64,000 bases of DNA, from contig CAVUZH010000018.1 of assembly GCA_963745835.1 (NCBI GenBank), forward strand, positions 96,001 through 160,000. Direction: 5' to 3'. The notes under the pieces were generated by a model. That model searched no databases. It saw only the letters and a program-made list of their open reading frames with translations, and was not told where the DNA came from. Shown here in pieces: positions 1 through 64,000 of the stretch (positions within the stretch are counted from its first letter, which is position 1; every line of letters begins with the position of its first letter). The DNA is from an uncultured delta proteobacterium. GTDB taxonomy: Bacteria > Desulfobacterota > Binatia > UBA9968. Position numbers and translations under genes: made by a program.

Positions 1-673
1 TCATGTAATCGACATCCGGCTGCGGCATGATTGCTGGCTTGCCGACACAGCTCGCGACAAACTGCATATAGGCAGTACGCTCCAAGTAGATCGCGTGAAC
101 TGTAGCATATTCTAAGCTGTCGCCGCACACAATAACGCCATGTCCTTTGAGTAACATCGCCATGCGATCACCCAACGTCTGACAAATTTCTTTACCGTCC
201 TGAATCGTATAGATCAGCCGCGGACTGGGAAATATCGGAGTCTCGGGGGCGAAAACCGCGGCTTGATTGTAAATCGGCAGGATCGGGGTGCCGGCAACGG
301 AAAATGCCGTGGCTAGCGATTGGTGAGTATGAACTACCGAATTAACATCCGCGCGCGCAGCATAGATCGCCGCGTGGATCATCGTTTCACGGGGCGGGTT
401 TTTGAGCTTTGTGATCGCCCGTTGGTTGCCGGCTTTCGCGTAGTTCTCCTCGCAAACTTCCATATATTCGTCGATATCTACGAGAATAATATCCTTGCTG
501 GAGATTTCACCGAGCGGTGCCAAAACTGGTTTGATGAAAAACTTTCGGGTTCCGGGAATGCGAGCGCTAACGTGACCATGATAATCAGCCAAACCCTGGT
601 GAAACATGATGCGGTTGCCTAAAGCTACTTTAGTTTTTAATTCCTCGAGTTCTTTCCTGCTGCTTTTACTCAT
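1..673 (-). CDS. Class II aldolase/adducin family protein (3' end runs off the window)
   Basis: Hand translation from ATG at 673 with an AGGAG RBS gives MSKSSRKELEELKTKVALGNRIMFHQGLADYHGHVSARIPG...ETMIHAAIYAARADVNSVVHTH...LLKGHG. The GHVSAR, HxAIY, VVHTH and LxxHG motifs match the family. Not in the ORF track because it is truncated. Confidence 0.88.
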   Translation of the reverse strand, partial: MSKSSRKELEELKTKVALGNRIMFHQGLADYHGHVSARIPGTRKFFIKPVLAPLGEISSKDIILVDIDEYMEVCEENYAKAGNQRAITKLKNPPRETMIHAAIYAARADVNSVVHTHQSLATAFSVAGTPILPIYNQAAVFAPETPIFPSPRLIYTIQDGKEICQTLGDRMAMLLKGHGVIVCGDSLEYATVHAIYLERTAYMQFVASCVGKPAIMPQPDVDYM

Positions 674-1418
674 GGCTCTCCTTCTTGATCAAAGCTAGTT
701 GTCTACCTTCGGATAAGTTACTGATCGCCGTCAATCTAACCTGAAAATCAAAAAACACAATGCATCACTTCCAGTGTCCGTTCGCACACACCCTTCGTTC
801 TAGCTGCTGTGCTAAGCGCGCGTCATTAGTTGTCCTCTGGTCCCCACGCAGATTGCAATTCATCCTAAATCATTTCACTCGTCAACTTTGTTCAAAGACA
901 ATCATTTGGAGCAGCTATCATTCAAACCGCATAACTCATGCAAGATTGTTTTGTTAGCGAGGAATCGAGAAACGTCTAACCGCAGTTGAATTGAGCCTTA
1001 GCGGCATGATGTCAAAGTGCTAAAAAGGTCAACCAGCGCAACTCGTCCCGGATAAGACGGAAAAACCCACAAGAACATCATCCATTTGCTAGCTGATCCG
1101 ACAAACGATATAAGCACCACCCGGAACAGGTTCAAGCGCTTAGCTAGCTCATTTTTTCCTGTTCCACGAAAGAATCATGGGGCTGTGCATTCAGCAACTG
1201 GATGAGAAAATTAGGCCAACTTACGACAGTTTTGCCATGGTCGCAACGGATCTTATGAGGATCTGTAGACGCCTTGATGTTGCGGCTATCCGAATAAAAA
1301 ATGCAAAAATATCAATGCCTTAGAGGATTTATGGGAAATGAGCTGATTAGGCTGCCCTATTTTTATCGCCAAATTTTTGTGCTAGAAACCTATCACTAAG
1401 TGGCCAAGGACATGTACC

Positions 1419-1799
1419 ATGCGGATGATATTGCCTCCCTTGAAAGACCGTCGGGCTGTAGACCGATTCCTTTCATCATTTTTCAGCGAATATAAACCAC
1501 TGCACTTTAAAAAGGCTATTTCGATCGTTTGTCGCTTTTACCACCTCAAGCATCCCAAGATAGAGTGGTTTGAGTATCTCGATTGGGGTAAAACTGCGGG
1601 AAAGACTTACGAGGACGGCCAGATCTATCTAGTCCATCCTGAGAGTTGGAAACGCGGTCGGAAATACTATAGCGAGCGTCGCTGGATCAATACTGTTTAC
1701 CATGAAATGGGTCATTACGTGCTTTGGGCAGATGCAGAAACGAAGGCTGACAAGTTCGCGCTTCAAATGGTCAGAGGTCTGAATCACCAGAAGTCATAA
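1419..1799 (+). CDS. Small hypothetical protein with HExxH zincin motif
   Basis: 126 aa; YHEMGHY followed by ExxADxFA; AAGGA RBS upstream; 41 bp before ileS. Confidence 0.7.
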   Translation: MRMILPPLKDRRAVDRFLSSFFSEYKPLHFKKAISIVCRFYHLKHPKIEWFEYLDWGKTAGKTYEDGQIYLVHPESWKRGRKYYSERRWINTVYHEMGHYVLWADAETKADKFALQMVRGLNHQKS

Positions 1800-1840
1800 T
1801 CACTGCGACCCGCCGATCCTTTAGAATTAACAGAGTAGCG

Positions 1841-4672
1841 ATGGACTACAAAGACACCCTCAATTTGCCAAAAACCAGTTTTCCAATGCGGGCCAACCTG
1901 CCGCAGAATGAGCCGAAGTTGGTCGAGAAATGGCAATCTGATCGCATCTATTTTCGAATGTTGGAAGCGAACGAGGGCAAACCAAAATTCATCCTCCACG
2001 ATGGACCTCCATACGCCAACGGCAACATTCATATCGGTCATGCCCTCAACAAAGTTCTTAAAGACATCATTGTTAAGTATAAAGCTATGACCGGTCACTT
2101 GGCGCCTTACGTGCCGGGTTGGGACTGCCACGGTCTGCCCATCGAACTCCAAGTTGAAAAAAATGTCGGCAGAGCAAAAAAGCTCGCCATGACCAAGGCA
2201 GAGGTTCGACGCTTGTGCCGTGAATATGCGGAGAAGTACATCTCAATTCAGCGAGAAGAATTCAAAAGATTAGGAATCCTAGGCGACTGGCAACAGCCAT
2301 ACCTTACCATGACGCCCGCCTATGAAGCCCAAGAGATTCGCGAGTTAGGAAAGTTTGTCGCCTCGGGAACGCTCTATCGTAGGAAGAAACCGGTTTACTG
2401 GTGCGCTTCCTGTGTCACCGCTCTCGCTGAAGCCGAGGTCGAATACGAAGAGCATGTCTCGTCCTCAATTTACGTAAAATTTCTGGTTAAAGATCACAAG
2501 GGAAAATTTACCGCTGACGATGTGGCGACTTACTTCGTCATTTGGACAACCACCCCGTGGACCTTGCCGGCTAATCAAGCAATCGCACTCAATCCGAAGT
2601 TTACGTACCGTCGCGTGAGAACTTCCCAGGGAGCCCTCATCATTGAGGAAGAGTTAGTTCCAACGGTGATGAAGGCAATCGGTTTGGAGCCCTCGGAATA
2701 CAAAATCACCGAGGGTGTCTGGACGGGCGCCGAACTCGAAGGCATTGTTTGCCATCACCCCTGGTTGGATCGTGATTCAAAGATTGTTCTTGGTGAGTTT
2801 GTCACCCGGGACCAAGGGACCGGCTGCGTTCACATCGCACCTGGACATGGTCAGGAGGACTATGAAGTCGGAATGCGCTATGGCCTCGAGGTGATGGCGC
2901 CCGTGGATGCTGAAGGTAGGTTTACAGCCGAAGCCGGCGATCTGCACGGAGAATCGGTGTTTAAAGTCGATTCCAAGATCATTCAAAAACTCCGTGATCA
3001 TGGAGCACTCCTGAAAGAAGAGACGCTTCCGCACAGTTATCCCCACTGCTGGCGTTGCAAAAAACCAGTCATCTTCCGAGCAACGGAGCAGTGGTTTATT
3101 TCTATGGAGAAGAATGCGCTCAGAGACTCAGCTCTATTTGCCATCGAACAGGTGCGCTGGGTGCCACCCTGGGGCAAAGATCGTATTCGGGGTATGCTCG
3201 AAAGTAGACCGGACTGGTGTATTTCGCGCCAGCGCTCCTGGGGAGTTCCAATCCCAGCCGTTTATTGTAAGCAATGCAATGAAGCTATTCTCACGCAAGA
3301 TGTCTGCGAACACATCGCCGGCATCGTTGAGAGAGAAGGTTCTGATGCGTGGTTTACTCGGCCGATCATTGAACTGGTACCCGCTGGTCTTGCCTGTCCA
3401 AGGTGCGGCAAAAGGGACTTTTTTAAAGAGGAAGATATTCTCGACGTCTGGTTTGACTCGGGAGTGAGCCATGCAGCAGTAGTCGAAGTTGACCCGAGGC
3501 TCGGCGGTCGCGCCGACCTTTATCTTGAGGGAAGCGACCAGCATCGCGGGTGGTTTCACACCGCTTTGCTCACTTCAATAGCCACTCGGGGACGCGCACC
3601 CTATGAAAGCGTGCTCACGCACGGCTTTACCTTGGATGGTAAGGGACGCAAGATGTCAAAATCCTTGGGTAATGTCATTGCCCCACAGGAAATCACTAAG
3701 AAATCGGGCGCGGAAATCTTGCGGCTCTGGGCGGCAGCTGAAGATTATCGCGAGGACGTGCGCATTTCAGACGAAATTCTCAATCGCTTGGTGGAGGCTT
3801 ATCGGCGACTCAGAAACACAGCGCGGTTTTTGATCAGCAACCTTTACGATTTCGATCCCGAGCACGATCGCGTTTCGCCGCCCGATCTAGACGAACTCGA
3901 CCGCTGGATCCTGCATCGGACCGAGAGCTTACTAAGTCGTTGCCGAGAGGCTTACGAGAAATACGAATTTCATACTGTGTTCCATGGTCTTAATAACTAC
4001 TGTAGCGTTGATCTTAGCGCGCAGTACCTCGATATCGCCAAAGACCGCCTTTACTGCGCCGGTGCAAAAAGCAGTGAGCGGCGAGCGGCGCAGACGACAT
4101 TGCATAGAATCTTGAACGTGCTGGTCCACTTACTGGCCCCGATTCTATCGTTTACCGCCGAAGAGATTTGGACCTACATGGAGGCAAAAGATCGTCTGTC
4201 CGGCAGTGTCTTTCTTTCCCAAATGCCGCAAGCGGATCCCACGATGTTGGATCGAGAACTTTCTGACAGATGGGATCGTATCTTCAAAGAGCGCGCCGAG
4301 GTGCTCAAGGCTTTGGAAGAGGCCCGAACTAAAGGCATCATCGGTCATTCGCTGGATGCAAAAGTCGTTTTGGTTAGCCAGAACGGCGGGTCCAATTCTA
4401 CTCTGGGAAATCTGATTAAAGCGGAAAAGAGCAAAATGCAGGATGTTTTGATCGTGTCACAGGCCGACATTTCCGAACCGGTGACGTCTGATAGCGCGAA
4501 TGTGTCTTGGTATCAAACCGAATTATTGAACTGCCAAATCGCAGTCTCAAAAGCTGAGGGTCTCAAATGCGAGCGTTGCTGGAAGTACGATACTGAGGTG
4601 GGCAGCGATGCAAACCATCCGACCGTCTGTGCCCGCTGTGCCGCAGTTCTGAATTCTGGAGCCGCGGGTTGA
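1841..4672 (+). CDS. ileS: Isoleucine--tRNA ligase (type 1)
   Basis: HIGH and KMSKS motifs, GWDCHGLPIE, WTTTPWTLP, C-terminal CERC/CARC zinc finger. Confidence 0.98.
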   Translation: MDYKDTLNLPKTSFPMRANLPQNEPKLVEKWQSDRIYFRMLEANEGKPKFILHDGPPYANGNIHIGHALNKVLKDIIVKYKAMTGHLAPYVPGWDCHGLPIELQVEKNVGRAKKLAMTKAEVRRLCREYAEKYISIQREEFKRLGILGDWQQPYLTMTPAYEAQEIRELGKFVASGTLYRRKKPVYWCASCVTALAEAEVEYEEHVSSSIYVKFLVKDHKGKFTADDVATYFVIWTTTPWTLPANQAIALNPKFTYRRVRTSQGALIIEEELVPTVMKAIGLEPSEYKITEGVWTGAELEGIVCHHPWLDRDSKIVLGEFVTRDQGTGCVHIAPGHGQEDYEVGMRYGLEVMAPVDAEGRFTAEAGDLHGESVFKVDSKIIQKLRDHGALLKEETLPHSYPHCWRCKKPVIFRATEQWFISMEKNALRDSALFAIEQVRWVPPWGKDRIRGMLESRPDWCISRQRSWGVPIPAVYCKQCNEAILTQDVCEHIAGIVEREGSDAWFTRPIIELVPAGLACPRCGKRDFFKEEDILDVWFDSGVSHAAVVEVDPRLGGRADLYLEGSDQHRGWFHTALLTSIATRGRAPYESVLTHGFTLDGKGRKMSKSLGNVIAPQEITKKSGAEILRLWAAAEDYREDVRISDEILNRLVEAYRRLRNTARFLISNLYDFDPEHDRVSPPDLDELDRWILHRTESLLSRCREAYEKYEFHTVFHGLNNYCSVDLSAQYLDIAKDRLYCAGAKSSERRAAQTTLHRILNVLVHLLAPILSFTAEEIWTYMEAKDRLSGSVFLSQMPQADPTMLDRELSDRWDRIFKERAEVLKALEEARTKGIIGHSLDAKVVLVSQNGGSNSTLGNLIKAEKSKMQDVLIVSQADISEPVTSDSANVSWYQTELLNCQIAVSKAEGLKCERCWKYDTEVGSDANHPTVCARCAAVLNSGAAG

Positions 4673-5166
4673 ATCGCAAAACAAGGATCGTCGCCGGCTG
4701 CCTTGGTTTCATCGTAATCGTTGATCAAGTAACGAAGTATGTAGTAGATCGCACTATGCCGCTGCATCACTCCATCCCGATCATCGATGGATTGTTCAGC
4801 CTCACGTATATCCGCAACACAGGTGCTGCGTTCGGTATCTTCTCCGGCAGCCATGAAGCATTTCGGTTGCCGTTTTTGGTTACTGTGTCGCTTGTAGCGA
4901 TCGGGTTTATTTTTATGATGTTGAAGCGGCTGCGGCAAACCGAGACTGGTCTAATCACGGCTCTCGCGTTTATTCTTGGCGGCGCCATCGGTAATCTCAT
5001 CGATCGAATCATTCATGGCGAGGTGGTCGATTTCTTGGACGTGTATTGGTCCGATTACCATTGGCCGGCGTTTAATCTAGCCGATAGTTTTATAACGATC
5101 GGTGTGGGCATAACGGTCTATTATCTCGCCACAGTAAAAGGCGATGATCCCTTCGCCGCAAAGTAG
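4669..5166 (+). CDS. lspA: Lipoprotein signal peptidase II
   Basis: NTGAAFG, GAIGNLIDR, VVDFLD and FNLAD motifs; canonical ileS-lspA order; TTG start overlapping the ileS stop. Confidence 0.97.
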   Translation: MNRKTRIVAGCLGFIVIVDQVTKYVVDRTMPLHHSIPIIDGLFSLTYIRNTGAAFGIFSGSHEAFRLPFLVTVSLVAIGFIFMMLKRLRQTETGLITALAFILGGAIGNLIDRIIHGEVVDFLDVYWSDYHWPAFNLADSFITIGVGITVYYLATVKGDDPFAAK

Positions 5167-5253
5167 CTTTGCTGGTGCGACGACGCATCCTGTTCTTGAA
5201 TTGGTAAGCTCTTATCGCACCGATTTATAGCATTCAGTAATCCAGCCGAACTG

Positions 5254-6102
5254 ATGCCTCGTCATCTCAACGATGTCACGCTTACGTGTCTGTTGCTCAT
5301 GCTGAGCGGAACGATGAGTTGCCAGGCCGTCAGTTCGAGTCTGCCGCTCGGCACCGCGTGGCAAGCAACTCCGTTCAAGCGCATAAAGACGGCCGCGCAA
5401 GTCGCCGCCGATCTTCCTGCCCTCAATATTCCGGCGCCCACGGGAAGGATCATCTTTATCGGAGTGCATGGCGGCAATCCGCCGACATGGGACGACGCCG
5501 AGTGGTTTGACCCGCAGCAATGGTTGCCGTATCAAGCTATCGACCTCCAAGATCAGCGGGCGATTACTGAGATCGCGTACCGTGAGTCGGTGATGCATGT
5601 TGCTGCATTACAGATAGGACGACACTTCTCAAACAGTATCACCATAATGATTCGTGGCGATAGTCAGGTTGTTAGCGACCTCCTTGACGCTATCTACCGC
5701 GTCGGAGATCGAATACTTCTGGTTGGCCACAGTTTCGGTGGACAGGTCGTCGAGGAGATAGCGAGAGATTTAAAACGAAGGCAAATTGCGGTCGACGCAT
5801 TGGTCTACATCGAGAGCTTTTGGTCTAACGGTTCGGTGCCCAACAACGTAAAGCGCGCCCTCAATTTCTACGTCCCGGCATCGTTCACGCTTTGTCGAGG
5901 TTTAGAGACAATCAAGGCAGAGGACCCCATCGGCACAGAAGCAATCAATATTGCCATACCCAAGCCGCGGGGACCCTATAGCGGAATCTGCGCTGAACAC
6001 CGCAACATCGACAGTGATCCACGCGTGTGGAAGGATATCTTTGATCGCATCATTACAAAGATCGACTTCCAGCAGTCGATTCTTAATCAACCAGCAAGGT
6101 GA
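5254..6102 (+). CDS. Exported alpha/beta-hydrolase fold protein
   Basis: LLVGHSFGG nucleophile elbow, hydrophobic N-terminus ending in Cys, late His (EHRNID). Confidence 0.65.
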   Translation: MPRHLNDVTLTCLLLMLSGTMSCQAVSSSLPLGTAWQATPFKRIKTAAQVAADLPALNIPAPTGRIIFIGVHGGNPPTWDDAEWFDPQQWLPYQAIDLQDQRAITEIAYRESVMHVAALQIGRHFSNSITIMIRGDSQVVSDLLDAIYRVGDRILLVGHSFGGQVVEEIARDLKRRQIAVDALVYIESFWSNGSVPNNVKRALNFYVPASFTLCRGLETIKAEDPIGTEAINIAIPKPRGPYSGICAEHRNIDSDPRVWKDIFDRIITKIDFQQSILNQPAR

Positions 6103-6376
6103 CGATAGTGGCTCCCCAACTGCCGGCTTCGGCTGGGGCATCTTCGAAAGAAAGAACCGCCGGATGTTTTTCCAGAAGAGATCGGATAATGGCGCGTTGT
6201 ACGCCTGTGCCTTTGCCGTGAATGAGACGGACCTGCCGGAATCCTGATCGTTGGCATTCCTCCAAGTATTCCTCAACCACGCTGGGAATATCTTTGGGCT
6301 GAAACGGATGAAGATCAAGAACATCTTCAGGAGGAAGAACCACCGGTTCGTCAAAGGGAGGATCACTCTCGGCCAT
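6083..6376 (-). CDS. Stand-alone Smr domain protein
   Basis: LDLH, IHGKGTG and GSWGATIV motifs. Confidence 0.9.
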   Translation of the reverse strand: MAESDPPFDEPVVLPPEDVLDLHPFQPKDIPSVVEEYLEECQRSGFRQVRLIHGKGTGVQRAIIRSLLEKHPAVLSFEDAPAEAGSWGATIVTLLVD

Positions 6377-6406
6377 CGATTACAACTCGAGTCCTGGGCT
6401 GTTTAG

Positions 6407-8842
6407 TCAATTTGCCGGCGCCGCTGGTTCTGGCCGCTTGCGGCCGGGTAAATTTCCGAGCAATTCTAAGATCGCTTCGTACTTAACCGGTTTCGTCAGG
6501 TGCGCGTCAAATCCAGCCTCTTTGGTCCGGTGCCGGTCCCGTTGCTGCCCCCACCCGGTAAGAGCAATGAGCACAACCTGTTTGCCCCAAGGCTGCTCGC
6601 GTATTTTGCGCGCGGCATCGTAGCCATTTAATTCCGGCATAGCGAGGTCCAATACAATGACATCTGGATGCGAGAGCTCCGCAGCTCTAAAAGCTTCAAG
6701 GCCGTCCTGGGCAATTTGAACTTCGTACCCTTCCTGCCGCAGTAATCCTGCTAGCGTCTCAGCTGCTTGTGGGAAGTCGTCCGCGACAAGGATGCGCCGG
6801 ACCTGGCTCCTTGCATTTGAAAAAACCGGATTGGCCTCTTTGCTGAATTCCTGCTGAGATGATTTCTGCAGCACGGGCAAACTGACGACGAACTGGCTAC
6901 CTTGTTTGGCTCCTAAGCTGAAAGCCTGTACTGTTCCCCCGTGGAGTTCAAGAATTCTGTGTACCAGAGTCAGGCCTAGTCCGAGACCGCCCTCGGCACG
7001 GGTGAACGATCGGTCGGCTTGATAGAACAAATCGAACAAACGCGGCAGGTCTTCGGGAGCGATGCCGATCCCGGTATCCTTAACCTGCAGCACTGCCTGG
7101 CCGTTATCCAGTTCAAGAATTAACCAAATTTGACCTGGATCAGGCGTGTATTTAGCGGCATTATTGATCAAGTTCATAACTACTTGTGTTAACCGAACGC
7201 GGTCCGCGTCTACGTAGACAGGTGATGCGGGCAGTGTAATTGTGATTTTGTGGCCTCGCTCTTCGATTAACGGACGGCTTGATTCTACTGCGGTTTTAAC
7301 AATTTCACTTAGCTCTACGTGTTCTTTATGAAGACCCAGCTTCTCTCGCGTGATACGGCTTATATCGAAAAGGTCATCCGTGAGCCGTGTCAGATATCCT
7401 ACTTGCTTATCGATGACGTCCCTGCCCCAGCGCTGTTGGGTTTCGGAAAAGCCGGAAGCCTGAGATAAGCTGACAACGTTTCGCACTAGAGCTAGCGGAT
7501 TTCTTAATTCGTGCGCTAAGGTTGCCAAGAACTCGTCCTTCCGCCGATCGGCATCGCGCAACGCTTCTTCGCTTTGACTTAAGGCGCTGTTCAGGCGCAG
7601 CCTTTCTACTGCTAGCCAAGTGCGCTCGGCCGCGGCAGCGATGAGTGAGACCTCCCGCTCGCTCCACTCACGGGGGTCAGCTGTAGAGACAAACAACGCG
7701 GACACAAGCCTGCCTTCGCGCAATAGTGGAGTAGCCGCGAAAGCTCCAACGCCGATACGCTGATAATATCCGCTGTAAATCGCGGTTCGGTCATCTCGGG
7801 AAGTGTCAAAGACTACGGTATTGTGACCGGCCTGACAGTCGCTGACGATCTTCGGGCCAAGAGCCCTCAGCCGATAAGTTCCAGCCAAAGAAGGGAGATT
7901 AAGATGATAATCGCGATAAATGGTGAACCGACCCCTCTCAGGATCAGCCTCGGTAAAACTGCAGCGTTCGGTTTGTAAATATTCGCCAAGTGCGACGGCA
8001 ACGGCCCAAGTCAACTCATCCGGATCCGAGGCCAGGCGAATACAATCACTAAGGTCGAGCAAAAAAAGCGTGTCGGCCTCGGCCTGTTTACGTTCAGTGA
8101 TATCGGTGTTCATACCCACCCAGCCGCGCGCTGAGCCATCAGCCGACAATAGCGGAACGGCCCGAACTAAAGTCCATCGCCACTGACCATCGTACCGGCG
8201 AAGGCGGTACTGAGCTTCGAGAGGTTTTTTTCGCGCGGTCGCATCTTCCCATTGCATTTGGACTCTCTTGTGATCGTTAGGATGGTACGCATTAAGCCAG
8301 CCGGAGCCGCGCCGTTGCTCAAATGTTTGACCAGTAAATGCCCGCCACGAAGGTGAGTCTTCAATGATATTTCCTGCGCCATCCGCTGTCCAAACGATTT
8401 GTGATGATGCTTCTACCAGTGCACGAAACCGCTCTTCACTCCGGCGCATCGCATCTTGCGCGCGCCTGTGACGTAGGCCCAGACCGGCGACGATCCAAAT
8501 TAGGGCCACCGTGAGCACGTCATTGAAAATGGGGATCCACCCGGGAATTCCAGGTGAGCCGGGCGATAGAAGATAATCCAGAATAATGAGCACCGTACTA
8601 AGCAGAGCGATCAGAATTTTCTCGCGAGCTCCTGGTAGCGCCAGCACTAATAGTAACGCGGCCACATAACTGGTCGGTATGGCAACACCGAATGGCGAAT
8701 ATAGGTCGGCGAGAAAAACGCCGAATAGAAGCGCGGTGATTGTCAGCCAATATATCGCTGAACCAGATCTGCCGACGAGAAGTGGCGCTGGCGCTGGTGG
8801 CCCGAATACCGGAGATAGGGGTTTTGAGAAGTTTTCGTGCAT
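6407..8842 (-). CDS. Membrane hybrid sensor histidine kinase (TM-PAS-GAF-HisKA-HATPase-REC)
   Basis: N-terminal TM helices, PAS/PAC (W..AYHPND), GAF, LAHELRNPL, NAAKYT, DTGIGI, GLGLGL and a C-terminal receiver domain. Confidence 0.93.
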   Translation of the reverse strand: MHENFSKPLSPVFGPPAPAPLLVGRSGSAIYWLTITALLFGVFLADLYSPFGVAIPTSYVAALLLVLALPGAREKILIALLSTVLIILDYLLSPGSPGIPGWIPIFNDVLTVALIWIVAGLGLRHRRAQDAMRRSEERFRALVEASSQIVWTADGAGNIIEDSPSWRAFTGQTFEQRRGSGWLNAYHPNDHKRVQMQWEDATARKKPLEAQYRLRRYDGQWRWTLVRAVPLLSADGSARGWVGMNTDITERKQAEADTLFLLDLSDCIRLASDPDELTWAVAVALGEYLQTERCSFTEADPERGRFTIYRDYHLNLPSLAGTYRLRALGPKIVSDCQAGHNTVVFDTSRDDRTAIYSGYYQRIGVGAFAATPLLREGRLVSALFVSTADPREWSEREVSLIAAAAERTWLAVERLRLNSALSQSEEALRDADRRKDEFLATLAHELRNPLALVRNVVSLSQASGFSETQQRWGRDVIDKQVGYLTRLTDDLFDISRITREKLGLHKEHVELSEIVKTAVESSRPLIEERGHKITITLPASPVYVDADRVRLTQVVMNLINNAAKYTPDPGQIWLILELDNGQAVLQVKDTGIGIAPEDLPRLFDLFYQADRSFTRAEGGLGLGLTLVHRILELHGGTVQAFSLGAKQGSQFVVSLPVLQKSSQQEFSKEANPVFSNARSQVRRILVADDFPQAAETLAGLLRQEGYEVQIAQDGLEAFRAAELSHPDVIVLDLAMPELNGYDAARKIREQPWGKQVVLIALTGWGQQRDRHRTKEAGFDAHLTKPVKYEAILELLGNLPGRKRPEPAAPAN

Positions 8843-9116
8843 AAAGCTGCAGCCGCTAGTTGTTCAGTCAGACAAGGTTAGCAGTGTAGCAAAGACGTCT
8901 CCGATGCAAAAGCAAAAACGCCGGGCTCGTTTATACCCGTCGAAGCCATCGAAAAAAGTGCTAACGAAGCTCGCTTCACGACAGACTGTACGCATGTGGT
9001 AGGGTGATTTGATGCCGATGCGAACCTTACTGTGCATTGGTAACCGATTTCCAGCATGCTTGACAAGCAACTCGGGTGCGACGATACATGTCAGAAGCAC
9101 ATTCGAGAGAGGTTCC

Positions 9117-10712
9117 ATGGCGAGCCAAAAATACTACCGCGACTTCCGTGCCCATCTGAAGGAACTTGAGGACCGAGAAAAATTGATTCGAATCCGTCGA
9201 AGGATCGATAAAGATACTGAATTGATGCCATTGGTTCGGTGGCAATTTCGAGGGTTAGACGAAGAGCAGCGCAAAGCTTTTCTGTTTGAAAAGGTCGTTG
9301 ATGCAAAAGGCAAGCAGTATTCGATGCCGGTGACGGTAGGAACGTTGGCCGCAACAACCGAGATCTATGCCATCGGTTTGATGTGCCGACCTGAGGAGAT
9401 CCACGAGCGCTGGAACAAGGCCCAGTTGAGTCCCATCGAGCCCGAAAAAGTCGCTGCGGGGCCAGTTCAGGAAATCGTTTGGACCGACAAGGAGCTGTTG
9501 AACGGTCATGGATTGGATATGCTCCCGGTACCGATCTCTACGCCCGGCTTTGATAATGCCCCCTATTTGACTTCAGCCAACTGGATCACCAAAGACATTG
9601 AAACCGGCGTTTACAACATCGGCAATTATCGTAGTCAAATCAAATCTCCGGATCGCGCCGGCGGATTATTCACATCGCAACACATGGGGCAACACTGGCG
9701 CAAGTGTAAGGCCAAGGGTGTGCCGTTGCAGGCGGCGATCGCCATCGGTGTTATTCCTAGTATCGCCTATGCCGCGACCGCAAAGATTGCCTACGATTTC
9801 GACGAATACCGACTTGCCGGCGGCTTGGCTGGTGAGCCAGTGGAGTTGGTGCAGTGTAAAACCGTCGATCTTTTTGTGCCGGCCACTACGGAAATTGTCA
9901 TCGAGGGAACGATTCCCACTGACTCTCTCGAGCCGGAAGGACCGTTTGGCGAATACCCCGGCTACATGGGGCATCGTACCACTTCTCCCTATCTCGATGT
10001 GACTTGCATCACCCATCGAAGAGACGCAATCTATACGGCGCTGATGAGTCAGTTTCCGCCCAGCGAATCGAGCAAGATAAAGCATACAGGGACGGAGAAG
10101 ATCCTATACAAATATCTGCGTCACGATAGCGGAAATGCTGCAGTGCTGGATGTGGCGCTGCACGATGAGGTAAGCGGCAGCGGTCAAGCCTACTGTGTGG
10201 TTAAGATGTGTAATGCGTCGAAAGCGGAGGCCTGGCGCGCGCTCAACGCATCAGCCGGGTTCACGGGCAGCTATGCCAAGATCTGTATTGCCGTGGATGA
10301 TGATATCGATATTCACGACCCGGCAATGGTGAATTGGGCGATCTGTTTCAACGTTAGGCCGGAAGAGGATATTCTTATTGCCAAAGGAAAGTCGCCGGGG
10401 TTGGATCCCTCCGCTCATCCGCCGGGGATGGAAAGCCTTGAAGTGCGGATGGCCTCGTTTAGCGCCTTGCTGATCAACGCAGTGCGGCCATGGCCCTACA
10501 CCCCGGTGTCTCTGCCTCGCAAGGAATTCATGGATAGATCGAGGGCCATCTGGGAAGAACTGGGTCTTCCCTCCCTCAAGCCACGCATGCCGTGGTACGG
10601 TTACAGTCTCGGTGACTGGACAAAACAAGATGAAGAAGAAGCGGAACTCGCTGTCAAAGGCGAATACTTCGTGACAGGCGACAAGCAAAAAGGACAAAGA
10701 ACCAAGCCGTAA
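9117..10712 (+). CDS. UbiD family prFMN-dependent (de)carboxylase
   Basis: NIGNYR, EIVIEG, EGPFGEYPGY and VDDDIDI motifs; start moved to ATG 9117 behind a GAGAGG RBS. Confidence 0.92.
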   Translation: MASQKYYRDFRAHLKELEDREKLIRIRRRIDKDTELMPLVRWQFRGLDEEQRKAFLFEKVVDAKGKQYSMPVTVGTLAATTEIYAIGLMCRPEEIHERWNKAQLSPIEPEKVAAGPVQEIVWTDKELLNGHGLDMLPVPISTPGFDNAPYLTSANWITKDIETGVYNIGNYRSQIKSPDRAGGLFTSQHMGQHWRKCKAKGVPLQAAIAIGVIPSIAYAATAKIAYDFDEYRLAGGLAGEPVELVQCKTVDLFVPATTEIVIEGTIPTDSLEPEGPFGEYPGYMGHRTTSPYLDVTCITHRRDAIYTALMSQFPPSESSKIKHTGTEKILYKYLRHDSGNAAVLDVALHDEVSGSGQAYCVVKMCNASKAEAWRALNASAGFTGSYAKICIAVDDDIDIHDPAMVNWAICFNVRPEEDILIAKGKSPGLDPSAHPPGMESLEVRMASFSALLINAVRPWPYTPVSLPRKEFMDRSRAIWEELGLPSLKPRMPWYGYSLGDWTKQDEEEAELAVKGEYFVTGDKQKGQRTKP

Positions 10713-10825
10713 CGCTACAATCCTAGCGAACACCTTGGAGCTGCTGTCTACAATCACTACTGACCGTCTCCAGTGATCAGGTCTCGTGATACAGCGACTC
10801 GCTGCGCGACAATCCTCGATCGATT

Positions 10826-11581
10826 ATGAGTTTTGATCCTACGCTGATTCTCGTCGGCATGGCCCTGCTGTTTGCCGCTTTTGTCAAAGGAGCTTCGGGA
10901 CTTGGCTTCCCGCTGATTGCCACACCGACAGTGGCTTTGTTGCTGGATATTCGTATAGCCATCACTATTCTGCTGATTCCCAACATCGTCATGGATTTTG
11001 CTCAAGTATTCCGTGACGGATTTCCCTTTGTCATTTTGCGACGCTTTGCCTGGTTTTTTCTTGCGACGATCGCCGGAGTATTTCTCGGTACTGCAGTTCT
11101 GGTCAACCTGCCGCTCTGGGTATTGAACTTCTGCCTGGGTAGCATGGTTTTGGTATTCGTCGCGTTCAACTGGCTAAAGTTTGAATTCAGAATTACTCCT
11201 GGCCTGGAAAAACTGCTTTCAATCCCGGTCGGGTTTATCAGCGGCTTTCTCAACGGTGTTACCAATGCCGCCGGTCCGGTGCTGGCGATTTATCTTTACA
11301 GTCTTAGGTTGGAGAAACGTCAATTTATCAAATCGATCGCGACAATCTTCGTGTTCACGAAGTTGAGCCAATTGGCTGCTGTCTCGAGCTGGAATCTGTT
11401 TAACGCCTCAACTTTGATGTTGTCACTGCAGGTTACGCTATTCACTCTCGTCGGCTTCTATGTGGGTATCAAAACGCAAGACCGAATCAACCAACAAACC
11501 TTCAATCGAGCTCTCTTGATCCTGCTGTTTGCCATCGGGGTAACGCTTCTTGTGCGCGCGCTGAGTCAGTCGTCATCATGA
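10826..11581 (+). CDS. TauE/SafE family (sulfite exporter-like) membrane protein
   Basis: Highly hydrophobic; FVKGASGLGFPL and GFLNG...GP repeat motifs. Confidence 0.85.
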   Translation: MSFDPTLILVGMALLFAAFVKGASGLGFPLIATPTVALLLDIRIAITILLIPNIVMDFAQVFRDGFPFVILRRFAWFFLATIAGVFLGTAVLVNLPLWVLNFCLGSMVLVFVAFNWLKFEFRITPGLEKLLSIPVGFISGFLNGVTNAAGPVLAIYLYSLRLEKRQFIKSIATIFVFTKLSQLAAVSSWNLFNASTLMLSLQVTLFTLVGFYVGIKTQDRINQQTFNRALLILLFAIGVTLLVRALSQSSS

Positions 11582-11628
11582 AAGGCGACGATGCGATGCT
11601 CCGCAGCGGCCTAGTCGTCGGGACGGAT

Positions 11629-12348
11629 TTACAGCGCCGGAGCAAAGAGATTATCGGGTAATCCGCGAACGTACTCGATTGTCTCCTGAAGCGAGATGAC
11701 ATCCGCATACTTCATCGCCATGTCGAAGAGGTTGATCTTGTGCGATGCCTGGCCACGATCAAAAACGCAGTCTTCCACCACCGAAACTTTCAAATTGTAG
11801 GAAAACGCGTCGATGACGCTCGCACGAACGCAGCCGCTGGTCGTAGTGCCAGTGACTAAAACGCTGTCGGCGTGCACCTCGTTTAGCATGCTCATCAAAG
11901 GTGTGCCGAAGAAGGCGCTGGGTTTTTGTTTGCGTACAACGATGTCTCCTCCTCCAGGAGCGATTTCATCGACAATGTCGTTGCCCTTATCCCAAGTATC
12001 GGTCATATCCTCGGTCGAACGACTATTCTTAGCTTGCCAACGGCCGAAGGCAACTGCGTTGGTTCGATCATCGTGGCCGGTAGTATAGAAAGTCGGCAGA
12101 TGTTTCTTTCTACATTCGGCAAGTAGCTCGCCGATACGGTGAACGCCTTCCCAACCTTCGGCACCGCAGCTGTTGCGAAAACGTTTGATTGAATCGAGAA
12201 TCGGCTCCGGCTTATCACCGACGAAGTTGTAATTAACATCGATCACCAAGACCGCAGGTCGCTGTCCGAACCCAGCGCGTTTACCGTAGCCGGATTTAGA
12301 AAAAACTTCTTTGTCTCTAACGGTTAGTATATCGTCCCAACTTGCCAT
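11629..12348 (-). CDS. Isochorismatase family cysteine hydrolase (N-carbamoylsarcosine/maleamate amidohydrolase-like)
   Basis: PAVLVID, KQKPSAFFGT and GTTTSGCVRASVIDA (D-K-C triad). Confidence 0.9.
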   Translation of the reverse strand: MASWDDILTVRDKEVFSKSGYGKRAGFGQRPAVLVIDVNYNFVGDKPEPILDSIKRFRNSCGAEGWEGVHRIGELLAECRKKHLPTFYTTGHDDRTNAVAFGRWQAKNSRSTEDMTDTWDKGNDIVDEIAPGGGDIVVRKQKPSAFFGTPLMSMLNEVHADSVLVTGTTTSGCVRASVIDAFSYNLKVSVVEDCVFDRGQASHKINLFDMAMKYADVISLQETIEYVRGLPDNLFAPAL

Positions 12349-12442
12349 TCTTGCGCCTCCTAGGCTGGGTATTTACCCGGCCAGATCATAACAAACGGTT
12401 GTCTTTGTCAACCATCTTTTCGTTCATGCCTGCGCAAAGCCA

Positions 12443-12472
12443 TTGACGCTTTGGGAAAGTTTCCTTTATAAC
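12443..12472 (+). promoter_or_regulatory. Candidate sigma70 promoter
   Basis: TTGACG-N18-TATAAC about 40 bp upstream of the methyltransferase. Confidence 0.4.
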
Positions 12473-12513
12473 CAGCGAGTCCGATTCTCGTCATATAGGA
12501 TTGAACAGTGGCT

Positions 12514-13059
12514 ATGAAAACCTTCTTGCGAAGCCTGTTGGGCCTTTATCTGCTTGCCGTCTTAAGTGCTTGCGCCATTCCACGGTGGACGGACGGCGAA
12601 GTTCCATTTGTACCGACGCCAGTTGGGGTGGTCGATAGGATGTTGGAGATGGCGCGGGTGACCCCCGCAGACGTGATCTACGATCTCGGCAGCGGGGACG
12701 GCGTCATTATCATTCGCGCGGCCCAAAAGTTTGGGGCTCGAGGAGTTGGCATCGAGATCGATGCTGATCTTGTGCGTAAAGCTCAAGCCAATGCATTCAG
12801 AGAGAAGGTCGAGCATCTCACGGAGTTCCGTGTGCAAGATGCGCTGTCAGTGGATGTGTCTGAAGCAACGGTTGTAACGCTATACATGTTACCGGAATTC
12901 AACGCCAAGTTGCGGCCGATTCTCGACCGACAGTTAAAACCCGGCGCAAGGGTCATATCGCATGATTTTCCTGTGGAGGGTTGGGTGCCCGATCGCACGG
13001 AGCGGGTCAACGGCGACTTTCTTCACGATCACACAATTCTATTATTTGAGATCCGGTGA
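12514..13059 (+). CDS. Class I SAM-dependent methyltransferase with lipoprotein-like signal
   Basis: VPFVPTP, YDLGSGDG and GIEID motifs; N-terminal LLAVLSAC lipobox; alternative GTG start at 12508. Confidence 0.88.
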   Translation: MKTFLRSLLGLYLLAVLSACAIPRWTDGEVPFVPTPVGVVDRMLEMARVTPADVIYDLGSGDGVIIIRAAQKFGARGVGIEIDADLVRKAQANAFREKVEHLTEFRVQDALSVDVSEATVVTLYMLPEFNAKLRPILDRQLKPGARVISHDFPVEGWVPDRTERVNGDFLHDHTILLFEIR

Positions 13060-13264
13060 TGAGCCGTATTAGGAATTGTACGAAGTGCAATTTAACCTGA
13101 ATAATTGAGGTAGCGGTGTTCTGGATGTCCGGATCCCCGAAAACAATTGCTGAATGCGTATCGGCACGGTCCCCGATACTGTACTAATCAGGTTCGTAAT
13201 TGATTGCTAAGTCGCCACGTCAAGTTCGAGAGCAGTCGTCTTGACTGTCGGCATGATGGGCTAC

Positions 13265-13621
13265 CTAATATTCATTTCGTTGGCGTTCCAGTCGTTGAAT
13301 GGTCTGCCGGTTTCGGGTGATTTCAGCCTGATTTCTTTGAATTTGCTGTTGCTGCTGGTAATTGGTGATCTCCTGACCTTGAAGTTGGTCTCCCACCAGC
13401 GCGCCGGCGCCAAGACCGAAGGCTCCGCCGATTGCTGCTCCGGCACCTGGATGGCCAACAGCGGCGCCGATGAGCCCCCCTGTCGCGGCGCCGCCAAGCG
13501 CTCCGATTCCAGCCCCCTTTTCACGTGTGGACAAAGAGCCACCGGCACAGCCGGTCACTAACATTGTCCCGGCCAAAACCAAAATTTTTACACTCCCGAA
13601 AGATCTTTTCGCTGTATGCAT
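13265..13621 (-). CDS. Glycine-zipper lipoprotein
   Basis: LVTGC lipobox, GxxxG zipper (GAGIGALGGAATGGLIG), Q-rich coiled-coil tail. Confidence 0.85.
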   Translation of the reverse strand: MHTAKRSFGSVKILVLAGTMLVTGCAGGSLSTREKGAGIGALGGAATGGLIGAAVGHPGAGAAIGGAFGLGAGALVGDQLQGQEITNYQQQQQIQRNQAEITRNRQTIQRLERQRNEY

Positions 13622-13650
13622 ATCTTTTTCCTTTCTGTATCATGAGCGTC

Positions 13651-13953
13651 CTAAAAACGTTTGCTAGCTTTGCCGCTTCCTTTATTTTTCCGATCGGTTT
13701 GTTTCGGAGCGGTCGGCAAGCGTTCCCGGCCGTGTATACCGTCAGTTTCATCGGAGCGCACCCAGCCACGGGCCGGGTCCGCGGACCACTGCGGGTCTTG
13801 GTTTGTGATTTGTTTGCTACTATGCTTGGTGGAAGCCGTGCCATGCTGCTTATGCGGATTTTTCCCTTTGCCAGCAGCAAGGACGGAGCTTGTTACATTG
13901 GCCGTTAGCAGATTTGCGATTGCTAGCACCGCTATGTAGCTGGCTACCTTCAT
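13651..13953 (-). CDS. Small secreted basic hypothetical protein
   Basis: Signal-peptide-like N-terminus (VLA-A), K/H-rich body, WSADPARGWVR core; collinear with neighbours. Confidence 0.55.
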   Translation of the reverse strand: MKVASYIAVLAIANLLTANVTSSVLAAGKGKNPHKQHGTASTKHSSKQITNQDPQWSADPARGWVRSDETDGIHGRERLPTAPKQTDRKNKGSGKASKRF

Positions 13954-13964
13954 AAAACATTTGA

Positions 13965-14132
13965 TTAAGCTTTTTTCGCTTCCATCGTGCTCATAGTCAC
14001 AGCTGCAATAGCGTGCGCGGATACTGACGGCTGAGCGAGTTTGTTCATATCAATTTTTTCAATGTTGTCGTTAAAGCAACGAACGATCGCGTTAAGTAAC
14101 CCCATAACCTCAATAAAATGATCTGATTGCAT
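13965..14132 (-). CDS. Small ORF (55 aa), hypothetical
   Basis: GGGAGG RBS 7 nt before ATG; MQSDHFIEVMGLLNAIVRCFNDNIEKIDMNKLAQPSVSAHAIAAVTMSTMEAKKA; lies right after a sigma54 motif; below the ORF-track cutoff. Confidence 0.5.
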   Translation of the reverse strand: MQSDHFIEVMGLLNAIVRCFNDNIEKIDMNKLAQPSVSAHAIAAVTMSTMEAKKA

Positions 14133-14169
14133 ATTGAATCCTCCCTAAGCTCTCGGGAGCCCTGTCAAC

Positions 14170-14184
14170 GCAACTCAAATGCCA
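14170..14184 (-). promoter_or_regulatory. sigma54 (-24/-12) promoter
   Basis: Minus strand reads TGGCATTTGAGTTGC, i.e. GG-N10-GC with TGGCA and TTGC consensus, beside a sigma54 activator gene. Confidence 0.75.
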
Positions 14185-14437
14185 CTAGAAAGAATATTAT
14201 AGATCAGCTATTTACGGTCTTCGCCATGTTATCGGGGAGCGGTAAAAAAGTTATGGTCAGGAAAGAAATACGTGGTCAAGCAAACCCGACTGATAATAGC
14301 CAGTGCCGAAAGCCGATCCTTCACAACTATCCAATAGTATTCTCCTTCACACCATCAGGCGCACGCAGCAGGGGAGTATCACCGCTGGAGACGACGGCCA
14401 AAAATGCACGGCGGGGTTTTGAGCTATCGGAAGAGTT

Positions 14438-15793
14438 TTATGCTTTGCCGTAGAGCACGAGCTTGGCGCTCAGAGTTTTCGGGGTAATACCGAGTAGGCG
14501 CGCAGCTTGGGTTTTGTTGCCTTCACTCGCGACTAACGCCTTTTCAATTGCTTGATGTTCGGCTTCTGCCAGAGACATAGGTGCCAATTCAGATTTTTCT
14601 TCGACCACCGCTTTGAGGCAGAACTGCTCAAAATCTCTGGCCGTCAGAGTCGGGCCGGGGGATAAGACCGAGAGACGTTCCATGGCATTGCGTAACTCTC
14701 GCACGTTGCCAGGCCAGGAGTGAGATTGCAGTGCAGTTGTGTAATCCCCCGCCCACTCTGGTACCGGCCGATGGTATTTCGTGGCGAAGAATTCCAGAAA
14801 ATAGTTTGCGAGCAGCGGGATATCCTCGCTACGTTGCCGCAGCGGCGGTAATTCAAGATGAAAAACGCTCAATCGATAAAAGAGATCCTGCCGCAGCTTG
14901 CTGTCTTTAACCGCGCTTGCGGGCTCGCGATTGGTGGCTGCCACTACTCTGACCGACACAGGAATATTTGCATTGCCGCCGATGCGTCGCACCTGCCGTT
15001 CTTCCAGAACTCGAAGAAATTTGGCCTGGACCTCCATGGGCATCTCAGTAATCTCATCGAGAAAGAGTGTGCCGCCGTCAGTTTGTTCGAAACAACCGGG
15101 GTGTCGTTCAATAGCATTGGTAAAGGCGCCCTTCTCGTGGCCGAAAAGTTCGCTTTCCATCAGTGTTGCCGAAATGGCTGCGCAGTTAAGCGCAAAAAAA
15201 GTAGCCTCACGCCTCGGTGAAAGTTCGTGCAATGTTTGGGCGACGAGCTCTTTGCCGGTGCCGCTCTCGCCGCTGATTAAAACCGACGCATCAGTGGCGG
15301 CAATCTGGCTGATTTGCTGGTAGAGCTGGCGCATGGGCGCGGATTTGCCGATGACCGAGCCGTAAGAACCCAACGGCGACTCGAGTTTGCGGCGTAGTGC
15401 AACGGCTTCGCGAGCAAGCGCAACCTGCTTCAGCGCCTTCTCAAGCGTGATTCGCAGTCGCTCGGGCTCGAGCGGCTTGGGTAAATAGTCATAGGCACCG
15501 AGCTTGATGGCTTGCACTGCGGTATCCACGGTCGCCTGACCAGTGACAAAGACAACCGCCATTTGTCGCACCCGTTCTCCCAAAGATTCGACGAATTGAA
15601 GTCCATTCATGCCAGGCATCATGAGATCGGTAACAATGGCATGGGGTAATTCCTTATCGCAGCTTTTCAACGCGGTCGCTCCGTCGGCAGCATCGAAAGT
15701 ATTGTAGCCCCAGTTTTGAAGCAGCGCCGTCAAGCCTTGGCGGGTGACGGAGTCATCATCGACTACAAGAACAATGGCGCGCGGGCGAGCCAT
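14438..15793 (-). CDS. sigma54-dependent response regulator (NtrC family REC-AAA-HTH)
   Basis: Receiver domain, GESGTGKE, GAFTNA (GAFTGA variant), FLDEI, WPGNVREL and Fis-type HTH. Confidence 0.96.
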   Translation of the reverse strand: MARPRAIVLVVDDDSVTRQGLTALLQNWGYNTFDAADGATALKSCDKELPHAIVTDLMMPGMNGLQFVESLGERVRQMAVVFVTGQATVDTAVQAIKLGAYDYLPKPLEPERLRITLEKALKQVALAREAVALRRKLESPLGSYGSVIGKSAPMRQLYQQISQIAATDASVLISGESGTGKELVAQTLHELSPRREATFFALNCAAISATLMESELFGHEKGAFTNAIERHPGCFEQTDGGTLFLDEITEMPMEVQAKFLRVLEERQVRRIGGNANIPVSVRVVAATNREPASAVKDSKLRQDLFYRLSVFHLELPPLRQRSEDIPLLANYFLEFFATKYHRPVPEWAGDYTTALQSHSWPGNVRELRNAMERLSVLSPGPTLTARDFEQFCLKAVVEEKSELAPMSLAEAEHQAIEKALVASEGNKTQAARLLGITPKTLSAKLVLYGKA

Positions 15794-15795
15794 AA

Positions 15796-17328
15796 TCAGC
15801 TAGGCTCCAGCGGAAGAATCAAGCGAAAGGTAGCGCCGTGACCGTTGCCCTGATAAGTCAGCGATCCGCCGTGCGCTTCGACGATCAATTGGCTTAGCGG
15901 CAACCCGATACCACTGCCCGAGATTTTTGTCGTTTTGCCAAATTCGAAAAGCTCCGGTTCTTGCTCCGGTGAGACTCCGGGTCCAGCATCGTTGATATGC
16001 ACCATTATTCGAGAGTCATCCTTCTCTGCCATAACGCGGATCTCGCCTCCGTCCGGCTGCGCCTCCATGGCATTGCGCAGCAGATTATCGAAGGCTTGAC
16101 GCAATCGAGTCGCGTCTCCTTGGACTTGCCAAGGTCCTTGAAGCGTTTCCTGGACAAGGCTGATGTTTTGGGCTGCGCAAGCTGACCCGATCGCTTCCAA
16201 GCTAGTCCTTAGAACTTCGGCTACATCCACCGGTTTATGTTCCATAGTGACTGGAGCGGAATAATCTGTGAAATCTCGTATCAGCCGATTCACTTGGCGC
16301 AGGCTCGAATCAAGCGCTGCAATGGAACGGTGCTGCTGATCGATTGCATCATTTGACTCTTCGGTAGATTGCGCCGGACTGCGCAGGAGCTCGAGATGAA
16401 TGGCCAGGGCGTTCAGCGGCGTTCGGACTTCGTGCGCCAGAGTGCGCGCGGCAAGCGCTAACCGTTGTGCAGGTGCGGGTGCGGCAACCTTCTTCCGCTG
16501 CTTCATCACCAGACGATCGATAAGATCCAAGCTAGTGCCCACTTCGTCCTCTCTGGCATACTCGGGACGAGCGGCGTAAGTTCCCGCTTCCGCTTGGCGT
16601 AGAGTTTCGCTGATAATGCTAAACCGGCGCGTATAAAGCGCGGTGGTCAGAAATGCGCTAAGCAGAGCGATGCCGCCACCCAACGCAAATAGTAGAGTTA
16701 GCTGTCGCCACATGCCGGTCAGAAGCTCAGTCCAGTCGGCTGGATTGATCCATAAGCGCAATCCGCCTGGGCCACGCGCCCCCTCCGGCATCTGCAACGG
16801 CACCAGTACATCATAGTAGGTTGCTTTGCCTTGAGTTCGAGAATTGATCAGGGTAACCCCGCCACGCAACGCTTCATGGAATTGCGCATTTCTATATGCT
16901 TCCGTGTCTTCCTGTCCCGCTGAGCTATAAAGGACCATTCCCTCGGCATTCAGGACCCACATCGCCTCGATACTACCGCTTCGATCAACGTAAGCGCGCA
17001 TGAGTCCTTTCACTTCCTCATGGCGCGATGGCCTGCGGACGGTGGTTTGTTGCCGGTTTGCGCTGCTTTTGCCGGGGAATATATTTCCCAGAAAACTCCA
17101 AAACGAGGATGATTGGGTTCGCGACGGCCCGGTTTGGACGATAACCGGACGCTGTTTCAGGCTATCGGCTAAGGCGATTTCCACCTGGCGCGCCATCAGC
17201 AGGGCCGTTTGTAGTGTGGCCTCGGTAGTAAGCCGTTGTGCGATCAGCCAGACACCCGCGGCGAACAGACCCGATATGATAAGTATGGTGCCCAGGAAAA
17301 CCGCTATTTGCTGCTGCCGCAAACTCAT
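15796..17328 (-). CDS. Membrane sensor histidine kinase
   Basis: Two TM segments, LAHEVRTPL, NLLRNA, DAGPG and GIGL boxes; coupled to the regulator; likely ATG at 17328. Confidence 0.92.
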   Translation of the reverse strand: MSLRQQQIAVFLGTILIISGLFAAGVWLIAQRLTTEATLQTALLMARQVEIALADSLKQRPVIVQTGPSRTQSSSFWSFLGNIFPGKSSANRQQTTVRRPSRHEEVKGLMRAYVDRSGSIEAMWVLNAEGMVLYSSAGQEDTEAYRNAQFHEALRGGVTLINSRTQGKATYYDVLVPLQMPEGARGPGGLRLWINPADWTELLTGMWRQLTLLFALGGGIALLSAFLTTALYTRRFSIISETLRQAEAGTYAARPEYAREDEVGTSLDLIDRLVMKQRKKVAAPAPAQRLALAARTLAHEVRTPLNALAIHLELLRSPAQSTEESNDAIDQQHRSIAALDSSLRQVNRLIRDFTDYSAPVTMEHKPVDVAEVLRTSLEAIGSACAAQNISLVQETLQGPWQVQGDATRLRQAFDNLLRNAMEAQPDGGEIRVMAEKDDSRIMVHINDAGPGVSPEQEPELFEFGKTTKISGSGIGLPLSQLIVEAHGGSLTYQGNGHGATFRLILPLEPS

Positions 17329-17421
17329 GCCGGCGCAGGATAACAGATCGTCCAAAGCCAGCAAAGTTGAACTGCTGGCCGAACTTGCGCCTCTAGCACC
17401 TTTGCTGCATAGTTAATTCCT

Positions 17422-18432
17422 ATGCTGGTGGATGCTTTAAATCGGCCGATCAAAGATCTCAGAATATCAGTGACTGACAGATGTAACTTTCGTTGCAGCT
17501 ACTGCATGCCGCTGGATGAATACGATTGGATCCATAAGAAGGAGATTCTCACTTTCGAAGAAATTTCACGGTTGGCAACCCTATTTGTCAGACTCGGGGT
17601 CGAGAAGATCCGTCTCACCGGTGGCGAACCGCTGGTCAGGCAGAATCTCGATAGGCTAGTGGCCAAGCTTTCCTCAATTGGCGGGCTTAAGGACTTGTGC
17701 CTGACTACGAACGGGGCTCTGCTTGCCGAAAAAGTCGTAGCACTTAAAGCATCGGGTCTGAAGCGCGTCAACATCAGCGTTGACTCGCTGAGCCCCGAGA
17801 AGTTCAGACAAATGACTAAGCGCGGCGACTTGAGCAAGGTCTTGGAGGGCATTTTTGCGGCTAAGCAGCATGGCCTTGATCCGATAAAACTGAATGCGGT
17901 GATCGAAAAAGGCTTAAATGAAGATGACATCTTGAGCCTGGTCGAGTTCTCACGTGACAATGGCTTTGCCCTGCGCTTCATCGAATATATGGACGTCGGC
18001 AATTCCAACGATTGGACATCCGGAAAACTCGTCTCAAAAAAAGAGATCATTGAGAAGATAAACGCTCAATATCCGCTTAAGGAAGTTGGACGCGCCGGAG
18101 GAAGCGCACCTTCGGTGGACTATGAGTTTATCGATGGCCGCGGGGATGTCGGTGTGATTGCTTCGGTAACCGAGCCGTTCTGCTCGAGCTGCACGCGTGT
18201 GCGGCTCACCGCGGATGGGAGAATTGTAACCTGCCTATTCTCTGGCATCGGTTACGATGTCAAAGGATTGTTACGCGGCGGCGCAACGGACGAGGAGATT
18301 AGCAAATTTATTGTCTCGATCTGGGAGAAGCGGGCCGACCGTTATTCGGCCGAACGGTTGGAAGCTCTTCGGTCGGCCAACTACGACCCTAAGAATCACA
18401 AAAAAATCGAGATGATCTCGTTAGGCGGCTAA
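17422..18432 (+). CDS. moaA: GTP 3',8-cyclase
   Basis: CNFRCSYC radical SAM motif, TGGEPL, FCSSCTRVRLTADG, C-terminal GG. Confidence 0.97.
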   Translation: MLVDALNRPIKDLRISVTDRCNFRCSYCMPLDEYDWIHKKEILTFEEISRLATLFVRLGVEKIRLTGGEPLVRQNLDRLVAKLSSIGGLKDLCLTTNGALLAEKVVALKASGLKRVNISVDSLSPEKFRQMTKRGDLSKVLEGIFAAKQHGLDPIKLNAVIEKGLNEDDILSLVEFSRDNGFALRFIEYMDVGNSNDWTSGKLVSKKEIIEKINAQYPLKEVGRAGGSAPSVDYEFIDGRGDVGVIASVTEPFCSSCTRVRLTADGRIVTCLFSGIGYDVKGLLRGGATDEEISKFIVSIWEKRADRYSAERLEALRSANYDPKNHKKIEMISLGG

Positions 18433-18700
18433 GGAATCAGTCTTAGTATCATGGGGTAGCATGCCGTCCTCCACTCCGCCTCGCCGCTCAGGCGAAGGCT
18501 TGCAACACACATAGTCCTGTGTTTCCTATCGCCAAGTGAAATCGTCGCGCTACTCTTCCTTGCGCCAATTAGCTGACGGCAGCAGCAGCGAGCGGGAGTA
18601 AAATCAGGTAAGTACCTCGCGCGCAACTCAACTGGACAAAGACGATGCCCCGTGGAAGAATTCCCCGTACCTCAAGCGGAGTTTTTGAAGGAGAACGATA

Positions 18701-19690
18701 ATGCTCAAAGTTATACCTGTTGAAGAAGCCGTGGGACTTCCACTCGCCCACGATATCACCGAGATCGTACCTGGAAAGCACAAGGGGCCGGCGTTTCGGC
18801 GGGGTCACATTGTACGTAAAGAAGATATCTCAAAGCTGCTCGATGTCGGCAAGCGAAATCTGTACGTTATGGAGCTCGATAGTGATGAGCTGCACGAGGA
18901 AGACGCGGCGCACAGATTGGCAAAAGCAGCCGCGGGTCCCAATCTCAAGCTGGTTGGCCCGAGTGAAGGTAGAGTAAATCTAGTGGCAGAGATTTCCGGA
19001 TTGCTGAAAATCGACTCTGATCTGCTCTATCGTCTCAATTCCCTGGGTGATCTGATGATGGCAACATTGCTGTCCGATCGTTATGTGAACAACGGCGATG
19101 TGGTGGCCGGTACACGAACAATCCCAGTCGTAGTGAAAGAAGAATTGATTCAGCGAGCTGAGGCTTTATGTAAAGATCATCCCATCGTACGAATTTTGCC
19201 GATGCCGCCGCGGCGCATTCATCTGATCGTTACTGGCAGCGAAGTTTACACGGGGAGAATTCAAGACGGTTTTGAGCCTGTAGTTCGGCGGAAGGCCGCC
19301 GCAATGGGATCTGATTTGGCCGATAAGCAAGTTGCCAATGACGATCCCGATCAAATTGCCAAGCTTATCCAAGAGGCCCAACGAAGCGGCGCAGAGATAA
19401 TTCTGGTCAGCGGTGGAATGTCGGTCGATCCCGACGACAAAACACCAGAAGGGATCCGCCGCAGCGGCGCGACAATAGAATCTCACGGTTTTCCGTTGCT
19501 TCCAGGTTCGATGTTTCTAATGGCTTATTTAAGCGGTACGCCGATTTTGGGATTGTCGGGCTGTGTCTTGCATGATCCGTTCAGCGCTTTTGATATCCTC
19601 CTCCCGCGCCTTTTGGCGGGAGATAAGATAACCCGAGCGGACATCATGGCGATGGGCCACGGCGGGCTGCAGAAGAAACACGATCACTAA
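18701..19690 (+). CDS. Molybdopterin-binding protein (MoeA/MoCF_biosynth family)
   Basis: LAHDITEI, VTGSEV, SGGMSVDPDDKTP and PGSMF motifs; follows moaA. Confidence 0.85.
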   Translation: MLKVIPVEEAVGLPLAHDITEIVPGKHKGPAFRRGHIVRKEDISKLLDVGKRNLYVMELDSDELHEEDAAHRLAKAAAGPNLKLVGPSEGRVNLVAEISGLLKIDSDLLYRLNSLGDLMMATLLSDRYVNNGDVVAGTRTIPVVVKEELIQRAEALCKDHPIVRILPMPPRRIHLIVTGSEVYTGRIQDGFEPVVRRKAAAMGSDLADKQVANDDPDQIAKLIQEAQRSGAEIILVSGGMSVDPDDKTPEGIRRSGATIESHGFPLLPGSMFLMAYLSGTPILGLSGCVLHDPFSAFDILLPRLLAGDKITRADIMAMGHGGLQKKHDH

Positions 19691-19692
19691 GG

Positions 19693-20355
19693 ATGGAGGA
19701 AACGATGGAAATACTAAAGACCCTGAAAGACCGTTGCGACCCGCGTTATGCCGCGTTGATTGTGGTCGATGTCCAAAATGATTTCGTTAGCCCGGAAGGG
19801 AGCGCGGGCAAGCGCGGCGACGATGTCGGCGCGGCAATGGCTATGATACCGAACCTGACGGGGCTTATCGGTCAAGCTCGAAAAGTAGGCCTTACAGTCG
19901 TTTATATAAGAACCACACACAGCGATTGGACCGACACGCCGTCCTGGATTTATCGCACATCGCAAAAAAGCGGTTTGAGTACTTGCCGCGAAGGAACTTG
20001 GGGTGCGGAATTTTATGATGGAATTGCGCCGCTTCCGAGTGAGAGAGTCGTGATCAAGCACCGCTACAGCGCCTTTATCAACACGGATCTGAACACCGTG
20101 TTGAAAGCCCGTGGCATTCAAAGCATTCTGGTTTGCGGGGTAGCGACCAATGTTTGCGTCGAAACGACCGCGCGAGACGGTTATATGTACGATTATTACG
20201 TGACGATGATCGATGATTGCTCCGCTGCTTACGATGCCAAGCTACACATGAGTACACTAGAGAACATTCGACGCCATTTCGGCCTCGTGGCTTCGTCACA
20301 ACAAATTATTGAATCGTGGAGTGGACTGCCCGTGAAACGGGCGATGGGCTTATAG
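19693..20355 (+). CDS. Isochorismatase family cysteine hydrolase (RutB-like)
   Basis: VVDVQNDF, KHRYSAF and GVATNVCVETTARD motifs. Confidence 0.9.
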   Translation: MEETMEILKTLKDRCDPRYAALIVVDVQNDFVSPEGSAGKRGDDVGAAMAMIPNLTGLIGQARKVGLTVVYIRTTHSDWTDTPSWIYRTSQKSGLSTCREGTWGAEFYDGIAPLPSERVVIKHRYSAFINTDLNTVLKARGIQSILVCGVATNVCVETTARDGYMYDYYVTMIDDCSAAYDAKLHMSTLENIRRHFGLVASSQQIIESWSGLPVKRAMGL

Positions 20356-20367
20356 TGGGTCGGATTG

Positions 20368-20407
20368 CAAAAGAGCCTGGCGCGGATTGACCGGCCAGGC
20401 TCTTTTG
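20368..20407. terminator. Bidirectional intrinsic terminator
   Basis: Perfect inverted repeat CAAAAGAGCCTGGC / GCCAGGCTCTTTTG between convergent genes. Confidence 0.85.
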
Positions 20408-20429
20408 GTTCGGGTGCGCAACGCTCCGC

Positions 20430-21458
20430 TTACTTCATCATCTCTGCATTGAGCTGATCTAACGCTTCGAGCGGAGGCTGAAGATCGGCCTGGGTTAGCT
20501 CCGACAAGGGAATGTCGCACAGGTTCAATTCCTCGGCGAATTCTTTCCGATGCGGGTTGTAGTAAATCAAACCGGTCAAGAATTTTCCTTCGGCGATGGC
20601 TGCATGAATCGCTTGTATCGCTTGCGCTTTGTTGGTTGGGTCATAGTCTTTGCCTAATTTGTGCAAGACAATCCGTGAGCCGTCGTGCAAAGACACTTCG
20701 TGATCAGTACCTTCATCATAGTCAGCTTCAATATTTTCAAGGGGAGGAATGAAGTCCAGGTCGTGAATGGGATCGAGGTGACCTTTGACATATTTGAGGC
20801 TCTTGGTCGACCCTTCGTGGTTGTTAAACGTCACGCACGGGCTGATGACGTCCAGAATGGCGCTTCCTTTGTGATGTAGAGAGCCTTGGACCAAAGGAGT
20901 TAACTGCTTGCGATCACCGGAGAAACTTCGCGCGACATAGGTCGCTCCGAGGGTGATTGCCAACTCCGCAAGATCGATCGCCGGTATGTCATTGACTTTG
21001 CCGCCCTTCATTACCGATCCGACATCAGCGGTGGCCGAAAACTGGCCTTTGGTCAGCCCGTAGACACCATTGTTCTCGATTATGTAGGTGATGTTAACGT
21101 TGCGTCGCATCATATGACAAAAATTTCCCAAGCCGATGGCCGAAGTATCGCCATCGCCGGATACGCCAATAGGCATCAGCGTGTGGTTTGCCAAATTAGC
21201 TCCGGTCGCCACCGCTGACATTCTGCCGTGTACGGCATTGAAACCAAACGATTGACTTAGAAAGTATGCCGGGGTCTTCGATGAACAACCGATGCCGCTT
21301 AACTTAACGACTTTTCTCGGATCGATGCTGCTTTCGTAATAAGCCCGTATCACCGATGCTGAGATCGCGTCATGACCGCAGCCGCGGCACATGGTAGATG
21401 GTGCGCCTTCATAGTCTTTTTCCGACAAATTAATACGATTGAGTTTCGCTTCTGCCAT
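20430..21458 (-). CDS. korB: 2-oxoacid:ferredoxin oxidoreductase beta subunit
   Basis: CRGCGH, SGIGCSSK, GDGD TPP-binding motif, NNGVYGLTKGQ. Confidence 0.93.
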   Translation of the reverse strand: MAEAKLNRINLSEKDYEGAPSTMCRGCGHDAISASVIRAYYESSIDPRKVVKLSGIGCSSKTPAYFLSQSFGFNAVHGRMSAVATGANLANHTLMPIGVSGDGDTSAIGLGNFCHMMRRNVNITYIIENNGVYGLTKGQFSATADVGSVMKGGKVNDIPAIDLAELAITLGATYVARSFSGDRKQLTPLVQGSLHHKGSAILDVISPCVTFNNHEGSTKSLKYVKGHLDPIHDLDFIPPLENIEADYDEGTDHEVSLHDGSRIVLHKLGKDYDPTNKAQAIQAIHAAIAEGKFLTGLIYYNPHRKEFAEELNLCDIPLSELTQADLQPPLEALDQLNAEMMK

Positions 21459-21479
21459 TTCTCTGTCCTTATTGTAAGA

Positions 21480-23306
21480 TTAAGCGGTTTTTGGCTGCGC
21501 CAACTGAGCGGCGTCAAAAATCTGTTTAACGACTTCACCGGCAGCCATGGGCAAGCCATTGTAAACAAGAATGCTTGTGAGCTTAGATCCTAGATCCGGA
21601 TTTTCATCTTTGATGATTGCTGCCATTTGACCGTCCCGGTTCTGCTCAACAAGATAGATGGTGTCATGTTCAACCAAAAAATCTCTAACCTCGCTGGTCA
21701 AGGGCAACGCACGGATCAACATATGGTTGGTTTTCAATCCTGCCGCCTTGAGCCGGTCACGCGCTTCGCGAACGGGTTCGTAGCTCGAACCATAACAAAT
21801 GATGCCGGTTTTAACGCCCCTTTCCTTTTCTACGATAGGTTTGGGAACAAACTTTCTGGCGGTCTCGAACTTCTTCCGTAGCCGGTCGAGAATATACTTA
21901 TAGTCGGTCTCATCCTCAGAATATCTCGCGTCGGCGTCGTGGCCAGAGCCTCGGGTAAAGTAAGATGCCATCCGATTCGGATTTCCCGGAACCGTTCTGT
22001 AAGGGATTCCATCGCCGTCTTGATCAAAGTAACGGCGAAACTTTTTACCGGCCTTTGACCATTCGTCCAGTTGCTCCGCGCTGAGCCGTTTGCCGTAATC
22101 AAAAGGCTCCGGCTGCAGTTTCAGCGGTTCAGACGGCCAGAGATTCATGCCCAAGTCTAGATCCATGGCGACAAAGATCGGTGTTTGAAATCGATCGGCG
22201 TAATTAAAACTCTGCCGGGCAAAATCGAAGCAAGAATTCATATCGTGGGGGATCAAAATCATATGGCGAGTGTCACCATGGGACGCCCCGTACATCAACG
22301 AGATATCGGCTTGCTGTGTTCGTGTCGGTAATCCGGTTGATGGACCTCCGCGCTGGACGATGAAGAATACGCAGGGAATTTCGGCGTAATAAGCCAGACC
22401 TATAGTCTCATTCATGAGCGAAAGCCCGGGTCCTGACGTGGACGTCATCGCCCGTGCCCCCGACCAACCGGCTCCGGCGATCATGCCAGCCGAAGCAATT
22501 TCGTCTTCGGCCTGGACAATCGCATAAGTCTTTTTACCGTCCTTGGGCTTACGTAGTTTCGGCAGGTAGAACTCCATTGCTTCGGCTAAAGAGCTAGACG
22601 GAGTAATCGGATACCAGCAGATGACCGAAGCCCCGCCGTAGATCGCGCCCAAGGCTGCGACCGTGTTACCCTCGGTAATAATTTTGCCCTTATTGCCGTT
22701 CGGTATCACCTCCAACCGAGCGATATTCTGCGAGAAGCCCTTCTCTTTCATATATTGATAGCCAGCATCGATACAGATGAGGTTGGATTCGATCACGGCG
22801 GGTTTTTTCCCGAAGGTGTCTTCGAGCACGGCTTTGATAACTTCCATGTCAATGCCAAACAGGTAGGCCAAGGCGCCGACATAAAGCATATTTCGCTGCT
22901 TTGCCCGCAGCGGCGAGGCGGGTACCAATTTGGCCACAAGCTTATTCGCCGGGAAGCCGACGTATTGCACGCCCTCTCGCTTTAATTGGGCCGGCAGCGC
23001 GTTGGAATCGTCGTAAAGAATCAAACCGCCGTCGCGCACCCGGTAAATGTCTTTCGCAGCCGTGGCATCGTTGAACATGACCATTACGTCGATGTCGTCT
23101 TTGCGGCTCAGGTAACCCTCTGCGGAAGCTCGAATCTGATACCACGTCGGTAAACCCTGTATGTTGGACGGAAACATGTTCTTTGATGAACAGGGTATGC
23201 CCATTTTAAAGATCGCTTTGAACAGAATATTGTTCGAGGAAGCACTCCCGGAACCGTTCTCAGTTGCGACACAGATATTAAGGTCATTGATAGATGGTGT
23301 CTCCAA
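21480..23306 (-). CDS. korA: 2-oxoacid:ferredoxin oxidoreductase alpha subunit (gamma-alpha fusion)
   Basis: YPITPSS, QAEDEIAS, TSGPGLSL and QRGGPSTGLPT motifs; TTG start with AGGAGG. Confidence 0.93.
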   Translation of the reverse strand: METPSINDLNICVATENGSGSASSNNILFKAIFKMGIPCSSKNMFPSNIQGLPTWYQIRASAEGYLSRKDDIDVMVMFNDATAAKDIYRVRDGGLILYDDSNALPAQLKREGVQYVGFPANKLVAKLVPASPLRAKQRNMLYVGALAYLFGIDMEVIKAVLEDTFGKKPAVIESNLICIDAGYQYMKEKGFSQNIARLEVIPNGNKGKIITEGNTVAALGAIYGGASVICWYPITPSSSLAEAMEFYLPKLRKPKDGKKTYAIVQAEDEIASAGMIAGAGWSGARAMTSTSGPGLSLMNETIGLAYYAEIPCVFFIVQRGGPSTGLPTRTQQADISLMYGASHGDTRHMILIPHDMNSCFDFARQSFNYADRFQTPIFVAMDLDLGMNLWPSEPLKLQPEPFDYGKRLSAEQLDEWSKAGKKFRRYFDQDGDGIPYRTVPGNPNRMASYFTRGSGHDADARYSEDETDYKYILDRLRKKFETARKFVPKPIVEKERGVKTGIICYGSSYEPVREARDRLKAAGLKTNHMLIRALPLTSEVRDFLVEHDTIYLVEQNRDGQMAAIIKDENPDLGSKLTSILVYNGLPMAAGEVVKQIFDAAQLAQPKTA

Positions 23307-23381
23307 AATGCAGCCTCCTTATACGCATTTGCAACTTTATAAGCGTATCATATTCGTGTGGAAAGACAACGTGTTAGGATC

Positions 23382-24242
23382 TTATCCGGGCGTATAATGA
23401 TCCTCTGATTGCCAAAAATTAGCGACCTCTTTCCAACTCTGGCGCACGTTTTCGTCGATATTAAACGCCCTTGCGTAACGGAGAACATCCGGCATAGAAA
23501 CAATCCCCAATAGCTCCTCGCGATCTCCTTTAACTGGCATATTGCGAATGTCCCGACGGTACATCTCCGCCAAAACATCGCCGATGTGAGTGGTTCGTGG
23601 CATAGAGATCACGGGCGCCGTCATGACTTCGCGCACCGGAGTTTTGGTGATGTCTGGTACTTTATTGATCACTCGCTTCAGTAGGTCACGCTCGGTGAAG
23701 ATTCCTTTAGGTCGTTGCTCTTGCGTCACCACCACTGCGCTTGAGTTTTTGTTCATCATAAGTTCGGTGCTTTCGGAAATTGAGCGCCCCTCGTCAACAG
23801 TCAGGACCTGACCCGACATGATTTCTCCAACCGTTCGAGTTTCACTGAGACCTTGCCCTAGCTCCACCGCAATCTTCAAGATACGCCGCATAGAAACAAT
23901 GCCAACGATAGTTCCACGTCTTCCGCGCACGAGGAGATGCCGAAAATTGCCCTGATACATCCTGCCGAGAGCCTCGAGAATATGAGTTTCCTCTGCAACG
24001 GCTTGAATCGGCGACGTCATGACCTCTCGAATGCTGGTCTGCTGCAAATCGATTCCCTTATTAGCGACTCGCTTCAACACATCCTTTTCGGTAAATATTC
24101 CTACCGGAACGTCAGCGTCGGTGATGATCACCCGACCGATGTCAGCAGTCACCATGATTTCAACGACCCGAAAAATCGTTTCAGTGATTCTCGCAGAACT
24201 CAATTGTGTGGTCATAATTTCTTTGACCTGATTACTAAGCAT
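23382..24242 (-). CDS. Tandem CBS-domain protein (two Bateman modules)
   Basis: Internal duplication GIFTEKD/GIFTERD, REVMT twice, GIVSM twice; AGGAGG RBS. Confidence 0.9.
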   Translation of the reverse strand: MLSNQVKEIMTTQLSSARITETIFRVVEIMVTADIGRVIITDADVPVGIFTEKDVLKRVANKGIDLQQTSIREVMTSPIQAVAEETHILEALGRMYQGNFRHLLVRGRRGTIVGIVSMRRILKIAVELGQGLSETRTVGEIMSGQVLTVDEGRSISESTELMMNKNSSAVVVTQEQRPKGIFTERDLLKRVINKVPDITKTPVREVMTAPVISMPRTTHIGDVLAEMYRRDIRNMPVKGDREELLGIVSMPDVLRYARAFNIDENVRQSWKEVANFWQSEDHYTPG

Positions 24243-24433
24243 AGCGCACCTCCTCGTGTATAGATGAGAGTTGCTACGATGAGCTTATGATCCTGCTGGG
24301 CAATATAACACTTCTTTGCCGTTTGCAGCATCATGATTGAGAGTTAAGTGGTATCCTCGTTTAAAGGCATAGGATTGCGACTGGATATCGGAGCATGTTA
24401 GATTCATTCCATTCCCAGGGAGGCAAGAAGATC

Positions 24434-24748
24434 ATGAGCCGCAGGGAAACCGAATCGGATCACGGCCTAATTACCGAGACCAAAAAAAAGTTAAAAAAGC
24501 CCCCCCTCTATAAAGTTTTGCTGCACAACGATGACTATACTACAAAGGAATTCGTGGTGCAGGTCCTCCAGTATGTTTTCCATAAAGAATCGACAGAGGC
24601 CGTCCAAATCATGCTCCACGTTCATAAGAAAGGTATTGGGGTGGCGGGAGTTTACACTTACGAAATCGCCGAAACCAAGGTTACTCTGGTCGAGAATTTG
24701 GCGCGTCAGCATGAGTACCCGCTGAAGTGCACGATGGAAGAGGCTTAA
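24434..24748 (+). CDS. clpS: ATP-dependent Clp protease adaptor
   Basis: YKVLLHNDDYT and MLHVHKKG motifs; immediately before clpA. Confidence 0.97.
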   Translation: MSRRETESDHGLITETKKKLKKPPLYKVLLHNDDYTTKEFVVQVLQYVFHKESTEAVQIMLHVHKKGIGVAGVYTYEIAETKVTLVENLARQHEYPLKCTMEEA

Positions 24749-24749
24749 T

Positions 24750-26999
24750 ATGATCAGTAAGGAATTAGAGAGCACTCTCAATATCGCATTGAAAGAAGCT
24801 AAACGGCGCAGGCACGAATACGTCTCTTTGGAGCATCTGCTTTATGCCTTGCTGCAGGACAAGGATGCCAGTCGAGCCATCATCAATTGCGGCGGTGATA
24901 TCGATCGGCTCAGGAAATCGCTGGACGAGTTTTTCAACGGACAAATGGATGCTCTCCCGGAAGGCGTGGACCAAGAGCCGCACCAAACGCTCGGCTTTCA
25001 CCGGATTTTGCAGAGAGCGGTTATCCATGCTCAATCGGCTGAGAAAAAGGAAATCAACGGGGGCAACCTACTGATCGCAATGTTCCGTGAACCGGATTCT
25101 TATGCCGTTTATCTACTGGAGGAGCAAGGGATTACCCGCTTCGATGTTGTCAACTACGTTTCTCACGGGATATCCAAGACCGCAGCAGAAGAACCGGCGC
25201 AAACTGAAGAGGAGCAGGGAGAAGAAGAGAAACCAGGCAAGCGACAGAACCCGTTGAAAGCTTTCGCTGTGGACCTGGTCGAGAAAGCGCGTCAGGGAAA
25301 TATTGATCCCTTAATCGGCCGCGACGACGAAATCGAACGCACGATTCATGTGCTATGCCGGCGTCGCAAGAATAACCCCATTTACGTCGGTGATCCCGGT
25401 GTTGGTAAGACAGCCCTCGCGGAAGGTCTGGCTTTGAAGATTCACGCCGGGGAAGTCCCGGAGACGCTGAAAACCGCCGTTATCTATTCCCTAGACATGG
25501 GTGCCTTATTGGCGGGTACGAAATTCCGCGGCGATTTTGAGGCGCGGTTGAAAGGCGTTCTGACGGGTTTGAAAAAGCAGCCCAATTCCATTCTCTTCAT
25601 CGATGAAATCCACACTATAGTCGGGGCCGGTGCAACCAGCGGCGGCTCAATGGACGCTTCCAACATTCTCAAGCCTGCGCTGGCCTCCGGAGAACTTCGC
25701 TGTATTGGTTCAACTACGTACCATGATTATAAAAGCTATTTTGAGCGCGACCGAGCGCTGGCACGGCGGTTTCAAAAAATCGAAATCCCGGAGCCGAGCC
25801 AAGAAGAAGCATTTAAAATTCTCGAAGGCTTAAAGCCGCATTATGAAAAGCATCATGGTGTTCACTACAGCACAGCGGCCATTCGATCTGCAGTTCAGCT
25901 TTCGGCCAAGCACATCAATGACCGGCGTTTGCCGGATAAAGCCATCGACGTCATCGACGAAGTCGGCGCCGCCGTCAAGATTCTTCCAGTTGAGAAGCGC
26001 AAGAAGACGATCAGCCCCAGGGATATCGAGAAGATCGTAGCTAAAATCGCCAAGATCCCGCCGCGCAGTGTATCAACGTCCGATAAGGATCAATTGCAGA
26101 ACTTGGAACGTGATTTAAAGCTGGTGGTCTTTGGTCAAGATACAGCAATCGAAATGCTCGCTAGCACGATCAAGTTGTCACGCTCCGGTTTGGGGCATCC
26201 GGAAAAGCCGATCGGGTGTTTTTTGTTTGCCGGACCCACTGGTGTGGGAAAAACCGAAGTCGCCAAACAGCTTGCCCTTACGATGGGAATAGAGTTTATC
26301 CGCTTCGATATGAGCGAATACATGGAGAAGCACACCGTGTCTCGCCTGATCGGCGCCCCTCCCGGTTATGTCGGATTCGATCAGGGCGGACTTCTGACGG
26401 ATGCGATTAATCGAAATCCGTACGCAGTTTTGTTGCTCGATGAAATCGAAAAAGCGCATCCTGATTTGTTCAACATTCTGCTTCAGGTAATGGATCATGC
26501 TGCCCTTACAGACAACAATGGCAAAAAGGCTGATTTTCGTAACATCATTTTGATAATGACCACTAACGCTGGGGCTCGCGAAATGAGTGGCTCACCACTG
26601 GGTTTCGGGGAACGGTCGAATGCCGGCAAGGGAAAAGAAGCAGTCGAAAAGATGTTTAGCCCCGAGTTCCGTAACCGGTTGGACGCGATGATTAGTTTTA
26701 ACTCGTTGAACCGGGAAAATATCGAGCGAGTGGTCGATAAGTTTATCATTGAACTGGATCATCAGCTCAACGATAGGAAAGTGTTCTTGAGTCTCACGAC
26801 GGCCGCCCGGCGCTGGTTCGCGGACAGAGGCTACGATCCAGCCTTTGGTGCGCGGCCAATGGCAAGATTGATTCAAAACGAGATCAAACGTGTCTTGGCG
26901 GACGAGATCTTGTTCGGTAAGCTCCAAAACGGCGGCAAGGTTGAGGTTGATGAGACTGATGGCAAGCTGACGTTTACATATTCTCCTCTGAGCACATAG
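24750..26999 (+). CDS. clpA: ATP-dependent Clp protease ATP-binding subunit
   Basis: Two AAA modules ([16 protein letters not shown]), no M domain, 749 aa, follows clpS. Confidence 0.97.
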
Positions 27000-27049
27000 A
27001 GGTCGTTGAGCAGCCGCACCACGCGGCTGCTTGATTCGCACCCGCCCCG

Positions 27050-28314
27050 ATGTCCAACCTTATCATCGGCATTTTTCTTGTGCTTTTCACTCTAGAGTTT
27101 GTCGTTGAGTTCATCCTCAATGAGCTCAACATTCGCCAGGTCCGGAAGAGTAGAGCGGCGCACGCGGTCCCGGAATTTTTTCAAGAGAAAATCAGCAAGG
27201 ACGACTACGAGCAATCCGCTCGTTATACATTGGCCAAATCTCGCTTCCAACGCTGGTCGGAGGTTTATGGCCGTACCGTGATTTTGTTTCTACTATTCGG
27301 TGGGCTCCTGCCGTTTTTAGAAAACTTGATCATCGCGATGCTGCCTCAGAGTCTAGCTAACAGCCTTATAAGGGGCGTGCTCTTCTGCCTTGGTGTCGGC
27401 GTGATATTTTCACTGGCCAGTCTTCCCATCGATCTTTATTCCACGTTTGGTATTGAAAGTCGATTCGGTTTCAATAAGACGACTCTGTCACTTTATTTTT
27501 CAGATAAGTTAAAAGGACTGATTCTGGGAATTATGATTGGCGGGCCTTTTTTATATGTTGTGCTCTGGCTGATGCAAGCAACCGGCGAATACTGGTGGAT
27601 CTGGGCATTTGTTTTCATCACCTTCTTCCAGCTCCTGATGATCATAATTGTTCCAACTTTTATCGCCCCCTGGTTCAACAAGTTTGAACCGTTGGCCAAC
27701 GGAGAGCTGCGCGATCGGATACTGGCGCTGGCAAACCAGATCGGTTTCAATCAAGCGGTATTTTTTTAATGGACGGTTCGAAACGTTCAGCTCATTCGAA
27801 CGCGTACTTCACCGGGATCGGCGGGGCCAAACGGATTGTACTTTTTGATACCTTAGTTGAACAGATGACCATCGAACAGGGACTTGCGGTGTTGGCGCAT
27901 GAGATGGGGCACTACAAAATGAAACACATTCGCCGGATGATGCTTGTGCAGAGTGTGATTCTATTCGTCGGCTTATATATTCTCAGTCGGCTGGTGAATT
28001 ACCACCCGGTGTTTTCTGCGTTTGACTTACAACCGTCAAATCATGCAGCGTTAGTCCTCTTCAGTCTGCTTTCAGGGCCATTAACTTTTTACCTTGCACC
28101 ATTAGTGAATCTCTTGTCGCGCAAACACGAGTACGAGGCCGATCGTTTTGCGGTAATCACGTTGGGCAACGGCAAGCCGATGGAAGAAGCACTGATCAAT
28201 CTAACGGTAAAAAATTTGTCGAACCTGACGCCGCATCCATGGTATTCGGCTTATCACTACTCGCACCCGACCCCGACAGAGCGAATTGGCGCGATTCGAC
28301 GAATCACGATCTAG
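27050..28314 (+). CDS. M48 family (Ste24-like) zinc metallopeptidase, split by one frameshift near 27748
   Basis: N-terminal TM half (27050-27769) plus DGSKRSAHSNAYFTG, HEMGH and EYEAD (27769-28314); adding one base restores GFKSSGIFLMDGSKRS. Confidence 0.9.
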
Positions 28315-28850
28315 CAAGCTTCAGATGCACCGCAGCACGCAAAGGCGCCGGCAGTCGGGGACTAGTGACAAACTAATGGATAGACAGAGTTTATCACGAG
28401 CTTTCCCGAGTCCCCTGCGAAAGAATGCGAGCAACTCTGCTGGATTCCAGCCTTGCGCGCAATTATGGCGTCCTAACATACAAAATATTTGACTGCTGAA
28501 GAGAGTTTCGTGTACCTTTAGCGCCCATACAGCTAGTTGAGGGGACTAGTTAACGGCGCCACCTCAACGCCTTATTTCGTTCGTATCTCTGGTGCGGTCT
28601 ACCAACCCTTTCTAATTTCGTGCTGGCACAGCCCATGAGGAACGCTCAATAAGTGAACCGATTGTCTGGCAGCGATGAACGAACTGAGGCTGCTTTCTAC
28701 TCGAAATCCTCGGTAATGGCTGTAGCTTTCTTGAGCCTATTTATCGAACGGGCGACCTTCTCTCGAGGAGGAGCTGCTTCAATTACCCGGTGAGCTCCAA
28801 GGAGTAGAGAGAGCCTGGCAGAGGAGCTTGAGTCTGAATCGATCGAAATA

Positions 28851-29355
28851 ATCCGCCTTTCCGGGTCAGGCAAGTCGACAATCGCCAATCTATTGGAGAA
28901 ACGTTTCCATGCGGAAGGCAAGCACACCTATATCTTGGACGGTGACAATGTTCGCCACGGGCTCAATCGGGATTTGGGCTTCACCGAGGCGGACCGAGTC
29001 GAAAACATTCGCCGAGTGGCAGAGGTCGCGAAACTGTTGGTCGATGCGGGACTGATCGTCATAGTCGCCTTCATTTCGCCATTCCGTGCGGAGCGACAAC
29101 TGGCGCGCAGCCTTTTCGATCCCGGAGAATTTATCGAAGTGTTTGTCGATACTCCTTTGGAGGAATGCGAGCGCCGTGACCGAAGGGACTATATGCGAAA
29201 GCCAGGTGCGGCGAGTTGAAGAACTTTACTGGCGTAGACAGCGACTTATGAGCCACCTGAAGTTGCCGGATATTCATTTGCAAACTAACGGACTCTCACC
29301 TGAAACTTGCGTTATTGAAATCATCAAGAATGTTATAGCGAAAGCATTTACTTAA
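28851..29355 (+). pseudogene. cysC: Adenylyl-sulfate (APS) kinase domain, 5'-truncated and frameshifted
   Basis: [32 protein letters not shown], then DPKGLY/KNFTG in shifted frames; in-frame TGA at 28791 and no clean start before the P-loop. Confidence 0.8.
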
Positions 29356-29445
29356 AATGAAATGAGCAAGCGTTCAATGCATGATCGGAAAAGGGCTGTG
29401 GGCTGCAAGTGGACTTGTGATCGCAGCGGTTAAGTTGGAAGAGCT

Positions 29446-30030
29446 ATGGGGATTGTACCTATTTATGTGTGGACTCATCTGCCAACCGCCGATAATAGAG
29501 ATGGCTTGGTTGCGCGATCCGAGCAGTCCGTGCTGCCGCAAGTCCTTGATCAACGGAGGACAAAGTTCCAGCAGTTGCAAGAACAAGATCCTTACCTTTT
29601 GGATAAGCTTGTTAAACTGTTTCGTATCTTTAAAGCTGTTTACTGCCCCTCAAGCCCAAGGCACATCGAATCGGCAACACTGATTGGTGAGTTCTTCCAA
29701 CTGCCAGCGCCCATTCCGGATGCGCGTTTGAATGCCGTCGACTACGGAACTTTCAAGGGACAACCGCTATCGGCGATGAAACCACCGCATAACTATGTCG
29801 AAATCGCTTACCCAAGTGGTGAGAGTTGGCTTCAATGTCTCGGTCGCTGGCGATCGTTTTTTGAGGAAGTGCTCCCAAAATATAATGGCAAACCGGTACT
29901 CCTTTCTGGACAGACGAGAGCAGCCATCCGAATGTGCGCTCATTTATGCGATGGGATGGAACTATACCAAGCAGTCGATCTTGAAGTTGACGATCCGAAT
30001 GTTCCTTGGGTTTATTTCTACAGATATTAA
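29446..30030 (+). CDS. Histidine phosphatase (phosphoglycerate mutase-like) fold protein, divergent
   Basis: WTH at the RHG position, TADN..G, VYCPSSPRHIESA, DARLNAVDYGTFKG and YPSGESW, in the family order. Confidence 0.65.
   Translation: MGIVPIYVWTHLPTADNRDGLVARSEQSVLPQVLDQRRTKFQQLQEQDPYLLDKLVKLFRIFKAVYCPSSPRHIESATLIGEFFQLPAPIPDARLNAVDYGTFKGQPLSAMKPPHNYVEIAYPSGESWLQCLGRWRSFFEEVLPKYNGKPVLLSGQTRAAIRMCAHLCDGMELYQAVDLEVDDPNVPWVYFYRY
29500..29601 (+). repeat. Copy 1 of a 34-codon segment shared with 30539-30640
   Basis: DGLVARSEQSVLPQVLDQRRTKFQQLQEQDPYLL. Confidence 0.85.
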
Positions 30031-30487
30031 ACGCGTAAAATTTCCCGTTCCGTGATGTGCCGCCTTTTAGTAGATTGAACAGTGACCTGCCTTGATCGAT
30101 CGTTAACGGAGGTACAGCCTTTTTCTCATTTTTCCCGCTTCAGCTGATCCATACTTGCACTGGCCTCCGGAATCTCATTTTGACGTAGTTGTTTGCATTA
30201 CTTGACAAACCTTATCATTTGTGAGCTATTGTAGCGCACTCAGAATTCCAAAAAAGGAGTGCCATCATTCCCCAAAAGTTTCTAATTAGCCGGAATAGCC
30301 ACGTTTGCGGTTAATCAAGGACGGCAAGTCGCACATTTATTTTAAACGTTGTCATTCCTGGACATTTGCCAGCGGCCGAGAAAAGCAGCGATCGTAAGTT
30401 CCTCAAAAGTTTGTGTACCGATAGTTCGATCCCCAATTGCCTAGCAGGAAAGTAAGATAGAACCATTATCATCAGTACGGAACACAT

Positions 30488-31379
30488 ATGAGAATCAATC
30501 CCAAGGGGACGAATGGTCCTTCACGTGTTAACAAACCGGACGGGCTGATGGCCCGGTCAGAGTTGCCGTTGCTCTCGATTGACATAAAGGAACGTAGGAA
30601 TCAATTCCAGCAGCTGCAAGATCAAGATTCTTTCCACTTAAGGATTAGGATTAGATTCGCGAGTTTTGATTATCGAAGGAATCTCCGGGTCTGGTAAGGA
30701 TACGTTTCAGACTTTTCTAAAAAATAAGCTGAAGGACCGAGACGTGTATGACTATTCTGAGGGCGAGCTATTGCATTCGTGGAAGCAGTTTCCGATTGAG
30801 GGCATTTTGGAATTACGAGTTAAGTTCATGAAACTTTTTGTGAACTATGTAAGAGATATTATTAGTCGAGATGAGAGCGCCGTTTTTCTTTTGAACAGGT
30901 TCCATTTGTCTACGTATGCATGGACAATTATCCAAAAAAAAAAATTGGAAGAAAATACGGTGAGATCGTCAGGTTCCTGAGACTGCTCCTGTTCATGTCT
31001 TTATTTTGCAAGAGGAAGAAAATGAGATTGAGAAGAGAAGCTTGATGAGAAAACTAGTGCATGGCGGAAGTTTCAAAGACAGAGGGTGGAGAATTATAGC
31101 TTTTGCGAGAGATTGAAGAGACAACAAAAATTAATTCTAGACGCAGCACGGAAACAACACATCCCCTACTCTATAATAAAGCTTACTCCCTACGAAGCCG
31201 AAATAGGAGACGCACAGATTCGTATCTCTAGAGCCTCGGATGTTTTTCATCGCGGTGTGCAGATAGATTCTGCAGATACAAGATTTATCTCAGCAAAAGT
31301 AACGTCTACCTCAAACGATTCAAGAGGAAGAACTAAAGCGATCTCAGCAAATTGTAGTGATAAGGAAGCCGCGAAATGA
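30488..31379 (+). CDS. P-loop nucleotide kinase-like protein (thymidylate-kinase-like), several frameshifts
   Basis: Fragments 30488-30697, 30666-30980 and 31086-31379; LIIEGISGSGKDT P-loop and FLLNRFHLSTY (like TMPK DRY..ST); stop overlaps the next start (ATGA). Confidence 0.65.
30539..30640 (+). repeat. Copy 2 of the shared 34-codon segment
   Basis: DGLMARSELPLLSIDIKERRNQFQQLQDQDSFHL; 18 of 34 residues identical to copy 1, no gaps. Confidence 0.85.
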
Positions 31380-32110
31380 TAGCTACAGATAAGTTCGTAT
31401 TTGCGCATCTACCACGGTCAGGCGGCACATTTGTTACTGCCGTGATCAAGAAGTTCTTTCCAACAGCTCGTGAAATCGGCCACCATTTGCCGCGGGAGCT
31501 TCTGCCCAAACAGTACTCCCGGCTTCCAGTTCTTGGTACTGTTCGGAACCCATGGGATTTTTATGTCTCACTATATCATTATCTCTGGCCGAAAGATGCC
31601 GCAAGCATATTGGTCTCCTGGATGACCGAGAGCGGCAAACTCGGATTTCAAGGTAGCCTTCGAAACCTGCTGAATCTCGGTGTCGACGACGGGCGTCTCG
31701 ATGTTTTGATCAAGATGCTGCCTGAGCGCCTTGACTACAGTAAGAGAAACATTCCTAGCGCTACCAAAGAGGCAATGGGAAAAGTTCGCGGCACCGGAAT
31801 CGGCTATTATACCTTCCGCTTCAATCAGATGTTCGCAAATGCGGACGATGTGTTTTTCTGTCGGCTTGAAACTCTGAGTCAGGATCTGGTCGTCTTCTTT
31901 GAGAGGATCGGCGCAAAGACGGATGAATTATGGCACTACGTGCATGGCGCTGATAAAGTTAACGCGGCTGAACACCTCCACTACTCGACTTATTATCCGC
32001 CGGAGCTTGCAGAATTAGTTTCAGTTCGCGACCGGCCATTGATTGAGAGATTTGGCTACGCCTTCCAGCAGACTCACGGAGCGCCAAACCTTCCCTATAA
32101 GAACACTTAA
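31376..32110 (+). CDS. PAPS-dependent sulfotransferase family protein
   Basis: FVFAHLPRSGGT (5'-PSB loop), VRNPWDFYVSLY (3'-PB), RLETL and C-terminal D..LIERFGY. Confidence 0.8.
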   Translation: MIATDKFVFAHLPRSGGTFVTAVIKKFFPTAREIGHHLPRELLPKQYSRLPVLGTVRNPWDFYVSLYHYLWPKDAASILVSWMTESGKLGFQGSLRNLLNLGVDDGRLDVLIKMLPERLDYSKRNIPSATKEAMGKVRGTGIGYYTFRFNQMFANADDVFFCRLETLSQDLVVFFERIGAKTDELWHYVHGADKVNAAEHLHYSTYYPPELAELVSVRDRPLIERFGYAFQQTHGAPNLPYKNT

Positions 32111-32235
32111 TAGGCCTTCTAAATGATAATTACAAACGAACGAGGAAAACCAGTTAAAGGATGGCTTTCAAATTGTAAGATCCCTGATGCACCGGCGATT
32201 TTCATCCGCGCCGGTTCAGACGATTTAGTAGAGAA

Positions 32236-33590
32236 ATGGAGAACATTGAACACATGCCTCCTGATGATATAGGCCAGCCGACGGGTTTTGTAAGACCCAT
32301 TAGCACAAAGAGAATTGGAGGGCCATCCCACGGAACCGCCGCTGCAGACCCGATTTTCTCGTCGGAACCGTTGATTGCTTATAGGTACGATAGCAATCTC
32401 GCCCGACAGGAGGAAGTAATATTCACCGTAAAGACGACCTTGCAGCTGGAAAAAAATGACTATCAGGCAGAGCATATAAAAAGGCCGAACCGGGGAGTGT
32501 TCGGACGGGAAGCAGCCCGTCCATATGTCTTCGGCATCGTGGCGGCATTTTCTCTTGGTCATGATCGATTAGATTGGAGCTTAGCCGAGGCGAATTGGGC
32601 TTTTTCTGCCGTCGAGCCGTATGGCGTGGACGCCAGGGGAAACAAAATGGGGTTGGCTACAGCTAAGTCCGTTCAGTTGATCGACATGGATACTGGAGAA
32701 GTGAGGTCTTGTCACAATCCTTGGCTCAACCAGTCACACACGGTCGAGTTTTCGCCGGATGGAAAGAAACTTTTGGTCGGATCGTCCGGTTTCGATGCGG
32801 TGTTCGAATTTGATACGGAGAGCGGAGAAGTCGTTTGGAAGTGGTTCGCGTGGGACCATGGTTTCACCGATCAAACCTGGGTCACTACGTCGTCCGTTCG
32901 GAAGACAAGGAAAGCGCTGGCCGCGATGCATCACGAAGTGATGTTGGTAGATGATCCCGCAAAGTATCCGAATTCGGCATCCCTACACGGCGAAAGCCGG
33001 CTCATCTCAATAGCGCCTGTTACGATTCGGATGGAAAGATCCTTGTAACTTTATTCCATCAAGGAGCGGGTTATGTTATCGACCGGAACAATGGTGAGAC
33101 CAGAGAAGTAATTTCCGGTCTTTCAAATCCCCACAAGCTTTCGCGGCGAAAAAGAGGAGGATACTTCATCTCGGATACCAAGGGGGGTAAAGTGATTTTT
33201 TTGGACGAAAAATATCGTCCTGAATACGAAGTCGCCCTCGCAGGAATGCCGGGGGTCGCACGATCGCCACAGTTATCGGAGTTCTTGCAGAACACGACCG
33301 AGTTGAGGGAAGATCTGTTCGCGTGCATCGATATCCACCGAAGCTCTCTCTGGCTCATCGACGTGAAACGTCGTAGATATCGCGGAATCAAGTTTCCTGT
33401 GGAGTGGTCGGTGCACGATATTGCGAGTCTCGGTCGAGAACATCGACTCCGTATAGGCAGCTTGGTCGGTACCCAATTCGGCAAAGTCGCTGCTTTCAGG
33501 CGGCAACTCAAAGTCATACATCATTTCTCAGTGGATGGCCGGGAAATCAAGGCTCTGGCTCTTGATAGCCAATCCGTCAGAGAAGGTTAG
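32236..33590 (+). CDS. Beta-propeller protein, arylsulfotransferase-like His motifs, frameshifted
   Basis: HTVEFSPDGKKLLV and FDTESGEVVWKW blades; shifted frame reads PAHLNSACYDSDGKILVTLFHQ...GLSNPH and joins ORF 33192-33590. Confidence 0.6.
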
Positions 33591-33842
33591 ACGGTTACTA
33601 GAAATCATCAGTGACATGAAACCTCGAGAAACCCCTAGCCTACGCAAACTGAATTAGTTTGCACCCTTTTGTCATACATAGCTAAAATTCTGAAATGGAT
33701 AGCGTAAAGCATATGCCGAGTCCATGAGTTTCGGTGTGCGCCGGAAATGTCAAACTACTTCTGCGACTCGTGCGCAATTCGAGTAGGCGCTTCAGATCAG
33801 CCATAAAGTTTGGAAGGCGTTAAAAGAACGAGGGAGCAATCC

Positions 33843-34838
33843 ATGAAAGAAAAACTTGTTGTTTTTAGTGGTTAGCTTATCTTTAGTGTCATCGGTTACG
33901 CCGAGGCTCAGCAGACGACGAAGGTCTTGCCCCGTATAGGGTTCATATCCCTTCAGGCCCTCCTGGGAGTCCCTCACCCCTGTTCAACGCATTCCAGCAA
34001 GGGTTGCGAGATCTGGGCTACATCGATGACAAAAATATCTCTATCGTACATCGGTATGCGGAGGGCAGATTAGATCGAATGCCCGCGCTCGTGAATGAGC
34101 TTGTTCAACAGAAAGTTGATGTGATTGTTGCGGTTAATAATGTGGCTAATCCGAGCCGCAAAAGAAGCGACGAAAACGATCCCTATTGTAATGGTGACTT
34201 CTGTTGATCCTGTTGAGGCTGGTTATGTGGATACCTTCGCACACCCGGGTGGGAATATTACTGGGCTTGCCAAGTCGCGCGCGATTTAAGTGCAAAGCGC
34301 GTGGAGTTGCTTAAAGAAGTGCTTCCCGAAGATGTCGCGACTTGGCGTTCTGTGGGATGCGGACGGTCCAGGACCGGCGGTCGCTTTCAAAGAGTATGAG
34401 GCGGCGGCTCGGGCGTTCAAATTAGAATTTCGATCGTTCGAGGTACGTGGCCCCAACCCGGATCTTCGTAGGAGCATTCCAAGCTGCAAAAGCATCGCGT
34501 GTGGATGCGCTTGTTGTCGTGGGAAACCCACTGATGGTCCCAGCACGCGAAGCAAGTTTTCGAATTGGCGGCAAAATATCGCTCACCGTCGCATGACTGA
34601 AGAAGCCCGATACGTAAATGCCGGCGGACTGATATCCTACGGCGCGAACCTGGCCGATTTATACCGGCGCAGCGCGGAGTACGTCGTCGAGATACTGAAA
34701 GGGGCTAAGCCCGCGCGATCTACCGAGTAAAGCTGCCCGGCAAAATTCGAAATTTTTATCAACCTTAAGACTTCGCAGCAACTTGGTCTTGTGATACCAC
34801 AGCACGTGCTAGTCCAAGCAGATAAGGTGATTAAGTAG
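33843..34838 (+). CDS. ABC transporter substrate-binding protein (ABC_sub_bind family), multiple frameshifts
   Basis: Signal peptide (AEA-QQ), F.QGLRDLGY, RYAEGRLDR, HPGGNITG, GGLISYG, EILKGAKP, FEIFINLKT...LGL and ADKVIK stop. Confidence 0.85.
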
Positions 34839-35105
34839 CCACCCGTCACCGCCTTTTTGCCACGCTACGGAAATTCGTCCACCTCGCCCTAGTTACAAGC
34901 TATTACGTCTCGAACAATAAACGGATTGCGATGAACAGATAAGAGCATCGAAATGCTTCCTTGAACTCTCGGTTTGAGACAAGTCTGTTCTTTTTGGACA
35001 TTGCTTGACATTTTTAGCCGCATTAACAGCTGACCTACCCATCACAAACTACATATTATCCTTCACTATGCGCTACTTATGAGCTCCCGAGGCTCCTGAG
35101 TAATA

Positions 35106-35120
35106 TGGCATCATTCCTGC
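35106..35120 (+). promoter_or_regulatory. Candidate sigma54 promoter
   Basis: TGGCATCATTCCTGC (GG-N10-GC), about 225 bp upstream of the kinase. Confidence 0.5.
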
Positions 35121-35344
35121 GGTTTAGGAGACTTTACGAGCCATGAATGTAGGGTTTCAATTCCTCAGTTGTTCCCAGAACGACTGATTACTCCTATTGG
35201 GAAATTCGTGCTGATTAGCAGGTACCGAAAAAAATCGAAAGCAGTGGATCGGAACTGATAGGAAGAAAGCGTGTACGGCGGCGCGCCCGCCGCGAAGCGA
35301 GCATTACCCTGGGTTCTCACCTTTTCAAGGAAATAGCATCATCC

Positions 35345-38294
35345 ATGGTGTTTCAAAAAATACAATCGGGTGTTCAGAATTTTTCGAAACTCATGCTAGA
35401 CGCTTTTCGAGGCGGCGGTATCCGGCGTCGCCTCATGCTGTGGGGCCTTAGCCTCTTTGGGATGGCACTTTTGGTTTTTGTCGTCGCCGGGCTATTCTTA
35501 TATGGCGAGACAGATCCGGCGAGACGCTGCTGCACTGCAGTCGGAGCTCGCCTCCGTCACGGGCGAGCAAATTCGCACCTTTGTTCGACGCAAGATCGAG
35601 CGGTTTTCGGATAACGCCAACGCCTTGAGTCTTTATCCGCTTGGGAGCAAAGAGCAACAGTTACTTCTTGGCCTATTGGTAAAAAACGACAGCAGCTTCA
35701 CTGACGCTTCTATTATCGATTCGCAAGGTATGGAGGTCGTAAAGGTGTCGGACAGAAGAGTTTATTTTCCTTCCGACCTAAGTGATCAGAGTAAATCGCC
35801 CAAATTCATCAAAGCACTCACAGGCGAAGACTTTATAAGCCGAGTCTACACTTCGCCGCAAGCCCAGCCCTACGTCACACTGGCGATCCCGCTCTGGGGC
35901 GCGGCGCAGAGCGTCGCCGGGGTGGTTTCGGCCGAAGCCGATCTCTCCTTTCTGTGGGAAGCGATTGGAAAGATTCAATTCGGGACTGCAGGCTACGCCT
36001 ACTTAGTAGATGAGAATGGAAATCTCATCGCTCATAAAGATGCGCACGCTGGTATTAAAGCGGATGAACCTCCGAGAAGTCGATGGAGTCAAAAAATTTT
36101 TACGCAACCCCACGCGTTCGGATCCCACTCCCGCTGAGCGAAGGGAGGGGGTTGACTGGACAGCGCTGTGTTGGTCACGTATGCGCCAGTTCCTGAGTTA
36201 GGCTGGGCGGTTATTCTAGAGGAACCCGTCGATGCAGCGTTAGCCAACGTGGAAATAGCAAAGCGCTCAGCTCTTGTGTTCCTGGTGGTGGGTCTGTTCG
36301 TCGGAGCTGCTATTATCGCTTGGGTTAGCCAAAAGACTACTAGACCGATACAAGAACTACGACAACATGTCGCGACGATTGGAGCCGGCAATCTCGAACA
36401 CAGAGCCGATATCAAAACCGGCGACGAAATCGAGGAATTAGCTGCTGAGTTTAACAAGATGACCGACGCTCTCCAAAACTCGTACGCGACTTTGGAACAA
36501 AAGGTGGACCAGAGAACCAAGGAAATTTCGGCTCTCTATAGCGTCACCACAGCAGTAAACCAATCCTTGACTCTTGAAGATATCGCGGACGCAGTCATCG
36601 CAAAGATAACAGAGATATTCCACTTCGAGACTACGCGGGTTTTTCTTTTTAACCACGAGACGGATGAATTAGAGTTGCGGGCATCTTTCGAATTAGACAC
36701 GAATCACTCAGCCGGAGTCCGCACATACAAGCGTGGGCAAGGCATAGTTGGTCGCGTTGCCGATTCCGGCGAGCCAATGATTTTCGAAGATATCGCGACT
36801 GATCCACGCTATGCTGCACTGAGCAGGAGTAAAGCGACGGATAAAGCTAGGCGCAGTTTTTTTGCGGTGTTCCCAATCAAGACGCAGTCCCGGGTCTTCG
36901 GCACGATACTTTTTAACGCCCGCTCTCCGCGAAAGCTGACGACCGATGAAACGCGCTTGCTTACATCGATGTCAGAGCATCTTGCCGTCGCTTTTGAAAA
37001 GGCCAGCTTGTTCCGCCAATCGGAGACCAGGTCTCAGCAGCTTTCCGTTCTTAACACGATTGGTACGGCGGTTAGCCAGTCACTGAATCTCGAAATTGTT
37101 CTAAGCGAGGCCATCGAAAAAATGGTTGAAGCCCTCGATTTTGATGCGTGTTGGATTTACATTCGAGACCCAATTGAAGAAGTACTACGGCTTGAGGCTT
37201 ACAAAGGTCTCGACGAAGACTTGGCTCGCTCCATGGATCGCCGAAAATTTTCAGCCGGAATTAGCGGTAATATCTTTCAAACAGGCGAACGAATGGTGTT
37301 TGAAGACATTCGGAATGATGCAAAGTACCAGCGACTGACGTCTCGCAATAAGATTGGCACCGCCGGATTTTCAAGCGGAGCTGGGTTCCCGATCAAGGCC
37401 AAGCAGAAAGTCATTGGAGTTTTACATCTTGCCAGCAAAGCAAAGCGCCGCTTCGTTTCCGACGAACTTAAACTCATCGAGTCCATAGCTCAGGAAATAG
37501 GTGTCGCCGCCGAAAATGCGCGGCTCTTCGAGCAAGTGAACGAAAAGACCGCTGAGCTAGGGCAGATGAACGAGGAGCTACAACAGGCGAACCGGGCCAA
37601 ATCTGAATTTATCGCCGCTATGTCGCATGAGCTCCGAACGCCACTCAACGTCATCATGGGTAATGCAGAGCTAACCGGTGACGGATTTTTTGGAGACATC
37701 AATCCTCAACAGAAAAAATCTATGATGCAGATCCGCCATCATTCTCAATTTCTGCTTAAAATGGTCAATGATGTGTTGGCGTTGTCGCGGCTGGACGCCA
37801 AAAAGATGTCCATTGAACTTGCAGCCGTCGATATCGAGGACTTAGTCGCTCACGCACAAAGCCAGATCGAGCAACTTAATCGACATAATCGTTTGCAAGT
37901 ATCCTGGGATGTGGAACCGCAGTTGCCCACCATCGTCACGGATGTAACTAAGTTAGAGGAGATTTTGCAGAACCTGATCGGTAATGCTTTCAAGTTTACT
38001 CCACGAGGCCGAATCCAGCTAAAAGTTAGAAATCTTCACGAGCTTCAGCGTGTTGAGTTTAGTGTCGCTGATACAGGGATAGGGATCGAAGCGCAAGATA
38101 TCGATAGAATCTTCGCCGCCTTCGAGCAAATAAGGGAGGCGCACACTGGAGAATATAATGGCGTCGGTCTCGGGTTAAATATTGTGAAAAAATACCTTGA
38201 TCTAATGAAAGGCGATATTCGCGTCGAGAGTCATCCCGGTGAAGGAACAACATTCACTTTTTCCGTACCTCATTCTCTTGGGCTCGATTCTTAA
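35345..38294 (+). CDS. Sensor histidine kinase (dCache-HAMP-GAF-GAF-HisKA-HATPase), frameshifted in the 5' third
   Basis: Cache-like GYAYLVDENGNLIAH, HAMP DEIEELA, two GAFs, MSHELRTPL, NAFKFT and GLGL; shifts near 35490 and 36050-36165. Confidence 0.88.
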
Positions 38295-38495
38295 GAGCAC
38301 GTGCAATTAACAACAAACCTATCGAACGATAGAAGACATAAACCTACCAATTTTTGATTACGGAGACGGCGGACCGCCTCTAGGTTAACTTGTGGAGGAG
38401 CTGTCGCTCACGAGCTGACGGGTTGCACCCTCTGATGACAAGCCAGGTCTAAGCTCAACTGCGTGTGAATGATCCCAGCATCTGGTGGAAAGAAA

Positions 38496-38572
38496 TGGTC
38501 GGGGCGAGTGGATTCGAACCACCGGCCTCACGGTCCCGAACCGTGCGCTCTACCAAGCTGAGCCACGCCCCG
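38496..38572 (-). tRNA. tRNA-Pro(CGG)
   Basis: Reverse complement CGGGGCGTGGCTCAGCTTGGTAGAGCGCACGGTTCGGGACCGTGAGGCCGGTGGTTCGAATCCACTCGCCCCGACCA; anticodon stem CACGG/CCGTG, GTTCGAA T-loop, encoded CCA. Confidence 0.97.
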
Positions 38573-38614
38573 ACCCGCTATAAGTAACACACGCAAAGTA
38601 GAAAACAACAGGGA

Positions 38615-39280
38615 TTACGATTGGCCGACCGCTTGACGCATGCGGCGAATGGTGTCGCTGTAACTAGCGGTTTTAAAAATGCCGGAACCCGAGACGATCA
38701 CTTCGGCGCCGGCGCGTACAACCAAGTTAATGTTGTCTGCTTTGATCCCCCCATCTGCTTCGATCAGGATTGGCAGTTTTTCCTTTTCAATTTTGCTTCT
38801 CACCTGTTCGATCTTGGGCAAAACATCAGCAATAAAAGCCTGACCGGCAAATCCAGGGAACACCGTCATCATGAGAATCATGTCGATATCCGGAAAGCTG
38901 CCCTCGACGTTTTCAATGGCGATGTCAGGATTCACAGCAATAGCCGCTTTGGCTCCTAGTTTACGAATTTTTTGCAAGCTTTCAGATAGCTTCTTAGTCG
39001 TATTCGGATGGATCGATACCCAATCGGCGCCTGCCTTGATGAATTCAGGAGCGTATTTGTCCGGATCGGTAATCATAAGATGAACGTCCAGAGGCATCTT
39101 TGTCACCTTTCTAACGGACTCGACCACTACCGGCCCAACAGTGATGTTCGGTACGAAGTGACCGTCCATGACATCTATGTGAAGCCAGTCAGCGCCAGCG
39201 GCTTCAATTGTCTGAATTTCATCTTTGAGCCGGCTGAAATCTGCACTAAGTATAGATGGGGCGATTTTTATTGACTCCAT
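38615..39280 (-). CDS. rpe: Ribulose-phosphate 3-epimerase
   Basis: IAPSILSADF, HIDVMDGHFVPN, DVHLM and DGGI motifs. Confidence 0.97.
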   Translation of the reverse strand: MESIKIAPSILSADFSRLKDEIQTIEAAGADWLHIDVMDGHFVPNITVGPVVVESVRKVTKMPLDVHLMITDPDKYAPEFIKAGADWVSIHPNTTKKLSESLQKIRKLGAKAAIAVNPDIAIENVEGSFPDIDMILMMTVFPGFAGQAFIADVLPKIEQVRSKIEKEKLPILIEADGGIKADNINLVVRAGAEVIVSGSGIFKTASYSDTIRRMRQAVGQS

Positions 39281-40648
39281 TTACGTGACCCTTCGCAAGC
39301 GCGCCGCGAAAAAGCCGTCAGTATCATGCTTATGGGGCAGCGCCATAAAATACCTCTCCTTGACGAGCTGCTTCGCTTGATCCGGAAGATAACTTGCAGC
39401 GTTCTCTAAAACAAATCCTCTATGGCTGGCAAGAAATTCATTCACAATGTTTTCGTTCTCATGAGCGGTGAGTGTGCAAGTTGAATATACTAAAACGCCT
39501 TCAGCTTTGAGGTAACTGGCCGCTTGCCCGAGAATTTTTCGTTGCAACTCGCTGAGCCTGAGGACATCGCGGATGTCGCGATTCCATTTTATTTCCGGAT
39601 GGGACCGCAGAGTTCCCAGACCGCTACAGGGAGCATCGACGAGGATGCGATCATAGGTTGCTTGTTGTCTTACAGCTACTTGTCTGGTCATGTCGGCTTG
39701 TATCCCACGGATCGACTTGAGCTCTAGACGAATGGCATTTTCACGAATCTTCGCCACACCTTTGGGCGATCTATCGATGGCTGTGACTTGGCCTTTGTCA
39801 TCCATGAGCTCTGCAATATGGGTCGTTTTGCCGCCGGGCGCCGCGCATGCGTCGAGAATCTTCTCGTCTGATTGCGGATCAAGTAGATAGCCAACCAGTT
39901 GCGACGCTTCACCTTGAACTTGGAAGAATCCTTCCTGATGACCGCGTTAATCGATGAATCGGGACCTGCGAACTGCAGCAACAATACCGTGTGGCGACCA
40001 AGTGGTCGGTAGCGCTTCAATGCCGTGCGTTTCAAACTCCCTCAGCAAAGCCTGTCGATTAATTCGACGAATATTTGCTCGCAGTACCAGAGGAGCTTGG
40101 CGGTTGTTAGCTTCCAGCAGCGCCGTAATGTTAGCCTTGCCTAGATACTCAATCCACTCGTTGATCAACCACTCTGGATACGACCAGTAATCGGCAAGTG
40201 CCGCGACCCCGCAGCTGTCCGGGTTGGGCACCGTTTCGGTTCTCTTAGTGCGAATGAAATTACGAACGATCCCATTCACAAAGCCACTTACGCGACTACC
40301 CGCGTGCATCTTCGCCAGAGTCACGGCTTCGTTAAGGGCAGCGTACTCCGGTACCCGATCAAGAAAGCTAATCTGATAGAGAGTGACCCGGAGAAGATTT
40401 TTAATAAACGGATCAGTTTCCTCGAAAGAACGGCGCGTAAGCTGCTTCAGATGGAGATCTATTCTGCCTCGCCAGCGCAAGGTTCCATAAACGATTTCGG
40501 TTAACAGAGATCGGTCTCTCGCTGACATACCGCCCGTTTGGAGTGCCTGATCCAGGAGGATGTCGGCGTAAGCTTTATCAAGCTCAACTCTGACGAGAAT
40601 ATCAACCGCTTGTTTGCGGACATTCTCGCTTCTCTCAAACGTGGTCAC
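39281..40648 (-). CDS. rsmB: 16S rRNA m5C967 methyltransferase, frameshifted near 39950-39985
   Basis: NusB-like N-terminus, FQVQGEASQ, DACAAPGGKT, DAPCSGLG and YSTC; def-fmt-rsmB-rpe synteny. Confidence 0.92.
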
Positions 40649-41573
40649 CTGCCGTAATCCGCGCTCCTTTTATAAACTCCACCCCGGGAACCCGCTTTTT
40701 ATTTTCTAATTGGACCTCTTCAAGAGAGAGCGTGCCGCATCCGGTTGCAATCCAAAACCCGCCGGTGTCTGCTCTAATTATTTCACCAGGATTGCCTGAC
40801 CTATTCGTTTGAATTGGAGTTGCACGGTGAATTTTTAGGAGTTTCCCGTTGAGGTGAGTATACGCTGATGGCCAGGGGGTAAAGGCGCGGACACGGCGCT
40901 CAATAGACAGCGCCGGTTGGGTCCAATCGACTAAGCCGTCCTCTTTCTTAATCATCGGTGCAAAGGTCACACACGCCTCGTCTTGACGCTGCGGCTGAAG
41001 AGAGTTGCTCTTAAGCCCGCGTATCGTTTTCAGCAGTAAGCGGCCCCCGAGGGGAGCCAGCTTAGCTTGCAACGAAGCTGTCGTTTCATGCTCACCAACT
41101 TGGATTTCTTCTTGAAGGTAGATCGGCCCAGCATCTAGTTGTTCAACAAGTTGCATGGTGGAGACTCCGGTTTTTTCTTCTCCATTGATGATCGTCCAAG
41201 TGACAGGCGCTGCACCACGATATTTAGGCAAAAGAGAATAGTGTACGTTCAAACATCCACCTGGGGACAGATCCAAGATCGACTTGGGGAGAATGCGTCC
41301 AAAAGCTACGACCACGATAATGTGAGGATTCCATGATCTCAGCGCGTCGCAAAAAACCGGATCGCGAATCTTCATGGGTGTAATCACTGGAATCCCCTGG
41401 CTCTCCGCCATGCGGCGGACTGGAGACGGCCTGCTTTGCTGTCCTCTGCCTGTGGGACGGTCGGGTTGCGTGACCACGCCGATAACAGGATCGGAACCAT
41501 CGATCAGCATTTGCAAGCTGACAGCGGCGATCTCCGGAGTTCCCATAAATACGATGGGCCAAGAAGAAGACAT
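40635..41573 (-). CDS. fmt: Methionyl-tRNA formyltransferase
   Basis: FMGTP, VTQPDRP, NVHYSLLPKYRGAAP and LDAG motifs. Confidence 0.97.
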   Translation of the reverse strand: MSSSWPIVFMGTPEIAAVSLQMLIDGSDPVIGVVTQPDRPTGRGQQSRPSPVRRMAESQGIPVITPMKIRDPVFCDALRSWNPHIIVVVAFGRILPKSILDLSPGGCLNVHYSLLPKYRGAAPVTWTIINGEEKTGVSTMQLVEQLDAGPIYLQEEIQVGEHETTASLQAKLAPLGGRLLLKTIRGLKSNSLQPQRQDEACVTFAPMIKKEDGLVDWTQPALSIERRVRAFTPWPSAYTHLNGKLLKIHRATPIQTNRSGNPGEIIRADTGGFWIATGCGTLSLEEVQLENKKRVPGVEFIKGARITAGDHV

Positions 41574-41633
41574 GAAAGGATCGCCTGAGCGACTCTCCTT
41601 TGATTTTTCGGCTGCGGCTTTCTGGAAGGCAGT

Positions 41634-42173
41634 TTAGATCATGACCTGCGCCGATTCGGATGGCTCGATCCCGCTGCGCAACATCTTCTTCCGACGGCGT
41701 GTGTAGAGATCGCGTTTTAACCGACTGATACGGTCGATGAACAATTTTCCATCCAAATGATCGATCTCATGTTGAAGCGCCACAGCGAGCAAACCCTCCG
41801 CCTCTATCGTTCGTTCTTTTCCGTGTTCGTCTAGCGCCACGACTTGTACATGTTCGGCGCGGCGTACTTCAGCCGTAAAATCGACGACGCTCAAGCACCC
41901 TTCCTCCCAAACCAGTTGCCCCTCGGAGTGAGTGATGACAGGATTGACCAATTTGTAGACGTTAGTTCGTGGATTTTCGTGGTCCACGTCCAGAACAACG
42001 ATCCGCTGCAGCACTCCGACCTGTGTTGCGGCTAAACCAACACCGGGTGCGGCATACATCGTTTCAAGCATGTCACTGATCAGTTGAACGGTAGCATCGG
42101 TGACATTCGATATCGGGCGTGCCACTTTTGAGAGCCGTGGATCGGGATATTTCAGAATTTCTAATAGAGCCAT
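41634..42173 (-). CDS. def: Peptide deformylase
   Basis: GVGLAATQ, EGCLS and QHEIDHLDG motifs; start at ATG 42173. Confidence 0.97.
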   Translation of the reverse strand: MALLEILKYPDPRLSKVARPISNVTDATVQLISDMLETMYAAPGVGLAATQVGVLQRIVVLDVDHENPRTNVYKLVNPVITHSEGQLVWEEGCLSVVDFTAEVRRAEHVQVVALDEHGKERTIEAEGLLAVALQHEIDHLDGKLFIDRISRLKRDLYTRRRKKMLRSGIEPSESAQVMI

Positions 42174-42183
42174 ACCTATATTT

Positions 42184-44472
42184 TCATAACATGTTGTACG
42201 GATCGACATCAATGTGTAGACGCACGTTGCGCGTTCTCGTGAACGTCTCGCGAACGGCACTAGCTAACCCGATCAATGGGCTTATTTGATCGCCTTTGAG
42301 CAAGAGCTGCCACCGATACCGATTCCGCAACTTTTCGATCGGCGAAGGAGCGGGGCCAAGAATTTCAACGTGTTCCCGGTACTTTGGGTTGCCGCTTTGG
42401 ATCGCGCGGATCTTTTTGAAAAGCGCTTGGGCTTTCGCTTCCACATGCTCCGAACTTGGACCGTCTAGGCGCAAATTTACCAACTTGCCAAACGGAGGAT
42501 AGCCCAACGCCCGGCGAAACTCGATTTCTTTCGCGAAAAACTTTTTGTAGTCGTGATCAATGAGCGATTGAATTGCATAATGTTCAGGTTCATAGGTCTG
42601 GATGATTACTCTTCCGGGATCATCCCCTCGTCCGGATCTGCCCGCAACTTGGCTAAGGATTTGGAAGGTTCGTTCAGCGCTCCGAAAGTCCGGCAGATTC
42701 AAAGACATGTCGGCAAGCAGCGCGCCCACGAGCGTCACTCCGGAAACATCGTGCCCCTTGGTGATCATTTGGGTCCCAATAAGTATGTCGATATCGCCAC
42801 TTTCCCACCTGCGGATCAAATCGGCGTGCGAGCCGCGCTTGCCGGTGGTGTCCCTGTCCATGCGTGCGATGCGCGCCTCAGGGACCAATGCATATAGGGT
42901 CTGTTCAATCTGTTCGGTTCCTGCGCCAATACCCGCGAGGGTTTCAGTGCCGCAATCGGGGCAAACTCGTTCTACTGGTCTACTGAAATCGCAGTGATGG
43001 CAGCGAACGATCTTGCGCTTTAAATGCACAGTCAATGTGACGCTGCAATAAGAGCAGCGCAAGACATAACCGCATCGCGTGCACTGTAAGAAATTTGCGA
43101 AGCCTCGGCGATTTAAAAAGACCAGTGTCTGTCGTTTATTTACGAAATTGCGTTTGATCGCAGTTGCGAGCGGATCTGACAACAATCGTTCTCCAGCACT
43201 TTTCTGCTTCCGCCATCCCTCCGACCCGCCATCGGTGGCGGCTACACCAACCGATTTGGATTGGTTTCGGAGATCAAAGATTTCGACACTGGGCAACGGG
43301 CGCTGCTCTACGCGTTGAGAAATCTCCAACAATTGATAGCGACCTTGAAGAGAATTTTCATAACTCTCCAATGATGGTGTGGCTGATCCTAGAACCACGG
43401 CGCAGGCCGAGAGCTTGCCGCGCATAACAGCAACATCCCTGGCGTTGTAGCGCAAGCCGTCATCCTGTTTATAAGATCCGTCATGCTCTTCATCGGCAAT
43501 AATCAAACCAAGATTTGGAACCGGCGCAAAAACGGCCGAGCGCGCCCCCACGACAATGTCGACGTCTCCTCCTTTGATCCGCCACCACTGCGCCCATCGC
43601 TCGGCAGGCGTCAAACCACTGTGTAAAATACCCACCCTGCCATTAAATCGTGCGTTGACCCGATCAAGAAGCTGAGGAGTTAATGAGATTTCCGGAATCA
43701 GGATGAGACTTCGAGCGCCAATGTCTCGGACGCACTCCATGGCACGTAAGTAAATCTCAGTTTTACCGCCACCGGTCACTCCGTGGAGGAGAAATGTCGC
43801 GAATCCGCCGCTTCTAAGGCGAGCTTTGATGGCGACTAGTGCTGCATGTTGTTCCGTGCTGAGCGTGAACCGTTTTAGGTCCGCAGACGGTGATCGGGGC
43901 ATTTGAGAGCCGTCGAATCGACGGCTTTTCCTCTGCCCGGGTAAGCGTTCGCGAATTTCAACATCACCGGCAGATTGAAGTTGTTTTAGGGCAGTGGAGA
44001 TATTCGTTCCGCCAAAAGCTCTCGTCAAGCTTTTGAGGCTGGTCCGGCCATTCTTGTCGCGCAGCACATCTAGGATTGTCTGTCCTAGAACATCATCAGT
44101 CTGCGTCGATTCCGATTTTGCGGCGATGATGCTATCGATTTCCACACGAGAGTTGGGTGGCAGTATCGTGCTTAGCACTTCGCCGAGCGATGCTACATAA
44201 TACTGGCTAGCCCAGTGACTGAGGGTCAATAACTGTTCATCAACAATTGGCGCCTCATCTAACACGGCAATTATATTTTTGATGTCGGGCAGCGGCGTCT
44301 CGGAAATATGGTCGGACACGATCCCTGATACCTTGCGGTTGCCTAGAGGGATTAATACGCGCATGCCGACAGTGACAAGATGTCTAAGGTTATCGGGAAC
44401 ACCGTAGGTGAGAGGCTCTTTAATAGGCGATGGAATGATGATGCGGGCGAATTTCTCCGCTTGCGGACTCAT
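42184..44472 (-). CDS. priA: Primosomal protein N' (helicase)
   Basis: GVTGGGKTE, DEEH, SATPS, four CxxC pairs, GTQMITKG and QVAGRSGR; likely start 44472. Confidence 0.96.
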   Translation of the reverse strand: MSPQAEKFARIIIPSPIKEPLTYGVPDNLRHLVTVGMRVLIPLGNRKVSGIVSDHISETPLPDIKNIIAVLDEAPIVDEQLLTLSHWASQYYVASLGEVLSTILPPNSRVEIDSIIAAKSESTQTDDVLGQTILDVLRDKNGRTSLKSLTRAFGGTNISTALKQLQSAGDVEIRERLPGQRKSRRFDGSQMPRSPSADLKRFTLSTEQHAALVAIKARLRSGGFATFLLHGVTGGGKTEIYLRAMECVRDIGARSLILIPEISLTPQLLDRVNARFNGRVGILHSGLTPAERWAQWWRIKGGDVDIVVGARSAVFAPVPNLGLIIADEEHDGSYKQDDGLRYNARDVAVMRGKLSACAVVLGSATPSLESYENSLQGRYQLLEISQRVEQRPLPSVEIFDLRNQSKSVGVAATDGGSEGWRKQKSAGERLLSDPLATAIKRNFVNKRQTLVFLNRRGFANFLQCTRCGYVLRCSYCSVTLTVHLKRKIVRCHHCDFSRPVERVCPDCGTETLAGIGAGTEQIEQTLYALVPEARIARMDRDTTGKRGSHADLIRRWESGDIDILIGTQMITKGHDVSGVTLVGALLADMSLNLPDFRSAERTFQILSQVAGRSGRGDDPGRVIIQTYEPEHYAIQSLIDHDYKKFFAKEIEFRRALGYPPFGKLVNLRLDGPSSEHVEAKAQALFKKIRAIQSGNPKYREHVEILGPAPSPIEKLRNRYRWQLLLKGDQISPLIGLASAVRETFTRTRNVRLHIDVDPYNML

Positions 44473-44852
44473 CGCTCGATTAATAACTTCGAACATCTCA
44501 AAAGGCAACTCGCGATAGTCATGAACCAAAACAGGAAATCACGAAAAGCCGGTGCGATAGTGTCCCGCCGGATCAGATCTGCTGATCGGACAATGCAACG
44601 CTGGTCACGGAACGGTAGCGCTATTTACAAGACCGATGCAGGCCACCTAGGTAGCGTCCCAATCGGCTTCGGTCCTGGACCTGAATGATTGGACAGGCTG
44701 CAACGGATCTGCTGCAGTTTTCACCCAAGACTGACGTACTCTACGCAATTCTGTCCATAATTGTCCAACTCGGAACATTATGGCCTTGGTAAAGACTCGA
44801 GAATCCGACTATTGGTTTAGTATCCGTTGGGAAATGTCACCCTTACCGACGA

Positions 44853-44867
44853 TGGCATAATTTTAGC
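44853..44867 (+). promoter_or_regulatory. Candidate sigma54 promoter of pilMNOPQ
   Basis: TGGCATAATTTTAGC (GG-N10-GC) in the priA/pilM intergenic region. Confidence 0.6.
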
Positions 44868-45280
44868 GTTAGCGGCTTTTACTCCACATCCGTGGCCGTA
44901 CCACTCACAGCAACCTCATAGATGGCAGCGGAGGGGTAATGAAAAGACACTCTTTTTGGGGAGCTCAAAGAGCGCGGGAAAGTGAACAATCCTTCGGCCG
45001 CTGAATCCGCCGTTATTAGCATCAACTAGAAACGACGGTCACGAAAATGTAGCTTTCGTTGATAGTTGTTGATTACGACTGGAGTCGAATGAGTTCAGGT
45101 ACAAATTGTAGCTCGTATGTTACCTACATTACGCAAAGAGGACATTAAGGGAGCCATTGATAGGTTAGGGTCAGCTGCTGCCTACGGGGTTTCATCGAGC
45201 TGACTCGCCAGCGATCGGTAGGAACAAACCTCGCATTCGGCACTCAGCGCTACCTTCTGGCAGAAAGTATCATTCCAGTC

Positions 45281-46381
45281 ATGGGTTCTTTCTTGACCAA
45301 ATTTAATCTCAGTGCGTTGACATCGTTTGGACGGAACGGTGGTTTCGTTGCGCTCGATATCGGATCGAGCTCGATTAAAATGGTTGAAACCTCGATCGAA
45401 CGAGGTGGTTATCGGGTATTGAGCTTGGGGGTACTTCCAGTTCCGCTGGATGCGATTCAGAACAATATGGTTGTTAATGCTAAGTTGGTGGCAGATACAA
45501 TTCGGCGCCTTGTTCAAGAGAACCGAGTGAAGTCAACTCAAGTGGTGTCTGCGGTGCCCGGCAGGGCTGTCATTATGAAACGAATTGAAATGCCGATGCA
45601 GGAAGAAGCGGAGTTGGAGGCTAATATAGAGTTTGAAGCCAACAATGTAATTCCAGAGAGAATGGAGAATGTCAATCTAGATTACCAAGTCGTTAACGCG
45701 ATCGCCGGCGGGAGCAAACTGGATGTTCTGCTGGTGGCGGTGAAAAAGGAAATTGTTAACAGCTATACCGAGGCTATTGAAGAAGCCGGTCTCAAGCCCG
45801 TGATTATGGATGTCGATTATTTCGCCATGGAAAATATGTACGAAGCAAACTATTCGACAGAACCGGGCGGCGGATTGGTTGGGCTTATCCACATTGGGGC
45901 ACGTTATACCAGTGTAACTTTGCTGAATAATGGCATGTCGACATTTACCGGTGATCTGCCATTCGGCGGCGACGATTTCAGGGATAGCTTGAAAAGAGAA
46001 TTGAACTTGTCTTCGGAAGGAGCCGAAACTGCAAAGATCACGGGCATGGTCGACGGAAAGAAGGGCTTCGATATCGAGGCCATGCTCAAACCGACCTCAG
46101 AAAACCTAGCCGAAGAAATTCGACGAACGGTTACCTTATACGGCACGGTTGGAACGGAAGAAGGCGATGGGTTGAAAGCGATTTACTTGAGCGGTGGCAG
46201 TGCTCAAACGATCGGATTGCGCGCTATGTTAGAGCAGCAACTGGTAGTGCCAGTGCGAATGGCTGAACCCTTTCGTGGGTTCAATGTGGATAAGAAAATC
46301 GACAGACACTTCATTACGGAAGACGCGCCTGCCTTCGCCGTCGGAGCTGGGTTGTCTATCCGCAGACCCGGGGACAAGTGA
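45281..46381 (+). CDS. pilM: Type IV pilus assembly protein PilM
   Basis: ALDIGSSSIK actin-like motif, VLLVAVKKE and YLSGGSA. Confidence 0.95.
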   Translation: MGSFLTKFNLSALTSFGRNGGFVALDIGSSSIKMVETSIERGGYRVLSLGVLPVPLDAIQNNMVVNAKLVADTIRRLVQENRVKSTQVVSAVPGRAVIMKRIEMPMQEEAELEANIEFEANNVIPERMENVNLDYQVVNAIAGGSKLDVLLVAVKKEIVNSYTEAIEEAGLKPVIMDVDYFAMENMYEANYSTEPGGGLVGLIHIGARYTSVTLLNNGMSTFTGDLPFGGDDFRDSLKRELNLSSEGAETAKITGMVDGKKGFDIEAMLKPTSENLAEEIRRTVTLYGTVGTEEGDGLKAIYLSGGSAQTIGLRAMLEQQLVVPVRMAEPFRGFNVDKKIDRHFITEDAPAFAVGAGLSIRRPGDK

Positions 46382-46983
46382 TCCGGCTTAATCTACTCCC
46401 GGTTCGTGAACTTAACGCAGAATCTGATCGCCGGAGGGATCTGATTGTAACGGGCGTCTCGCTAGCCATCACTACGTTGATACTAGTGGGCATTTACTTG
46501 TATCAATCAGCCCATTTGTCGCACTTGGCAAACGAGCTTCCCGTGATCCGGAAGGAAGTAGAGATTTTAAACGGCAAAGTAAAAGAACTCGGCAATTTGG
46601 AAGCCAAGATAAAGGAACTGAGAAGCAAGCATAAAGTGATCGAAGACCTGCGCGGCCAGAAGATGGGTCCGACTCTAGTTATGGACAGCCTCGCGGCGGC
46701 TATTCCGTCGAGTCTTTGGTTAGTCGAACTGAAGCAAAGTGGCGGAAGCCTTATAATGAACGGGTTGGCTATGGATAATCAGTCGGTGGCCGAATTTATC
46801 AGGTCGTTATCTCGATCTGGTCACTTCCGAGATGTCGAATTAGTAGAAACAACTCAGGCGGACCAGAAGACAGGGCCCTTTAAGAAATTCTCCATTCAAT
46901 CCGGCATTTCTTATAGGGTTCCGGCAACTCCGGTTAGCTCCTCAGCTCCTCCTCAGGCGGATCCGAAAGGAAACAAGAGTTGA
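46378..46983 (+). CDS. pilN: Type IV pilus assembly protein PilN
   Basis: IRLNLLP N-terminal motif, TM helix, coiled coil. Confidence 0.93.
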   Translation: MIRLNLLPVRELNAESDRRRDLIVTGVSLAITTLILVGIYLYQSAHLSHLANELPVIRKEVEILNGKVKELGNLEAKIKELRSKHKVIEDLRGQKMGPTLVMDSLAAAIPSSLWLVELKQSGGSLIMNGLAMDNQSVAEFIRSLSRSGHFRDVELVETTQADQKTGPFKKFSIQSGISYRVPATPVSSSAPPQADPKGNKS

Positions 46984-47603
46984 ACGCCGCGGTTGAGAAC
47001 ATCCTCGACCGGCCCAAAGGTCAAAAGCTCGGGATATTGGTCGGGTTAATCATCCTTATATCAGCGGCTTTTTACTCGTTTCTTTATAGTCCGCAAGCTG
47101 ACGAAGTTGCCAAATTGAATGAAAGCATCGAGGCGGCACAAAATGAAAAAAGTACCAAACAAAAGCGCGCCGCTAATTTGCCGAAGCTACAAAAAGAATT
47201 GGGCGAGCTGGATGTAAGATTAAAAGAGGCGATAGCGCAACTTCCTAGTAAGAAGGAAATTGCGGATCTTCTGTCTAGTATTGCGGCAAAAGCCCAAGAG
47301 TCCGGATTGGACATCAATCTGTTTCGTCCGAGACCTGAAAACTACAAGGATTTCTACGCGGAGATACCAGTAGAAATAAACATTAAAGGAACGTTTCACA
47401 ACGTGATTATGTTTTTTGATGCAATCGGAAGGCTCACAAGGTTAATCAATATTGATAATGTCGGGTTTAAGAATCCTACGACATCGGGCGATCAGATGAT
47501 TCTCGAATTTACAACAACCGCGACCACGTACCGTTTCCTGGAAGAGGCGGAGCGAAAAAAAATTGCTGAAGAAAAGGCCAACGCGTTGAAGGCCAAGAAA
47601 TAG
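46980..47603 (+). CDS. pilO: Type IV pilus assembly protein PilO
   Basis: LPSKKEIADLL, FYAEIP and TYRF motifs; operon position. Confidence 0.93.
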   Translation: MNAAVENILDRPKGQKLGILVGLIILISAAFYSFLYSPQADEVAKLNESIEAAQNEKSTKQKRAANLPKLQKELGELDVRLKEAIAQLPSKKEIADLLSSIAAKAQESGLDINLFRPRPENYKDFYAEIPVEINIKGTFHNVIMFFDAIGRLTRLINIDNVGFKNPTTSGDQMILEFTTTATTYRFLEEAERKKIAEEKANALKAKK

Positions 47604-47608
47604 AGATC

Positions 47609-48241
47609 ATGGGAGCTTTGTTGAGTTTTTCTTTACGTGTTGTGACCGCAATCTTAGCGACAGCTTTAGTAATCGAGTTTGTTATCGCTCAGGAGCAGAT
47701 TCAGACTCCGTCTCAAAAGACCAAAGAGGCGGTGGATAGGCTGGCAAAGACGCCCGCGACGATCGGCAAAAGTCTTGGGGTACTTACTGAAGCGGCGAAC
47801 GCGAAGTTGAGGCAGGTCTTTGGTGACAAAGAGGAAAGTAAAACGAACGGGGAACCCGATGATAGTGTGCTCTTGAAAAAAAAGAATCTCGAGCCTGAGT
47901 CGCCGAAATTTATTCGGAAAGTGAATCGCGATCCTTTTCGGCCGCCTAGCATTCAAACAAGGACCGGTACCCGGTCCCGAGACAATTTATCTCCTCTCGA
48001 ACGGTTCGAGTTGGGGCAACTTAAGGTGGTTGGCATCGTTTGGGACGTTAAAGAGCCCAGAGCGATGATAGAAGACAGCGCAGGCCTTGGCTATACCATT
48101 CTGGTTGGCACGCCGATAGGCGGGAGCGAAGGCAAGGTGAAAGGAATTCATCGCGACCAAGTGGTTGTTGAGGAGTCTTTTGAAGATGTCTCTGGCAAGA
48201 AAAAAACCCGCGAAGTCTCCATGAAACTATCAACAGATTAA
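47609..48241 (+). CDS. pilP: Type IV pilus assembly protein PilP
   Basis: RDPF, PLERFELGQLKVVGI and G..IG...G motifs. Confidence 0.9.
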   Translation: MGALLSFSLRVVTAILATALVIEFVIAQEQIQTPSQKTKEAVDRLAKTPATIGKSLGVLTEAANAKLRQVFGDKEESKTNGEPDDSVLLKKKNLEPESPKFIRKVNRDPFRPPSIQTRTGTRSRDNLSPLERFELGQLKVVGIVWDVKEPRAMIEDSAGLGYTILVGTPIGGSEGKVKGIHRDQVVVEESFEDVSGKKKTREVSMKLSTD

Positions 48242-48269
48242 TGGCAATGAACAAGGAGAGAGAAAATTC

Positions 48270-50279
48270 ATGCTTTGTCTGAATCGGCGGGTTCAGAGAA
48301 TCGCCCAAAGTGGATCTGCTGCCTTATTCCTCATTTTGGGAATCGTTCATGGGGCGGCTTTATCAGGTTGTGGGCATAGTGCGAGTAAAGCCCCTGTAGT
48401 CAGCCGAAACCAAGCTACTGCCCAATCACCGACCGTTCAATCGCAACCTAGCACCCGAGAAGAGCAGACGCCGTCTGGACTCCTAAAGCTACAGGATCTT
48501 TCAGTCCTCGAAGAGGGTGGCCAAACAACAATATCAATTAAGTTTTCACAGCCGGTATCTGAATTTCGGCATTTTCCCCTGTCACAGCCGTCACGAATTG
48601 TTCTCGATTTATTGAGCGATATTAAACGGGCCCCCATAAGTGAGAGCTTTCGTATCGACACACATTGGGTTGGAACGTTACGCTTGACTGCCAATGACGC
48701 CAGTATCCGGTTGGCCGCCGACATTGCGGCCGCTACCGTGCCGGCATATGTGGTCACCCCTCAAGATGGCGGTCTGAAAATAGTGATCGGTCTTTTTAAC
48801 CCCGATGCGACAGCAAAAAGGCAGGCGGTTCTTTTCAAAGATGGAGTACGTTCAGACATCCGGTCAGCCGGACCGACGTCGTCGTTAAAGGGTTCGAGCG
48901 AGGATGTTAAATCTTCTGTGGCGGGTCAGGCTAAGGCTGAAGATAAGAGATATACGGGCCAGAAGATATCGCTGGAATTTAAGGATGCCGACATAAAGAA
49001 TGTGTTCCGGCTCCTCGCCGAAGTGAGCGGTAATAACATCATGGTCACCGACGACGTCAACCGTAAAGTTACCGTTCGTCTAATTGAACTGCCGTGGGAC
49101 CAAGCGATGGACCTAATTGTTGAAACCAATGGCTTGGCTAAAGAAGAAATCGGCAACGTGATCCGAATATCCACAGCTGGCCGATTCAAGTCTGACAGGG
49201 ACGCTTTGGTAGCCGCCAGGAGAGCGAGAGATGACCTGGAGCCACTGCAGACAGTCTACTACAGTATCAACTATGCTAAGGTGAAAGAGCTTGAGTCCAA
49301 GGTGAAGCCGCTCATGAGCAAGCGGCCCGACGCCGCGTTGGTCATTGATGAGCGAAGCAACACTATCATGTTGCGGGACCTGCAAAAGAGCATAGAAGAT
49401 GTAAGTACTCTCGTCACAAAACTCGATTTGCGAACGGCTCAAGTTCTAATCGAATCAAATCTAGTGGAGACGACGCCGACGTTTTCCAGAGCCTTAGGAA
49501 CTGAAATCGATGCGATATTTAATGGGCGCGTTGTCGCTAGTTCAAGATTCTTGGCCGGTAGTCCCTTTGCAGGGAGCGCCAACACGGTTGCCCCGCCTTT
49601 TCCGGTACCGAGCACGGGTTTCCGGTTTGGTTACACGCCGGCTAACTTGAATGGTTTTATCACGGCCGCTGAGAACGAAGGAAACGCTAAAATCATTTCA
49701 CGGCCATCTATAGTCACGCTTAATAACGTGCCGTCAACGATCAAAAGCGAAAGAATTTTAAGGATTGCGCTGCCTAGCTCGACAAACATAGCTAGTGGCA
49801 GTGGGGCCGCCGCCGGTACGGCAGTGGCAACGGAAAAAATCCCTGTGGGGATCAATCTCACTGTAACCCCTCAGGTTTCGAGCGACGGATTCGTTTTGAT
49901 GAATATAAAAGTGAAGTCGAGTTCCGTCGCCAATTCGTCAACAGTCTCCGGTGGAACGGCAGGTGTGATCCCCTTTGACGAGCTTAACCGCGAGGCAGAA
50001 GCAAACGTGCTTGTGCGAGACGGTGAGACGATCGTAATCGGCGGAATACTTAAGGACATTGACTCGGATTCCCAAAGTGGAATTCCCTACCTCAAAGACA
50101 TTCCTGTTTTCGGCTGGCTTTTTAGAAACTGGCGATTTCAAAAAGACTTTGAAGAGTTGGTGGTCTTTATTACGCCGAGAATTGCTGCAGCAGGTTCAGA
50201 AAATCTTCCATCAGCAGAGCAGCTTTGGCGCAACCAAATGGAAAAAACCAAGACAGAAGCAGCGAATGCAACGCACTAA
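48270..50279 (+). CDS. pilQ: Type IV pilus secretin PilQ
   Basis: AMIN-like domain, YTGQKISLEF, PWDQA, DERSN and secretin C-terminus GIPYLKDIP..GWLF. Confidence 0.95.
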   Translation: MLCLNRRVQRIAQSGSAALFLILGIVHGAALSGCGHSASKAPVVSRNQATAQSPTVQSQPSTREEQTPSGLLKLQDLSVLEEGGQTTISIKFSQPVSEFRHFPLSQPSRIVLDLLSDIKRAPISESFRIDTHWVGTLRLTANDASIRLAADIAAATVPAYVVTPQDGGLKIVIGLFNPDATAKRQAVLFKDGVRSDIRSAGPTSSLKGSSEDVKSSVAGQAKAEDKRYTGQKISLEFKDADIKNVFRLLAEVSGNNIMVTDDVNRKVTVRLIELPWDQAMDLIVETNGLAKEEIGNVIRISTAGRFKSDRDALVAARRARDDLEPLQTVYYSINYAKVKELESKVKPLMSKRPDAALVIDERSNTIMLRDLQKSIEDVSTLVTKLDLRTAQVLIESNLVETTPTFSRALGTEIDAIFNGRVVASSRFLAGSPFAGSANTVAPPFPVPSTGFRFGYTPANLNGFITAAENEGNAKIISRPSIVTLNNVPSTIKSERILRIALPSSTNIASGSGAAAGTAVATEKIPVGINLTVTPQVSSDGFVLMNIKVKSSSVANSSTVSGGTAGVIPFDELNREAEANVLVRDGETIVIGGILKDIDSDSQSGIPYLKDIPVFGWLFRNWRFQKDFEELVVFITPRIAAAGSENLPSAEQLWRNQMEKTKTEAANATH

Positions 50280-50475
50280 GCTGAGGCACGATCGTAGCAG
50301 GACTACGGCTCGTACCAATAAGGCGCCTTGCGCCGAGGAATTGATACCTCAGAATTATTCATTGCGGATTGGGGATGCTAGAGTAACGAAGAGTTTGTTC
50401 CTTAGAGTTGCTGTCCTCAACGATTAACATCCATAGAGGTTTGGATCCCACTGCCGCCGCAATACGGCACCTGAA

Positions 50476-51219
50476 TTAGTCTGAAGATAATGAGCTAATG
50501 TCCATGTCGTTTCTTTTCATCTCGGCAATCACACGCTCACGCTCGCTCTCGAGCTCGGTAATCTGCTTCCTTAAATCACTGAGTAATTTCTCTTTTTCCG
50601 TGTAGGCTGGTGGTGGATTCGTGGAAAATGGAGGGGATTGTGCCTCGCCTCCGGACGGCAGTCCCTGCGCCTTGTATTGAGCGTCTCTAAGTCGCGACAA
50701 AAGATCCGCCTGGTGACCTCTAAAGGCTTCTTCGGTTGTGAATAAGAACGGCTCGACTCCTGTGTTACCTCGAGTCTCCGCAGCGTATCGACCTCTAAGT
50801 TCTTTTAGCTGATCATCAATTTTCTTGATCAGTTGACGGTAGGTGTCTTCCTTCACGTCCGGTTTAGTGATCTCTTTCGCTTCGCTACGCTGGTTCTCCG
50901 TAGGGTTTTGGGGTGTGCCAGTGTTTGTTCGTTCTAGAGCAGGTACTCTATCTTCTGGGACCGTTACAGGCGCGGATCGCAGTGGTGCCTCGGTGGGAGA
51001 TTTCGCTCCTACGGCCGGTTTGATCGTCTGAATCTGATCCTTGGGAATAGAGATTTCGCCGCCGAAGCCGTGAAGTTTTACTATACCCGCCTCTTCGCGA
51101 AAATTTTGTACATTAAAGCGGCGGCCGTTTTTCAAAACTATCGTATAATCCGCGAACAAAGGAAGATTGTATGAAAGGAGGGCGGCGGTCGCAGAATAAA
51201 AAATGAATAGTCGTTTCAT
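50476..51219 (-). CDS. Exported hypothetical protein (LKNG beta domain, linker, coiled coil)
   Basis: Signal peptide and YTIVLKNGRR N-domain similar to 54389-54940; alternative start 51237. Confidence 0.7.
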   Translation of the reverse strand: MKRLFIFYSATAALLSYNLPLFADYTIVLKNGRRFNVQNFREEAGIVKLHGFGGEISIPKDQIQTIKPAVGAKSPTEAPLRSAPVTVPEDRVPALERTNTGTPQNPTENQRSEAKEITKPDVKEDTYRQLIKKIDDQLKELRGRYAAETRGNTGVEPFLFTTEEAFRGHQADLLSRLRDAQYKAQGLPSGGEAQSPPFSTNPPPAYTEKEKLLSDLRKQITELESERERVIAEMKRNDMDISSLSSD

Positions 51220-51635
51220 AGGTATCGAATATACCATGGTAGGGCATCTCCAGAAATGGATTTTAGAACTTTGTCAGCGGCGTTGAGCGTAAGGGCAACT
51301 ATGTAACATTTAGGTCTAAGGCTCTCCCTAAACGCAGTGATACACTATCTTTCTAGAAGTTTGGATGGTGATTTGTCTCAGTCTGGCCGACCTAGATTCT
51401 CAGGCACGTATTAATTGGTCGAATCGTAGGGCTGTCGGGGGTTTTGTGGGTTCGTTTGCCTGCGTACGCTCCCATAGTCATGAATTTTCGCCGTTCCGTG
51501 TCAGATGAGCCAATATTGTCGAAATTTTCTGCTGAGATGACCATATCGGTGCAACCCATGGTGCCCGCGTGGCCTCACTTTGGAAGAGTTCGGGGACGGT
51601 AGGGATGTTTACGGAGATAATTGTGCGTCATTGTT

Positions 51636-51650
51636 TGGTACAGTTTCTGC
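51636..51650 (+). promoter_or_regulatory. Candidate sigma54 promoter of the minor pilin cluster
   Basis: TGGTACAGTTTCTGC (GG-N10-GC) about 70 bp before the probable start. Confidence 0.5.
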
Positions 51651-51722
51651 TCGCCCTTGTCGGTGGCGTCGCGCGCAACCTTTAGCGCGGAATCACATAA
51701 ATTGGCAGTTTCGATCCCATTC

Positions 51723-52202
51723 ATGATCTTAAAGTCAGGAAAAAGAATTCTAGCTGATGTTAGCGGCTTCTCGATCGGGGAACTGATGACGGTAGTAAGC
51801 CTTATCGGAATAGTAACCGCCGTAGGTATTCCCAGTTTCTTGTCCTTTCAACCGAGTATGCGGCTAAATGGCGCCGCGAGAGAAGTCCTGAGTAGACTCA
51901 ATTGGGCGCGAGCTAACGCCGTGCAGAATAACAACACCTCTGTCGTCACATTCTTAAACGATCACAGCTTTCAGATCTTCAACGATGCCAATGGTAACGG
52001 GTCAGCAGACGCTAATGAAACAGTAACTATAAATCTTCAAACAAATTACTCCGACGTAACTTTCGCGGTGACTGGTTCCAGCTCTACGCCAACGTTCAAC
52101 GGGCGCGGGACGGCTAGCTCAGATACCACGGTAACGATTAGCAATCCAAGCGGCTCCAAGACCGTGGCTGTCAGTCCGACGGGCAACGTAAAAATCAATT
52201 AA
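51723..52202 (+). CDS. fimT: FimT/FimU/GspH-like minor pilin
   Basis: Class III signal G|FSIGELMTVV, ARANAV and FNGRG; start ATG 51723. Confidence 0.85.
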   Translation: MILKSGKRILADVSGFSIGELMTVVSLIGIVTAVGIPSFLSFQPSMRLNGAAREVLSRLNWARANAVQNNNTSVVTFLNDHSFQIFNDANGNGSADANETVTINLQTNYSDVTFAVTGSSSTPTFNGRGTASSDTTVTISNPSGSKTVAVSPTGNVKIN

Positions 52203-52203
52203 C

Positions 52204-52620
52204 ATGGGCAGAAACTCTCGAAAGAGCCGCCTTACGATAGTGAGCAAAGAGCGAGGTTTTACTCTCATTGAGGTTCTTGTAACAGCGCTGATTTTAACGA
52301 CCGGGCTGCTTGGCACGTTAGGCCTAGCCACCGGAGTCATTCGCGGAAATTTCTTCAGCAAGAATCTTACGTCGGCGACAGCAATTGCTCAGACCCAGCT
52401 GGAGGCGGTTCAGAATAGAGGGTATGTGAACGCAACCACAGCTAATTTTCCAGCAGCCGCCGTAACAGTCAGCATGGGCAACGTGAACTTTGCCCGGACT
52501 ACGATCATCACAAATGATTCGCCAAGCACTAACATGAAAACGATTTCGGTGATGGTGAGTTGGGCTGAGAGCAATAATGCGGCTCGCTCGGTCTCTCTTC
52601 AGACGATTCTGGCCCAATGA
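52204..52620 (+). CDS. pilV: PilV-like minor pilin
   Basis: G|FTLIEVLV prepilin motif, AQTQLE, V.VSW. Confidence 0.85.
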   Translation: MGRNSRKSRLTIVSKERGFTLIEVLVTALILTTGLLGTLGLATGVIRGNFFSKNLTSATAIAQTQLEAVQNRGYVNATTANFPAAAVTVSMGNVNFARTTIITNDSPSTNMKTISVMVSWAESNNAARSVSLQTILAQ

Positions 52621-53222
52621 ATTTTGCGCCCTCCATAAAGTTTAGAAATCTAGAAGGATTCACCTTGGTCGAGCTCATGGTTTCGATGGGCATCGGAATG
52701 GTGATACTTGCTGCTGTTACAACAACTTTCATGTCACAAACCCGGATTTATAATGCGCAAGAACAAATTAACGAAATGCAGCAAAACGCCCGAGGCGTGC
52801 TCGATATCCTTTCCCGTGAATTAAAGATGGCCGGCTACAAACCCAATGGGGGAGGTTTTAACGGAGTCACTTACAGCACTATACAGTTGATGGTTCAAGC
52901 GGATCTTAATTCAGACGGAGCAATCAGCACCAGTAGCACGGCCAATGAACAAATTACCTACGCATTCGATAGTGCGAACGATCAGATTACCCGAGCTGTA
53001 GGCAGCGGTAGCCCCCAGATACTCGCCGAGCACATTAGTGCGTTTACTTTCAATTATCTGAATAGTACGGGCGCAGCGACAACTGTATCGGCCAACATAC
53101 GTCAGGTAAGTATTACAATTACCGCTAAAACTGCGAAACCTGACCCGAACTACACCTCTGATGGTGGATACAGGACTTACACTACGTCCGCGACGATTAC
53201 GCCCGGGAATTTGGCTCTATAA
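52617..53222 (+). CDS. pilW: PilW-like minor pilin
   Basis: G|FTLVELMV, MQQNAR and ELKMAGY. Confidence 0.87.
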   Translation: MNFAPSIKFRNLEGFTLVELMVSMGIGMVILAAVTTTFMSQTRIYNAQEQINEMQQNARGVLDILSRELKMAGYKPNGGGFNGVTYSTIQLMVQADLNSDGAISTSSTANEQITYAFDSANDQITRAVGSGSPQILAEHISAFTFNYLNSTGAATTVSANIRQVSITITAKTAKPDPNYTSDGGYRTYTTSATITPGNLAL

Positions 53223-53239
53223 CTGTGAGAGTTGAAAGA

Positions 53240-54392
53240 ATGCGTCGATACAGAGTCAGCGCTATTACCATCGATCGATTATCGAAGAGCGAGCAGGGCT
53301 TCCTCCTTGTCGCAGCTTTGACGTTGCTCTCGGCGCTCACACTGGTTGGTACGACGGCCTATCTGTTATCACGCCACGGACATCAAGATAGGAGGTAACT
53401 TCAGAAATAACCAGATGGCACTTCAGGTCGCGATGGCAGGGGCGGAACGAGGGCGCCAATTATTCAGAATAGAAAACATGTCAAGTAGCGACGCTGGTTC
53501 GTTCAGCGACGAACTAAACAGTTCCGCCCGCAAAGGTGCCAATGGAGTTCTCAATGGTTACAGTACGACCACGGACGATCAAGCTATCGCTAGCGGCACT
53601 CTCAACGGAAGCTCCTATTCTGTTTATTTGACCAACGATTCGGCAGACGGAACGTCGAACACGACCGATGCCAATGGGAAAGTGTTGCTGACGTCCGTGG
53701 CGACTGGCCCGAGCAGTGCAAAAGCACGTGTCGAGATCATTGTAGAAGTCAATACGGCGGTTGCTTCGAGCCCAGCGGTCGTTTACTCGAAAGGTGATGT
53801 AACCGGCAACGGTTCTTCCTTGACCATCAATGGCAGTGATGCTTGCAGCCAAGAAACGGCACTCGGGCCGATTTATACAAAGGATCCCGCTACCACCACT
53901 CTCAACGGCACTCCAACCTTGTCAGGTAGTCCATCAACACCGCAGCATGGCACATTGGATATAGATATTCAGAGCCTGATCGATAGCTTAAAGCCATCGG
54001 CGACAACGACGTTGACTGAGGACCAAAACAGCGGCACCTACGGCAGTACAAGCAACTACGTCACAGTCTACACCGACACTAGTGATCCGGAGAACAATCA
54101 AGGGCTCAAGCTGCAAAACCTCACAGGCTATGGGATCCTTCTGGTAAAGGGAGACTTAGTCTTGGGAGGAGGCTTTACCTGGAACGGGCTAATATATGCG
54201 ACCGGGTCAGTCACTCTAAACGGTGGTGGCGGGGCTGGAATCAATGTCTACGGGCAAATCTATGCAGGAACCTCGAGCGTGACCGATGTCACGATCAATG
54301 GTGGCAACACTTTGGGCTATGACAGTTGCAAAATAAAGAAAGCTTTGGCTTCTCAGGCCTTCAAAGTAGTCAGCTGGAAACATGCCTATTAA
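53240..54392 (+). CDS. pilX: PilX-like minor pilin with long C-terminal domain, frameshifted near 53371
   Basis: ATG 53240 gives ...EQG|FLLVAALTLLSALTLVGTTAYLLS (no E5, PilX-type); removing one base joins TDIKIGGNF...AMAGAE of ORF 53346-54392. Confidence 0.85.
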
Positions 54393-54940
54393 TGTCGGTC
54401 TTTTAGAATATCTTCCAGGGCATCCCCTATTCTGTGAAGTTCTGTAAACTCATTCAAATAGCGATTCGATTCACCGCTAGTCTGAATTTTACGCTTCAAG
54501 GTAGTGACATCTTTTGAAAACTCGTTCAACTCGGATGTTAACATACCGCTTACCGAGCTGAATTTCTGCTTCAGCACTTCAAGGTCTTTCAGTATAGGAT
54601 CATTTGGATCCACCTTTACCTCAGTTTTAGCGGTCGAAGGAACTAACGCTTTATTTGACTCAGATTCATCTTTCCTTGCCGTAACCTGAGGCTTTTCGTC
54701 CTGTCTCGGTAATGTGTTAAGCTGAAGAGGTTTGTCAGATCGGGCGATCTTCGATACGAAGTTTCTGTCCACACCAACCACACCGCCATAGACATCAAAC
54801 ATAACCTGGGTTCCTTCCTGCCAGTGCCGGCCGGTAACGAACTCATTACCGTTTTTAAGCTTAATCACGAATGCCGCGTCAGCCAAGTCGGCTTCAACCG
54901 CCCAAGCCATAACACATAAAATAATTACTAAGCTCCTCAT
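54389..54940 (-). CDS. Exported hypothetical protein (LKNG beta domain, linker, helical tail)
   Basis: Signal peptide (ADA-A), FVIKLKNGNE; GAGGG RBS before ATG 54940. Confidence 0.7.
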   Translation of the reverse strand: MRSLVIILCVMAWAVEADLADAAFVIKLKNGNEFVTGRHWQEGTQVMFDVYGGVVGVDRNFVSKIARSDKPLQLNTLPRQDEKPQVTARKDESESNKALVPSTAKTEVKVDPNDPILKDLEVLKQKFSSVSGMLTSELNEFSKDVTTLKRKIQTSGESNRYLNEFTELHRIGDALEDILKDRH

Positions 54941-55185
54941 ATGGCAGTCCCTCACGTAGCGCGTATTTTAGCATTTAAACCCAAACATCACCAAAGCTAT
55001 TTGCCTGGCGCTAAACCGGAGTGAATAATCTTCTCTGTCACGGTTAGACAATTCTGTGTCCCGTTTCGACGTGATCGGTTGTACTGCACTGGTCTTAACA
55101 TGCTCCTTTTTGATCTCTTTGCGCGTGACCAACTGCAGTTTCCCACCACTAGCCTCGCAAAATATAATAGGTTAGGATACGCCGC

Positions 55186-56382
55186 ATGCTGCGTTATTTC
55201 ACCGCGGGAGAGTCTCACGGACCCTGTTTGACGATGATTATTGACGGGGTCCCCGCCGGATTTCCTGTTGATCCAGGGAAGATCAATCATGATCTATGGC
55301 GCCGACAGCAAGGTTATGGCCGCGGTGGCAGAATGTTGATCGAAAGGGACGAGGTTCAAATTCGCTCTGGTGTTCGTTGGGGCGAAACACTTGGATCACC
55401 TGTATCATTTGGCATCGAAAACCGAGACTGGAAAAACTGGACCAAAAAAATGTCAGCTGCTCCTGAGGACCGTGACGAAAAAATTGCAGTCACCAAGCCG
55501 CGTCCCGGACATGCTGATCTCAATGGAGTCCTCAAGTATGACCGCTCGGACATTCGAGATATTCTAGAACGGGCTAGTGCGCGCGACACAGTTTCGCGGA
55601 CCGCGGTAGGATCTTTCTCGAAACAAATACTTTCGCCTTTTGGTATTCGGGTGATGGGCTATATCCGGTCTATCGGAAACATCACGTCGAACTTCGACGG
55701 ACTTTCGTACGAGGAAGCCTATGCGCGTGCGGAAGAATCTCCTGTGCGGACCGCCGACAGCGCGGCTGAAGAAAAGATGATCGGCTTGATCGAGGAGTGC
55801 AAGAAAGAGGGAAACACACTCGGGGGTATTTTTGAAATAATAGCATTGGGATTGCCGCCGGGCTTAGGCACGCACACGCAGTGGGATCGGAAACTCGATG
55901 GGCGATTAGCTCAGTCGTTAATGAGCATCCAGGCAATCAAAGGTGTTGAGATCGGCCTCGGCTTCGAAATGGCCCGTCGCCGCGGCTCTCAGGTTCATGA
56001 CGAGATCTTCTTCGATCCCGCCAAAATGGTTAGCGAAGGCACACCGAGAATTGTGCCAACCGGCTTCTACCGGGGCAGCAATAATTCAGGCGGAACTGAA
56101 GGTGGTATGTCGAACGGCGCTCCTTTAGTGGTTCGGGTTGCGATGAAACCGATCTCTACTTTGATGAGTCCGCTGCAGTCCGTCGATCTACGGTCCAAGC
56201 AACAGACGGATGCCTCCGTGGAGCGCTCTGATGTCTGCGCCGCCCCGGCTGCCGCGGTTGTCGGTGAATCTGTTGTAGCTTTTGAGTTGGCCAATGCTTT
56301 TTTGGAGAAGTTCGGTGGAGACTCGCTCCGAGAAATCCGCCGTAATTATGAAAGCTATCTGGAGCAAATCAAAAACTTCTAA
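55186..56382 (+). CDS. aroC: Chorismate synthase
   Basis: TAGESHG, RPGHAD, ERASAR, MKPIST and ERSD motifs. Confidence 0.98.
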   Translation: MLRYFTAGESHGPCLTMIIDGVPAGFPVDPGKINHDLWRRQQGYGRGGRMLIERDEVQIRSGVRWGETLGSPVSFGIENRDWKNWTKKMSAAPEDRDEKIAVTKPRPGHADLNGVLKYDRSDIRDILERASARDTVSRTAVGSFSKQILSPFGIRVMGYIRSIGNITSNFDGLSYEEAYARAEESPVRTADSAAEEKMIGLIEECKKEGNTLGGIFEIIALGLPPGLGTHTQWDRKLDGRLAQSLMSIQAIKGVEIGLGFEMARRRGSQVHDEIFFDPAKMVSEGTPRIVPTGFYRGSNNSGGTEGGMSNGAPLVVRVAMKPISTLMSPLQSVDLRSKQQTDASVERSDVCAAPAAAVVGESVVAFELANAFLEKFGGDSLREIRRNYESYLEQIKNF

Positions 56383-56387
56383 ATCAC

Positions 56388-56912
56388 TTGCCATTAAACG
56401 CTAATCAGAACATTGCTCTCATCGGTTTTATGGCCGTGGGTAAAAGTGCCGTGGGACGAAAACTTGCGCGGCGATTGAAACGACGATTCGTCGATCTCGA
56501 TAAGGCGATTGAGAAGTGCGCGGGCTCGAAAGTTCGAGAGATCTTCGAAAGGAGAGGTGAGTCTTACTTCCGTCAGTTAGAAATGCAAGCGCTTGCACAG
56601 GTGCTTCGGGACGATGGGCAGGTCATAGCTACCGGCGGTGGGGTTGTGTTGCATGAAAACAATTTGAGGCTTCTGCAAGAGAGGAGCTTAATTGTTTGTT
56701 TGACGGCCGACGTTAATGCGATTGTGCAGCGAGCCGGTAGCGCTAACCGGCGGCCTTTGTTAATGACAGTCGATAAGGCGCAACGGATAAATGAGCTTTT
56801 GAGGCAGCGCAAACAATACTACGCTAAGGCTCACATCGAAATCGATACCAGCGAATTGACCGTCGATGAAGTGGTTAGCAAAATCCTTGCGCTCGCCGGA
56901 TCGGCTCAATAG
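56388..56912 (+). CDS. aroK: Shikimate kinase
   Basis: GFMAVGKS, GE..FR..E, ATGGG and RPLL. Confidence 0.96.
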   Translation: MPLNANQNIALIGFMAVGKSAVGRKLARRLKRRFVDLDKAIEKCAGSKVREIFERRGESYFRQLEMQALAQVLRDDGQVIATGGGVVLHENNLRLLQERSLIVCLTADVNAIVQRAGSANRRPLLMTVDKAQRINELLRQRKQYYAKAHIEIDTSELTVDEVVSKILALAGSAQ

Positions 56913-56919
56913 TTGATCT

Positions 56920-57996
56920 ATGCAGACCGTCAAAGTCGATTTAGGACAACGATCCTATAACATCTTCGTCGGGGAAGGAATTCTTTCAGCTGCCGGCGAC
57001 CTCCTCACAGGAGCTGGGATCAAAGGGAAACTTGCAGTCGTCACCAATTCTACAGTAGCCCAACTCTATCTCGACCCTGTGCACGATGCTCTGCAGAGTT
57101 CTGGATTCGAGGTTATCCCTATATTGATTCCAGATGGTGAAGAATACAAAACGCTATCGACTCTTTCGACGATTTTCGACCGTCTCATTAGCGAAAGATT
57201 TGAACGCCAATCGTGTCTAGTGGCTTTGGGTGGTGGTGTTGTCGGAGATATCGCCGGCTTTGCCGCAGCTACATATTTGCGCGGCATGCCGTTCGTGCAG
57301 ATACCGACCACTTTGCTAGCTCAAGTAGATTCAAGTGTCGGAGGAAAGACCGGCGTTAATCATTCTCGAGGCAAGAATTTGATCGGCGCGTTTTATCAAC
57401 CCCGCGCAGTAATCATCGATGTGGCTCTGTTGTCATCACTGCCCCGGCGCGAGCTGGTAGCCGGCCTGGCAGAGGTCATAAAATACGGCATTATTGAAGA
57501 TCCGGTTCTATTTGGCGGCTTAGAGGAGAAACTGGATAGAATTTTGGTTTTGGATCGTCGGTTACTCACTGAAGTGATCGCCACCTCGTGTGCGATAAAG
57601 GCGCGGGTGATAGAAAAAGATGAACGAGAAGATGATCATCGCGCCGTTCTCAACTTCGGGCACACCGTAGGACATGCGTTGGAGGCCGCGACCCATTTTC
57701 GCAAATATCTTCACGGTGAAGCAGTCGCTATCGGTATGGCGAAAGCTGCTGCGATCTCTTATCAGCAGGGTTTTTGCGACGCGAAAACCCTGGGCCGCAT
57801 TATCAAATTGATCAAAATGGCAGGATTATCAACCGAAATACCGCAGGAAGTTTCGACACAGTCTTTGATTGAAGGCATGGAAGTGGATAAAAAATCAGCG
57901 GACGGGAAGGTCAAGTTCGTCGTCTGCACCGCCATCGGTAAGACTTGCTTCCACCTGTTAACCGCAAAGCAAATCGCTGCCGCTCTCGGCACATAG
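56920..57996 (+). CDS. aroB: 3-dehydroquinate synthase
   Basis: GGGVVGD, PTTLLAQVDSSVGGKT, LNFGHT and HGEAV. Confidence 0.98.
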   Translation: MQTVKVDLGQRSYNIFVGEGILSAAGDLLTGAGIKGKLAVVTNSTVAQLYLDPVHDALQSSGFEVIPILIPDGEEYKTLSTLSTIFDRLISERFERQSCLVALGGGVVGDIAGFAAATYLRGMPFVQIPTTLLAQVDSSVGGKTGVNHSRGKNLIGAFYQPRAVIIDVALLSSLPRRELVAGLAEVIKYGIIEDPVLFGGLEEKLDRILVLDRRLLTEVIATSCAIKARVIEKDEREDDHRAVLNFGHTVGHALEAATHFRKYLHGEAVAIGMAKAAAISYQQGFCDAKTLGRIIKLIKMAGLSTEIPQEVSTQSLIEGMEVDKKSADGKVKFVVCTAIGKTCFHLLTAKQIAAALGT

Positions 57997-58041
57997 GATA
58001 TCGAAAAACTTGGACTAGTCGCTACCACAATTTACTGGCGC

Positions 58042-58485
58042 ATGATGGCAAAAAAGAAACGAATCTTGATCCTCAACGGTCCTAACTTGAATCTGCTTGG
58101 CAAACGCCAGCCGGAAATTTATGGCAGGCTTACTCTGGAAGAAATAGGCCGAGAGATTCGCTCGCTGGCCAAGCAACTGAGCGTCACCGTGGAGATTCGC
58201 CAGTCCAATAATGAAGGTGAACTGGTCGATTGGATCCAGCAAGCTTCAGCTCAGTTCGGCGCTATTGTGATCAATCCGGCGGCTTATACTCATTCGAGTG
58301 TGGCCATGCGCGATGCCATCCTAGCTGCCGGCATCCCCGCCATCGAAATTCATATCTCCAATATTTACAAAAGAGAAGCTTTTCGAAAACATTCTTACAT
58401 CGCCGGTGTCGCCGTGGGACAGATTACCGGTTTCGGCGTGCAGAGTTATTTATTGGGCTTAAGAGCGGCAGTGGAATGCTTATAA
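58042..58485 (+). CDS. aroQ: Type II 3-dehydroquinate dehydratase
   Basis: NGPNLNLLG.R.PEIYG, NPAAYTH and EIHISN. Confidence 0.98.
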   Translation: MMAKKKRILILNGPNLNLLGKRQPEIYGRLTLEEIGREIRSLAKQLSVTVEIRQSNNEGELVDWIQQASAQFGAIVINPAAYTHSSVAMRDAILAAGIPAIEIHISNIYKREAFRKHSYIAGVAVGQITGFGVQSYLLGLRAAVECL

Positions 58486-58822
58486 GATCGAGCTAGTGCC
58501 CAGTATCAGTGTTGTTGCGTTAAGGTCCTAGTTCAAGTTGTCTCCTCAAGTTAGCTGCCCAATCTGTTCATCACGTAATCCATTTTATGCGGTTGTTGGC
58601 TGCGAAAAACTCCGGACTGGAACTGCAAGAAATCGCCCCGCAAATGTATTCGCCTTCTACATCGATCGCCAGGTCTTAGTTTCTTCGTGACTGCACCGAG
58701 CTTCAGTGCCATTCCTGTGGAGCGAAGCGGCGACTCAATAGGGCACGCGAACTGTTTCCTCCAGATCGCGACGTTTACAGCCTCGTAGGTTCATGTTAGC
58801 GTTCAGTGACTGGGGTATCGCC

Positions 58823-60085
58823 ATGAACCCAATTTTTCTCCGGTACACATTCCTCGCGAGTTTGCTGGTTTGCCGCCTAAGCCAGCCATTTCCACTGTTC
58901 AGCGCTGAAGCCAAAGTGCAGATTCACTCACCAAAAGACGGCGCTACGATCAACCAAGAACAGAACCTGGTCTTTGTTAGCGGCAAGGTGGCTACAACCG
59001 CCGCCCGTTCAGCCAATGTTGACATCATGCTTCTTCTGGATGCCTCCGGGAGCACCGCTCAATATGCCGGGATCGATTTGACAGGAATGGATCAACTACC
59101 GGACACTGGTTCAGGATTTAATACTCCGCAGATTTTCATTGGCGGCATGAGCGTAGGCGGCCCCGCTATGAGGAACCTCAGAAATTCTGTACTTGCCGCC
59201 GAGGTGATTGCAGCCCGCAGGCTCCTAATGCAACTGAACTCCGAAACGACACGGGTCGGCGTGGTGAGTTTCGGCGAGCGCGCAAAATTGGTTCAGCCGC
59301 TCACCCATGATTTCGACCGAGTTCGCCTTGCTCTCGATGAAGTGTATAAGGCGGGCCCCTATGGTGGGACCAATATGGTCGAAGGAATCCGTACCGGCAT
59401 CACCGAGCTGATGGGAATGGGAAGCAGTGAAAAGAAAACTGATGCGGTAAAAGTAGAGTTTCTTTTGACGGATGGCTTTCCGACGATGCCCATCGGCGGA
59501 GGCAAAAGCGCCACCCCGCAAGACACTGACCTAGCCATCAATGCTGCGCGACTTGCCGGAAGGGCTGGAATCAAGGTTCACGTTTTTGCGTTAGGCGAAG
59601 AGGCGCTCTCTTATCCAAGAGCCGCCGTTGGCATCGCTAAACAAAGTGGCGGCATCTATACACCCGTTTCACGGCCGGTCGATATCCTGTCGGTGGTCGA
59701 GAACATGTCCGCTGTTGGCGTGGATTACGTTCAGATCGTCAATCAGACCAGCGGCCAAAAAGCCAGCCAGCTGAGAGTGGCGGCCGACGGGTTTTTTTCC
59801 GCCGCGGTGCCAGCGATCGAAGGGCGGAATCAGATCGACGTTTTTGCGCGAGCAAGCGATGGTTCCAACGGCAAGGACTCGATCACTATCAATTATCAGT
59901 CTGGAAATCAGAAGTCTTTAGAATTGGAAGTCTTCCTGGAAAGAGAAAAGAAACTCAAGTTAGAGGTTGAACGATTAGGCAAGAGCCAAGCAGAGATTCA
60001 AGAAGATATAGAACGCGCAAGGCAACAGGGACTTGGACGCTCGCAAGGGCCGCTGCCACCTGAACGGGAAACGCAGGTGCAATGA
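58823..60085 (+). CDS. Secreted VWA-domain protein flanked by Ig-like segments
   Basis: Signal peptide; MIDAS DASGS...GGTN...LTDG; IHSPKDG and EGRNQIDV Ig-like motifs; C-terminal coiled coil. Confidence 0.88.
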   Translation: MNPIFLRYTFLASLLVCRLSQPFPLFSAEAKVQIHSPKDGATINQEQNLVFVSGKVATTAARSANVDIMLLLDASGSTAQYAGIDLTGMDQLPDTGSGFNTPQIFIGGMSVGGPAMRNLRNSVLAAEVIAARRLLMQLNSETTRVGVVSFGERAKLVQPLTHDFDRVRLALDEVYKAGPYGGTNMVEGIRTGITELMGMGSSEKKTDAVKVEFLLTDGFPTMPIGGGKSATPQDTDLAINAARLAGRAGIKVHVFALGEEALSYPRAAVGIAKQSGGIYTPVSRPVDILSVVENMSAVGVDYVQIVNQTSGQKASQLRVAADGFFSAAVPAIEGRNQIDVFARASDGSNGKDSITINYQSGNQKSLELEVFLEREKKLKLEVERLGKSQAEIQEDIERARQQGLGRSQGPLPPERETQVQ

Positions 60086-60099
60086 ATACTAAGGCGTAA

Positions 60100-60523
60100 C
60101 TAGCGGGATTTTTCGGTTTCGGCGGCAATGGCAATCTCGGATGCGCCGGCACGTTTGATGATCGACATTATCTTAACTGTGTCGCCCAAGAGCACATCCT
60201 TATCACCGCGTAAAATGACAATCTTATCGGCACTCCCAGCCAGCGCTTCCTTGAGAGCCGGTTCCAATTTATCCTCACTGATCTGTTTCTGATTGACGAA
60301 GATCTCACGTTTCGGAGTAAGGGTGACAGTCGTCCCGCGTGCTCTCGGACTGAGTGGCAACAGCTTTGGGCAGGTTCACTTTACCGCCTGATTCGACCAT
60401 TGCCGAGCTGGTGATCATGAAAATGATCAGTAAGACGAGGAAGATGTCGGTCAGAGGCGTGATGTTGATTTCAGCGACGATGTCCGAGTTGTCTTCGTTG
60501 CTGCCGAGTGGAGTCAGTGCCAT
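60100..60523 (-). CDS. exbD: ExbD/TolR family protein, frameshifted near 60345
   Basis: EINITPLTDIFLVLLIIFM, VNLPKA, then LRGDKDV...MSIIKRAG in the shifted frame. Confidence 0.9.
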
Positions 60524-60533
60524 GGCCGATGCC

Positions 60534-61160
60534 TTAAGCGTTAAAATGACGGAGAACTCTTGCGACTTGGATGCGGAACAGGGCCGTCAAACTGCCAATC
60601 CGGGTCTGGAAGTAGTTGTAAAAAACCAAGGCGATAATCGCTACCCCTAATCCCAAAGCGGTGGCGACCAGCGCTTCCGAAATACCTGCCGCGACTACAG
60701 CGAAACCGCCAGTTCCACTGACCGCCATGCTTTCGAAAGCTTTGATGATTCCCACTACCGTTCCAAATAGGCCTATGAACGGCGCGCTGCTTGCCACGGT
60801 TCCCAGAATCCAAAGATGCTTTCTCAAATGCTGGGTTTCTTCAAACATAGCTTCGACCGCAACATTGCTTCCCGTTTCGGGTAGGTGAGTTTCGGCTCTC
60901 TCCAGAACAGTATGGAAAATTCTTCCCGCCGGACAGTGCGAATTCTGCTTGCAAATAGCCAGTGCCAGATCGCGTTGACCTTTTTGAACTGGATCAACCA
61001 GGGATTCAGCAATCCTCAACGTCGTGGATCTGATATTTCTCAATGACCATAAGCGTTCAAACACCACCGTCACGCTTACAATGGAAAGCAGGATCAGCGG
61101 ATAAGTCGCCAGAGCGCCCTTGTGAATGATCTCGATGAGATTCAGCCCTTGTTGTTCCAT
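60534..61160 (-). CDS. exbB: ExbB/TolQ/MotA proton channel
   Basis: LGTVASSAPFIGLFGTVVGI and GISEALVATALGL. Confidence 0.93.
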   Translation of the reverse strand: MEQQGLNLIEIIHKGALATYPLILLSIVSVTVVFERLWSLRNIRSTTLRIAESLVDPVQKGQRDLALAICKQNSHCPAGRIFHTVLERAETHLPETGSNVAVEAMFEETQHLRKHLWILGTVASSAPFIGLFGTVVGIIKAFESMAVSGTGGFAVVAAGISEALVATALGLGVAIIALVFYNYFQTRIGSLTALFRIQVARVLRHFNA

Positions 61161-61248
61161 TATGGATTCCTTCGGAAATCTCCGGTGAGATTACCTTAGT
61201 TCATAATTAATTCAACGAGGGTTTTCGGGAAAGACGAAACTGCAGTCT

Positions 61249-62269
61249 TCATCCGCGGACGCGGATAGCGACCTCAAACCTAATGATCATAGGTTCGTTG
61301 GCGAGATCTTTCAAACTTTCCGGAATAGGTGGAAAAGGCGACGCTCGCCTAATCGCTTCGACGGCGCTGGTGTTGAGTCTAGAATCAGAAGAATCCAGGA
61401 CTTCCGCCAGGGTCAGCTTGCCCGCGCGATCAAGAATGAAGCGCACGGCGACCTTTTGGACTCCGGTGACGTCGTCAGGATACTTCCATACCGATTCCAC
61501 TCTTCTCTTAAGTTGCTGCAGATATTGATTGTAATCAGGAGTTGCGATTCCCTTTAGGCCTGTATTACTGCCGCCGCCTGTCCCAGAGCCACTGCCGCCG
61601 CCGGATAGACCACTGCCGCTGCTCTTTCCACCCGGAACGCCGTACGGTCCCACTCCAGTTCCAACGCCTTTCAGCGAGCCGGGGATCTGTTCGCCTTCCC
61701 TTAGCGCTTTGATGCCTGGCCCGGCATCCGTGCTCTTGAGCGCAGCTAAGCTTTTCTGGCTCGTTTCGGGATCAACCGCCACTCCGCCTGGCAGATTGGT
61801 CGCCGCTTCTTTCGTCGGCAGCCGCACCAGCGAATCCGGTGAAGTCTCTTTTGTATCTGACCGCTTCACGACTCGAATCGCTAGACAGAACTTTAGGCCC
61901 CGGAAGCGCCATCGGTTTCGGCGCGGTTGTCGCTTCGACAGTATCGTTCGGCTTCAAGGCGTCGAGAGAACCGCTGTCCAATTTGCCCGTGCGCTGAGCT
62001 GGGCTGATCGGATTGCCGAGCTTTGGAAGATTGCGCGGCCCGCCAGGGCCTTTGCTCGAACCGATGCTCTTGTTGGAGGAACCGCCCTCGTTTACCTCCA
62101 CAAGCTGCACCGAAATCGGCGGGTCCAATGCCGGCTTTGCCACTGATAAGGTCGCAGCACGAAGCGCCAGAGCTAGGAGCATCGCGTGGAGGAGCAGGGA
62201 GGGTAATAAGAAGGCGCTCCGGAACAGTGTGAGAGCTGAATCTTCCCAGGCAGAGGCTGAATTGTTCAT
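61249..62269 (-). CDS. TonB/TolA-like energy transducer, frameshifted near 61865
   Basis: TM with SLLLH motif, P/G-rich linker, TonB C domain (Y...LKRRVESVW.YP, ASPFPPIP). Confidence 0.88.
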
Positions 62270-62273
62270 GATA

Positions 62274-63417
62274 TCAGTTGCCAGGGATTTGAATCCCTTT
62301 CACGTCGGCGATCGGCAATGAGATCTGCTCCTGCTTGGCGAGTAACTCCAAACCGACGGCGCTGACATCACGTCGGACGACCCGCCCATTCTCATAGTAC
62401 GTCCACAGATCGGCGATGCCGTCGCCATTCATGTCTTTTTCGTCTTTGATAATGATTTCTTCGGCGCGGTTGGTATCATAATGAATCCAAAAATCGATTT
62501 TACCTTCTCCTCGAGTATCTTTCTCGATCTGAGCAAGCCGGCCGTTTTGATAAGTCGCGCGGTAACTAATCCGGCCCGTGCCTGATTCATCACGTTCTTC
62601 GCGGGCGATTTTATCTTCCGCATAGTAAAATACAGTATCAGGTCTTCCCTGACCTTGGCTGTCGACGTCGCGCCGGACCAGTTTGCCATCCTTAAAATAA
62701 CTCCAGGCATTGACGGTGCCGTCGTATTTCGTGGCCTCTTCTTGACGCACGATCTCGCCCGGGTTTCGCGGGTTGTGATAGATCCAGAGGTCCGGCACCC
62801 CGTCCCCATTGATGTCTTTTACTTCGACATTTTTAAACGGCGCGGGAGGAACTAGATCCAGGGCTCTTATTAACCGAGGCCAGTGCGATATTACCGCTTG
62901 CCGAACGCTCCGCTGGGACTGTTGGCGCCGCACGTCCTTGCTCAACGGGCAGTTCGGCTGAACCCACTTGAGCAGCGCCGCCGGATGCAGGAGTTGCTTG
63001 AGCGACCTGGTTCTCAAAGCCTGCCTGACGTTGAAGTTCTTCCTCAATCGCGGCTTCAAGCTGCCGGTCTTTTTGCTGTTCGGACTGAATTTGCGCATTC
63101 ACTGCGCCGTAATGGGAGTCGGCGGTGATCAGACCCGTAAGCAGCCCCAGGGCTAAGCCGCCGGCGCCACCAAAAGGACCGCCAATATTGAGGCCGACAA
63201 AGGCGCCCTCCATTGCCTTGGTCCAGGCGTGATTCCATCTTTGCGAGCCGGTCACCTGTGGTTGCGTAGGGTACTGAGGGGCGCTGCTTGTGTTGTTTAC
63301 GGCAGCTCCGGAGTAAGGCGATTGAACAGAGCCAGGCGGGTGTTGAACGGCAACAGGTTCACACCCTAGCAGTGTCAGTAACATCACGCACGATATCGAT
63401 CCAAATCGCCCGTTCAT
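62274..63417 (-). CDS. Lipoprotein with glycine zipper, coiled coil and DxNGDGxxD-W repeats; frameshifted near 62860
   Basis: LLGC lipobox and GxxxG (62833-63417) joined to DINGDGVPDLW / DSQGQGRPD / DTRGEGKIDFW / DMNGDGIADLW repeats (62274-62860). Confidence 0.75.
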
Positions 63418-63439
63418 CTTCTAACCACTCGGTCCTGTT

Positions 63440-64000
63440 CTACTTCGTTCTGCTGTCCGACTGCAACCCGGCAGCTACTGCGGTCGCTCGAGGTTCGTCC
63501 ACTTGTACGCCCGCGGAAGCGGCCATTGATCGCAGCTCATCTTCGGCCGCTCCGAAGGGAAGCGCCATCGAAGGAGGCTGCGCGTCCGCCACCGCCTCTT
63601 GTCCGATCACCTGTCCATTCTTGAACGTGTAGCGCGCGCTGATCGTGCCACGAGAATGCTGGTCCTCGAGCTGCTCGACACGTTCGCCGTTCTCGAATGT
63701 AACCCAAACATCGACACGCCGGTCTCGGTTGGTATCACCTTCCTGCCGCTTGATCTGTCCATCGGCATAGAAGATGCGTAGATCGAAAATACCGTCTGCA
63801 TCGGTGTCTCGTTCTTCGCGCACTATTTGATCATTCTCGAAGACGTAAACCGCGTCCCATTTTCCTGAGCCCTTGGTGTCCCTTAAACGTTTGGTCAATT
63901 TCCCGTGAGCAAACGTTTCTATGATATCCATTCGTTGCCGCCCCATAGTATCTTCCTCCCGGCGTACAACGGTTTCGTTTTGAAAATAAACAATCCGGCT
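63440..64000 (-). CDS. DxxxDGxxD repeat protein (5' part outside the window)
   Basis: Frame open to the window edge (SRIVYFQNETVVRREEDT...); repeats DTKGSGKWD, DTDADGIFD, DTNRDRRVDVW with ~22-aa period. Confidence 0.8.
   Translation of the reverse strand, partial: SRIVYFQNETVVRREEDTMGRQRMDIIETFAHGKLTKRLRDTKGSGKWDAVYVFENDQIVREERDTDADGIFDLRIFYADGQIKRQEGDTNRDRRVDVWVTFENGERVEQLEDQHSRGTISARYTFKNGQVIGQEAVADAQPPSMALPFGAAEDELRSMAASAGVQVDEPRATAVAAGLQSDSRTK

Follow-up and report, generated by a model that had tools for sequence, protein, structure and literature searches.

A P-loop kinase-like gene carrying, in frame, the N-terminal module of a neighbouring histidine-phosphatase-fold gene in Binatia-type soil bacteria

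The union of a P-loop kinase and a histidine phosphatase in one protein has its textbook example in 6-phosphofructo-2-kinase/fructose-2,6-bisphosphatase (PFK-2/FBPase-2), where an active, whole phosphatase domain follows the kinase. Chimeric genes also originate through partial duplication or rearrangement, the 5' end of one gene becoming fused onto another. In shufflons and invertible tail-fibre segments, a constant N-terminal part is combined with variable C-terminal parts. Finally, enzymes of one locus may have N-terminal encapsulation or targeting peptides in common, as is the case for microcompartment cargo. Features of the locus described here, which lies in a window of 64,000 nucleotides (the whole stretch of DNA analysed), are the following:

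28857-29285, + strand: fragmented APS-kinase (CysC-type) region upstream of P (Pfam; tblastn with the CysNC protein of locus L015)
29446-30030, + strand: P, a degenerate histidine-phosphatase-fold protein of 194 aa (Pfam, AF2, Foldseek, hhalign)
29446-29613, + strand: N-terminal module of P, residues 1-56, comprising beta1, the conserved loop, alpha1 and the first part of the following helix (AF2, paralog alignment)
29500-29601, + strand: 34-aa peptide in P, residues 19-52 (BLASTP, shuffles)
30201-30371, + strand: conserved block in the spacer between P and p'K, a TTGACA-containing element followed by a conserved leader of about 130 nt (six-locus alignment)
30488-30639, + strand: p', the copy of the P module with which the kinase gene really begins, its ATG at 30488 (continues in frame once CC is added)
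30539-30640, + strand: copy of the 34-aa peptide in p'K, residues 18-51 (BLASTP, shuffles)
30639-30640, no strand: assembly error, CC missing (contigs of runs X4 and X7)
30642-31379, + strand: K, a P-loop kinase-like domain with tail, in four frame pieces (indels near 30933, 30987 and 31044-31046)
31376-32110, + strand: S, sulfotransferase-like (weak Pfam Sulfotransfer_1 match)
32236-33590, + strand: B, a protein of 450-500 aa, here in two ORFs, 32236-33048 and 33192-33590 (tblastn to intact orthologs)

The 34-aa peptide common to the two neighbours had been pointed out in an earlier note on this DNA, and its counts were confirmed here. In the translated window, 18 of the 34 residues are identical without gaps and 10 of these 18 use different codons, nucleotide identity between the coding stretches being 66/102 nt. 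When the second peptide was shuffled 100,000 times, 18 identities were never reached, and BLASTP aligned the 194-aa ORF with the 69-aa ORF seen at the second site with 21 identical residues out of 44 (E 1e-9). A comparison of the 194-aa protein with the whole 7.28-Mb genome in six frames returned no match beyond the protein itself and the second site (E 8.7e-4). The homology exceeds the original 34 residues, since in both proteins it covers approximately residues 1-56. A profile of the peptide run against 1.84 billion representatives gave 24 matches: 19 were P-type, p'K-type or fragments thereof, three had the peptide attached to other sequence and two were spurious repeat matches. A protein bearing both full domains (kinase and phosphatase) was not found among these 24, and a protein atlas search with residues 1-58 of the p'K from locus L008 gave no usable match.

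What the two proteins share is the beginning of the histidine-phosphatase fold of P (beta1-loop-alpha1), and not a segment outside any named domain, as had been supposed. P has the fold of histidine phosphatase branch 1 (PF00300, His_Phos_1; phosphoglycerate-mutase-like) and passes the Pfam cut-off with 29.7 bits versus 21.7 (E 6.5e-7), only residues 62-185 being matched; its L008 ortholog scored 33.5 bits. The N-terminal part was placed by aligning the P family with hhalign to five canonical paralogs from this genome (prob 96.9, E 2e-10; P 7-187 on template 2-175). H11 of P corresponds to the catalytic His, which the conserved loop follows, N17 to the conserved Asn and L30-P31-E32 to the LTE motif, the module aligning with the RHG...N...G..D..LTE.G..QA start of these paralogs. 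The AF2 model (mean pLDDT 74) displayed a strand at 3-9, a low-confidence loop at 12-24 and helices at 31-47 and 49-59. Foldseek placed PDB phosphoglycerate mutases and histidine phosphatases on top (prob 1.0, TM 0.54-0.60), and the P-family profile had 0 matches at E<=0.01 among solved structures. At E<=0.001, relatives of P occur in no fewer than 153 database clusters, with 66-91% identity among the best 120 listed. P differs from the canonical family in its incomplete catalytic core: His11, the PRH-motif Arg (R72) and the GGE Glu are kept, but the RHG Arg is replaced by Thr, Asn or Gly and the second His by Gln156. Because these two residues are missing, phosphatase ('eraser') activity of P appears doubtful from its residues.

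K belongs to an unrelated catalytic fold, in agreement with the earlier note. Its Walker A motif, GISGSGKD, is present in 24/24 aligned sequences, and its weak dTMP-kinase-like matches stay below the family cut-offs (Pfam Thymidylate_kin, 24.3 bits versus 27; NCBIfam DTMP_kinase, 29.3 versus 83). In the window as assembled, the peptide-bearing frame is terminated at 30695-30697 and the kinase has an open frame of its own, which had been read as a one-base shift at the kinase junction. This apparent frameshift after 30639 is an assembly error: contigs from two other public runs (X4 and X7) contain two more bases, CC, behind 30639, which restore a common frame, and the X4 contig is a 315-nt piece otherwise identical to the window. 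Peptide and kinase are thus one chimeric gene, p'K, in which the first ~56 residues of P are fused in frame to K. The chimera has about 280 aa, and L008 possesses an intact 281-aa ORF within the same architecture (P, p'K, S, B). The core peptide lies in the kinase frame, within a single continuous ORF, at 52 of 86 K-bearing related loci. The stop and the separate opening had suggested that the 69-aa ORF is a small protein on its own, inhibiting P or K or acting as their decoy. Yet the frame break is gone in two independent contigs, and peptide and kinase are separated elsewhere only in L015 (frame breaks) and L026 (junction stop), which leaves practically no room for this proposal; the decoy role was rejected, the peptide being in the kinase frame.

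We consider that p' is probably a fusion-derived, flexible accessory tail of the kinase, which supplies the start codon and keeps the conserved loop of P. The fused copy of the 5' module of P includes the ATG, and the resulting p'K gene has ~280 codons. The module would be unable to fold as a phosphatase alone and so would form a flexible N-terminal tail in the kinase. Besides providing the translation start of the kinase, the tail would retain the conserved loop (GLVARSEQPVLP) and the helix of P as an extra element for recognition or regulation, one that the kinase can do without and that probably touches whatever ligand or partner the corresponding loop of P contacts. At a guess, a common nucleotide or sulfation-pathway ligand would be the most natural candidate, since an APS kinase and the sulfotransferase-like S are encoded in the same cluster. 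AF2 modelled residues 59-233 of p'K as a confident alpha/beta domain, while residues 1-45 have pLDDT <50 and the peptide shows no predicted structure or contact.

Homology to P is limited to residues 1-56 of the chimera, the kinase following thereafter, and K-family proteins (129-412 aa) carry the 56-residue module at most; the rest of the histidine-phosphatase fold is absent. The likeness to PFK-2/FBPase-2 is one of architecture: kinase-type and histidine-phosphatase-type sequence occur in one polypeptide, but p'K has a fragment in front of the kinase and the full phosphatase-like protein is encoded separately. A relic of a phosphatase-kinase fusion, one of the proposals of the earlier note, came close to this finding as regards the fusion; its being a relic is weighed below. 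As in other chimeric genes, a neighbour acquired, in frame, the ATG and the ~56 initial codons of P, and later evolution was mosaic. The chimera offers a clean natural case in which to ask whether such a fold fragment recognises something, regulates the enzyme or simply helps its expression.

The p'K chimera is common in related soil bacteria. Besides the 52 loci mentioned above, the core peptide was recorded in 68 of 138 K-family database proteins. The module is no longer whole in 30 of the 86 loci: in 14 only the second half is left, nine have short kinase N-termini without trace of the peptide and seven have long N-terminal extensions drifted past recognition. Absence from kinase orthologs, which the earlier note had associated with a decaying partial duplication, applies to those nine loci, and in half measure to the 14, whereas most orthologs carry the peptide. 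The peptide is dispensable for the family. P stands alongside a peptide-less K in L005, L006, L010, L078, L076, L077 and L080; p'K is present in genomes G041 and G042, in which the P gene was not found; P occurs without K in G044 and G045. As every combination of P, K and peptide occurs, there is no obligatory coupling between P and K. Three-frame translations inspected by eye revealed no peptide remnants in the spacers of L005, L006 and L010, nor at L009 and L013, which have no K. In the kinase tree, the deepest split with 100% support has peptide-bearing kinases on either side. The tree of 56-residue modules was poorly resolved, with P-type ends requiring two changes, and a single fusion origin is possible. 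In contrast to the usual chimeric gene, p'K has a long history compared with the kinase family as sampled and occurs in most of its members.

Judged from codon counts, the module was shown to be under moderate purifying selection, while being repeatedly truncated, lost and recombined. The pN/pS of its 28-codon core was 0.49 over 17 disjoint pairs, a pairwise value that leaves recombination outside the model, so that conversion may inflate the apparent conservation. Non-synonymous changes in the core amounted to 87/149, versus 74% expected (binomial p 2e-5), and the contention that the peptide is kept at the protein level was thereby borne out. For the first 90 kinase codons pN/pS was lower (0.31). 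Recombination or conversion adds to the apparent conservation, since core DNA is near-identical in pairs with diverged kinase domains: it differs at 3/84 nt in L024/L081, L019/L091, L039/L094 and L034/L093, while 50-60% of the synonymous sites in their kinase domains differ. Breakpoints recur at the peptide/kinase junction, and the first ~20 residues of the p'K proteins P0014 and P0015 are P-like, unlike those of their close kinase relative P0002.

Mosaic pairs of this kind are consistent with an alternative that we regard as rather unlikely, namely that p' is a relic without function of its own, a leftover 5' end of P that donated a ribosome-binding site and a start codon and is conserved through conversion or recombination with P or p' copies and through the need for an open frame. 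The P-like starts of P0014 and P0015, the 30 loci with an altered or missing module and the low AF2 confidence for p' agree with it as well. So does the strong divergence of the window copy of p', which is the most diverged seen (end branch 0.83, best identity 58%) and has lost the histidine. Nevertheless, a pN/pS significantly below neutral argues against a relic, as do p'-specific residues (QL instead of QF, DSY instead of DPY) kept across kinase subfamilies that are ~53% identical. Furthermore, gene conversion from P cannot be the sole cause of persistence, since the peptide is kept in G041 and G042, where P was not found as donor. p'K also differs from ordinary chimeric genes in that the donated fold fragment stays under purifying selection. 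It shows that an enzyme-fold fragment (strand, active-site loop and helix) can persist for long, and under such selection, at the N-terminus of an enzyme to which it is unrelated.

Persistence in the two genomes where P was not found also means that the peptide cannot act solely by binding P. A docking role is possible. In the form given by the earlier note, a docking or targeting motif bringing kinase and phosphatase-like protein to one partner or substrate and coupling an opposing pair, it appears unlikely. The same conserved loop and helix are indeed found on two differently folded enzymes of one cluster, purifying selection acts on the peptide in K, and loop 12-24 of P is nearly invariant yet modelled at low confidence, which is typical of a binding surface. 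On the other hand, in P the segment contributes a strand and a helix to the fold itself and is not a free tag, P and K occur in all combinations with and without the peptide, and P lacks the RHG Arg and the second catalytic His. Encapsulation peptides are comparable in so far as a short N-terminal segment, predicted flexible in one case, stands on adjacent enzymes of unrelated fold. They differ in that the segment belongs to the folded core of P, the helix is highly charged and not amphipathic (as read from the sequence) and no shell or compartment genes were seen among the neighbours scanned. A complex predicted for S with p'K residues 1-70 scored 0.00 versus a mark of 0.32, in a run without controls that speaks neither for nor against an interaction. 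A broader version, to which we would likewise attach a low probability, is that N-terminal modules are exchangeable address tags, the first ~56 residues of P standing on P and on most kinases and a sulfotransferase-like start (MLITDKFV...) on another third of the kinases. The tags would bring the enzymes of the cluster together on one partner, scaffold or substrate, and the locus would evolve through repeated recombination precisely where tag and body meet; if true, an uncultured phylum would harbour a natural system that shuffles N-terminal cassettes.

In 80/86 K-bearing loci S follows K on the same strand, and in the other six the sequence ends within ~200 nt after K. The orientation of the K-S pair relative to P and B is variable: P+ p'K+ S+ B+ in the window, L008, L024, L081 and L085, and P+ S- K- B+ in L005, L006, L010 and L078. 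A short inverted remnant of the P body was detected behind S in six loci. Together with the recurrent junction breakpoints, these arrangements are reminiscent of shufflons, one N-terminal module being found on different bodies next to a block inverted between genomes. Programmed cassette switching, with a constant N-terminal module and bodies exchanged by regulated K-S inversion, is nonetheless very improbable. Neither the junction at P codon ~56 nor the kinase start displayed consistent inverted repeats in L005, L006 and L010, no recombinase was present among the ORFs scanned over ~19.7-40.6 kb of the window, and no joints were seen in contigs aligned to the window (contigs being a weak test of heterogeneity). 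Moreover, the orientation differences lie between diverged genomes and not inside one population. The sole recurring inverted-repeat pair, a GAATTC-containing site in P with a site inside S, was attributed to chance and coding constraint. That this Binatia-type soil-bacterial cluster (APS kinase, P, K, S and B) swaps 5' ends and orientation provides a handle on an uncharacterised pathway. Of its other members, the ORF at 28893-29219 matched Pfam APS_kinase with E 3.4e-40 and B had a weak PQQ_2 match only.

The spacer block at 30201-30371 was delimited on the six loci with P upstream of p'K. Its TTGACA element was not called by a sigma-70 scan, Rfam had no match at E<=1 within window positions 29000-30700, and RNAalifold on the six loci found a covariation term of only -0.74 kcal/mol with compensatory changes in 2/25 pairs, too small a term for the block to be claimed as an RNA element. 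RNA sequencing runs contained 0.06-0.09 of the sampled words. No description of the p'K chimera was encountered in literature searches on Binatia/Binatota, which brought up the Binatota genome paper (mBio 2021, PMC8262859), or on histidine-phosphatase fusions, where the papers listed dealt with gene fusions in cancer.

Assembly indels were not restricted to the junction: the further breaks of the kinase frame fall at indels that contigs of the other runs contain. The X4 and X7 contigs add an A behind 30933, and those of X2 and X7 a C behind 31044 plus CCA behind 31046; X7 alone adds a C behind 30987 and deletes one nucleotide at 31343. In some runs parts of the stretch had no contig cover, which has no bearing on absence. 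Read piecewise across these corrected indels, K matches its intact orthologs. The 69-aa ORF and the kinase fragments appear in the window because bases were dropped or added in assembly; the practical lesson is that split ORFs in this long-contig assembly, with its many small indels, need checking against other data before biological meaning is read into them.

The peptide shared by P, a degenerate protein of the histidine-phosphatase fold, and by p', a 69-aa ORF, was found where the earlier note had placed it. As claimed, 18 of the 34 residues were identical (66 of 102 nucleotides matching) and ten of these 18 were encoded by different codons. Shuffling never reached 18 identities in 100,000 trials. 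BLASTP comparison of both ORFs gave 21 identical residues out of 44 (E 1e-9), and aligned orthologs showed that in both proteins the similarity begins at the initiator Met and ends near residue 56. When P was searched in six frames against the complete genome (7.28 Mb), P itself and only one extra site, p', were returned. The window p' was the most diverged copy recorded (best identity 58%, histidine lost). The features concerned are as follows.

29446-30030, forward strand: P, 194 aa
30201-30371: conserved block in the spacer between P and the kinase-like gene
30488-30697, forward strand: p', first piece of the kinase-like gene as assembled
30666-30980, forward strand: second piece
after an A11 run, forward strand: short frame, third piece
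31006-31116, forward strand: fourth piece
31086-31379, forward strand: fifth piece

Logan contigs from four public metagenome runs (three studies, samples other than the window's own) were compared with the window over 29400-31450. The frame shift previously claimed at the peptide/kinase junction is indeed present as assembled, yet these contigs identified it as an assembly error, namely a missing CC: runs X4 and X7 both carried CC inserted behind 30639, in X4 on a 315-nt piece that was otherwise free of differences. Further changes were +A behind 30933 (X4 and X7), +C behind 30987 (X7 only), +C behind 31044 and +CCA behind 31046 (X2 and X7) and one missing letter at 31343 (X7 only). Once these indels were counted, the kinase pieces formed one ORF, whose parts, translated separately, matched intact orthologs end to end. 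The 69-aa ORF is thus the 5' end of the kinase gene, and we infer that translation of the kinase starts at the P-derived ATG. A separate decoy peptide, as had been proposed for this ORF, is hardly credible in view of the restored peptide-kinase frame. Since the kinase breaks match indels in independent contigs, the window assembly probably carries many small indel errors. Elsewhere in the window, an M48-type peptidase (27050-28314) was split into two ORFs abutting at 27769, the APS-kinase region (28537-29355) was broken by an apparent frameshift, and B, a protein of the same gene cluster (32236-33590), was split into two ORFs. Related long-contig MAGs, e.g. L015, displayed similar split genes.

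The peptide-kinase chimera (p'K) is a real and common gene. In L008, a close relative titled Candidatus Binatia, P is followed by an intact 281-aa ORF that begins with the P-like module and continues into the kinase, and then by the sulfotransferase-like gene S and by B, which is also the gene order of the window. When residues 1-56 alone were scored, a database search returned 30 proteins, most of them chimeras of 261-286 aa and two of them P-type (194 aa). A peptide-less kinase query found 952 relatives, of which 120 were listed; five had already come up in the preceding search, and the 115 added, together with 23 earlier ones, made 138 proteins. Among these listed matches and earlier proteins, 68 displayed the core peptide (residues 19-46), 48 its second half only, and 22 neither form or a drifted version. 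The kinase was present in 86 of 89 compared loci (80 metagenome contigs plus genome loci): the core occurred in the kinase's own frame in 52 and its second half only in 14, while 11 had short N-termini (two of these, L015 and L026, still having the peptide with a broken frame or a stop), seven had long drifted extensions and two were cut by a contig end.

The peptide had been thought to match no named domain. It looked unnamed because the Pfam His_Phos_1 match in P begins only at residue 62, and it is the strand-loop-helix start of the histidine-phosphatase fold. The AlphaFold2 model of P (pLDDT 74, alignment of 44 sequences) displayed a strand (3-9), a low-confidence loop (12-24) and two helices (31-47 and 49-59) ahead of the remaining alpha/beta fold, and Foldseek matched it to phosphoglycerate mutases and histidine phosphatases (prob 1.0, TM 0.54-0.60). 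When the P profile was compared by hhalign with five canonical His_Phos_1 paralogs of the same genome (prob 96.9, E 2e-10; P 7-187 on template 2-175), His11 fell on the catalytic His, Asn17 on the conserved Asn and L30-P31-E32 on the LTE motif. The direction of transfer was therefore from P to the kinase, and the first 56 or so residues of p'K are a fragment of another fold. This is not the type of the bifunctional enzyme PFK-2/FBPase-2, since p'K holds only a 56-residue phosphatase fragment. P belongs to the histidine-phosphatase superfamily by fold and Pfam score; His11 is kept, the Arg of RHG is replaced by Thr, Asn or Gly and the second catalytic His by Gln156. Judging from these residues, P may be a pseudo-enzyme or an enzyme with altered chemistry. 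Apart from these residues, conservation within its family is tight (the 120 clusters listed are 66-91% identical). The kinase is P-loop kinase-like, with scores under curated family cut-offs.

The profile search that the earlier note had proposed, asking which domains the peptide joins, gave 24 matches among 1.84 billion representative proteins. Nineteen belonged to the P or p'K type, whole or as fragments, two repeat proteins matched spuriously, and no third protein family with the peptide appeared among the 24. In the other three (P0152, P0161 and P0157) the peptide was joined to unrelated sequence, with a junction ...EARHAHCF... common to two of them; these could represent additional fusions or come from contigs that are frameshifted or chimeric.

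In a tree of 81 kinase domains, peptide-bearing kinases occurred in both groups separated by the deepest split (100% support), and short and half forms were so scattered that well-supported branches require at least 5-6 changes. Both observations are most simply read as a long N-terminal extension that would be ancestral to the sampled kinase family and would then have been lost many times. Gene order varied as well.

Gene orders and P-body remnants in the compared loci (K, kinase)
P+ p'K+ S+ B+: window, L008, L024, L081, L085 and others
P+ S- K- B+, K peptide-less: L005, L006, L010, L078
p'K+ S+, no P: L014, L015, and among contigs having 1.2 kb or more of upstream flank at least 12
P+ then directly peptide-less K: L076, L077, L080
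P downstream of S: L036, L042
P and S without K: L009, L013 (no K found elsewhere in either genome)
Short P-body remnant, opposite strand, just behind S: L019 4670-4720, L029 1739-1804, L048 1902-1991, L053 4699-4770, L056 3571-3618, L059 2920-3246

The six remnant-bearing loci all have a kinase with the peptide or its half, and the remnant would mark either an inversion that broke P apart or a convergent P gene that has decayed. Likewise, the fusion itself may go back to a P gene split by inversion or to partial duplication. Chimeric genes formed by partial duplication or rearrangement are the closest general category, within which p'K is unusual in being old and widespread and in the constraint that still acts on a fold fragment. 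Such variable orders could also suggest programmed shuffling of the N-terminal module; however, no inverted repeats were found at the junctions in L005, L006 and L010, no recombinase among the scanned neighbour genes and no joints in public-run contigs over 29400-31450, so that the changes are read as evolutionary rearrangements and a programmed switch has a negligible chance of being right. A cluster 70-80% identical occurred in L007, L009, L010 and L013 under record titles of very different taxa (Binatia, Thermodesulfobacteriota, Alphaproteobacteria, Solirubrobacterales and Syntrophobacteraceae), which reflects either unreliable MAG labels or horizontal movement of the cluster.

Protein-level selection on the peptide, claimed from the two window copies, was borne out among p'K genes: over 17 disjoint pairs the 28-codon core displayed a pN/pS of 0.49 (87 of 149 changes non-synonymous against 74% expected, binomial p 2e-5) and the first 90 kinase codons one of 0.31, by simple counts that leave recombinant history unmodelled. 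All-pairs values agreed (core 0.44-0.58, kinase 0.13-0.26). The fragment, presumably unable to fold alone, would form a flexible N-terminal tail on the kinase. In both families conservation is strongest in the loop (GLVARSEQPVLP) and in the helix after it, which suggests that the tail has kept from P a part in recognition or regulation. As an APS kinase and the sulfotransferase-like gene adjoin, its partner might, at a guess, be a shared nucleotide ligand or a protein of the pathway. We consider it rather probable that the peptide is such a fusion-derived accessory tail with some function. It seems doubtful that it is a mere relic, maintained through recombination and because the kinase gene needs a start codon: no P gene was found anywhere in the assemblies of G041 and G042, both with p'K, and gene conversion from P therefore cannot alone explain its persistence. 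Recombination did nevertheless take part. In four pairs (L024/L081, L019/L091, L039/L094 and L034/L093) only 3 of 84 nt of core DNA differed, against 50-60% of the synonymous sites in the first 90 kinase codons, which indicates that recombination broke in or close to the peptide/kinase junction and that the module has a partly separate, recombinant history. This counts against a strong role of the module, as do the 30 of 86 loci where it is halved, lost or drifted, the low confidence of p'K residues 1-45 (AlphaFold2 pLDDT below 50) and the divergence of the window's own p' copy. The docking or coupling role put forward earlier appears, in its strong form, improbable. A literature search found no published description of this chimera.

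The P-p'K spacer block recurred in L008 (5727-5897), L024 (1987-2159), L085 (2520-2692), L083 (2540-2711) and L081 (665-834). It consists of a TTGACA-containing element, not called by a sigma-70 scan, followed by a conserved leader of about 130 nt. The block displayed only weak covariation and no Rfam match, and may serve as an operator or as a promoter together with its leader.

A MLITDKFV-like start, resembling the N-terminus of S (MIVTDKFVF...) and joined to the second half of the peptide, was displayed by 35 of the 138 listed and earlier kinase-family proteins (P0183-P0286), all among the 48 half forms, and occurred in L033, L042, L050, L054, L056, L059, L061, L069 and L073. Four further kinase-family proteins had a longer S-like start (..TDKFVFLH) joined to the peptide core. 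Kinase and S starts of the same locus matched at just 160 of 300 nucleotides (about 53%), so recent copying does not account for them. Residues 1-15 of P (MGIVPIYVWTHLP, 29446-29490) also resemble those of S (MIATDKFVFAHLP, 31376-31420) in a [YF]V[WF].HLP motif, a likeness that may be due to chance or to microhomology helping 5'-end exchanges.
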